Part shown: positions 1 to 30,060 of the stretch, one piece after another | Layout: each line of letters begins with the position of its first letter | Numbering within the stretch: position 1 is the stretch's first letter | Assembly (NCBI GenBank): GCA_964557715.1 | Contig: CAZLAP010000044.1 | Location: forward strand, 1-30,060 | Direction of reading: 5' to 3' | Length of the DNA stretch: 30,060 nucleotides | DNA from: an uncultured Candidatus Saccharibacteria bacterium | Lineage (GTDB): Bacteria; Patescibacteriota; Minisyncoccia; Minisyncoccales; RBG-13-42-11 | Notes under the pieces: generated by a model | Told to the model about the DNA's origin: nothing | Databases searched by the model: none | The model's input: the letters and a program-made list of their open reading frames with translations, nothing else | Program-made: the position numbers and the translations under genes

Positions 1-2
1 AA

Positions 3-1205
3 GATTTTAGATCAAAAATTATAGGAGAAATCAGCGAGGTTAGTTCGGGGCCTACGGGTCACGTCTATTTTACCCTGAAAGATGAAAAAGATGGAAGCAT
101 AATAAAGTGTGTGATTTGGAAATCTAGGTATGATATTTGCGGTATAGAATTGAAAGAGGGAATTAAAATTATTGCCACCGGATATCCTGAAATATATGCA
201 CCATGGGGAAAGCTATCTTTTAAATCTGATGTCATTGAACATGCCGGAGAAGGAACTCTGAAAAAAGAATATGAAAAATTAAAGAAAAAATTGGGAGATG
301 AGGGAATTTTTGAAGAGAGTAAAAAAAGAACCATTCCGGCATATCCTCAAAAAATTGGAATAATTACTTCAAAGCAAGGAGCGGTTTTAGCTGATTTCTT
401 AAGTAATATTGGCAATTATGGTTTTAAAATTAAAATGGTCGATTCCAGGGTTGAGGGACAATCAGCTATTACAGATTTGCTATCAGCCATTAAGACCATG
501 AAGAAAAAAGATATTGAAGTATTGGTTATTATGAGGGGCGGTGGTTCTTTTGAATCGTTGCAGCCGTTTAATAACGAATTATTAATTAGAGGCGTTGCAA
601 ATTTTCCTTCCCCGGTGATTACTGCAATTGGTCATGACAAGGATATTCCTCTTGCGGCGTTAGCGGCCGATCGTTCAGTTTCAACACCAAGTATTGCCGC
701 AACCGTTCTTAGCGAGTCGTGGGAGCAAGCTGCATCATTATTGGAAGGGCATGAAAGAGATATTATTGGTTTTTATGAAAATGTATTAGAAAATGCCGAG
801 TCTTTGATAAACCAGTCAGTATATGCAATTCGCGGGATAAAAGATTTAATTTTTAATAAATATAAAGACATTGAAACCGCGCTAAAGATTTCTTTTCAAG
901 TATTCAAAAATGCTCTCCAAAGCAACAAAAATAATCTAAAAAATTCATGGAAGAAGTCCATATTTGGGTTTAATTCATTGCTGTCAATAATTAAACAACA
1001 ATTAGAGCATTCGGAAAAAATCATTTATCTTCGTAATCCGGAAACCCAACTTAAGCTTGGCTACAGTATCGCACGATGTGGCGATAGATTGATTAGAAGC
1101 ATAAGAGATACTAAAATAGGGGAAGATATGGATATTCGAGTAGTAGATGGAATAATTATTTCTAAAATAAAAAATATAAATAAAATTAACAAAAAACATG
1201 CCTAA
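3..1205 (+). CDS. xseA: Exodeoxyribonuclease VII large subunit (5'-partial, runs off window start)
   Basis: The frame is open from nt 3 (DFRSKIIGEISEVSSGPTGHVYFTLKD, the OB-fold motif), so the 111 start in the ORF track is internal. Catalytic-region motifs: GIITS..GAVLADF, RGGGSFESL..FN, TAIGHDKD, AD..VSTPS. Confidence 0.95.
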   Translation, partial: DFRSKIIGEISEVSSGPTGHVYFTLKDEKDGSIIKCVIWKSRYDICGIELKEGIKIIATGYPEIYAPWGKLSFKSDVIEHAGEGTLKKEYEKLKKKLGDEGIFEESKKRTIPAYPQKIGIITSKQGAVLADFLSNIGNYGFKIKMVDSRVEGQSAITDLLSAIKTMKKKDIEVLVIMRGGGSFESLQPFNNELLIRGVANFPSPVITAIGHDKDIPLAALAADRSVSTPSIAATVLSESWEQAASLLEGHERDIIGFYENVLENAESLINQSVYAIRGIKDLIFNKYKDIETALKISFQVFKNALQSNKNNLKNSWKKSIFGFNSLLSIIKQQLEHSEKIIYLRNPETQLKLGYSIARCGDRLIRSIRDTKIGEDMDIRVVDGIIISKIKNINKINKKHA

Positions 1206-1476
1206 AGAAAAACCAAATGTTAAAAATTTAAGCGATAATCTTAAAAAACTTTCCGAAATTACTGAGTGGTTTGAGAGTCAAGAAAAGGTTGATATTGAAG
1301 AGGGCTTGAGAAAGGTAAAAGAGGCCGTAGCTCTTATCAAAACCAGTAAAGAACGACTCAGGGCGGTGGAGAACGAATTTGAGGAAATTAAGAAAGAAGT
1401 AGATATTGAAGAGGATGACGAAAAGGAGGAGGGACCAGAAGAGGACGAAAGAAAGGCCAAAGATATACCATTTTGA
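1198..1476 (+). CDS. xseB: Exodeoxyribonuclease VII small subunit with acidic C-terminal extension
   Basis: Overlaps the xseA stop by 8 nt. Helical hairpin pattern (L..I..WFE..E.VD.EEGL.KVKEA..L...SKERL..VE) followed by an acidic tail ending DIPF. Confidence 0.9.
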   Translation: MPKEKPNVKNLSDNLKKLSEITEWFESQEKVDIEEGLRKVKEAVALIKTSKERLRAVENEFEEIKKEVDIEEDDEKEEGPEEDERKAKDIPF

Positions 1477-1522
1477 GATACCGAAATATATCCCTAAATA
1501 GTGTTTTATTTGTCTCATTTTG

Positions 1523-1531
1523 TGTTAAAAT
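1523..1531 (+). promoter_or_regulatory. Possible extended -10 promoter (TGtTAAAAT) upstream of the structured RNA candidate
   Basis: TG-n-TAAAAT lies just before the GC-rich structured block; no convincing -35. Confidence 0.35.
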
Positions 1532-1532
1532 A

Positions 1533-1646
1533 GCCCTGACCGAGATGGGTCGGTGAGGACAGCTCAGAAAGCCCCGGATTGCCCCTGCTTGCGCAGGCAG
1601 GCCTTAAAACCCTGGTTCTAGACCGGGGGCACACAGCATTCTTTTT
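1533..1646 (+). ncRNA. Unassigned structured RNA candidate
   Basis: GC-rich island in AT-rich DNA. Hairpins ACCGA/TCGGT, CCTGCTTG/CAGGCAGG and CCTGG-TTCTAGA-CCGGG (T-arm-like); possible 5'/3' pairing GCCCT/GGGGC; ends in a T run. I could not assign a family. Confidence 0.4.
1584..1601. repeat. Short palindromic element CCTGCTTGCGCAGGCAGG
   Basis: Near-perfect hairpin seen directly. It resembles CCTGCC...GGCAGG palindromic repeats I recall from Parcubacteria genomes (recollection, unverified). Confidence 0.5.
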
Positions 1647-1659
1647 TGAGAAACAGAGT

Positions 1660-1745
1660 GAGCACTTTGTGCTTCCTCCGAGACCCAAGCGACAGCGAAG
1701 GGTAAAAAAGAAGATTCATTTTCTTTGCTGAAGCACAAAGTGCTC
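1660..1745. repeat. 86-bp element with perfect 16-bp terminal inverted repeats (MITE/REP-like)
   Basis: GAGCACTTTGTGCTTC (1660-1675) is the exact reverse complement of GAAGCACAAAGTGCTC (1730-1745). Internal sub-hairpins ACCC/GGGT and AAAGAA/TTCTTT. Confidence 0.75.
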
Positions 1746-1797
1746 CTTGGTATTTATATAATTGTTTTGTTCATAGAAAATTTAATAGGAGGAGACA

Positions 1798-1962
1798 ATG
1801 AATAAAATAATCGGCTTTTTGTTGATTGTAATACCTGTTGCAGGAGCGTTTGTTTTAGGGTGGAAATTCGTAATAGCAAAATGTCCGTTATTTGTTGCAT
1901 TGGGATTTATTAGTTTAATGGCAGGAATATATATTATTTCGCGGAAGAAAGAAAAAAATTAG
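1798..1962 (+). CDS. Small 54-aa two-helix membrane protein (absent from the ORF track)
   Basis: MNKIIGFLLIVIPVAGAFVLGWKFVIAKCPLFVALGFISLMAGIYIISRKKEKN*. Strong SD AGGAGG upstream, two hydrophobic segments, basic tail, followed by a terminator-like hairpin. Confidence 0.7.
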   Translation: MNKIIGFLLIVIPVAGAFVLGWKFVIAKCPLFVALGFISLMAGIYIISRKKEKN

Positions 1963-1979
1963 CGCAAATCTTTTTAGCA

Positions 1980-2013
1980 AAGCCTTGATAAATTAAATCA
2001 GGGCTTTTATTTT
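1980..2013 (+). terminator. Rho-independent terminator
   Basis: Stem AAGCCTTGAT/ATCAGGGCTT (one G-U pair) followed by a T-rich tract. Confidence 0.6.
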
Positions 2014-2041
2014 GTGCTTCCTCGGAGGAAGCACAAAGTGC
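2011..2041. repeat. Second, collapsed copy of the inverted-repeat element
   Basis: TTTGTGCTTCCT-CGG-AGGAAGCACAAA is a perfect 12-bp hairpin. It shares 13 nt (left arm) and 14 nt (right arm) identity with the 1660-1745 element. Confidence 0.75.
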
Positions 2042-2103
2042 CCGCCCCTAAAAGGTATGAGTATGAAGCAGCGGGGTTTTTAGAGTTTTTGTGTAAAATT
2101 GAT

Positions 2104-2133
2104 TTGACACTGTATTTGCAAATAAAATATAAT
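2104..2133 (+). promoter_or_regulatory. Sigma70 promoter
   Basis: TTGACA (2104-2109), 18-nt spacer, TATAAT (2128-2133). Confidence 0.7.
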
Positions 2134-2169
2134 TAAATAATCATTATAATTAACCGAACAATAAAAAAT

Positions 2170-3387
2170 ATGAACAAAAAACTAATAATCAGCATCATCG
2201 TTATTTTAGTTATAGTTTTAGCGATAGGCGCGTATTTCTTTTTCGTCCAGCAAAGCGGTAGAGATAAGAAAGAGCCGGAGGAAATTGTCATTGGTTATAA
2301 CGCCGACCAATCTATTGGCCCCACTGCCGCTTTTGGCGTATGGGGAAGGCAAGGATTTGAAATTGCTATTGAGGAAATTAACGCCGAAGGAGGTATTCTC
2401 GGAAGAAAAATAAAACCAATTATTTTTGACGATAAAGCGGATGCGTCAACCTCTAAAAAAAACATAGAGCAATTGATTTTTGAACACCGCGCTTTGGCGG
2501 TAATCGGGCCGGCAAGTAGCGTTAACGCGCTATATTGGCTGGATTTAGCCCAAGACAACGAGCTGATTGTTTTTCCCCACATTGCAACCGCAACCGAGAT
2601 AACAACAAAGTATTCCGAGCGACCGAAAAATTATATTTTCGGAATAAGAACTTTAGACAAGGATCAGGCAAGATTGTCTGTAGCTTGGCTTATAAAAGAA
2701 ACAAATAACGGGAAAATTGCAGTTATTCACGATTCAACATCCTATGGCACTCAAGGATTAAAAGACGTTAATGAAACTTTAACCAGATGGGGAAAAGTTC
2801 CTGTTTTTGTCGGAGAATTTAACAGGGGAGCCGGGATTGAAGAGCTTATTGAATTAATTGAATCAGCCAAAACGGTTGAAGCGGATGCCATTATTTTTTA
2901 CGCTTTAGCCGACTCTACCGCTGATTTTCTAAAAGCCTCAGAGGAGGTGGCAAATTATGAGCCTGTTTTAATGGGCACCGCTGCCAATGCCAGCATCTTA
3001 TGGCAATTATCAGGTTCGCTGGCGAGTAAAATAGTTTTTACGGCTCCGGTAAGCGCGAATTTTAACGAGAAGACAAAAGAGCTGAACCAAAAAATAATAG
3101 ATAAATACGGAGAGGCCCCGATAATACTTTCTTCCGCTGCCAGCGGATACGATGCAGTTTATCTTCTTAAAGCTGCGATAGAGAAAGCGGGAACAATTGA
3201 TAATAGTGCGGTTAGAGACGCTTTGGAAAACATTGAAAGAATAGATGGCATTATGAGAACATTTTTCAGGCCTTTCAGTAAAGATGACCATGAAACTTTG
3301 AGCGTAACAGATTCTTTTTTATCTCGTTGGGTTGACGGAGAGATTGTTATTATAGATGAAGATATTTCAACTCTTGAGATTAGATAA
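2170..3387 (+). CDS. Membrane-anchored LivJ/LivK-type (branched-chain amino acid family) substrate-binding protein
   Basis: N-terminal TM anchor. Type-1 periplasmic binding protein motifs: AIEEINAEGGILGRKI..IIFDD, AVIGPASS, GYDAVYLL..AIEKAG. Confidence 0.85.
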   Translation: MNKKLIISIIVILVIVLAIGAYFFFVQQSGRDKKEPEEIVIGYNADQSIGPTAAFGVWGRQGFEIAIEEINAEGGILGRKIKPIIFDDKADASTSKKNIEQLIFEHRALAVIGPASSVNALYWLDLAQDNELIVFPHIATATEITTKYSERPKNYIFGIRTLDKDQARLSVAWLIKETNNGKIAVIHDSTSYGTQGLKDVNETLTRWGKVPVFVGEFNRGAGIEELIELIESAKTVEADAIIFYALADSTADFLKASEEVANYEPVLMGTAANASILWQLSGSLASKIVFTAPVSANFNEKTKELNQKIIDKYGEAPIILSSAASGYDAVYLLKAAIEKAGTIDNSAVRDALENIERIDGIMRTFFRPFSKDDHETLSVTDSFLSRWVDGEIVIIDEDISTLEIR

Positions 3388-3449
3388 GAAACAGGCTTTT
3401 GAGTTGGTCGGTCAATGAAAAGGATATTTTTACATCCTATAAATTCATA

Positions 3450-4862
3450 ATGGACGCGTTAATGAAAATAATAAAAAGATTTTCAGATTTAAAATTGAAT
3501 TTTAAAATAGCTTTATTTGTTGTTTTGATAACGATACCGTTTGTCTTTTTTTTAATATTTTTCTTATTGAACTCCCTTATTCAAACTTCGCTTGACATTG
3601 AAGCTGAATCTTTTGAAGATACGATGTTTTTAATAAAGCAAGATTTGATTAGAAACGTAAGCGCAAAGGCGCAGGTTTACGATTTTACGCTTAAGAATAT
3701 GATAATTGACCTTCAACCCGCAAAAGACAGCCTTGTTTCTGAGGGAGAAATTAGCGATAAATTTTTAGCAGATTATTATTATAAGCATCAAATAATTTCC
3801 GACATTTTTTTTATTAGCCCGGTTTCATTTAAAGTTTTTCCGCAGGATAAAGCCGATTTGGAGCAGAAAAAAGAACTTTTTTCTTTGATTGCTGAAAGCG
3901 AAAAAAGGTATGCCGGTTTTTGGCTTGGCCCATACGATGATTTGAGGAATCAGAAAAGAATAATGACCTATGTTTTACCCGTTTGGGAAGAAAATAATCT
4001 TAATGGAGTGCTCGGAATAGATGTTGATGTTGATATTTTACTTACAGAGATTATTCAAGCAGATATTTCAAAGCTTTCTTATGTTGTTATTGTCAGAAAC
4101 ACGGGAGAATTCATTTCTTCTTCGGAGAAATTTTATGATGATTTCGAAATAGAAAAAAAAGAAGAGTCCGTAATTTTTAGCAGCCAAATAGTAAAAAAGC
4201 AGGGGATTGAAGAAATTTTTACTTTAACGGGAAAGGAAAAAGGAATGTTTGAAATTTCAGGAGATGCAGACGAAAGTCAAAGAATAGTGTCATTTTCAAT
4301 TATACCTTCTTTCAGCGGGAAAATTTTGATTGTCTCTCCGTTAACTGAAATAATTGAAATCCAGAAAGAAAAAGCTAAGGAAATTCAGCAGTCTGTTTAT
4401 AATATTGGCATAGCCGCATTTGCGGGAGTGATTATTTTTTTATTATTATTCATTTTTTCTCTGCTTTATTTTTTACGGAAAACTATTATAGGTCCGATTG
4501 GCAAACTGAAGAGAGGCATGGAAATTTTAGAAAAAACAAGATTTAAAACAGAAATAGAAATTAAAGCAAAAGACGAAATAGGCGAATTAGCCGTCGGTTT
4601 CAATAATATGGCTAGGCGATTAAAGGATTCATACGAAGGCCTGGAACAGAAAATTCTGGAAAAAACAAAAGAATTGAAAGAACTGAACGAAGTTTTAGAG
4701 ATGAAAGTTGAAGAAAAAACCAAAGAACTTAACGAGCATATTAAAAAAATAGAAAAACTGCAAAAATTTTTTGTTGGCCGCGAGCTTAAAATGATTGATT
4801 TAAAAAAAGAAATCAAAGCGCTAAAAAAAGAAAAACCGGGCGGAGAAGAAAAAAAAGAATAG
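3450..4862 (+). CDS. Membrane sensor: TM-dCache-TM-HAMP-coiled coil, with no catalytic output domain
   Basis: Two TM segments flank a dCache-like domain (W.GPYDD...MTY..PV....GVLGIDV). HAMP motif PIGKL...DEIGELAVGFNNM. Two LE.K..EKTKEL helices, then ends in VGRELKMIDLK. Start is likely ATG 3450 or 3462 rather than TTG 3399. Confidence 0.8.
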   Translation: MDALMKIIKRFSDLKLNFKIALFVVLITIPFVFFLIFFLLNSLIQTSLDIEAESFEDTMFLIKQDLIRNVSAKAQVYDFTLKNMIIDLQPAKDSLVSEGEISDKFLADYYYKHQIISDIFFISPVSFKVFPQDKADLEQKKELFSLIAESEKRYAGFWLGPYDDLRNQKRIMTYVLPVWEENNLNGVLGIDVDVDILLTEIIQADISKLSYVVIVRNTGEFISSSEKFYDDFEIEKKEESVIFSSQIVKKQGIEEIFTLTGKEKGMFEISGDADESQRIVSFSIIPSFSGKILIVSPLTEIIEIQKEKAKEIQQSVYNIGIAAFAGVIIFLLLFIFSLLYFLRKTIIGPIGKLKRGMEILEKTRFKTEIEIKAKDEIGELAVGFNNMARRLKDSYEGLEQKILEKTKELKELNEVLEMKVEEKTKELNEHIKKIEKLQKFFVGRELKMIDLKKEIKALKKEKPGGEEKKE

Positions 4863-4920
4863 CTAAAAAAGAGGTTGCTATGAAACCCTTGAAGAGGATT
4901 GTTAAATTTTTTAAAAAGAA

Positions 4921-4946
4921 AAGGCAAACAAATGTTTGCCTTTTTT
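4921..4946 (+). terminator. Rho-independent terminator
   Basis: Stem AAGGCAAACA/TGTTTGCCTT followed by a T tract; the A-rich left flank could make it bidirectional. Confidence 0.65.
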
Positions 4947-5011
4947 ATTAACTGAGCTTTTTTGCTATAATAACAGGGTTATTATTTTAAAAAGCTTATA
5001 GTTTTTTGGCA

Positions 5012-5437
5012 ATGAAAAAGATATTTTTAGTAATAATTATTATTGCAATCGCAATTTTTGCAATTTTTTATTTTGTTAAAACCGGAAAAAATGAACAAGC
5101 AGAGATTGTTGAAAATGGAATAGAGGATATTAACGAAGAGAAAAATAACGAAAAAATAACGGATGAATTCATTCAATGCTTAGCAGAGGCCGGTGTGATT
5201 ATTTACGGCAGCAAAACTTGCCCTGCTTGCGACAGCTTGGTTCAAGAGTACGGAGATTACGAAAAAATAAAGCCTATTTATTTGGATTGTTCGGGAATTA
5301 CTTCAGAAGAAGAAGCAAAGAGGTGCCTGGAAGAAATAAAAACAGGCTATATTCCCGAGGTTCAAATAAAAGGTAATCTTTTTGAGGACTGGGGCAGTCC
5401 TGAAGCTCTTGCTGAAATAACCGGCTGTAAATTATAA
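5012..5437 (+). CDS. Membrane-anchored thioredoxin-fold protein (CPAC)
   Basis: Signal/anchor helix, then YGSKTCPAC, an extra Cys pair and GYIP. Extended -10 TGcTATAAT at 4963-4971. ATG 5012 preferred over TTG 5006. Confidence 0.7.
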   Translation: MKKIFLVIIIIAIAIFAIFYFVKTGKNEQAEIVENGIEDINEEKNNEKITDEFIQCLAEAGVIIYGSKTCPACDSLVQEYGDYEKIKPIYLDCSGITSEEEAKRCLEEIKTGYIPEVQIKGNLFEDWGSPEALAEITGCKL

Positions 5438-5447
5438 AACTGATTAT

Positions 5448-6599
5448 ATGAAAAAAGCGTTTTTTATTTTTTTCATTATTGTTATCGGACTGTTTTTGTT
5501 TTTGCCTTTTGCGCAGGCAGAAGAAGATTTTTCTGAAGAAAAAGAAGTTATTATTTATTTTTTTGACGATAGGCTTTGTCCGGTCTGCAAAAGCGCAAAG
5601 GAATTCATCCAGAGCTTACAGCAGGAATATCCTCAAATTGAATTAATGGTTTATCCCATAAGCGATACGGGAAAATTAAACGAAATAGCCAAAAAATACG
5701 GGAGAGAGGATTACAAGATAATGGCGCCGACTATTTTTATCGGCGGTTCTGATTACGAAACAGGAAATTTTTTTCAATTCAGGGATTTTACTTCCCAGCA
5801 CGAAGAAATGGTCGTAAGGGCCATTAAAGGAGAGATTGTTGAAGAAGATTGCTGCATAGTTAAAATTCCTTTTCTTGACATAGAAATTGACATAAGGGAC
5901 TGGTCTTTGCCTCTTGCAACAATAATTTTGGGCTCTTTGGACGGTTTAAATATTTGCTCAATAGGCGCGCTGATTTTAATTCTTTCCATTGTTATTTTTT
6001 TTAACTCCAAAAGAAAAATATTGTTTTGCGGCGGCCTTTTTATAATTACTACGGCAGTGGTTTACGGAGTTTTGGTTTTTGCCTGGGGAAGGCTTTTTGA
6101 GGCTTTAGTCGGCCGATTGGAAATCTTGAGAATCATAGTCGGTTTGGCTGCTTTTTGCGGAGGCGTTTATTTTTTCAAGGAATCTTGGAAATTTTTTAAG
6201 CACGGACCGACCTGCCAAACTTTAGATTCGGCATTAGCCAGAAAAGCCACTGATAGATTAAAAAAAGCTTTTGACGAGCCGGAAAAGGGATTTTTCTTTT
6301 TAGCCGCAGCTGTGATGTTTTTTGCCGTGGTGATTACCGTTGTTGAGCTTCCCTGCTCTGTTGGCGTGCCCATAGCTTTTACCGGAATTTTAGCCGAAGC
6401 CGGGGTTTCTCTGGCAACTTACGTTTTTTACATACTTTTTTATCTTTTCTTTTATATGCTAATAGAGATTATAATATTTATCGGAGCCGTACTGACTAAA
6501 AAAATTTGGTTTGCCGGATCTAAAGTAATCACCTATATCACTTTTACCGGAGCCTTAGTTTTATTTTATCTCGCTTTTTATTATTTATTCTATTATTGA
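5448..6599 (+). CDS. Glutaredoxin-like domain fused to a CcdA/DsbD-like multi-TM disulfide-transfer domain
   Basis: Signal peptide, CPVC thioredoxin fold with APTIFI, then about six TM helices carrying two membrane Cys (DGLNICS, VELPCS). Confidence 0.7.
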   Translation: MKKAFFIFFIIVIGLFLFLPFAQAEEDFSEEKEVIIYFFDDRLCPVCKSAKEFIQSLQQEYPQIELMVYPISDTGKLNEIAKKYGREDYKIMAPTIFIGGSDYETGNFFQFRDFTSQHEEMVVRAIKGEIVEEDCCIVKIPFLDIEIDIRDWSLPLATIILGSLDGLNICSIGALILILSIVIFFNSKRKILFCGGLFIITTAVVYGVLVFAWGRLFEALVGRLEILRIIVGLAAFCGGVYFFKESWKFFKHGPTCQTLDSALARKATDRLKKAFDEPEKGFFFLAAAVMFFAVVITVVELPCSVGVPIAFTGILAEAGVSLATYVFYILFYLFFYMLIEIIIFIGAVLTKKIWFAGSKVITYITFTGALVLFYLAFYYLFYY

Positions 6600-6636
6600 T
6601 TGGTTAAAAAATAAAAAACAGCCGGCTTTTAAACTC

Positions 6637-6664
6637 TTTACAGAAGTTCCGGAAGCGTTATACT
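6637..6664 (+). promoter_or_regulatory. Sigma70 promoter, probably giving a leaderless ftsZ mRNA
   Basis: TTTACA, 16-nt spacer, TATACT ending 6 nt before the ATG at 6671. Confidence 0.5.
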
Positions 6665-6670
6665 GTATTA

Positions 6671-8044
6671 ATGGCCAAGAAGCTGAAAAACAAACCCGCG
6701 AAAACTCTTTTAGCTAAACCTGAAGAAAGTGAAATAAAAAAAACCAAAATCAGGGTTATTGGCATTGGCGGCGGCGGCGGCAACATTGTTTCTGAGATTG
6801 CTTCTAAAATATCAAAGGCCAGCTTTGTTGCAGCCAATACTGATACCAAATCTTTGAAAAATTGCAACAGAAGAGTGGTTAAGTTTCAATTTGGCCAGAA
6901 TCTAACCCACGGCTTGGGCACGGGTATGAATCCCGAATTGGGAAAGGAAGCGGCTTTGAGCGAAAAAGAAAAAATAAAAAATCTTTGTCAGGGTTATGAT
7001 TTATGCATCTTGGTGGCTTCTCTCGGCGGCGGAACCGGTTCCGGCTCTGTTTCAACTTTTGCCAGAATTTCCAAAAATTTAGGCAATCTTACTTACGGAA
7101 TTTTTACCCTGCCGTTTAGTTTTGAAGGAGAAAAGAAAATGGAAATAGCCGCAAATTCCTTAAGAGAAGTGAAAAACCACTTGAATTCAATTACCATTAT
7201 CCCCAATGAAAGAGTTTTTCAGGTTATCAACAAAGAAACTCCGCTTAAAAACGCTTTATCCGCCATTAATAAATTTTTATCTGAAAGCTTAGGCGGATTG
7301 ATTGAAACAATCTACGAGCCAGGGCTGATTAATATTGATTTTGCCGATTTCAAAACCATTTTAGAAGGAAGAGGAAAATTTGCTTATTTAAATACTGTTG
7401 AGGAAAACCGAAAAGACAGCGTAATCAATGACCTTGTCGCCAAGGTTCTTAATTCGCCTTTGTATCCTTATAACATTAAAGGCGCAAAAGGCGTTTTGTT
7501 TAACATTGTCGGAGAAAAAAATCTTTCGCTTTCCGAAGTTAATCAAATATCAAAGGCGATTTCCGAATTGGTAAATTCCGAAGCAAAAATCATTTTTGGA
7601 ATTTCCCAAAACAGAAAGAATCCTAATGTTCTAAAAACCATTTTGCTGGCTACTGATTGCAATAAAGGGATAAAAATATCTTCCGGCAAACCGGAAACCG
7701 TTAAAAAAACAAAGAAGAAAAAAATAGCGAGAAAGAAAAAAAAGAACGTTATTGAAAAAAAACCGGTTTCAGCCAAAGTTTTGCCTAAGCCGGAAGAAAA
7801 AAATGGAAAATTAGCCAAGAAAAAGAAAATAAACAGAAAGAAAAAGAAAAAGTCCCGCGCTAAACCGCATACGACTTCCAAAGCGGCCGGAAAAAAAGAA
7901 AAAATCGCGGTACAGGTGAAAAACGAGGAAAAAATAAGAAAAAACGGCATTCAAATAAAAAAAGAAGCGGAAGAAATGGAAAAAGAAATAATTGATAAAG
8001 AAAAGTTTTGGGAAGTCCCCGCTTTTTTAAGGAAAAAAACATAA
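6671..8044 (+). CDS. ftsZ: Cell division GTPase FtsZ (divergent, Lys-rich linker)
   Basis: VIGIGGGGGN, ANTD, GLGTGMNPELG, SLGGGTGSG, PFSFEG, T7 loop GLINIDFAD and C-terminal peptide VPAFLRK. Confidence 0.9.
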   Translation: MAKKLKNKPAKTLLAKPEESEIKKTKIRVIGIGGGGGNIVSEIASKISKASFVAANTDTKSLKNCNRRVVKFQFGQNLTHGLGTGMNPELGKEAALSEKEKIKNLCQGYDLCILVASLGGGTGSGSVSTFARISKNLGNLTYGIFTLPFSFEGEKKMEIAANSLREVKNHLNSITIIPNERVFQVINKETPLKNALSAINKFLSESLGGLIETIYEPGLINIDFADFKTILEGRGKFAYLNTVEENRKDSVINDLVAKVLNSPLYPYNIKGAKGVLFNIVGEKNLSLSEVNQISKAISELVNSEAKIIFGISQNRKNPNVLKTILLATDCNKGIKISSGKPETVKKTKKKKIARKKKKNVIEKKPVSAKVLPKPEEKNGKLAKKKKINRKKKKKSRAKPHTTSKAAGKKEKIAVQVKNEEKIRKNGIQIKKEAEEMEKEIIDKEKFWEVPAFLRKKT

Positions 8045-8056
8045 AAATAAATTATT

Positions 8057-8920
8057 ATGAATCAGACCAATAAAGACATTTTAAAAAAGATTTACAAGCC
8101 AAGGCCGGCTGACTCTAAAAAATACGATTTCGGCCTTTTGCTGGTTATCGGCGGTTCTGATTTTTATTCCGGTTCTCCTGCTTTGTCAGCTATGGCTGCT
8201 TTTCGTTCAGGCGCTGACATGGTAAGAATTATCTCTCCTAAAAGGGCGGCAGACATAATTGCTTCTTTTTCGCCTAACTTGGCGGCTTATCCATTGGACG
8301 GCAAGTGGCTGACTAAACACGATTTGGCTGTTTTGCTTTCAATGACCGAATCAGCCAAAGCTGCTTCAAGGAATAACGCGGCCGTGGTTATTGGCGGAGG
8401 CATAGGCAGGACCGAAGAAACTCAGGAAGCGATTCTGGAATATCTTTCTCAGGCTCAAATTCCTTCAGTGATAGACGCAGACGCGATACATGCGGTAGGG
8501 AAAAATCCCGAGATAGTTTCCGGTAAAAATTTTTTGATTACCCCTCATCCTTATGAATTTTTCGTTTTAACGGGAAGAGATATTCGCGAATTGTCGGATG
8601 AGGAAAAAATTAAAGCTGTGCAAGAAGAGGCTGCCCGGCTTAAAACCACGATTTTGCTTAAAGGCAAATTGGATATTATTTCAGACGGCAAGGAAGCGGT
8701 TATAGACAAAGTGGGCACTCCTTATATGACGGTTGGCGGCTGCGGAGACGCTTTAGCGGGAATTTGCGGAGCCTTAATGGCCAGAGGAGTTAATCCTTTT
8801 TTAGCGGCCCAAGCCGGAGCTTATGTTAACGGCAAGGCTGGAGAAATCGCAGCCAAAAAGCGGGGCGAGGGTATGACTGCTCTTGATTTGATTGAAGCAA
8901 TACCGGAAGTTATACGTTAG
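8057..8920 (+). CDS. nnrD: ADP/ATP-dependent NAD(P)H-hydrate dehydratase (YjeF C-terminal, stand-alone)
   Basis: LLVIGGS..YSGSP, VIDADA, LITPH.YEF, LLKG..DII, GGCGDALAG. Confidence 0.9.
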   Translation: MNQTNKDILKKIYKPRPADSKKYDFGLLLVIGGSDFYSGSPALSAMAAFRSGADMVRIISPKRAADIIASFSPNLAAYPLDGKWLTKHDLAVLLSMTESAKAASRNNAAVVIGGGIGRTEETQEAILEYLSQAQIPSVIDADAIHAVGKNPEIVSGKNFLITPHPYEFFVLTGRDIRELSDEEKIKAVQEEAARLKTTILLKGKLDIISDGKEAVIDKVGTPYMTVGGCGDALAGICGALMARGVNPFLAAQAGAYVNGKAGEIAAKKRGEGMTALDLIEAIPEVIR

Positions 8921-8970
8921 TTAGTATGCCGGCAAAAGCTTCTTTTTAAATTTATCGCTTCATCATTATT

Positions 8971-9936
8971 ATGTTATATGACCTTATTATAATTGGCGGG
9001 GGGCCGGCCGGCATTACTGCCGGCATTTATGCAGCCCGTCAAAAGCTTAATACTCTTTTAATTACCAAATCTTTTGGCGGCCAAATTGCCAGAAAGGCCG
9101 TTGACATTGAAAATTATCCCGGGTTTCAAGAAATTTCAGGCTTGGATTTAATCAGAACTTTTGAAAAACATTTAAGAAAATTCACTTTGCTAAAAGGCGC
9201 TAAAGAAAATTCAACCAAAGGAATTGATATTGAGAGAGACGAGGCGAGAATCGTGAAAAAAATCAACGGCAATTTTTTAGTTTCCACCAGAAGCAAGCAG
9301 CAATTTCAATCAAAAAGCGTAATTGTTGCTTCCGGAGCAGATCCCAGGCCGTTGGAAGTTCCGGGCGAAAAAGAATTTATCGGCAAAGGCATTTCTTATT
9401 GCGTTACTTGCGACGCTCCTTTGTTTGCCGATAAGGAAGTGGCTGTTGTCGGCGGCGGAAATTCAGCCTTTGAAACCGCTGTATTCTTGTCTTCTTGGGC
9501 AAAAAAAATTTATATTCTGGAGTATGAGAAAAAAGTAAGGGCTGACATTGACAATCAAGAAAGAGTGAAAAAAAACGCAAAAATAGAAATTATTACCGGC
9601 GTTCAGCCTAAAGAAATTAAAGGCAAAGATTTTGTCAATTCTTTTATTTATTTGGATAAAAAAACCGGAAAGGAAAATATTTTGGCAGTGGAAGGCGTTT
9701 TTATTGAAATCGGCAGCCAGCCAGCCACTTCTTTTGTCAAAGGATTGGTTGATTTTAATAAAAAGGACGAAATAATTGTTGACCCGAAGACGATGCAGAC
9801 CAAAACTCCCGGCCTTTTTGCGGCCGGCGATGTCAGCGACATTGTTTACAAGCAGATTGTTATTGCCGCGGGCGAAGGCTGCAAAGCGGCTTTATCAGCT
9901 TCCAATTACCTTCATTTTTCAAATGAAAAATTTTAA
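8971..9936 (+). CDS. trxB: Thioredoxin reductase (NADPH)
   Basis: GGGPAG FAD motif, ISYCVTCDAP redox pair, VVGGGNSA NADPH motif, GLFAAGDV. Confidence 0.93.
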   Translation: MLYDLIIIGGGPAGITAGIYAARQKLNTLLITKSFGGQIARKAVDIENYPGFQEISGLDLIRTFEKHLRKFTLLKGAKENSTKGIDIERDEARIVKKINGNFLVSTRSKQQFQSKSVIVASGADPRPLEVPGEKEFIGKGISYCVTCDAPLFADKEVAVVGGGNSAFETAVFLSSWAKKIYILEYEKKVRADIDNQERVKKNAKIEIITGVQPKEIKGKDFVNSFIYLDKKTGKENILAVEGVFIEIGSQPATSFVKGLVDFNKKDEIIVDPKTMQTKTPGLFAAGDVSDIVYKQIVIAAGEGCKAALSASNYLHFSNEKF

Positions 9937-11095
9937 AATTGATTCAGTTAAAGTTAAAGAAATTCCTGATTCCAGAGGTAAAAAGACGATTAAAATTGAA
10001 CTGAATGCCGGCTTGGGCAAATTTTCAGCATCAGTCCCTTCAGGCACTTCCAAAGGAAAATATGAGGCAGTGGAAAAACCGGCGGCAATTGCCGCAGACA
10101 GCGTTAATAAAATTATTGCTCCGAAAATAAAAGGAAGAAATCCAGTCAAGCAAAAGAAAATAGACGAATTTTTAATTGCCATAGACGGTACCAAAAAAAA
10201 ATCTCGCTTGGGAGCAAATGCTATTCTTGGAATTTCTATGGCGGTTTGTCGGGCAGGAGCGAAAGAAAAGAAAATGCCTTTATGGAAATGGATTTCAAAA
10301 ATTGCCGGCACCAGGCCCAAATTGCCGCGGCCTTCTTTACTGCAGTTTGAGGGCGGCAAGCATGGCAGAACAAGCTTGGACATTCAGGAATTTATGACAG
10401 TTGCCAGCGGCAGAACCTTTAAGGAAAGGCTGTCAGCCGGCATTAAAACATATAAATCGCTGGGAAAAAGCTTTACTGATTTGGGACTGGAAGGAGCTTT
10501 TGTACCGAGAAATAAAAAAACAAATGAATTATTGGAATTGCTAACTGAAAAAAGCGGGAAATCAAAAATATTTATAGATGCTGCGGCCAACTCTTTTTAT
10601 AAAAAAGGAAAATATTATTTTGAAGGAAAAAAACTAACAGCAAAAGAGCTTTTAAGTTTTTACCTGGACATTATTAAAAAATATCCAATAATTGCCATTG
10701 AAGACCCTTTTGTGGAAGAAGACTGGAAAAGCTGGCAGAGGTTTATGCTGGAACTGAAAAAACAAAAATTAAAAGTTATGGTTGTTGGAGACGATTTAAC
10801 GGTAACCAATTCTGTCAGAATCAAGCTGGCGAAAAAAAGAAAGGCTTGCAACGCCGTGATTATAAAACTCAATCAAATCGGCACTGTTTCAGAAGCGATT
10901 GAGGCGGCCAAATTGGCAAAATCATTCGGTTGGGAAATAATAATTTCTCATCGTTCCGGAGAAACTATGGATGATTTTATTGCCGATTTGGCAGTCGGTC
11001 TAGGGGCAGATTTCATAAAATCCGGCGCTCCTTCCAAGCCTGAAAGAATGGCAAAATATAATAGATTGTTAAAAATAGAAAAAGAAATGAGTTAG
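9923..11095 (+). CDS. eno: Enolase (compact, 390 aa)
   Basis: VPSG.S.G, LGANAILGIS, QEFM, EDPF, VVGDDL, IKLNQIG, SHRSGET, IKSGA. The true start is ATG 9923 overlapping the trxB end; the ORF-track start at 9776 is a spurious extension. Confidence 0.95.
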   Translation: MKNFKIDSVKVKEIPDSRGKKTIKIELNAGLGKFSASVPSGTSKGKYEAVEKPAAIAADSVNKIIAPKIKGRNPVKQKKIDEFLIAIDGTKKKSRLGANAILGISMAVCRAGAKEKKMPLWKWISKIAGTRPKLPRPSLLQFEGGKHGRTSLDIQEFMTVASGRTFKERLSAGIKTYKSLGKSFTDLGLEGAFVPRNKKTNELLELLTEKSGKSKIFIDAAANSFYKKGKYYFEGKKLTAKELLSFYLDIIKKYPIIAIEDPFVEEDWKSWQRFMLELKKQKLKVMVVGDDLTVTNSVRIKLAKKRKACNAVIIKLNQIGTVSEAIEAAKLAKSFGWEIIISHRSGETMDDFIADLAVGLGADFIKSGAPSKPERMAKYNRLLKIEKEMS

Positions 11096-11108
11096 ACAAA
11101 AAACCATT

Positions 11109-11690
11109 ATGGCAAAATTAATCTTATTAAGGCATTTTCAGTCGCAGTGGAACAAAGAAAACCGCTTTACCGGCTGGACAGACGTTTCTTTAACCGAAGA
11201 AGGCAGGAAAAGCGCAAAAGAAATTGCCGCCAAGCTTTCCGATTTTAAGATTGACAAAGTTTACACTTCAGCTTTAACCAGAAACAGGGAAACAGTTTCC
11301 TTGATTCTGCAAGAGCTTGGCAAGAAAGATATGCCGGTTGTTGCCGACAAGGCGCTGGATGAAAGAAATTACGGAAAATTGCAAGGCCTCAACAAAGACG
11401 AGGTTAAAAAGCAATACGGCGAAGAACAGGTCAGGCTTTGGAGGAGAAGCTGGGACCAGGCGCCTCCGGCAGGCGAAAGCCTGAAAGACGTTTATGGCAG
11501 GGCTGTTTCTTTTTATAAGAAACACATAGAAAAAGATTTGAAAAACGGAAAAAATATTTTAGTTGTTGCCAGCCACAACAGCTTGAGAGCCTTGGTCAAG
11601 CACATTGAAAATATTCCCGACAAGGATGTCATCAATCTGGAAATACCGACAGCCAGCCTGAGAAAGTATGAGATAAACGGGAGATATTGA
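11109..11690 (+). CDS. gpmA: 2,3-bisphosphoglycerate-dependent phosphoglycerate mutase
   Basis: RH.QSQWNKENRFTGWTDV, LDERNYGKLQGLNK, WRRS, GESL, SHNSLRAL. Confidence 0.93.
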   Translation: MAKLILLRHFQSQWNKENRFTGWTDVSLTEEGRKSAKEIAAKLSDFKIDKVYTSALTRNRETVSLILQELGKKDMPVVADKALDERNYGKLQGLNKDEVKKQYGEEQVRLWRRSWDQAPPAGESLKDVYGRAVSFYKKHIEKDLKNGKNILVVASHNSLRALVKHIENIPDKDVINLEIPTASLRKYEINGRY

Positions 11691-11714
11691 CGGGATTCCA
11701 GAATTTGCTACAAT
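11687..11714 (+). promoter_or_regulatory. Sigma70 promoter of the isc operon
   Basis: TTGACG, 16-nt spacer, TACAAT preceded by TGn (extended -10). Confidence 0.7.
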
Positions 11715-11739
11715 AAAACCGACAAAATTAGTCGGTTTT
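11715..11739. promoter_or_regulatory. IscR/Rrf2 type-1-like operator
   Basis: Perfect palindrome AAAACCGAC-N7-GTCGGTTTT directly after the -10. It matches the YYGAC-N7-GTCRR core of IscR type-1 sites. Confidence 0.8.
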
Positions 11740-11752
11740 TAAAGTTTCTTTT

Positions 11753-12148
11753 ATGCTAAAAATTTCCACCAAGGCAAAATACGGATTAAGGGCAATGGTT
11801 TGTTTGGCAGAGGACCAAAATAAAGTTCATTCTCTGAAGGAAATTTCCAAGAAAGAAAAAATCTCTTTTGACTATTTGGAAAAAATTGCCTGCAAGCTGA
11901 AAAAAGCAGGGTTGATAAAATCAAAAAAAGGAAGCCAGGGCGGTTATTTTTTAGGCAGGCTTCCGCGCAAAATTAAAATCGGAGAAATTATCAGAATTTT
12001 GGAAGGAGAAGCCGGATTGGTTGAATGCACGGGCAAGCAGGGAAGCTGCCCTTTGAAAAAAAGCTGTTCGGCTAAAAAATTTTGGATAAAATTGCAGAAT
12101 TCTTTAAACTCTGCTTTAGATTCTTTAACCCTGGCTGATTTAATTTAA
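11753..12148 (+). CDS. iscR: Rrf2-family regulator, IscR-like
   Basis: STKAKYGLRAM, YLEKI...LKKAGLIKS..G..GGY winged HTH; three Cys (C92, C99, C105). Confidence 0.85.
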   Translation: MLKISTKAKYGLRAMVCLAEDQNKVHSLKEISKKEKISFDYLEKIACKLKKAGLIKSKKGSQGGYFLGRLPRKIKIGEIIRILEGEAGLVECTGKQGSCPLKKSCSAKKFWIKLQNSLNSALDSLTLADLI

Positions 12149-12164
12149 TTTTTCAATAAAAAAT

Positions 12165-13337
12165 ATGGCAAAATTGCCTAAAATTTCCAAGAAAATTTAT
12201 TTGGATTATGCTGCCACCACGCCTGTTGACCCGAGAGTTTTGCGGGTAATGCTGCCTTATTTTAATGAAAAATTCGGCAACACAATGTCTTTACATTATT
12301 TCGGGCAGGAAGCGCAACAAGCTTTGGAAAAAAGCAGGGAAGCGGTTGCCGGTTTAATATCTGCCAAGCCGAATGAGATAATTTTCACAGGTTCAGCCAC
12401 AGAAAGCAACAATTTAGCTTTAAAAGGCATTGCTTTTGTTAATCAAAAAAAAGGAAAACACATTATTATTTCTTCCATAGAGCATCCTTGCCTTATGGAA
12501 AGCGCAAGGTGGCTGGAGAAAAGAGGCTTTGAAATAACCAGATTGCCGGTTGATAAATACGGCTATATTTTTCCGGAAAGCGTCAAAAAGGCGATAAAAA
12601 AAGAGACGATTTTGGTTTCAATTATTCATGCTTCAAATGAGATAGGAACGATTCAGGAAATCGCGGAAATCGGCAAAATCTGCAAGAGCAAGGGTGTTTA
12701 TTTTCACACTGACGCGGCCCAAAGCTTTGGCAAAATTCCCATTAATTTAAAAAGGCTGAAGGTTGATTTATTGTCCGCTTCTTCTCACAAGATGTACGGG
12801 CCCAAGGGAGCAGCTTGTTTGTATGTAAAAAAAGGGACGAAGATTGAGCCGATATTGCACGGCGGCGGCCAGGAGCATGGCTTAAGGTCTTCTACCGTGA
12901 ACGTGCCTGCTATTGTCGGTTTTGCCGAAGCTTGCAAAATCGCTAAAAGAGATATGAATAAAGAAAGCAAAAGGATTTCCAGATTAAGAGACAAGCTGAT
13001 AAAAGGAGTCTTAGAGAGAATTCCCGGCTTTTATTTAAACGGCGCTGTTCAAAAAAGATTGCCTAATAACGCCAATTTTTGGTTTAAAGGAGTGGAAGGC
13101 GAATCAATAGTGATTCAGCTTGATTTGTCGGGCATTGCTGTTTCCACCGGTTCCGCTTGTTCTTCCGCGAAATTGGAGCCAAGCCATATTTTATTGGCCA
13201 TAGGCTTAAAACACGAACAAGCTCATAGTTCTCTGAGAGTAAGTTTGGGCAGATGGACTAAAGAGTCGGAAATAAATTATTTGTTAAAAGTTCTGCCAGG
13301 CGCAATCAAAAGATTAAGGGAAATTTCGGGAAATTAG
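12165..13337 (+). CDS. iscS: Cysteine desulfurase (IscS/NifS group I)
   Basis: YLDYAATTP, HTDAAQ, PLP lysine SSHKMYGPKG, catalytic STGSACSS. Confidence 0.95.
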   Translation: MAKLPKISKKIYLDYAATTPVDPRVLRVMLPYFNEKFGNTMSLHYFGQEAQQALEKSREAVAGLISAKPNEIIFTGSATESNNLALKGIAFVNQKKGKHIIISSIEHPCLMESARWLEKRGFEITRLPVDKYGYIFPESVKKAIKKETILVSIIHASNEIGTIQEIAEIGKICKSKGVYFHTDAAQSFGKIPINLKRLKVDLLSASSHKMYGPKGAACLYVKKGTKIEPILHGGGQEHGLRSSTVNVPAIVGFAEACKIAKRDMNKESKRISRLRDKLIKGVLERIPGFYLNGAVQKRLPNNANFWFKGVEGESIVIQLDLSGIAVSTGSACSSAKLEPSHILLAIGLKHEQAHSSLRVSLGRWTKESEINYLLKVLPGAIKRLREISGN

Positions 13338-13385
13338 ATTATGAAGATAAACCTTCATCTTTATCTGCGCTTTGCTTGATAGCCT

Positions 13386-13772
13386 ATGAAGTCTTATTAT
13401 TCAAAAGAAGTGATAAAAAGATTTACTCAGCCGAAAAATTTCGGGCAGATTAAGAATGCTGACGGTATCGGCAAGGTCGGCAATCCGAGATGCGGGGACA
13501 TTATGAAGCTTTACCTTAAGGTTGGCGACGGAGGGGTGATTAAAGATATTAAGTTTCATACTTTGGGCTGTGCCGCAGCAATAGCCGCGTCCGATATGGT
13601 TTGCGATTTGGTCAGAGGCAAAACAATTAAACAGGCTTTGAAGATTAATTACAAAAAGGTTATTAAGAAGCTTGGCGATTTGCCGCCCTTGAAAATTCAT
13701 TGTTCTGTTCTTGCCCGCGAGGGCCTGGAAGCGGCAGTTGAAAATTATTATGCAAAAAGAAAGAAAAAATAA
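13386..13772 (+). CDS. iscU: Fe-S scaffold IscU/NifU-N
   Basis: GNPRCGDIM, F.TLGCAAAIA, LPP.KIHCS (three Cys). Confidence 0.93.
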   Translation: MKSYYSKEVIKRFTQPKNFGQIKNADGIGKVGNPRCGDIMKLYLKVGDGGVIKDIKFHTLGCAAAIAASDMVCDLVRGKTIKQALKINYKKVIKKLGDLPPLKIHCSVLAREGLEAAVENYYAKRKKK

Positions 13773-14820
13773 AAAAGCAGTAATAGCTCTGTCCGGGGGA
13801 ATTGACAGTTCAGTATCAGCGGCTTTGTTGAAAGAGGCTGGTTTTGACGTTGTCGGAGTCTTTATGAAATTTTGGAAAGCTCCGGATAGTAAAAATTTGG
13901 GCGAAAACTGGAACAGATGCTGTTCTTCAGAGTTTGAAACAAGAGCCAGAAAAGTGGCTAAAATTTTAAACATTCCTTTTTATGTTTTTAATTTTGAAAG
14001 GGAATTTAAAAAAAGAATTGTTGATTATTTTTTTAAAGAAAATAAAAGAGGGCTGACTCCCAATCCCTGCGTGGTTTGCAACAAGGAAATTAAATTTGGT
14101 TTGTTTCTGGAGAAAGCGTTGAAAATGAATGCAGATTTCATTGCCACCGGCCATTATGCTTGTCTTGGAAAGGGCAGCAAGCTGCTGAAAGCAAAAGATA
14201 AAGAAAAAGACCAGTCGTATTTTTTGTGGCAGCTGAATCAGAAACAGCTGAAGCGCGTTTTGTTTCCAATAGGCGGCTATAAAAGAAAAGAAGTGGAAAT
14301 ATTGGCAAAAAAACTTAAACTTCCTTTTAATGGAGTTAAAAAATCTCAGGAAATTTGTTTTGTTCCCGAAACTGCTAAAGATTTTTTAAGGCATTGTTTT
14401 AAATCAAAACCGGGTAAAATTATTGACAGCAAAGGAAAAATTCTGGGCCGGCATCAGGGATTGTGGTTTTACACCATTGGCCAAAGAAAAGGAATAAAAC
14501 TGCCTGGCGGGCCTTATTATGTTTTGCATAAAGATTTAAAAAAGAACATTTTAATCATAACAAAAAAAGGAAAAAATTTATTAAAGAAAGAATTAACCTG
14601 TAAGAATGTTAATTGGCTGTCAGGCAAACAGCCGAAATTGCCGTTGAAAGCGAGCGTAAAAATCAGGTACAGGCAAAAACCGGTTTCCGCTGTTATTAGA
14701 AAACTTGGCGGCAAAAACTGTTTTTTGAAGTTTGATAAAGCGCAGCGAGCTGTTACGCCCGGCCAGTCAGCTGTGTTTTATAAAGGCCAAAAGGTTTTGG
14801 GCGGAGGAATCATATCTTGA
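13750..14820 (+). CDS. mnmA: tRNA U34 2-thiouridylase
   Basis: SGGIDSS PP-loop, TPNPCVVCN, ATGHY, KDQSYFL, SQEICF, YTIGQRKG, TPGQSAVFY. Start is likely ATG 13750 inside the iscU 3' end. Confidence 0.95.
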   Translation: MQKERKNKKAVIALSGGIDSSVSAALLKEAGFDVVGVFMKFWKAPDSKNLGENWNRCCSSEFETRARKVAKILNIPFYVFNFEREFKKRIVDYFFKENKRGLTPNPCVVCNKEIKFGLFLEKALKMNADFIATGHYACLGKGSKLLKAKDKEKDQSYFLWQLNQKQLKRVLFPIGGYKRKEVEILAKKLKLPFNGVKKSQEICFVPETAKDFLRHCFKSKPGKIIDSKGKILGRHQGLWFYTIGQRKGIKLPGGPYYVLHKDLKKNILIITKKGKNLLKKELTCKNVNWLSGKQPKLPLKASVKIRYRQKPVSAVIRKLGGKNCFLKFDKAQRAVTPGQSAVFYKGQKVLGGGIIS

Positions 14821-14860
14821 GACAAAAGGTCGAAAAATTAAAAATTATTAAGTTTATTTT

Positions 14861-15151
14861 ATGGTAGAAACCATCAAAGAAAATAAAGTTTCTTGCTGGG
14901 ATTGCAAGAAGGAAATAGAAATTGAAGGAAAGGAAATTAAAAATGGGAGAATGTTAGTTTATGAGAACGGTGGAGATAAATTAAGAGTATTCAAATGCAA
15001 TGATTGCTTTGAGAAATCTCCGGAATTGAAAAATTTTCAGTCATGCGAGGTTTATTCCAGGATTGTCGGTTATTTGAGGCCGGTTCAGCAATGGAACGAA
15101 GGCAAGCAAAAAGAGTTTAAAGACAGAAAGGAATACAGCCTTCCTAAATAA
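14861..15151 (+). CDS. Stand-alone class III ribonucleotide reductase (NrdD) C-terminal domain: Zn ribbon plus glycyl-radical loop
   Basis: CWDC...CNDC followed by YSRIVGYLRPVQQWNEGKQKEFKDR, the NrdD C-terminal signature; only 96 aa. Confidence 0.75.
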   Translation: MVETIKENKVSCWDCKKEIEIEGKEIKNGRMLVYENGGDKLRVFKCNDCFEKSPELKNFQSCEVYSRIVGYLRPVQQWNEGKQKEFKDRKEYSLPK

Positions 15152-15207
15152 TACTCAATGAATTTGTTGATTCATTTTGATCTTCAATAAATATTTGATT
15201 TATTTCG

Positions 15208-15819
15208 ATGAAAAAATACGGAGAAATTAAAAATTTATCCTTCGGCACAGCTCAGGGCAAGCCCGAATTAAAGGGAATTTCTCAAAAGACCATTAACATT
15301 CATTGGGGAAAGCTTTATCGGGGATATGTTAAAAAATGGCAGGAGATTCAAGAAAAATTGAAAGGTATTGATAAGTCTTCGGCTAACGCCACTTTTTCCG
15401 ATTTGAGAGAATTGAAAGTTGAAGAAACATTCGCTGCCAACGCTGTTATTCTGCATGAGGCTTTTTTTGACGTATTGGGCGGTGAAGGAGTTGCCAAAGG
15501 AGAAATAGCGGAAAGGATTAAAAAAGATTTCGGTTCGTTCAAATCCTGGCAGGAGGAATTCAAGGTCTTGGGATTGTCTAGCCGCGGCTGGGTAATTCTG
15601 GCTTACGATTTTAACGAAGGAAGATTGAGAAATTATATTGCAGATACGCATAATTTCTACGGCATTTGGGGAGCAGCTCCTGTTTTAGTTCTGGATGTTT
15701 ACGAACATGCCTATTTCATTGATTTCGGCTCTGACAGAAAAAGTTATATTGAGGCATTTTTCCAGAACCTTGACTGGCAGGTGATCAATGAAAGACTCCT
15801 GAAAGCAATTAAAAAATAG
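15208..15819 (+). CDS. Fe/Mn superoxide dismutase
   Basis: IHWGKLY.GYV, N...LHE.FF, DFGSF..W..EF, DVYEHAY. Metal specificity cannot be decided from sequence alone here. Confidence 0.92.
   Translation: MKKYGEIKNLSFGTAQGKPELKGISQKTINIHWGKLYRGYVKKWQEIQEKLKGIDKSSANATFSDLRELKVEETFAANAVILHEAFFDVLGGEGVAKGEIAERIKKDFGSFKSWQEEFKVLGLSSRGWVILAYDFNEGRLRNYIADTHNFYGIWGAAPVLVLDVYEHAYFIDFGSDRKSYIEAFFQNLDWQVINERLLKAIKK
15238..15261. repeat. Short palindromic-type element inserted in frame in the SOD gene (encodes SFGTAQGK)
   Basis: TCCTTCGGCACAGCTCAGGGCAAG with TCCT/AGGG arms; 24 nt preserves the frame. It resembles CCCTTCGAC..GCTCAGGGCAAG repeats I recall from CPR genomes (unverified). Confidence 0.5.
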
Positions 15820-15872
15820 ATTTTTCTGTCGGAACTCTTAACAGGGCTTTTTGAGTTAGTTAATATTTACAG

Positions 15873-15891
15873 TATACCCTCCTATGGGGGT
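15873..15891. promoter_or_regulatory. CsoR operator-like C/G-tract site
   Basis: TATACCCTCCTATGGGGGT resembles the TAC-C-tract/G-tract-GTA architecture of CsoR operators and sits directly upstream of the csoR remnant and copA. Confidence 0.55.
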
Positions 15892-15900
15892 TGAGGATTA

Positions 15901-16077
15901 GACATTATCAAGTAGGACGAAGCAGTGATAGCCGCCATTAGAAAGACAAATCAAATAATTTTGGAAAATCATTTAAACACCTGCGTGAACGAGGCAATTA
16001 AAGAAAGAAGCAAAAAAGAAAGAAGAAAGAAAATCAAAGAGCTTTTAGAAATATTTAAAAATTCCGATAAAAAATAA
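15901..16077 (+). pseudogene. csoR: Truncated CsoR/RcnR-family copper repressor
   Basis: Frame reads DIIK*DEAVIAAIRKTNQIILENHLNTCVNEAIK...ELLEIFK*, the CsoR C-terminal half with HxxxC. In-frame TAG at 15913. The N-terminal half and first Cys are missing (TGA at 15892 in this frame). Confidence 0.8.
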
Positions 16078-16083
16078 AATAAT

Positions 16084-16766
16084 ATGGCTTGCTGTAATAA
16101 AAATAATCAAAAAACAGAAAATAAAAAAACAGAAAACAAAAGGGGATTTTGAGCGGGCTAATCTATGGTTTGCTGCCCCATATCGGCTGCATCGGTTTTA
16201 TTATTTTTTCCGTTTTAGGGGTGACTACAGCCACGGCTATTTTCAGGCCTTTATTGCTTAATCCTTATTTTTTTCACATTTTAATAGCTTTGGCTGTCTT
16301 TTTTGCCACCATTGCCGCCGCAATTTATCTTAAAAAAAATGGAATTTTCTCTTTCCAGGGAATTAAAAAAAAGAAAAGCTATCTTTTAACACTTTACGGA
16401 ACAACAATTGGCATCAATCTGTTTTTGTTTATGTTTGTTTTTCCAATTACCGCCAATGTTGACTCGGGCTTCAGCCTAACAGCTTCCTTAATTGGGGCGT
16501 TTGATGGCAGCGAAAAATTACAATTATCAGGTTCAGGGTCGCTGATAACTTTACAGGTAAACATTCCTTGCCCGGGGCATGCTCCTTTAATTACCGGAGA
16601 GCTTAAAAGAATTAACGGCGTAGAAAATATTATATTTAGATTCCCGAATTTGTTTGATGTGGGTTACGACCCGAAACAAACGTCAATTGAACAAATAGTG
16701 TCCTTGGATGTTTTTAATACCTATAAAGCAACGGTTGTAGAAGAAAAAAAGATTGATTATGAATAA
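16084..16766 (+). CDS. Membrane protein with C-terminal HMA-like domain (CPGH); apparent -1 frameshift near 16147-16150
   Basis: ATG 16084 frame reads MACC...KRGF* (TGA 16150). The main frame from TTG 16149 has PHIGC, about three TM helices and [10 protein letters not shown]...VGYDP. Confidence 0.65.
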
Positions 16767-18930
16767 GAAAGTTTTTAAAATTTCAGGAATGCATTGCGTT
16801 TCTTGTGCAAAAAATATTGAAAAAGAAATTAAAAAGATTTCCGAAGTTTCTTCGGTGCGGGTGGATTTTATCGGAGAAAAAATGTTTGTTGAGGGAGAAA
16901 ATTTTTCGATGGAAGAAATAAAAAAAAGGGTGGAGGGTTTGGGATACAGAGCTTTGAAGGGAGAAAAAGAAGCGGAAGCCAGCGAAACCGAACTGGAAGA
17001 GAAAAAGAGAATTAGGGATGCGAAAATGAGAGCAATTTTGGCTTTGGTGTTGGCAGTTCCTTTGATGGTAACAATGGTTTTTATGTATTTGGATAGGATA
17101 TTTTTCGGCCAGCTTTGGCTAGAAGCAATTTTAGCTTTTATCGTGGTTTATATTTTAGGCTGGAAAGCCCATGTTTCGGCTTTTCGAGCTGTTCGTCGGC
17201 TTTACGCCAATATGGATGTTTTGATTTCTTTGGGAACGACAGCGGCTTTTCTTTTTGGGATGGCTGCTTTTTTTGTTGAAGTGCCGGTCTTTTTTGAAAT
17301 TGCCGCCTTTATTATGGCTTTTCAATTATTAGGAAGATATTTGGAAGAAAAAGCCAAAGGGAAAACTTCAGAAGCATTGCGCCGACTTTTAAAACTGGAG
17401 GCAAAAACCGCCCGAATTCTGATAGATGGCGTCCGGGAAAAAGAAGTTCCGGTTGAAGAATTAAAAGCGGGGGATATCATGGTTGTCAGGCCGGGTGAAA
17501 AAATTCCAACTGACGGGAAAATAATTAAAGGGCAATCGTCAATTGACGAGTCAATGGCTACCGGAGAGTCACTTCCCGTTGAAAAAGCGCAGGGAGCAGA
17601 AGTAATTGGTTCTACTATTAATCAAGAGGGCGTGCTGAAAATAGAGGCAACAAAAGTTGGAAAAGACACTTTTTTTGCCCAAGTTGTAAGATTAGTTGAA
17701 GAAGCCCAGGGTAGCCGTATTCCTGTTCAGGAGTTTGCCGACAAAGTAACTTCTTTTTTTGTTCCAGTGATTCTTATTGTTGCTTTGTTGACAATTGTTG
17801 GCTGGCTTCTGGCCGGCAACTGGTTTGTGGCAATTGTGGCTGCTATAACCATGCTTATTATTGCCTGCCCTTGCGCTTTAGGATTAGCTACGCCAACCGC
17901 TTTAACGATTGGGATTGGCAGAGGAGCAACCCAGGGAATTTTATTCAGACGGGGAGAAGCAATTGAATTAATGGGGAAAACTAAAATAATAGTTTTAGAT
18001 AAAACGGGTACTTTAACTGAAGGAAAGCCGGCAGTTACCGATATTATTACTTTTGATCAAATTGAAAAAAATGAGCTTTTGCGCTTGACGGCGTCTGTTG
18101 AGGAGAGTTCCGAGCATCCTTTGGCGCAGGCGATTGTAAAGAAGGCCGAAGGAGAAAACCTTAAGTTGTTAAAAACGAAAAACTTTAAAGCTCTTTTTGG
18201 CAAGGGGATTGAGGCGGAAATAGAAGGAAAGAATATTTTAATTGGCAGAAGATTATTGATGGAAGAAAATAATGTTGACATTTCTCTGGCTGAAAAAATA
18301 GCCGACAAATTGGAAAGTCAAGGGAAGACAGCTATGTTGGCAGCGAGGGATAACAAAATTTTAGGGGTGATTGCCGTGGCCGACACATTAAAAGAAAAGA
18401 CCGAAGAGGCAATTCAACGGCTTCACGAAATGGGATATAAGTTAATAATGCTTACTGGCGACAATGAAGAGACAGCTAAAGCCATTGCCAAACAGATTGG
18501 AATAGACGAAGTAATAGCCGAAGTTTTGCCAGATCAAAAAGTGGATGCGATAAAGAAATTGCAAAAAGGAGGAAAAGTAAAGGTGGCTATGGTGGGTGAC
18601 GGGATAAACGATGCCCCGGCTTTAACCCAGGCCGATGTGGGGTTGGCGATCGGAACCGGAACCGATATTGCCATTGAAGCAGGAGAAATTACCCTCATTA
18701 GGGGAGATTTGAGGGCGCTTGTTGAATCCATAGAATTAAGCAAGGCAACTTTTAAGATTATTCGTCAAAATCTTTTTTGGGCTTTTTTTTACAATATAGT
18801 AGCTGTTCCGGCAGCCGCCTTGGGCATTTTAGCGACAATGATAGGCCCTGTTATAGCTGCGGCGGCTATGGCTTTTAGTTCCTTGTCTGTGGTTTTAAAT
18901 TCTTTGCGGTTGAAAAGAATAAAATTATAA
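16759..18930 (+). CDS. copA: Cu(I)-translocating P1B-type ATPase
   Basis: GMHCVSC HMA domain, [35 protein letters not shown] and MAFSS Cu(I) signatures. ATG 16759 overlaps the upstream gene. Confidence 0.95.
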
Positions 18931-19070
18931 AAGACCGCAGTCGTTATTTTGAATTAGTTTTACCGTTTTCAAAATGGTAATAATTTTTGAAAGCCACGCA
19001 AAAAGCCGTTTGTCAGAATAACTTTTTGTTTTTTTTCCTGAAACAGGTATAATGTTTTTATTGGGATTTT

Positions 19071-19394
19071 ATGGTTAATCTTACTGATGAAAATTTTGAA
19101 AAAGAAATTTCTGATGCGGGAAAACCTGTGCTGGTTGACTTTTGGATGCAGGGCTGCGGCCCTTGTTTTTTGTTGTCGCCCTTTTTGGAAAAATTGGAAA
19201 AAGAGTTTTCCGAGAAAATAATTTTTGCCAAAGTGAATTTTGAAGAAGCTCCTTTTGTTGTCCAAAAATACGGAATTAACGCTTTTCCGACAGTGGTTCT
19301 TTTTAAAGAAGGAAAACCTTTAAGCGGGTTTGTCGGCTTGAAGCCCGAACAGGCAATTAGAGAATGGCTTGAGGAAGCTTTAAAAAAATGGTAA
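19071..19394 (+). CDS. trxA: Thioredoxin
   Basis: VLVDFW..GCGPC, YGINAFPT. TATAAT at 19048-19053 upstream. Confidence 0.88.
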   Translation: MVNLTDENFEKEISDAGKPVLVDFWMQGCGPCFLLSPFLEKLEKEFSEKIIFAKVNFEEAPFVVQKYGINAFPTVVLFKEGKPLSGFVGLKPEQAIREWLEEALKKW

Positions 19395-19657
19395 AAAAAA
19401 TTGACGAGCTGATTAAAAAATACGAGCAATACGCGAAAAAAAACGGATTTTTTTTAAATCCTGACAGAAAAACATTAAGGGTCGTTGTTAAAAGCTTGTT
19501 GGAAAGAGAAAAAAAATTCGGTTCAAAATTTTGTCCCTGCCGGAGAATTACCGGCGTTCAAAAAGAAGATGAAAAAATAGTTTGCCCCTGCGTTTATCAC
19601 CTTCGGGAAATTAAAGAGCAAGGACGCTGTTTATGCGGATTGTTCGTTAAAAAATAA
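19388..19657 (+). CDS. Ferredoxin:thioredoxin reductase catalytic-subunit-like protein
   Basis: CPCR, CPC and CLC (a CHC variant) followed by GLF, the FTR beta-chain signature. Overlaps the trxA stop. Confidence 0.85.
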   Translation: MVKKIDELIKKYEQYAKKNGFFLNPDRKTLRVVVKSLLEREKKFGSKFCPCRRITGVQKEDEKIVCPCVYHLREIKEQGRCLCGLFVKK

Positions 19658-19693
19658 TAAAGGTCGTTTTACATTTTAATTATATATAAATTT

Positions 19694-20452
19694 ATGGATT
19701 TAAAAGAAAAAGTAGCCATTGTTACCGGAGCCAGAAGAGGAATGGGTAGAACCCATGCTTTGGCTTTGGCTCAAGCCGGCGCCAAAGTGGTTGTTTCAGA
19801 CATTTCGCAGGAAGAATGCGAACAAGTCGTTGAAGAAATTAAAAAAGCCGGAGGCGAAGCAATGGCTGTAAAATGCGATATTTCCAAAAAAGAAGAAGTG
19901 GACAGTATGATTAAAAAAACCGTTGACCAGTGGGGAAAAATTGATGTTTTGGTTAATAATGCAGGCATCTGCCAGTTCAAGCCTTTTCTGGAAATAACAG
20001 AAGAAGAATGGGATAGAACAATTGACATTAACCTTAAAGGGTATTTTCTTTGCGCCCAAGCGGCAGCCAAAGAAATGGTGAAGCAGAAATCAGGCTCTAT
20101 CGTCAACATTGCTTCAATTGCCATGGGCCAGGTGGGAGTAGGTTTTGCCACGCTCGCCCATTACTCCGCTTCAAAAGGAGGGATTGTTGCTATGACTGAA
20201 ACATTGGCAGCCGAACTGGCTCCTTATAATATTAGGATTAATGCCATAGCGCCCGGAGCCATTGAAACTCCCATGGTTGATCCTTTGAAGGCGGATGCAA
20301 AAACAATGGAAGCAACTTTAGCCAGAGTTCCTTTGCACAGAATGGGCAAGCCGGAAGAAGTTTCCAATGCGGTTTTGTTTTTAGCTTCTGACAAAAGTTC
20401 TTATATGACCGGTTCTACCGTAGTGGTTGACGGCGGCTGGCTGGCGGTTTAA
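19694..20452 (+). CDS. Classical SDR oxidoreductase (FabG-like)
   Basis: TGARRGMG, NNAG, NIAS, YSASK, INAIAPG, TG....VDGG. Confidence 0.9.
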   Translation: MDLKEKVAIVTGARRGMGRTHALALAQAGAKVVVSDISQEECEQVVEEIKKAGGEAMAVKCDISKKEEVDSMIKKTVDQWGKIDVLVNNAGICQFKPFLEITEEEWDRTIDINLKGYFLCAQAAAKEMVKQKSGSIVNIASIAMGQVGVGFATLAHYSASKGGIVAMTETLAAELAPYNIRINAIAPGAIETPMVDPLKADAKTMEATLARVPLHRMGKPEEVSNAVLFLASDKSSYMTGSTVVVDGGWLAV

Positions 20453-20664
20453 TGAAAAAAATCAACAAAAATACAACTTTAGCTGAAATTTTAAGTTATC
20501 CAGAGCTTGAACAAATTCTGGCAAAGTATAATTTGCCTTGTTTAAGCTGTCCCATGGCCCAGTACGAGGTTAAAAATTTAAAGCTTGGCGATGTCTGCAA
20601 AATGTACGGGATTGATGTTGAAAAACTTCTTAAAGACTTAAATAAAATTTACTCCGTTAAATAG
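20452..20664 (+). CDS. DUF1858-like small Cys protein
   Basis: I...TTLAEIL..PE...IL.KY.LPCLSCPMA..E...L...C..YGID. TAATG coupling to the SDR gene. Confidence 0.7.
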   Translation: MKKINKNTTLAEILSYPELEQILAKYNLPCLSCPMAQYEVKNLKLGDVCKMYGIDVEKLLKDLNKIYSVK

Positions 20665-20677
20665 TCGTTAACGGCAT

Positions 20678-20705
20678 TTGTGAAAAGTAATTTTTCCGGT
20701 ATAAT
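20678..20705 (+). promoter_or_regulatory. Sigma70 promoter, probably leaderless
   Basis: TTGTGA, 16-nt spacer, TATAAT ending 6 nt before the ATG at 20712. Confidence 0.5.
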
Positions 20706-20711
20706 AAAAAT

Positions 20712-21425
20712 ATGATAGGAAAAAACAATCAAATGATAATAGCTTTGTCTGTTATTGTTGCCGGCTTGCTGATAGCCGCAGCTATTGTTTTTATTAACCA
20801 AGAAAAAATAAAAGATTTAGCGGAAAATGAAATGTCTGCTGAAGCTGTTGCCGAAAAAGTAATAAATTTTATTAATAAAAGCTTTTCAGATTCAAGAATA
20901 ACAGCTTTTTTGGCCGGAGTTTCAGATGAAGGGAGTTTTTATAAAATTCATATAGGTTTGGAATTTCAAGAAATGGAAGGCGCAGCTGATGAATTTGACG
21001 TTTTTGCTTCAAAAGACGGAAAATTTTTCTTTCCTGAAGCATATGATTTGAATGAAGAATTTGTTTTGCAGGAAGAAGAAGAACTTTCTGAATTGCCTGA
21101 TATTGAAGCAGAAGATTTGGCAGAATTTGTAGAATGTTTGTCGGGAGTTAACTTTGTTATTTACGGAGCTAATTGGTGCGGTTATACCGCCAGCCTGGTA
21201 AATATGCTGGGCGGCTGGGAAGCGGTAGAACCGATTTATGTTGAATGCGTTGAACAGGAAGAGCTTTGCCAAGAAAAGCAGATTGCCGGATATCCGACAA
21301 TTTTGATAAACGGCGAATATTATCAAAAAGCCAGAACGTTTAAAGATTTCTCCGAAGCTACGGGTTGTCCTGTGCCGGCTGGCAGCGAAAATCAGAACAC
21401 GGCAAGCTATTCGGGAGGCTGCTAA
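20712..21425 (+). CDS. Membrane-anchored thioredoxin-fold protein (CGYT variant), paralog of 5012-5437
   Basis: N-terminal TM, acidic spacer domain, YGANWCGYT, YVEC...C...IAGYPT, TGC, and C-terminal GGC. Confidence 0.7.
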   Translation: MIGKNNQMIIALSVIVAGLLIAAAIVFINQEKIKDLAENEMSAEAVAEKVINFINKSFSDSRITAFLAGVSDEGSFYKIHIGLEFQEMEGAADEFDVFASKDGKFFFPEAYDLNEEFVLQEEEELSELPDIEAEDLAEFVECLSGVNFVIYGANWCGYTASLVNMLGGWEAVEPIYVECVEQEELCQEKQIAGYPTILINGEYYQKARTFKDFSEATGCPVPAGSENQNTASYSGGC

Positions 21426-21444
21426 CAAAAACATAAAACGCAAT

Positions 21445-21678
21445 ATGGTTAAGGTTTATATTACTCCAATTTGCCCCTATTGTTTTACTTTAAAGGAGTT
21501 CTTAAGGGAAAAAAACGTAAGGTTTGAAGAAATAGATGTTTCGCAGGACGAAAAAGCCCGCGATTACATAATAAAAAAAACCGGCAAAATGGAAGTGCCG
21601 GTAGTTGAGATAGGAGATGAGATTGTCTTGGGTTTTGACAAAGAGAAAATCATTAATCTTTTGAACATACATGATTAA
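21445..21678 (+). CDS. Glutaredoxin (NrdH/YruB-like)
   Basis: TPICPYC, EVPVVEIG...LGFD. Confidence 0.88.
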   Translation: MVKVYITPICPYCFTLKEFLREKNVRFEEIDVSQDEKARDYIIKKTGKMEVPVVEIGDEIVLGFDKEKIINLLNIHD

Positions 21679-22681
21679 AATTGCTATCAACGGTTTCGGC
21701 CGCATAGGTCGGCCGGCTTTCAGAAGAATAATTGACAATCATCCTAATCTGGAAGTAGGGGCGATTAATGATTTAACCGAGCCGAAAACCTTGGTTCATT
21801 TGCTGAAATATGATTCTCTTTACGGGATTTATAAAAAAAACGCGGAATTTAACGGAAAAGAGCTTTTGCTTGAGGGCGTTCGGCAGGGAAAAGGAGTGAA
21901 AATTCTGGCTGAAACCGACCCTTCAAAATTACCCTGGAAAGAATTGGGAGTTGATATTGTTTTAGAGTGCACCGGACGTTTTACGGATTATGAAGGAGCT
22001 GCGAAGCATATTGCGGCCGGAGCAAAAAAAGTGATAATTTCCGCTCCCTCAAAATCAGACAAAGTGCCTGCTTTTGTTCCAGGCGTAAATGCCAATGAAT
22101 ATGACGCGCAAAATATTGTTTCTATGGCTTCCTGCACCACCAATTGTCTGGCTCCGGTGGCCAAGATTTTAAACGACAATTTTAAAATTATCAGGGGATT
22201 TATGACGACTTCGCACAGCTATACCAATGACCAGAAAATTTTGGATTTGCCCCATAAAGATTTAAGAAGGGCAAGGGCCGCCGCTTTGAATATTATTCCG
22301 ACCACTACGGGAGCCGCCTCTGCCATAGGCAAGGTGATTCCCGAATTGGCAGGAAAATTGGACGGCATAGCTTTCAGGGTGCCGACGCCAACGGTTTCAA
22401 TTTTAGACTTAATTTGCCAGGTTGAAAAAGAAGTTTCCCCTGAGCAGGTTAATAAGGCTTTTAAAGAGTCTGCCAAGAAAGAACTGAAAGGAATTTTAGG
22501 AGCGGAAGAAGAAGATCTGGTTTCTTCAGACTTCAAAGGCAATCCTTTATCCGCTATTGTTGATTTGCAGCTGACAATGGTAAAAGGAAATTTAATAAAA
22601 GTGGTTGCTTGGTATGACAATGAATGGGCCTACGCCTGCCGTTTAGCGGAATTCGCCGAATACATAGGCAGGAAACAATAA
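21671..22681 (+). CDS. gap: Type I glyceraldehyde-3-phosphate dehydrogenase
   Basis: AINGFGRIGR, ASCTTNCLAP, NIIPTTTGAA, RVPTP, WYDNEW. Confidence 0.96.
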   Translation: MIKIAINGFGRIGRPAFRRIIDNHPNLEVGAINDLTEPKTLVHLLKYDSLYGIYKKNAEFNGKELLLEGVRQGKGVKILAETDPSKLPWKELGVDIVLECTGRFTDYEGAAKHIAAGAKKVIISAPSKSDKVPAFVPGVNANEYDAQNIVSMASCTTNCLAPVAKILNDNFKIIRGFMTTSHSYTNDQKILDLPHKDLRRARAAALNIIPTTTGAASAIGKVIPELAGKLDGIAFRVPTPTVSILDLICQVEKEVSPEQVNKAFKESAKKELKGILGAEEEDLVSSDFKGNPLSAIVDLQLTMVKGNLIKVVAWYDNEWAYACRLAEFAEYIGRKQ

Positions 22682-22695
22682 ACGGCTTAAAAGGG

Positions 22696-22717
22696 GTCGC
22701 CAAATTGGCGGCTTTTT
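22696..22717 (+). terminator. Rho-independent terminator, abutting an extended -10 (TGtTATAAT, 22717-22725) for pduL
   Basis: GTCGCCA-AAT-TGGCGGC stem followed by TTTTT. Confidence 0.65.
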
Positions 22718-22736
22718 GTTATAATTAATAAACATT

Positions 22737-23300
22737 ATGCAGGTTCCAATAGAAATATCAGCCAGGCATATTCATTTATGCCCGAAAGACTTGGAAATTC
22801 TTTTTGGCAAAGGATATTGCCTGAAAAAGAAAAAAGACTTGACTCAGCCAGGCGAATTTGCGGCCCAAGAAACTTTAGATATTAAAAAAGGAAATAAAGT
22901 TATAAAAAATGTAAGAATAGTGGGACCTTTGCGTTTCAAAACTCAAGTTGAATTATCCGCTACAGATTTTTTCGCTTTGGGCTTAAAAGTATTGATTAAA
23001 AAATCAGGGGATATTGACGGCACTCCGGGCGTTATTCTTTCAGGCCCCAAGGGAAAATTAAAATTAAAAAGAGGCGTAATTGTTCCCTGGCGTCATATTC
23101 ATATCGGTAAAAGAGAAGCGGAAAGAAAAAATCTGAAAAACGGTCAGATTGTTTCCGTAAAAGTAAAAGGGATCAGGTCGGTTATTTTTAATAACGTTAA
23201 AATAAGAACAGGAGACAGTTATAAGCTTTGCTTTCATTTGGATACTGACGAAGGCAATGCAGCCAATATTTCCACAAAAGGAAAAGGAGAGATAATATGA
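22737..23300 (+). CDS. pduL: PduL-type phosphotransacylase
   Basis: ISARHIHL, QPGEFAA, VRIVGPLR..TQVE, RHIHI, FHLDTDEGNA. Confidence 0.92.
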   Translation: MQVPIEISARHIHLCPKDLEILFGKGYCLKKKKDLTQPGEFAAQETLDIKKGNKVIKNVRIVGPLRFKTQVELSATDFFALGLKVLIKKSGDIDGTPGVILSGPKGKLKLKRGVIVPWRHIHIGKREAERKNLKNGQIVSVKVKGIRSVIFNNVKIRTGDSYKLCFHLDTDEGNAANISTKGKGEII

Positions 23301-24319
23301 TTTTAGCTTTAAACTGCGGTTCTCAATCAATAAAATACAAGCTTTTTGAAAATAATTTTCAGTTGGTTAAAGAAAAGGGAAAGATTATTAAAAAAAACAA
23401 AGAATACGATAAAACTTTAAGGGAAGAATTAACAAAGTTAAAAAATTTTGAAGGCAAAATTGAGAAAATTTGCCACAGAGTTGTTCATGGAGCAGACAGG
23501 TTCAGAGATCCCGTAAAAATAACAAAAGCGGTTTTGAGCGATTTGAAAAAATGCAGCAGATTTGCGCCGCTTCATAATCCTTACAATATTTTGGGCATAG
23601 AAATCAGTTCAAAAATATTCCCGCAAGCAAAAGAAATAGCGGTTTTTGACACAGGGTTTTATAAAAATCTTCCGGAAAAAGCTTTTTTATACCCTTTGCC
23701 GGAAAGCCTGAGAAAAAAATACGGTTTCAGGCGTTTCGGATTTCACGGACTCTCCCATGAATATGTTGCCAGAGAGGGAGCAAAAAAAATAAAACGATCA
23801 TTCAACAGGTTAAACATTATCACCTGTCATTTGGGCGGAGGATCTTCTGTAACAGCTATAAAATCAGGCAGGGTTATTGATACGTCTATGGGTTTTACTC
23901 CCTTGGAAGGACTGGTTATGATGACAAGAACAGGGGATATTGACCCGGGCATTTTACTGCAAATAGGCAAAGAAATGTCTTTTAAAAAAACAGATGAAAT
24001 TTTAAACAATTCATCCGGCATAAAGGGAATTTGCGGATTGTCGGAAATGACAGAAGTTTTAAAAGCGGCAAAAAAGGGAAACAAAAAGGCCAAAACAGCT
24101 CTTGATGTTTTTGTTTACCGCCTTCAGAAATACATCGGCTCATATTTCGCGCTTTTGGGCAAATGCGATTTATTGATTTTTACCGGAGCTATTGGCGCAG
24201 GTTCTTCCATAATAAGGGAAATGGTCGTTAAAAATTTAAACATTTTAAGAAAAACTAAAATATTGGCTATAAAGACCGACGAAGAGCTGCAAATAGCCAA
24301 GAAATCAAAAAATTTATGA
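23297..24319 (+). CDS. ackA: Acetate/propionate kinase (compact)
   Basis: LNCGS.SIKY, HRVVHG, PLHNP, FDT, GFHGLSH, HLGGGSS, MGFTPLEG, TDEEL. ATGA overlap with pduL. Confidence 0.94.
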   Translation: MILALNCGSQSIKYKLFENNFQLVKEKGKIIKKNKEYDKTLREELTKLKNFEGKIEKICHRVVHGADRFRDPVKITKAVLSDLKKCSRFAPLHNPYNILGIEISSKIFPQAKEIAVFDTGFYKNLPEKAFLYPLPESLRKKYGFRRFGFHGLSHEYVAREGAKKIKRSFNRLNIITCHLGGGSSVTAIKSGRVIDTSMGFTPLEGLVMMTRTGDIDPGILLQIGKEMSFKKTDEILNNSSGIKGICGLSEMTEVLKAAKKGNKKAKTALDVFVYRLQKYIGSYFALLGKCDLLIFTGAIGAGSSIIREMVVKNLNILRKTKILAIKTDEELQIAKKSKNL

Positions 24320-26697
24320 AAAATAGCAAAAAAAATATTCTTTGGTTTAAAGAAGTAGGCAAGAAAGACGTGCCTCTTGTTGGCGGCAAAAACGCTTCTT
24401 TGGGAGAAATGCTCTCTCATTTGCCAAAAAAAGGAATTAATGTTCCTGACGGTTTTGCTTTAACCAGTCAGGCTTATTGGTATTTTTTAAAAGAAAACAA
24501 GCTTGAGAAAAAACTTAAAGAGTTGGTCAAGAATTTAAATTACGGAAATATAAAAAACATTCAGGAAATAGGCAGGGTTACTCGCAGGCTGATTTTAAAC
24601 GGAAAATTTCCCAAAGATTTGGAAAAGGAAATTATTTCAGCCTATAAAAAATTATCAAAAAGTTACGGTGAAAAAAATACGGATGTTGCTGTTCGTTCTT
24701 CGGGCGTAGCGGAAGACGCGCCGACAGATTCTTTTGCCGGCCAATTTGAAACGTTTTTGAATATAAAAGGCGAAAAAGAATTGTTGAAATCGTTAAAAGA
24801 GTGCTTGGCGTCCAGTTTTAACGACAGGGTTATTGTTTATCGCCAGGAAAAGAAAATCTCTCATTTGGATTTTGCTCTTTCTGTCGGCGTTCAAAAAATG
24901 GCCAGGAGCGATTTGGCTTCTTCCGGGATAATGTTCACTTTGGATACGGAAACCGGATTTCCCGACGTTGTTTTGATAAATTCCATTTTCGGAATCGGAG
25001 AAATGATTGTTAAGGGCCAGATAACGCCAGACGAGTTTTACGTTTTCAAACCTACTTTAAAAAAGGGGTTTAAGTCCATTATTTTAAAAAACTTAGGCAA
25101 AAAAGACAAAAAATACATTTATTCCAAGACCGGCGGATTGAAAGAAGTAAAAGTTCCGGAACAGCAGCAATTAAAATTTTCTTTGAATGACGAAGAAATT
25201 TTGAAACTGGCCCGCTGGGCGGTGATTATTGAAAATCATTATCAAAAACCTCAGGATATTGAATGGGCTAAAGACGGAAAAACAGGCGAGCTTTTTATCG
25301 TCCAATCAAGGCCGGAAACCGTTCATACAAAAGAAAGCGGTTTTTATCAGGAGTATGAAATAAAAACCAGCCAAAAGCCTATTTTAACCGGTACAGCCAT
25401 TGGCGACAAAATCGGCCAGGGAAAAGTCAGGGTGATTCCGAGCGTTTCCCACATTTCCAAACTTAAAAAAGGCGAAGTTTTGGTAACCAAAATGACTGAT
25501 CCGGATTGGGTAAGCGTTTTTCCGCTGGCTTCGGCAATTATCACTCAAGAAGGAGGCCGGGCTTGCCATGCAGCCATAGTCAGCCGGGAACTGGGCGTGC
25601 CGGCAATTGTTGGAGTGAAAAACGCAATAAAAATATTAAAAAACGGACAGGAAGTTACTGTGGACTGCACTTCAGGTTTGAACGGCAAAATTTTTTCAGG
25701 CAGAATTTCTTATCAAGTGAAAAAATATGATTTTAAAAAGATTCCCGACTTGAAGACGAAAATAATGATAAACATCGGCGCTCCTGAAATAGCCTTTAAA
25801 ACTTCTTTTTTGCCCAATTCCGGAGTGGGGTTGGCCAGGCAGGAATTTATCATTGCGGAAAAAATAAAAGTTCATCCTTTGGCTCTCTACCATTTTAATA
25901 AAATAAAAGATAAAAAGCTGAAGAAACAAATAAGCGAAATCACCAAAGAACACAAAGACAAAAAAGAATATTTTATTAAAGAATTAGCAGAGGGTATTGC
26001 CCAGATTGCTTCCGCCTTTTTTCCAAAGCCGGTTATTATCAGATTTTCCGATTTAAAAACCAATGAATACAGAACTTTATTGGGCGGAGAGTTTTTTGAG
26101 CCTGAAGAAGAAAATCCTATGTTGGGCTGGCGGGGAGCCTGCCGTTATCTGGATAAAAGTTTCCAGCCGGCTTTCCAAATGGAATGCCAGGCCATTAAAA
26201 GAGCCAGAGACGTTTTCGGGCTTAAAAATATTTCGGTTATGGTGCCTTTTTGCAGAACAGTGGAAGAAGGAAAAAAGGTTTTGGCTCTTATGAAAAAAAA
26301 CGGGCTGGCAAGAGGAAAAGACGGCTTAAAGGCTATTGTTATGTGTGAAATTCCCTCCAACGTGATTTTGGCTGAAGATTTTTTAAAGTTTTTTGACGGA
26401 ATGAGCATCGGTTCAAACGACTTAACCCAGTTGGTTTTGGGCATAGACAGGGATAATGCCAAAATCGCCTATATTTCAGACGAGAGAAACCGGGCTGTTA
26501 AAGAAATGATTAAAAAAGTAATTTCAATTTGCAAAAAAAAGAAAAAGTATATAGGGATTTGCGGTCAAGCGCCGAGCGATTTTCCCGAATTTGCCGAATT
26601 TTTAATGAAAGAAGGCATAGAATCAATTTCTTTAAATCCTGACAGCGTTATAAAAACAATACTGCTAATCGCTAAAAAACAAAAGAAAAAAACATAA
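24316..26697 (+). CDS. ppsA: Phosphoenolpyruvate synthase (pyruvate, water dikinase)
   Basis: VGGKNASLGEM, VRSS..AED...SFAGQ, DIEWA, GGRACHAAI phospho-His, SIGSNDLTQ, ICGQAPS. Confidence 0.95.
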   Translation: MKNSKKNILWFKEVGKKDVPLVGGKNASLGEMLSHLPKKGINVPDGFALTSQAYWYFLKENKLEKKLKELVKNLNYGNIKNIQEIGRVTRRLILNGKFPKDLEKEIISAYKKLSKSYGEKNTDVAVRSSGVAEDAPTDSFAGQFETFLNIKGEKELLKSLKECLASSFNDRVIVYRQEKKISHLDFALSVGVQKMARSDLASSGIMFTLDTETGFPDVVLINSIFGIGEMIVKGQITPDEFYVFKPTLKKGFKSIILKNLGKKDKKYIYSKTGGLKEVKVPEQQQLKFSLNDEEILKLARWAVIIENHYQKPQDIEWAKDGKTGELFIVQSRPETVHTKESGFYQEYEIKTSQKPILTGTAIGDKIGQGKVRVIPSVSHISKLKKGEVLVTKMTDPDWVSVFPLASAIITQEGGRACHAAIVSRELGVPAIVGVKNAIKILKNGQEVTVDCTSGLNGKIFSGRISYQVKKYDFKKIPDLKTKIMINIGAPEIAFKTSFLPNSGVGLARQEFIIAEKIKVHPLALYHFNKIKDKKLKKQISEITKEHKDKKEYFIKELAEGIAQIASAFFPKPVIIRFSDLKTNEYRTLLGGEFFEPEEENPMLGWRGACRYLDKSFQPAFQMECQAIKRARDVFGLKNISVMVPFCRTVEEGKKVLALMKKNGLARGKDGLKAIVMCEIPSNVILAEDFLKFFDGMSIGSNDLTQLVLGIDRDNAKIAYISDERNRAVKEMIKKVISICKKKKKYIGICGQAPSDFPEFAEFLMKEGIESISLNPDSVIKTILLIAKKQKKKT

Positions 26698-26699
26698 CA

Positions 26700-27704
26700 A
26701 TGTTCAATATAATTACTTTCGGCTCAGCCAGCCAGGACATATATGTAAAGTCAAGAAAGTTTCTGATTCTTTCAGGCAGGAATTTTAATACAGGCAAGGG
26801 AATTTGTTTGGCTTTGGGCTCAAAAAATAAAGTTGAGGATGTTTTTTTAAGCTTTGGCGGCGGCGGAACCAACACAGCGGCAACTTTTGTTAATCAAGGA
26901 TTGAAAACAGCCTGGTGCGGGCAGGTTGGCAATGATTATTTTGGCGATTTGGCTGTTGCCGAATTGAAGAAATTAAAAATCAGCGCTGAATTTACCAAAA
27001 AGGCGAAGAATCTGGCTACCAATATTTCCGTCTTTTTGACTTTTCCAGGCAAAGACCGAACAATTTTGATTCATCGAGGAGCTTCCGATGACCTGAAAAA
27101 AGACGATATTCCCTGGCAGAAGATAAAAAAAACAAAATGGTTTTATCTGGCTCCTTTTTCCGGCAAGCTGGCAAGTTTGACCGAAGATTTAGTCAATTTC
27201 GGCTGCAAGTTTAATATTAAAATTGCCTGGAACCCCGGCTACAATCAATTGAGGTTTTCAAAGCTTGTTTTGGCAAGAATTTTAAAGAAAATTGACATTT
27301 TAATTTTAAACCGGCAGGAAGCTTGTTTGTTGGCAAAGATTTCTTCTTATAAGGATGAAAAAGAGATTTTCAGAAAAATCGGCAAAATGACAAAAGGCAT
27401 AATTGTAATGACAAAAGGCCCGCGAGGTGCGGTTGTTTTTGACGGAAAATATACTTATAGTTCGCCAGCTATGCCGGCAAAGCTTGTTGACAGCACCGGA
27501 GCGGGCGATGCTTTCGGTTCGGGTTTTGTTGCCGGTATGATCAAGAAAAACGATATAATTTTTGCCGTTCAGCTGGCCAGCGCGAATTCAGCTTCTTGCA
27601 TAACTGAATGGGGGGCTAAAAAAGGATTGCTGGGAAAAAGCCAAAAATGGAGAAAAATAAAAGTTAAAAAAGAATTGTCTTCTAAAATTAATTATGCTGA
27701 ATAA
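26700..27704 (+). CDS. PfkB/ribokinase-family carbohydrate kinase
   Basis: GGGGTN..A, WNPG, DSTGAGDAFGSGF anion hole. Confidence 0.88.
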   Translation: MFNIITFGSASQDIYVKSRKFLILSGRNFNTGKGICLALGSKNKVEDVFLSFGGGGTNTAATFVNQGLKTAWCGQVGNDYFGDLAVAELKKLKISAEFTKKAKNLATNISVFLTFPGKDRTILIHRGASDDLKKDDIPWQKIKKTKWFYLAPFSGKLASLTEDLVNFGCKFNIKIAWNPGYNQLRFSKLVLARILKKIDILILNRQEACLLAKISSYKDEKEIFRKIGKMTKGIIVMTKGPRGAVVFDGKYTYSSPAMPAKLVDSTGAGDAFGSGFVAGMIKKNDIIFAVQLASANSASCITEWGAKKGLLGKSQKWRKIKVKKELSSKINYAE

Positions 27705-28575
27705 AAAAATAAAATATAAAATATTAAAAACAGCTCAACGAAAAAAATGGGCGATCGGGCAGTTCAATGTTTCAAACATTGAAGTTCTGAAGGGCGTGTT
27801 TGCGGCGGCCAAGAAATTGAAAAGCCCAATTATTATCGGTACTTCGGAAGGAGAAAGCAGATTTTTAGGCTTGAGGCAGACGCGCGCTTTAGTCAGTTTG
27901 CTTGAAAAAGAAACCGGGGTTCCGGCAATTCTTAATCTTGACCACGGCAGGACTTTAGATTATATTAAAGAGGCTATACGGGCCGGTTATGACGCAGTTC
28001 ATTTTGACGGCTCTCATTTGCCTATTCTGCAAAACATTGCCTTGGCCAAAAAAGTCGTAAGCTATGCTTCAAGATTCGGAGTGCTGGTGGAGGGAGAAGT
28101 GGGCAAAATTCCAGGCAATTCTAAGATTTTGAAAAAAGCTCTTGAAAGCAAAATAGAGGATTTGACCGATCCTGCTGTTGCTAAAAAGTTTGCAGAAGAA
28201 ACCAAGGTTGATAGTTTGGCTATAAACGTAGGCACGTTTCACGGCATTGCGGCTTCGGGTAGAAACCCTCATATAAACATTGAGCGAATAAAAGAGATTA
28301 AGAGGGTCTTAAAAGAAGAAGTTTTTCTGGTTTTGCACGGAGGTTCGGGTACTCCGGAGAAAGACATTAAAACGGCCGTAAAAAACGGCATTGTCAAGAT
28401 TAATATTAATACCGAGCTGAGAAAATCTTTTACAGCTGCCTTAAAAAAAGCTTTAAAGGAAAAACCAAATGAAATTATTCCTTACAAGTATTTGCCCCGG
28501 GCAATTTCAGCGGTTCAAAAAACGGTTGAAGAAAAAATAAAATTATTCGGAAGCAATAATAAAAACTTATGCTGA
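27694..28575 (+). CDS. fba: Class II fructose-bisphosphate aldolase
   Basis: QFNV, LDHG, VEGEVG, GTFHG, VLHGGSG, KININT. Confidence 0.93.
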   Translation: MLNKKIKYKILKTAQRKKWAIGQFNVSNIEVLKGVFAAAKKLKSPIIIGTSEGESRFLGLRQTRALVSLLEKETGVPAILNLDHGRTLDYIKEAIRAGYDAVHFDGSHLPILQNIALAKKVVSYASRFGVLVEGEVGKIPGNSKILKKALESKIEDLTDPAVAKKFAEETKVDSLAINVGTFHGIAASGRNPHINIERIKEIKRVLKEEVFLVLHGGSGTPEKDIKTAVKNGIVKININTELRKSFTAALKKALKEKPNEIIPYKYLPRAISAVQKTVEEKIKLFGSNNKNLC

Positions 28576-29237
28576 TTCTTAACGCGAAAAAAAGGGAGCT
28601 TTCCGGAAAAAAAGTTAAAAAAATAAGGGAAAAAGGAATTGTTCCGGCAATTTTGTACGGGCCGAAAATAAAAAACCTGCCTTTGGAGGTTGACTTAAAA
28701 GAATTTGAAAAGGTTTATCAAGAGACCGGAGAAAGCTCATTGATTCAGCTGGAGATTGACAGTAAGAAATTTTTGGTTTTGATTCATGCGGTTGAAATAG
28801 AAGCTATTTCTCAAAAGCCGATTCATATTGATTTTTACCAGCCAAGGCTGGATGAAGAAATTACAGCCACCGTGCCTTTAGTATTTGAAGGCGAAGCGCC
28901 GGCAGTAAAAAACTTGGGAGGCACTTTGCTGAAAAACATTCACGAATTGGAAGTAAAGGCTTTGCCTCATAATCTTCCTCATGAAATCAAAGTGGATATA
29001 AGCAAACTGGAAACTTTTGAAGAAAATATCTTGGTTAAAAACTTGATTATTCCCAAAGAAGTGAAAATTCTGAAAGAGCCTGAAGAGACAGTTGCTTTTG
29101 TTGCAGAACCTGAAAAAGTGGAAGAAGAGTTGGAAAAACCGGTTGAGGAAAAGGTTGAAGAAGTGGAGAAGGTGGAGGAGAAGAAAGAGAGCGAATCTGA
29201 GGCTGATGCTGAAGCGAACAAAGAAGAAAAAAAATAA
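28569..29237 (+). CDS. rplY: 50S ribosomal protein L25 (Ctc type, acidic tail)
   Basis: R..G.VPAILYG, PIHIDF, VPLVFEG..PAVK..GG.L, P.EI.VDIS.L. Confidence 0.93.
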   Translation: MLILNAKKRELSGKKVKKIREKGIVPAILYGPKIKNLPLEVDLKEFEKVYQETGESSLIQLEIDSKKFLVLIHAVEIEAISQKPIHIDFYQPRLDEEITATVPLVFEGEAPAVKNLGGTLLKNIHELEVKALPHNLPHEIKVDISKLETFEENILVKNLIIPKEVKILKEPEETVAFVAEPEKVEEELEKPVEEKVEEVEKVEEKKESESEADAEANKEEKK

Positions 29238-29249
29238 TTTTGCAGGTTG

Positions 29250-30023
29250 ATGTTTCCCCGCGCCGCTAAAATAATTCTATTGCTGATTTTAATGTTGGTT
29301 TTAGTTTTGCCCAATTTTTCTGTATTTTCCCAAACATCTTCAGAGCAGGAAAAAGCGGTGCTGGAAAAAGAGCTGAAAGAATTGGAAGAAAAAATCAGGC
29401 AATATGACATAGATATTACCAAAACAGAGGCTGAAAAACAAAGCTTGCAGTATCAAGTAAGCACTTTAAAAAATAAAATCAGCCAATTGGATCTTCAAAT
29501 CCGCAGGAGCAACATAGTGATACAAAACCTCGGTTTGCAGATTGAGGATACTGAAACTTCAATTCATAAAACCTCTCTTAAGATTGAAGATTTAAAGGAT
29601 AAACTGTCAGTTATCTTGCAGGAGATTTATGAAAAAGACCAGACTTCAGCCGTTGAAATTTTGTTTGCTGCGGCAACTTTGTCTGATTTTTTTGACAACT
29701 TAATGGCTCTGGAGACTTTGAATTCAAAAAGCCAGGAATTTTTGGAGGAGATTAAAGCTCTAAAAGAAACGCTGGAAAACCAGAAGCAGTCGCTAGACAG
29801 CGAAAAAACCGATTTAGAAAGAACAGTCAGAGTTCAGGCCCTTCAGAGGCAGGAAAGCGAAATAGTTAGGAAAGAACAGGAAGGGCTGCTGCAAATGACA
29901 GAGGCCCAATATCAGCAATATTTGAAAGAAAAACAGGAACTTGAAAAAAGAGCGGCTGAAATTATGTCAAGAATTACCCAATTGACTTTGCCCGGCCTGG
30001 AAGTGCCAAAGACCAATAAATAA
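29250..30023 (+). CDS. Secreted coiled-coil protein (PcsB/CwlO/EnvC-like N-terminus); the catalytic domain is probably beyond the stop or window edge
   Basis: Signal peptide, long heptad coiled coil and EILF....LSDFFD motif. The same frame continues LYELAKWA*NAA after TAA 30021. Confidence 0.7.
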   Translation: MFPRAAKIILLLILMLVLVLPNFSVFSQTSSEQEKAVLEKELKELEEKIRQYDIDITKTEAEKQSLQYQVSTLKNKISQLDLQIRRSNIVIQNLGLQIEDTETSIHKTSLKIEDLKDKLSVILQEIYEKDQTSAVEILFAAATLSDFFDNLMALETLNSKSQEFLEEIKALKETLENQKQSLDSEKTDLERTVRVQALQRQESEIVRKEQEGLLQMTEAQYQQYLKEKQELEKRAAEIMSRITQLTLPGLEVPKTNK

Positions 30024-30060
30024 CTGTATGAGTTGGCAAAGTGGGCGTGAAATGCTGCCG

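Follow-up and report, generated by a model that had tools for sequence, protein, structure and literature searches.

The stretch of DNA analysed here (the window, 30,060 nucleotides in length) carries at positions 2170-4862 a two-gene unit encoding a membrane-anchored LivJ-type binding protein and a dCache-HAMP receptor that has no enzymatic output. Two open reading frames are present on the plus strand, one at 2170-3387 (405 aa) and the other at 3399-4862, and the features recognised in and around them are as follows.

2104-2133, plus strand: sigma-70-type promoter, TTGACA-N18-TATAAT, 36 nt 5' of the first start codon and agreeing at 12 of 12 consensus positions
2170-3387, plus strand: membrane-anchored LivJ-type (Peripla_BP_6) binding protein, 405 aa, assigned from Pfam, PDB relatives and the synteny of orthologues
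3462-4862, plus strand: receptor gene, 466 aa, comprising TM1, dCache, TM2, HAMP, two S-helix units and a conserved tail
3579-4340, plus strand: extracytoplasmic double-Cache (dCache) sensor domain, from Foldseek and a family profile, with approximate boundaries
4470-4628, plus strand: HAMP domain (Pfam, 46.1 bits against a cut-off of 25), found over the same span in a whole-genome HAMP search
4635-4739, plus strand: two S-helix-like units, (L)ExK(I/V)xEKTKEL, with EKT in the receptor where the family consensus has ERT
4740-4829, plus strand: conserved C-terminal tail, IKKIEKLQKFFVGRELKMIDLKKEIKALKK, with its Arg codon at 4779-4781
4919-4944, no strand assigned: intrinsic terminator, a GC stem between an A-run and a T-run, usable in either direction

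The promoter is the sole perfect match to TTGACA-N18-TATAAT within the window (the mean being 0.02 per shuffle), and together with the terminator it bears out the description, given in an earlier note on this DNA, of a two-gene unit with its own consensus promoter and terminator. Beyond the terminator lie unrelated membrane-protein genes and ftsZ, and no kinase, receiver or V4R-like gene adjoins the locus. Neither the window nor its GC-rich spacer at 1450-2170 matched a family in Rfam.

Membership of the Peripla_BP_6 family is clear for the binding protein (166.4 bits against a Pfam cut-off of 31.7), and its best PDB relatives are Leu/Ile/Val-binding homologues (E ~1e-21); it has an N-terminal hydrophobic anchor, without a lipobox Cys. 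As the earlier note had remarked, no permease or ATPase gene stands beside it. The same note had named liv permease genes elsewhere, if they were conserved partners of the binding protein, as evidence that would count against its proposal, and a search for BPD_transp_2, the LivH/M-type permease domain, gave 0 matches across the 524-kb, 99.2%-complete genome, while control genomes do match. The domain by which a LivJHMGF importer would be recognised is thus missing from operon and genome alike, and it is also missing beside the orthologous binding-protein genes in three loci of related organisms (L009, L010 and L011).

For the receptor, homologues and the database entry place the start at ATG 3462 (MKIIKRF...) and not at TTG 3399; ATG 3450 is a further possible start. 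Its sensor region is assigned to the dCache_1 domains on the strength of a family profile and a structural model, the Pfam score itself (35.7 bits) lying under the cut-off of 45. A family profile matches PctA and a Cache-domain protein, while the AlphaFold model (mean pLDDT 82) has a double-Cache fold and, in Foldseek comparisons with the ligand-binding dCache domains of PctA, Mlp24, Tlp3 and similar proteins, gives target-normalised TM scores of 0.6-0.74. In the AA_motif of dCache_1AA domains, an N-terminal part (Y121, R126, W128) lies 13-17 residues before a C-terminal part (Y144, D173) (PMC8915833). Counting residues of the receptor from the TTG at 3399, its Y-x-D at 3933-3941 is Y179-D-D and its GID at 4014-4022 is G206-I-D208, so that Y179 (3933-3935) and D208 (4020-4022) are 29 residues apart, exactly as are Y144 and D173 of PctA. 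The N-terminal part has no counterpart: 13-17 residues upstream there is no R-x-W, residues 161-165 being F-S-L-I-A. The earlier reading of these residues (Y-x-D and GID kept, R-x-W lacking) was therefore accurate. The residues of the C-terminal part are also common to amine sensors.

Following TM2, the HAMP domain is modelled as helix, connector and helix. No match to HisKA, HATPase, GGDEF or MCPsignal was found on the receptor with Pfam or NCBIfam, and the NCBIfam chemoreceptor matches that do occur are confined to TM2 and HAMP and include no MCPsignal (PF00015). The combination that defines a sensor histidine kinase, namely HisKA/DHp with its phospho-accepting His together with HATPase_c, is accordingly absent, and the domain scan agrees with the earlier statement that the protein stops after HAMP and two signalling-helix repeats. 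The S-helix, as described by Anantharaman, Balaji and Aravind in 2006, is a five-heptad unit with a central E-R-T signature that almost always lies between two signalling domains (PMC1592074). The parallel coiled-coil units of the receptor resemble it in coming after HAMP, as units of the E-R-T type do, but differ in running into a distinct terminal motif, with no domain detected beyond. Relatives of the receptor have between one and four such units.

The end of the receptor thus consists of two (L)ExK(I/V)xEKTKEL units, then ...FFVGRELKMIDLKKEIKALKK, then 10 more residues, and the conserved tail within it is VGRELKMIDLKKEI. It conforms to a motif, (D/E)ELExFNKLxVGRELKM(I/V)ELKKEI, which in the family lies some 17-35 residues from the C-terminus, and within whose GRExxMxxLK core the R, E, M and K are invariant or almost so. 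In the receptor RELKMIDLK lies 27 residues from the end, and a score of 77 bits was obtained with the tail profile over 4659-4838. The model predicts one continuous C-terminal helix, with no hairpin. Its H-box-like (S/G)(H/R)EL(R/K) raises the thought of a degenerate DHp helix, but when the tail profile (59 sequences) was aligned by hhalign with a profile of the HisKA region (19 sequences) the probability was 0.5%, and this candidate was rejected.

The closest relatives of the receptor (43-57% identity) include both intact forms that end in the tail and fused PAS/HisKA/HATPase kinases. Five close homologues, of 442-462 aa, finish in the same tail motif, and about 130 of 145 representatives (50% identity) have it some 10-40 residues from their end, whereas five others (P0005, P0007, P0009, P0010 and P0012) carry a fused kinase. 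The earlier note had held that homologues extending into a kinase or cyclase would make the present gene a truncation. Such kinase-bearing homologues do exist, but the conclusion does not follow from them, because the tail forms are intact and conserved and have an invariant motif of their own; judged from these sequences, the receptor is not a truncation. Where the fused forms are accompanied by a receiver (P0005, P0009 and P0010, with the order binding protein, dCache-HAMP-(PAS)-HisKA-HATPase, receiver), they share with the receptor a sensor that is 43-47% identical, the same HAMP and an orthologous binding protein upstream, and differ in that they possess a catalytic kinase, have a receiver gene as neighbour and lack the tail motif. 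When the sensor regions were placed in a tree, tail forms were interspersed with kinase forms and the best tree required 4 changes, although its backbone is poorly supported and a single origin is compatible with it.

Gene order also links the two proteins. In each of the three loci read, an orthologue of the binding-protein gene (49-65% identity) precedes the related sensor, adjoining it in two loci and standing one gene away in the third; tail-ending and kinase-ending sensors are alike in this respect. P0005 and P0010, both fused kinases, have the binding-protein gene as their immediate upstream neighbour and are followed by a receiver gene, while for P0006, a tail form, a hydrolase gene intervenes between the upstream binding-protein gene and the sensor. 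On the downstream side the subfamily has no shared partner, since the gene after the tail homologue of L009 and the 229-aa gene after the receiver of L011 are unrelated.

The earlier note had advised collecting proteins that end in GRELKMxxLK. At least 333 confirmed loci are present in GTDB species-representative genomes, their hosts including Patescibacteria, DPANN and other archaea, Elusimicrobia, Omnitrophota and Geobacter, and the tail sits behind many types of sensor (dCache, sCache, PAS, 7TM or bare HAMP); the motif lies 17-35 residues from the stop in almost every one of the 80 loci that were read. The partner of the tail, which the earlier note had left as unknown, now has a candidate class, namely histidine kinases: for 64 of 91 tail genes a kinase follows on the same strand within four genes, the count for the upstream side being 5 of 70, and the immediately downstream gene is a HisKA kinase in 28 of 88. 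The recurrent order is tail sensor, an optional V4R-like protein, kinase, receiver and receiver. On the other side, the immediately upstream gene encodes a binding protein for about 25 of 77 tail genes (about a third), drawn from at least seven Pfam families; ABC-ATPase-like genes number only 4 among the 1007 genes of the tail loci, and 0 of them are next to upstream binding-protein genes. Among 201 genomes sampled from the phylum, HisKA is present in 24 of the 24 that bear the tail, which agrees with a kinase partner but is a weak test, since 169 of the 201 have HisKA (a base rate of 84%) and relatives are not independent. No name for this tail family was found, neither the motif strings nor a description of the family occurring in the open-access literature searched, and an ESM Atlas look-up of the tail returned unnamed clusters only. 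In databases the proteins carry only the label "HAMP domain-containing protein".

Within its own genome the receptor is an orphan of this family, as it is not followed within four genes by the usual kinase and pair of receivers. The genome holds 2 histidine kinases and 4 receivers, and its sole full cassette, on contig C20, consists of a tail sensor, a V4R-like protein of 200 aa, a PAS-PAS-HisKA kinase and two single-domain receivers. To this extent the earlier view that the lineage has few two-component systems holds, although the wide occurrence of HisKA across the phylum, noted above, limits it.

Taken together, the comparisons suggest that sensing and kinase activity are divided here between separate proteins, with the binding protein serving as co-receptor and the tail coupling the receptor to a separate kinase, a reading to which we would give a probability of roughly 0.55. 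A ligand, presumably small and extracellular, would be caught by the membrane-tethered LivJ-type protein, which may then dock on, or otherwise work together with, the dCache domain of the neighbouring receptor. Presumably dimeric, as other HAMP receptors are, the receptor would relay the conformational change through TM2, HAMP and the two S-helix units to the conserved C-terminal helix, which would stand in for the kinase of the sister proteins and connect the receptor with a soluble histidine kinase that is encoded separately. The signal probably goes to a kinase encoded elsewhere, and the best candidate in the genome would be the PAS-PAS-HisKA kinase of the C20 cassette, so that several plug-in sensors would feed one kinase. 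Counting against this reading are the lack of any kinase, receiver or V4R-like gene beside the unit, the similar isolation of about 30% of tail genes, and the mixed nature of the kinases found downstream of other tail genes. The earlier proposal, in which the signal is brought by the binding protein and passed on in trans by the tip of the coiled coil, fits the synteny, the upstream binding proteins of at least seven families at other tail receptors, the lack of a Liv permease and the presence of a conserved terminal module, and is partly supported by them.

A broader version, which is offered tentatively and as falling somewhat short of an even chance, is that the tail may be a docking helix common to all sensors of a modular, plug-in type of sensory system, one found in Patescibacteria, DPANN and other archaea, Geobacter and others. 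Numerous sensors without a kinase of their own, one third having dedicated non-transport binding proteins, would in that case converge on one separate histidine kinase, as a HisKA-based counterpart of chemoreceptor arrays, and the locus described here would feed into the single kinase cassette of its genome from a distance. The kinases found 3' of tail genes are mixed, some being soluble PAS kinases and others membrane kinases with sensors of their own, and because of this heterogeneity one universal kinase docking site is not evident.

That same heterogeneity is one of several observations that could be explained if the tail instead targeted something other than a kinase, for instance a receiver directly or a cytoskeletal, division or pilus component, or if it served only for clustering of receptors, the neighbouring kinases being co-regulated but not docked. 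About 30% of tail genes are orphans with no kinase within four genes, kinase-free arrays of tail paralogues exist (locus L087 of Geobacter sp. OR-1 has five), and ftsZ is among the next genes in the window. Such a target nevertheless seems unlikely, given how strongly directional and same-strand the linkage to kinases is, and as regards ftsZ, the terminator separates it from the receptor gene and no adjacency to it is found in L009-L011. Distinctly less probable is that the tail form acts as a decoy or negative regulator, sequestering the binding protein or forming inactive mixed dimers with a full-length kinase paralogue. Mixed dimers are conceivable wherever both forms coexist, fused kinases being present in the same sensor family, but the whole-genome HAMP search revealed no further HAMP or dCache-HAMP protein here, the two kinases of the genome have PAS or GAF inputs, and the tail is conserved far beyond what a mere stop-gap would require.

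It might also be supposed that the binding protein serves ordinary uptake, its permease having gone unrecognised or unassembled, and that its place beside the receptor is incidental. Its family is indeed best known from ABC importers, and the assembly is in 53 contigs; however, a genome rated 99.2% complete yields no BPD_transp_2, the pairing of binding protein and sensor is kept in three other loci that lack permeases, and other tail receptors too have binding proteins upstream with no ABC genes nearby, all of which makes this improbable. That the receptor is a decaying, functionless remnant of a histidine kinase that has lost its catalytic half is very hard to credit, even with full kinases among its close homologues, when the frame is intact and lies between a promoter and a terminator of its own, when the tail, with its invariant residues, recurs in hundreds of proteins whose sensors are unrelated, and when profile comparison finds no trace of HisKA in that tail.

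Returning to the reading in which the receptor and its binding protein signal through a separate kinase, partial parallels exist among known systems. LuxP of Vibrio is a periplasmic binding protein without a transporter role, encoded beside the tandem-PAS membrane sensor LuxQ and signalling through it. The likeness is of a binding-protein gene beside a receptor with a double PDC/Cache-like outer domain, and would extend to signalling through that receptor; the differences are that LuxQ is a fused hybrid kinase without HAMP, whereas the present receptor lacks a kinase and runs from HAMP through S-helix units into a terminal tail, and that LuxP is of the ribose-binding class and the present binding protein of Peripla_BP_6. 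Arrays of chemoreceptors with CheW and CheA offer a second parallel, in that HAMP receptors with a long coiled coil, most conserved at its tip, couple there (partly via a small adaptor) to a soluble kinase serving many receptors, and some chemoreceptors likewise receive input from binding proteins. In contrast to these, the present receptor is without MCPsignal and has a continuous predicted helix in place of a hairpin, while the tail-linked kinases are of HisKA type and the recurrent small partner is a V4R-like protein, with no CheW. In H-NOX/HnoK, NosP/NahK and UhpC/UhpB a separate sensor protein controls a co-operonic histidine kinase, sensing and kinase thus being placed on different, jointly encoded polypeptides, but their sensors are not known to share a universal terminal docking helix, whereas in the tail family one short motif is common to many inputs.

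If the tail does dock sensors onto a separate kinase, a widespread split form of two-component architecture would have been overlooked by domain-based censuses, in which the tail proteins count as output-less because of their generic annotation. It would also account for the sensing of several signals by bacteria whose ultra-small genomes encode just one or two kinases, and would imply that many orphan binding proteins in these lineages are sensory and not for transport. The pair at 2170-4862 is a compact test case, with one binding protein, one receptor, two candidate kinases and natural sister sensors to which kinases are fused. In the C20 kinase the regions of interest are the N-terminal helix, LLEDLASLENYARDLFNF, and the first PAS domain.

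The dCache-HAMP receptor is intact and belongs to a large family of sensors that lack an output domain and end in a conserved C-terminal motif (here called the tail). It lies with the binding protein in a two-gene unit that, as the earlier note had it, possesses its own consensus promoter and terminator:

2104-2133, promoter TTGACA-N18-TATAAT, upstream of both reading frames and the sole perfect match within the window
2170-3387, + strand, reading frame of the binding protein, 405 aa
3399-4862, + strand, reading frame of the receptor, taken from a TTG start
4919-4944, terminator (GC-stem and T-run), 3' of the receptor reading frame

The single perfect promoter match compares with a mean of 0.02 in shuffled sequences. 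Both the homologues and the database entry start at the position of ATG 3462, which makes the receptor 466 aa long; the TTG at 3399 is thus probably not its start.

Pfam and NCBIfam domain scans of the receptor gave HAMP (46 bits) and, below its threshold of 45 bits, dCache_1 (35.7 bits), with no match to HisKA, HATPase, GGDEF or MCPsignal, bearing out the proposed lack of an output domain; no model in either collection covered the tail. In the structure predicted by AlphaFold (33-row alignment, mean pLDDT 82), TM1 and a long helix are followed by two PDC modules, TM2 and HAMP, and then by a continuous 85-residue helix running to the C-terminus, while Foldseek likened the outer domain to the dCache ligand-binding domains of PctA, Mlp24, Tlp3, CtaA and rpHK1S-Z16 (target-normalised TM 0.6-0.74). 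The sensor residues first read from the DNA also held up: Y-x-D and GID are kept, Y179 and D208 corresponding to Y144 and D173 of PctA with a spacing of 29 residues in both, and the carboxyl-binding R-x-W, which in the amino-acid dCache motif is expected 13-17 residues upstream of this second part (PMC8915833), is missing. Since amine-binding dCache domains also have equivalents of both retained residues (PMC10104139), the ligand cannot be called from them.

Collecting the proteins that end in the tail revealed a motif shared across many types of sensor, the inputs found in a first search being dCache, bare HAMP (about 300 aa), PAS, sCache, HisKA_7TM or none recognisable. In aligned order, HAMP is followed by one to four S-helix units (LExxVxERTxEL) and then by (D/E)ELExFNKLxVGRELKM(I/V)ELKKEI, in which no variation is seen at R and E and little or none at M and K. 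Of the 145 representatives left by an exhaustive search at 50% identity, about 130 have the tail about 10-40 residues before their end; at 80 loci the distance from motif to stop is 17-35 residues in nearly every case, and paralogues often stand in tandem. At least 333 tail stretches were confirmed in a scan of species-representative genomes, the hosts among the matches listed including many Patescibacteria classes, DPANN archaea, Thermoplasmata, Elusimicrobia, Omnitrophota and Geobacter; within the phylum, 24 of 201 sampled genomes have it. The ESM Atlas yielded no named cluster for the tail, and a motif string search of open-access full text no paper containing it. An S-helix is nearly always flanked by two signalling domains (PMC1592074), whereas the S-helix-like units of the receptor lead to the tail alone, with no second signalling domain. 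On a heptad reading of the consensus, the invariant Arg would take a core position and V, L and I would form a second, exposed stripe of hydrophobic residues, as would suit the binding of further helices. The tail was also tested as a degenerate DHp helix, and this was rejected.

Some tail proteins extend 75-115 residues past the motif (P0151, P0157, and those at L048:6012-7178, L089:7341-8516 and L097:6326-7177); one such sub-group has a Cys-rich CW..C...C...C..C segment, and another about 75 helical residues bearing the motifs W..(K/R)FQ.A...E and HEN. Geobacter sp. OR-1 (L087; NZ_BAZF01000016.1) has five tail-ending paralogues (344-657 aa) in a stretch of 16 kb, so that the family is also represented in a proteobacterial genome record that is named and not a MAG; the HMM built in this analysis found no kinase among them.

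Tail genes are linked directionally to kinase cassettes. Of the 91 tail genes that could be evaluated with HMMs built for this analysis, 64 have a same-strand kinase no more than four genes downstream, whereas on the upstream side the count is 5 of 70; neighbours share the strand of the tail gene in 83 of 87 cases upstream and 93 of 98 downstream. With tail paralogues left out, 28 of 88 immediately downstream genes encode HisKA kinases (18 of these with PAS), and hemerythrin (8 of 88) and FIST (4 of 88) genes also occur there (loci L019-L098). The order that recurs runs from the tail sensor through an optional 200-aa protein and a kinase to two receivers. The 200-aa protein represents a family conserved in Patescibacteria; it matches V4R weakly and shows HPxxC...CxExKC...HEFxxKW in its C-terminal part. 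The soluble kinases that follow it have in common a helix at the N-terminus, (L)L(E/D)DLxxLExY(I)xxLxxFxPLP, ahead of the first PAS. At one Methanobacteriota MAG locus (L091:4519-6591), a 690-aa PAS histidine kinase has the tail motif (...FNRLAVNRELRMIELKREVN...GEKPPYDL) near its N-terminus, at a distance of about 30 residues, and the preceding tail protein ends in the same motif. This single case might, in the manner of a fusion, hint at an association of tails with kinases.

The source genome, of which the window is contig C44, has two histidine kinases, PAS-PAS-HisKA-HATPase on contig C20 and GAF...HisKA-HATPase, cut by the contig end, on C14, together with four receiver domains; its only HAMP is that of the receptor. 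Its only full signalling cassette is of the recurrent type and lies on C20 (L099, 1-3352; 3.3 kb):

C20 1-453, second tail protein, 5'-cut, first gene of the contig
C20 472-1071, V4R-like 200-aa protein, HPxxC...CxExKC...HEF..KW
C20 1095-2606, PAS-PAS-HisKA-HATPase kinase
C20 about 2715-3077, receiver
C20, after the first receiver, second receiver, incomplete at the contig end

We consider it somewhat probable (roughly 0.55), judging from sequence comparison, that the binding protein serves as a co-receptor on the dCache and that the receptor is coupled in trans, through its tail, to a separate kinase, most likely that of the C20 cassette. The earlier proposal, of a binding protein that delivers the signal and a coiled-coil tip acting in trans, largely fits the comparative evidence and is unproven. 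Against a kinase acting in trans, the receptor locus is an orphan, like about 30% of tail genes, and the kinases downstream of tail genes are heterogeneous; HisKA is present in all 24 tail-bearing genomes, but its base rate in the same phylum sample is 169 of 201. Action of the tail on a non-kinase target, or mere clustering, appears rather unlikely, and a decoy role distinctly more so. No description of this proposed tail-sensor type of two-component signalling occurs in the open-access literature searched.

The binding protein belongs to Peripla_BP_6 (LivJ-type; 166 bits in a profile search), with a hydrophobic anchor at its N-terminus and Leu/Ile/Val-binding proteins as PDB relatives (E about 1e-21). 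It had been described as standing without a transporter, and liv permease genes elsewhere, were they its conserved partners, would have counted against a sensing role: the source genome (524 kb, 53 contigs, 99.2% complete) gave no match to BPD_transp_2 (LivH/M), which the same search found in 12 of 14 control genomes. The receptor has a conserved binding-protein partner, and a Liv-type permease is absent from its genome; for all the LivJ-type kinship, a transport role for the binding protein would be decidedly improbable. Tail receptors are, moreover, commonly partnered by non-transport binding proteins of many families: about 25 of 77 immediate upstream neighbours of tail genes encode such proteins, from at least seven Pfam families (among them NMT1, ABC_sub_bind, Phosphonate-bd, SBP_bac_3, Peripla_BP_4, Bmp and SBP_bac_1/8). 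At locus L013, too, an SBP_bac_3 gene lies upstream of a tail receptor. None of the ABC-ATPase-like genes of tail loci (4 of 1007, motif-based) adjoins the binding-protein genes. The commonest upstream neighbour, a 5'-3' exonuclease gene (13 of 77), marks a conserved cassette position in Patescibacteria.

The closest relatives of the receptor (43-57% identity) form two classes: five proteins of 442-462 aa end, as it does, in ...VGRELKMIELKK..., and five of 700-766 aa, without the tail motif, run on into (PAS-)HisKA-HATPase. In three neighbourhoods, which cover both classes, an orthologous Peripla_BP_6 gene (405-406 aa, 49-65% identical to that of the window) lies upstream, and in the fused forms among them a receiver gene follows. 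On this comparative evidence, binding protein and dCache-HAMP make up a conserved input module that can have either of two outputs, the tail standing where the sister proteins have a kinase. The window thereby provides a natural comparison of the same input with a fused kinase or with a tail. A maximum-likelihood tree of the sensor region groups all 21 close relatives in a single supported clade, within which tail and kinase forms are intermingled; as the backbone is not resolved, the number of swaps cannot be read from the tree. Extension of close homologues into a kinase had been expected to mark the receptor as a truncation: five do extend in this way, but five others are intact and tail-ending, so the receptor is not truncated, and that it should be a dead remnant is scarcely credible.

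Directly 5' of ftsZ (6671-8044), a 383-aa protein (5448-6599, + strand) has weak thioredoxin/DsbA-like matches in its N-terminal part and no FtsA match. Before the operon, a 54-aa reading frame of hydrophobic composition (1798-1962, + strand) is preceded by a strong AGGAGG ribosome-binding site, and a terminator-like hairpin (1979-2007) separates it from the promoter just beyond. The GC-rich spacer between xseB and this small frame (1530-1750 and 2013-2080), in which an Rfam scan of window and spacer matched no family, contains the palindrome AGCACAAAGTGCT three times (1661-1673, 1732-1744 and, with one mismatch, 2030-2042; chance expectation 0.03), and a longer element, GAGCAC(T/C)TTGTGCTTCCTCCGAGACCC...AGCGAAG, is found again around position 3223 of contig C24 of the same genome.

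Follow-up and report, generated by a model that had tools for sequence, protein, structure and literature searches.

Autonomous glycyl radical cofactors are known as 'spare parts' of pyruvate formate-lyase (PFL), the described examples being GrcA (YfiD) of E. coli and its phage T4 homologue Y06I (PMC13450708, PMC8683613), and according to a 2026 review no such spare parts are known outside the formate lyases. The window, which is the whole 30,060-nt stretch of DNA analysed here, encodes a 96-aa protein that resembles GrcA in being a small, stand-alone protein that corresponds to the C-terminal, radical-bearing part of a glycyl radical enzyme, in co-occurring with both the activase and an intact parent enzyme (in the window's own genome and in 10 of the 12 other carriers), and in having a tail nearly identical to that of the parent. 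By analogy, it would also be expected to be activated by the activase of the parent and to replace the fragment that O2 cleaves off. In contrast to GrcA, it derives from the class III ribonucleotide reductase (RNR) NrdD (PF13597) and not from PFL, and a Pfam search at E ≤ 1 gave no match to PF01228 (Gly_radical). Furthermore, it possesses its own putative Cys4 zinc ribbon, whereas the N-terminus of GrcA is disordered, and its gene resides in operons with PerR-like, superoxide dismutase (SOD) and rubrerythrin genes or between nrdD and nrdG. The protein is not a member of the GrcA family, and the likeness is functional rather than familial. With the C-terminal domain of NrdD it shares a putatively metal-binding ribbon, a β-hairpin with the radical glycine and a helix, in the same order, while in contrast to NrdD it is free-standing and has no catalytic barrel. 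A full-text literature search, with most subscription journals outside its coverage, turned up no account of an NrdD radical domain that is either stand-alone or split; the novelty here lies in the linkage of an NrdD-type radical module to oxidative-stress operons. Based on comparative and modelling evidence, it is considered fairly probable that the 96-aa protein is a spare part that repairs O2-broken NrdD by means of an NrdD-derived autonomous glycyl-radical domain.

The ORF of the 96-aa protein starts with ATG and ends with TAA (Table 1). Residues C12/C15, C46/C49, C62 and G70 lie where the original prediction had placed them, and the neighbourhood that it described, with isc genes and mnmA upstream and an SOD gene downstream, is borne out by the Pfam matches of the neighbours. 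Residues 31–92 align with positions 521–562 of the 562-position PF13597 (NRDD) profile (48.7 bits, E=6.1e-13; cut-off 26.2), which is accompanied at E ≤ 1 by two weak zinc-finger matches in Pfam. All seven NrdD equivalog models of NCBIfam are matched by the protein at their C-terminal ends only (the last ~45 positions) and with scores far short of their cut-offs, the score against TIGR02487 being 45.1 bits versus a cut-off of 326. Judged from its sequence, the protein belongs to PF13597 at the domain level only, has no full-length catalytic α/β barrel and is not an RNR enzyme. Where such proteins carry any annotation at present, it reads 'anaerobic ribonucleoside-triphosphate reductase' or 'hypothetical protein'.

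Table 1. Positions of the 96-aa module gene, its predicted parts and the adjacent features in the window
Feature	Position	Strand	Basis
mnmA (tRNA 2-thiouridylase)	13711..14820	+	Pfam tRNA_Me_trans, 231 bits
Weak sigma-70-like site TTGAGA-17-AAAAAT	14817..14845	+	Consensus match only, 9/12
96-aa module gene, NrdD-type glycyl-radical, stand-alone	14861..15151	+	ORF list; span includes stop codon
First zinc-ribbon knuckle C12-W-D-C15 (putative)	14894..14905	+	C12, D14, C15 invariant in 65 homologs
Second zinc-ribbon knuckle C46-N-D-C49 (putative)	14996..15007	+	K45, C46, C49 invariant in 65 homologs
NrdD-like tail C62-K96 (strand, Gly loop, strand, helix)	15044..15148	+	Identity to the tail of the genome's own NrdD
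Gly70 codon GGT, predicted radical site	15068..15070	+	Invariant; aligned with the radical glycine of the NrdD profile
Fe/Mn superoxide dismutase	15208..15819	+	Pfam Sod_Fe_C 1.8e-25, Sod_Fe_N 1.1e-5

The AF2 monomer model, which is of moderate confidence only (mean pLDDT 72.7, pTM 0.43), contains a ribbon-like sheet in which the first knuckle is placed between strands 9–11 and 18–22 and the second at the end of strand 39–46 and the start of helix 47–52, while the tail consists of strands 63–65 and 72–74 and helix 75–88. The two CxxC knuckles are formed by four invariant cysteines, and their spacing is unlike that of NrdD: 30 residues separate the knuckles of this Cys4 ribbon, in contrast to 9 residues in the Cys-His-Cys-Cys ribbon of the NrdD of the same genome. 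This Cys4 pattern and the precedent of NrdD suggest a putative metal (Zn) binding site. When the monomer model was compared with the PDB by Foldseek, nothing significant emerged (best E 0.24, PARP zinc fingers); the fold comparison of the isolated module is thus uninformative, and a sequence search of the PDB gave nothing meaningful (best E 0.57, unrelated enzymes).

Homologs of 88–117 aa fall into 239 clusters at 90% identity, and at 50% identity the best 150 of 475 clusters all lie within 42–159 aa. In an alignment of 65 members that are 52–74% identical to the query, 24 columns are invariant, including Gly70, all four ribbon cysteines, S66-R67 and V69-G70-Y71-L72-R73-P74-V75, and the strongest conservation is found in the Gly loop and helix, not in the ribbon. 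The R-x-x-G-Y-x-R-P loop of NrdD thus appears in the protein as RIVG70YLRP. The invariance of Gly70 is the opposite of the poor conservation that the original prediction had named as a point against itself. The tail C62–K96 is identical to the tail of the NrdD of the same genome at 30 of 35 residues and 83 of 105 nucleotides, Gly70 being equivalent to Gly676 of that NrdD in the tail alignment. Across genomes, identity between the 32-aa tail and the NrdD tail of the same genome averages 89%; this pairing takes first rank, counting ties, in 9 of 11 genomes, and none of 20,000 within-type permutations reached the observed identity; the tail of the small protein covaries with, that is, tracks, the NrdD tail of its own genome. 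Recent gene conversion is unsupported as the source of the similarity in the window's genome, since only 15 of the 28 codons compared among identical tail residues are the same. Gene conversion is possible in three relatives (G601, G694 and G077), where 22–24 of 28–29 codons are the same.

The presumed parent enzyme is present in the window's own genome, which measures 524 kb and is 99% complete. Its NrdD, of 709 aa, is intact and carries its own ribbon and Gly loop, and nrdD is followed directly by an NrdG2 gene (210.7 bits, cut-off 131). The nrdD gene was rebuilt from two contigs (C21 and C12) that share a 16-nt overlap and align with the NrdD of relatives as colinear single HSPs, both being short pieces of a metagenome bin with an estimated contamination of 1.5%. 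The original prediction had turned on whether nrdD and nrdG accompany the small gene and on whether nrdD keeps its own Gly loop; both genes and the loop were found here, and nrdD and nrdG are likewise present in all 12 other sampled genomes with the small gene. In the sample of 401 genomes of the class, where any NrdD tail occurs in only 109, all 13 carriers of the small gene thus also have nrdD; the gene is intact in 10 of the 12 other carriers and tail-less in the remaining two. Class I/II RNR (PF02867) gave no match in the window's genome or in the 8 other searched genomes with intact NrdD and the small gene, and NrdD is the only RNR found in the former. A search for NrdR in this genome found no gene, the sole ATP-cone lying inside NrdD. 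Deoxynucleoside salvage is possible in Patescibacteria, which weakens arguments from essentiality.

The gene order around the small gene connects it to oxygen defence. Upstream in the window lie genes for Rrf2, a class-V aminotransferase (IscS-like), a NifU_N protein (IscU) and MnmA, the last of which ends 40 nt before the start of the small gene. The listed TTG start of mnmA overlaps iscU and may be too far upstream. The SOD gene starts 56 nt downstream of the small gene, and no terminator-like site lies between the two, so they are likely to be co-transcribed. The region contains 8 sigma-70-like sites versus 5.1 ± 2.9 expected, and the match upstream of the small gene is therefore not evidence of function. 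Adjacency of the small gene and SOD is found in seven relatives as well, in one of which (P0025) the whole order of mnmA, small gene and SOD recurs. In 14 of the 18 contexts unlinked to nrdD, the next or next-but-one downstream gene encodes SOD, rubrerythrin, superoxide reductase (SOR, desulfoferrodoxin) or hemerythrin, and in 7 of the 18 a Fur-family gene with PerR as its best match lies directly upstream, often overlapping; since the genomes compared are related and not independent, these counts overstate the support. At one locus, genes for a PerR-like regulator, the small protein, hemerythrin, an EncFtn-like protein, peroxiredoxin, rubrerythrin and SOR follow in this order. In three of the 18 contexts, the neighbours are UvdE or RF1 and not O2-defence genes. 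The outer flanks vary, and SOD-type and PerR-type contexts are interleaved on the protein tree. The original remark on an O2-defence neighbourhood, which had been made for a single locus, has its counterpart across the family in the conserved linkage to SOD, rubrerythrin, desulfoferrodoxin and PerR-like genes, and the retention of the small gene in oxygen-stress operons by relatives makes it a strong spare-part candidate. Searches of the window's genome found neither a Fur/PerR gene nor rubrerythrin, so the regulatory argument rests on the relatives, and the region upstream of the window's small gene holds no convincing match to the Per-box consensus. A palindrome, TTTATTAGTAATAAA, occurs upstream of some PerR-like genes in relatives, which in AT-rich DNA is a weak indication.

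Four results speak for repair: the O2-defence neighbours in contexts unlinked to nrdD, the placement of the small gene between nrdD and nrdG in other relatives together with two NrdDs devoid of the Gly loop, the agreement between the tails of the small protein and of NrdD, and the co-fold described below. A possible mechanism of repair can be outlined from these data. The Cys4 zinc ribbon (residues ~9–52) may present a β-hairpin tipped by Gly70, which is followed by helix 75–88. The NrdG2-type activase of the genome could, together with SAM, abstract a hydrogen from Gly70 of the free 96-aa protein, which may be self-sufficient as an activase substrate owing to its own ribbon. Upon cleavage of intact NrdD by O2 at Gly676, the ~33-residue C-terminal fragment would be lost, and residues ~62–96 of the small protein could then insert into the NrdD barrel in place of this fragment. 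Radical transfer to the active-site cysteine may thereby be restored and activity rescued. An objection is that cleaved NrdD would retain its own ribbon and a stub to V675, which a second, ribbon-bearing module would have to displace or accommodate. Co-expression with O2/ROS detoxification genes, which may be O2-responsive and would comprise SOD in the window's genome and PerR-like-controlled operons of rubrerythrin, superoxide reductase and SOD in relatives, would make the spare available during or just after oxygen exposure. The mechanism would matter for the organism because NrdD is the only RNR found in its genome; the habitat is represented by salt-marsh metagenomes, in which oxygen fluctuates. 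It is an evenly balanced proposition that class III RNR has a radical domain in the form of a detachable and exchangeable cartridge, of which a ribbon-bearing copy was recruited into a PerR-type stress response and re-arms the RNR after oxygen pulses.

With this family, there is a concrete and testable spare-part candidate for the enzyme by which anaerobes produce their DNA precursors. If the proposed repair is true, the family would extend spare parts for the first time to a glycyl radical enzyme beyond the formate lyases, and would be the first of them to possess a metal site of its own; class III RNR damaged by oxygen would be repairable, and some anaerobes would have placed RNR repair in peroxide and superoxide stress operons. 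After oxygen pulses, an ultra-small anaerobe whose only RNR is O2-labile could then re-arm the enzyme without resynthesis, which would help to explain how 0.5-Mb Patescibacteria without a backup RNR persist under fluctuating oxygen, for example in salt marshes. The modularity would also explain the frequency of tail-less nrdD with a Gly-loop mini-ORF, as well as orphan copies in viruses. In addition, the unit of zinc ribbon and Gly loop would be a sufficient substrate of NrdG, and the 96 residues would offer a minimal one for mechanistic work.

Docking of the small protein was modelled by co-folding it with residues 95–675 of NrdD as a mimic of the O2-cleaved enzyme. The ipSAE was 0.72 versus 0.03 for the best of 3 controls, so the co-fold with NrdD suggested in the original prediction passes, the mark applied being one that 55 of 80 solved complexes and 3 of 110 mismatched pairs reached in calibration, with a set-up unlike the present three-chain one, in which NrdD was artificially split in two. 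All confident partner contacts fall in residues 68–95, the ribbon being without confident placement, and the tail C62–K96 is predicted to be the part that docks in the NrdD barrel. Because the tail is homologous to that of NrdD itself, the pass may reflect the model's memory of intact NrdD structures, and such a modelled result shows likeness, not binding.

The small protein may instead be a constitutive, exchangeable radical subunit or 'radical shuttle', which would serve as an activation aid or alternative cofactor and not as a repair part; this is possible, though rather unlikely. NrdG would in that case prefer the accessible small module, which would dock on NrdD, damaged or not, with the latter's own radical domain swung out. 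The co-fold pass is compatible with such a role, and the order nrdD–small gene–nrdG, found in at least five relatives including the first branch within type A of the protein tree (G694), speaks for it, as this order suits a constitutive subunit or a regulator no less than a repair part. Split NrdDs further show that the lineage works with a loop supplied in trans, and for GrcA, activation of PflB in vivo is reported to extend to the full-length inactive enzyme (Kammel and Sawers 2022, as cited in PMC13450708). On the other hand, the small gene is missing from the two other genera sampled in this family and from the majority of NrdD-bearing genomes in the class, a patchy distribution that argues against a core role, and the main clade has moved from nrdDG to oxidative-stress operons, which points to conditional use.

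Quite unlikely is a function as a sacrificial decoy or NrdG regulator, in which, under oxidative stress, an abundant 96-aa protein would compete for the activase, take and lose the radical and so spare the 709-aa NrdD from irreversible cleavage. A location with PerR-like regulators and ROS-defence genes would suit a decoy, and the protein has everything expected of an activase substrate, namely the ribbon and the Gly loop. However, helix 75–88 contacts the NrdD barrel in the model, is strongly conserved and covaries with the NrdD tail of its own genome; such a helix would be superfluous for a mere NrdG substrate, which argues against a decoy, and in relatives whose NrdD lacks the tail, the module is required for catalysis itself.

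In anaerobes, the small Cys4 protein of an operon of this kind is classically a rubredoxin, whose knuckle spacing is much like the ~30 residues of the 96-aa protein. This motif, and the position of the small gene as the second gene of PerR-like/rubrerythrin/SOR operons, would fit a rubredoxin-like protein that carries electrons for a neighbouring rubrerythrin, SOR or SOD, with the NrdD-like tail as an evolutionary leftover. Such a carrier is very improbable, since PF00301 was unmatched even at E ≤ 1, no rubredoxin appeared among the 50 best Foldseek matches in the PDB (all E ≥ 0.24), conservation is highest outside the ribbon, the rubrerythrins and SORs of these operons have rubredoxin-like domains of their own, and basal family members reside in nrdDG operons. 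That the gene is a functionless duplicate or decaying remnant of the 3' end of nrdD, as might be suggested by how closely the tail matches the genome's own NrdD, is hardly credible and is contradicted by the conservation of the family: homologs with an intact frame number in the hundreds and share 24 invariant residues, the ribbon architecture is unlike that of NrdD, codon usage in the shared tail has diverged, and the upstream DNA in relatives, for which the original prediction had considered a fresh deletion of nrdD, holds mnmA, a PerR-like gene, cupredoxin or nrdD itself, with a decayed nrdD in no case and nothing nrdD-like in the unlinked contexts.

The original prediction had offered two readings, of which the repair module is strengthened by the conserved O2-defence linkage, while the obligate small subunit of a naturally split NrdD is rejected for the window's genome and is there scarcely conceivable. 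On C12, a single reading frame encodes both the ribbon and the complete Gly loop of this genome's own NrdD, and no PF13597 match other than NrdD and the small protein was found in the genome. Precedents for a split enzyme do exist among relatives, both in two genomes with the ribbon-bearing module (G769 and G628) and, in ribbon-less form, in many Patescibacteria. The NrdD ORF of G769 and G628 stops just after the ribbon and the Gly motif is carried only by the small protein, so that, at the level of the genes, the split-subunit arrangement holds there. These two genomes additionally carry class I/II RNR, so their class III system need not function, and the argument for essentiality from tail-less NrdD plus ribbon-bearing module is weakened accordingly. 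Elsewhere in the phylum, a Gly-loop ORF of 40–60 aa follows a tail-less nrdD at 17 of 17 inspected loci, and PF02867 is absent from 5 of 5 near-complete genomes with this arrangement. A search for publications on these ribbon-less mini-ORFs of split nrdD found none. They resemble the 96-aa protein in that the Gly loop and helix are encoded apart from the NrdD barrel, which implies action in trans. In contrast to the 96-aa protein, which is an extra copy beside intact NrdD, they are short and ribbon-less, always lie immediately downstream of tail-less nrdD and carry the only Gly loop of the genome, which makes them obligate subunits. Within the Patescibacteria sample, no other form seems as common as tail-less nrdD with such a mini-ORF.

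The small gene, which starts 40 nt past mnmA and ends 56 nt before an Fe/Mn superoxide dismutase (SOD) gene, encodes a protein with C12/C15, C46/C49, C62 and the candidate radical glycine G70 all at the positions named in the original prediction. It matches the NrdD profile PF13597 (Pfam; E=6.1e-13; score 48.7 bits, cut-off 26.2) in the last ~45 positions only, and aligns solely with the C-terminal ends of the NCBIfam NrdD equivalogs, with scores far under their cut-offs. In the AF2 model (mean pLDDT 72.7), a ribbon of four strands is accompanied by a hairpin (63-65 / 72-74) that has G70 at its tip and by a helix (75-88). Of the neighbouring genes, mnmA with its listed TTG start would overlap the last 62 nt of iscU, and its true start is therefore probably farther downstream. 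The SOD, to judge by the weak match of its N-terminal domain to Pfam Sod_Fe_N (26.3 bits, cut-off 27), is a divergent Fe/Mn SOD.

Locations of the small gene and of related features in the window, in relatives and in a virus
Feature	Location	Strand	Description
Small gene, NrdD-type radical module	window 14861-15151	+	ATG-to-TAA ORF, 96 codons
mnmA/iscU overlap	window 13711-13772		listed mnmA start
SOD gene	window 15208-15819		
Split-nrdD loci	L010, L013, L014, L016, L017, L021-L024, L028, L030, L031, L033-L037		other Patescibacteria genomes
Tandem C-terminal nrdD ORFs, G705	C1:2334-3700		locus L086
Tandem C-terminal nrdD ORFs, G573	C9, locus 3440-4520		locus L087
nrdD tail and second tail-like match, G346	C1:136031-136246 and 137942-138046		
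ANMV-1 virus CDS (KP703175.1)	L092, locus 2357-2791		144 aa

A length-restricted search returned 239 homologous clusters (90% identity), 88-117 aa in length and for the most part from metagenome genomes of Patescibacteria/Parcubacteria type; where a name is attached, it is "anaerobic ribonucleoside-triphosphate reductase" or "hypothetical protein". Among 65 homologs, 52-74% identical to the window's protein, 24 alignment columns are invariant, including both CxxC knuckles and the block S66-R67, V69-G70-Y-L-R-P-V75, and hence the predicted radical glycine itself. When 1.84 billion representatives were searched exhaustively with a profile, 475 clusters (50% identity) reached E<=1e-10; the best 150 are all 42-159 aa long, and most of these cover the entire ribbon-plus-loop profile. 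Neighbours in the ESM Atlas are clusters of 91-116 aa carrying PF13597 only, with Minisyncoccota as the most frequent phylum and one viral cluster. The small gene thus belongs to a conserved family, and a functionless relic left by deletion within nrdD is scarcely credible, given the 239 clusters, the 24 invariant columns and the small size kept family-wide. An orphan viral form of the ribbon-plus-loop module occurs in the 38-kb ANMV-1 virus of uncultured methane-seep archaea, where a CDS annotated as "anaerobic ribonucleoside triphosphate reductase" is 43% identical to residues 11-93 of the window's protein (E=3e-15).

Both nrdD and nrdG are present in the window's own genome (524 kb, 53 contigs, 37% GC, 99% estimated completeness). 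Besides the small gene, PF13597 matches two halves of one nrdD that is interrupted by a contig end, namely residues 1-586, including the ATP-cone, on contig C21 and residues 582-709 on contig C12; the two contigs share 16 nt at these ends, and the reconstructed NrdD aligns with those of relatives in single HSPs. The C12 piece encodes, in a single frame, both the ribbon (C646, H649, C659, C662) and the whole of a Gly loop surrounding G676, and an NrdG2-type activase gene follows nrdD directly (TIGR02495; score 210.7 bits, cut-off 131). No class I/II ribonucleotide reductase (RNR) large subunit (PF02867) was found in this genome; NrdD, with its own ribbon and Gly loop, is therefore intact, and no second RNR was found beside it. 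The other half of the original prediction, that the small protein is an obligate subunit of a naturally split NrdD, is thereby ruled out for this genome as extremely improbable. The contig break (C21 start / C12 end) falls at N-Y-T-T-D, residues 582-586. In relatives, nrdD has large in-frame insertions that are probably inteins: that of G740 (L065) measures about 1.2 kb and sits at the finger-loop Cys (residues ~385-392), and that of G226 (L012) measures about 0.9 kb and lies close to residues 587-602. In several further relatives the nrdD open frame spans 1029-1557 aa. The assembly break could have arisen if strains differ in whether they carry such an insertion.

Of 401 sampled genomes of the same class, 13 carry the ribbon-plus-loop gene; all 13 have nrdD, whereas any NrdD tail occurs in only 109 of the 401. 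Seven carriers, including the window's genome, have type A genes (127-163 bits to the family profile) and six have type B genes (82-88 bits), which possess a C-terminal CxxC. NrdD is intact in 11 of the 13, NrdG adjoins nrdD at every locus inspected, and PF02867 was absent from the nine searched of the 11 genomes that combine intact NrdD with the small gene (all but G699 and G744), the window's included. The two other sampled genera of the family to which the window's genome belongs have nrdD and no small gene, a patchy, accessory-like distribution that suits a dispensable spare more than it does a core subunit.

The link with oxygen defence that the SOD suggests in the window recurs among relatives. 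In 18 contexts of type A genes not beside nrdD (6 from genomes, 12 from metagenome contigs), a gene for Fe/Mn SOD, rubrerythrin, desulfoferrodoxin (superoxide reductase) or hemerythrin is next or next but one downstream in 14, and a Fur-family gene lies directly upstream, frequently overlapping the start of the small gene, in 7. Three of these Fur-family genes were scanned and matched PerR best among NCBIfam models (86-99 bits against 56-62 for Fur), all under the equivalog cut-offs. One locus (L089) reads PerR-like, small gene, hemerythrin, EncFtn-like, peroxiredoxin, rubrerythrin, desulfoferrodoxin. Three contexts (G498, G714 and P0072) differ in having UvdE or RF1 beside the small gene, and the outer flanks differ among contexts (mnmA, cupredoxin, CMAS methyltransferase, RecG, restriction genes). 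On a midpoint-rooted maximum-likelihood tree of these short sequences, SOD-type and PerR-type contexts are interleaved, which points to an O2/ROS-defence linkage that has outlasted repeated rearrangement. Type B, in which the order is nrdD-small-nrdG in every case, forms a clade (100/99), the 18 unlinked type A genes form another (97/95), and within type A the gene of G694, which sits between nrdD and nrdG, branches off earliest on this midpoint-rooted tree. The branching order suggests that the small gene arose within the nrdDG operon and later moved once to an oxidative-stress operon. In L089 (28 nt ahead of the Fur-family gene at 2643), L083 (-47) and L073 (-51), the PerR-like gene heading the small-gene operon is preceded by a perfect 7-1-7 palindrome, TTTATTAGTAATAAA, with near-copies, and none was seen upstream of the window's small gene; in such AT-rich DNA it is a weak candidate operator.

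The small protein also varies together with its own NrdD. In the 11 genomes with both genes, its 32-residue tail is on average 89% identical to the tail of the same genome's NrdD, against 69-79% for those of other genomes; the own tail ranks top, ties included, in 9 of the 11, and none of 20,000 permutations within types attained the observed mean. Lineage-specific residues, such as the His of W-H-K-G-K in G601, recur in both copies. In the window's genome, the two tails agree at 30 of 35 residues and at 83 of 105 nt, but only 15 of 28 codons for identical residues match, and the 60 nt before the tail are unrelated, which argues against a fresh duplication and for a likeness kept at the protein level. 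Gene conversion may have contributed in G601, G694 and G077. Co-folding of the 96-aa protein with NrdD residues 95-675, entered as two chains split at the contig break and ending at V675 to mimic the O2-cleaved enzyme, gave ipSAE values of 0.72, 0.76 and 0.72, whereas the highest-scoring of three controls gave 0.03. In the calibration of the tool, 55 of 80 solved complexes came up to this mark, as did 3 of 110 mismatched pairs. All confident contacts lie in residues 68-95 (loop and helix), and the ribbon is without confident placement. The model may draw on its memory of intact NrdD structures; the result indicates that the tail would fit the native NrdD site, and does not imply binding of the protein.

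Based on these observations, a repair mechanism can be proposed, in which NrdG would place the radical on G70 of the free module, whose own ribbon would make it a complete activase substrate; O2 would cut NrdD at the radical glycine; the vacated site would then be taken by residues ~62-96 of the spare, restoring catalysis; and expression would be coupled to the oxidative-stress response. Cleavage by O2 at the radical glycine is established for glycyl radical enzymes, NrdD among them (PMC12288474), and a stabilising effect on the radical loop has been attributed to the NrdD metal site (Logan 2003, via 10.1101/2022.04.23.489257). We infer these four steps and consider them fairly probable. Family conservation, intact nrdD and nrdG, oxygen-defence linkage, tail covariation and the co-fold support the predicted repair role as far as computation reaches. 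A constitutive exchangeable cofactor is an unlikely alternative use of the module, a sacrificial decoy for NrdG is somewhat less likely again, and a rubredoxin-like electron carrier is very improbable. The closest functional analogues of the proposed spare are GrcA/YfiD and T4 Y06I, which serve pyruvate formate-lyase; the small protein is not a GrcA/YfiD member, having no PF01228 match, an NrdD-derived sequence and its own ribbon. According to a 2026 review, spare parts are known for formate lyases only and their existence in other glycyl radical enzymes is undetermined, a question on which this family bears directly. No description of stand-alone or split NrdD radical domains was found in the literature searched, whose coverage was incomplete, and the conserved setting in PerR-like / SOD / rubrerythrin / SOR operons appears to be a new element.

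Relatives offer natural cases in which a radical loop would be supplied in trans. In G769 and G628, the nrdD ORF stops shortly past the ribbon (the PF13597 match ends at position ~530 of 562) and the Gly motif is carried by the small protein only; both also possess a class I/II RNR, so the necessity of the module cannot be argued there. In a phylum sample, the NrdD tail lies in a frame of <130 aa in about 66 of 111 tail-positive genomes (counted from the table of matches), and the split form may thus be the commonest in Patescibacteria. At all 17 short-frame loci inspected, the large ORF stops just past the ribbon, and the Gly loop is encoded by a second ORF of 40-60 aa that has a Met of its own and lies in a different frame or beyond stop codons. 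PF02867 was found in none of five near-complete genomes with split nrdD, three of them single contigs; unless these organisms rely on salvaged deoxynucleosides, a Gly loop in trans would be functional in this NrdD lineage. In one family of the class, nrdD is split farther upstream, near residue 566 (L064/G427, L086/G705, L087/G573), leaving a ~155-165-aa C-terminal ORF with the last barrel segments, ribbon and Gly loop. This ORF occurs as two identical tandem copies in G705 and G573, either real duplicates or assembly artefacts, and no N-terminal nrdD part was found within the stretch fetched. G346, from the phylum sample, has an intact nrdD tail (774-aa frame) and, about 1.7 kb off, a second tail-like match with three stop codons, which may be a decaying copy of the small module.

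Type B modules (L009, L044-L048) end in a Cys pair (e.g. A-C-x-S-C) that is missing from the adjacent NrdD tail, and several type A homologs end in CC (alignment A1). The C-terminal redox cysteine pairs of class I/II RNRs are similar, as are the zinc-finger-plus-Cys-pair tails reported for class II RNRs (10.1101/2022.04.23.489257), and by analogy the terminal pair might couple the module to a thiol reductant.
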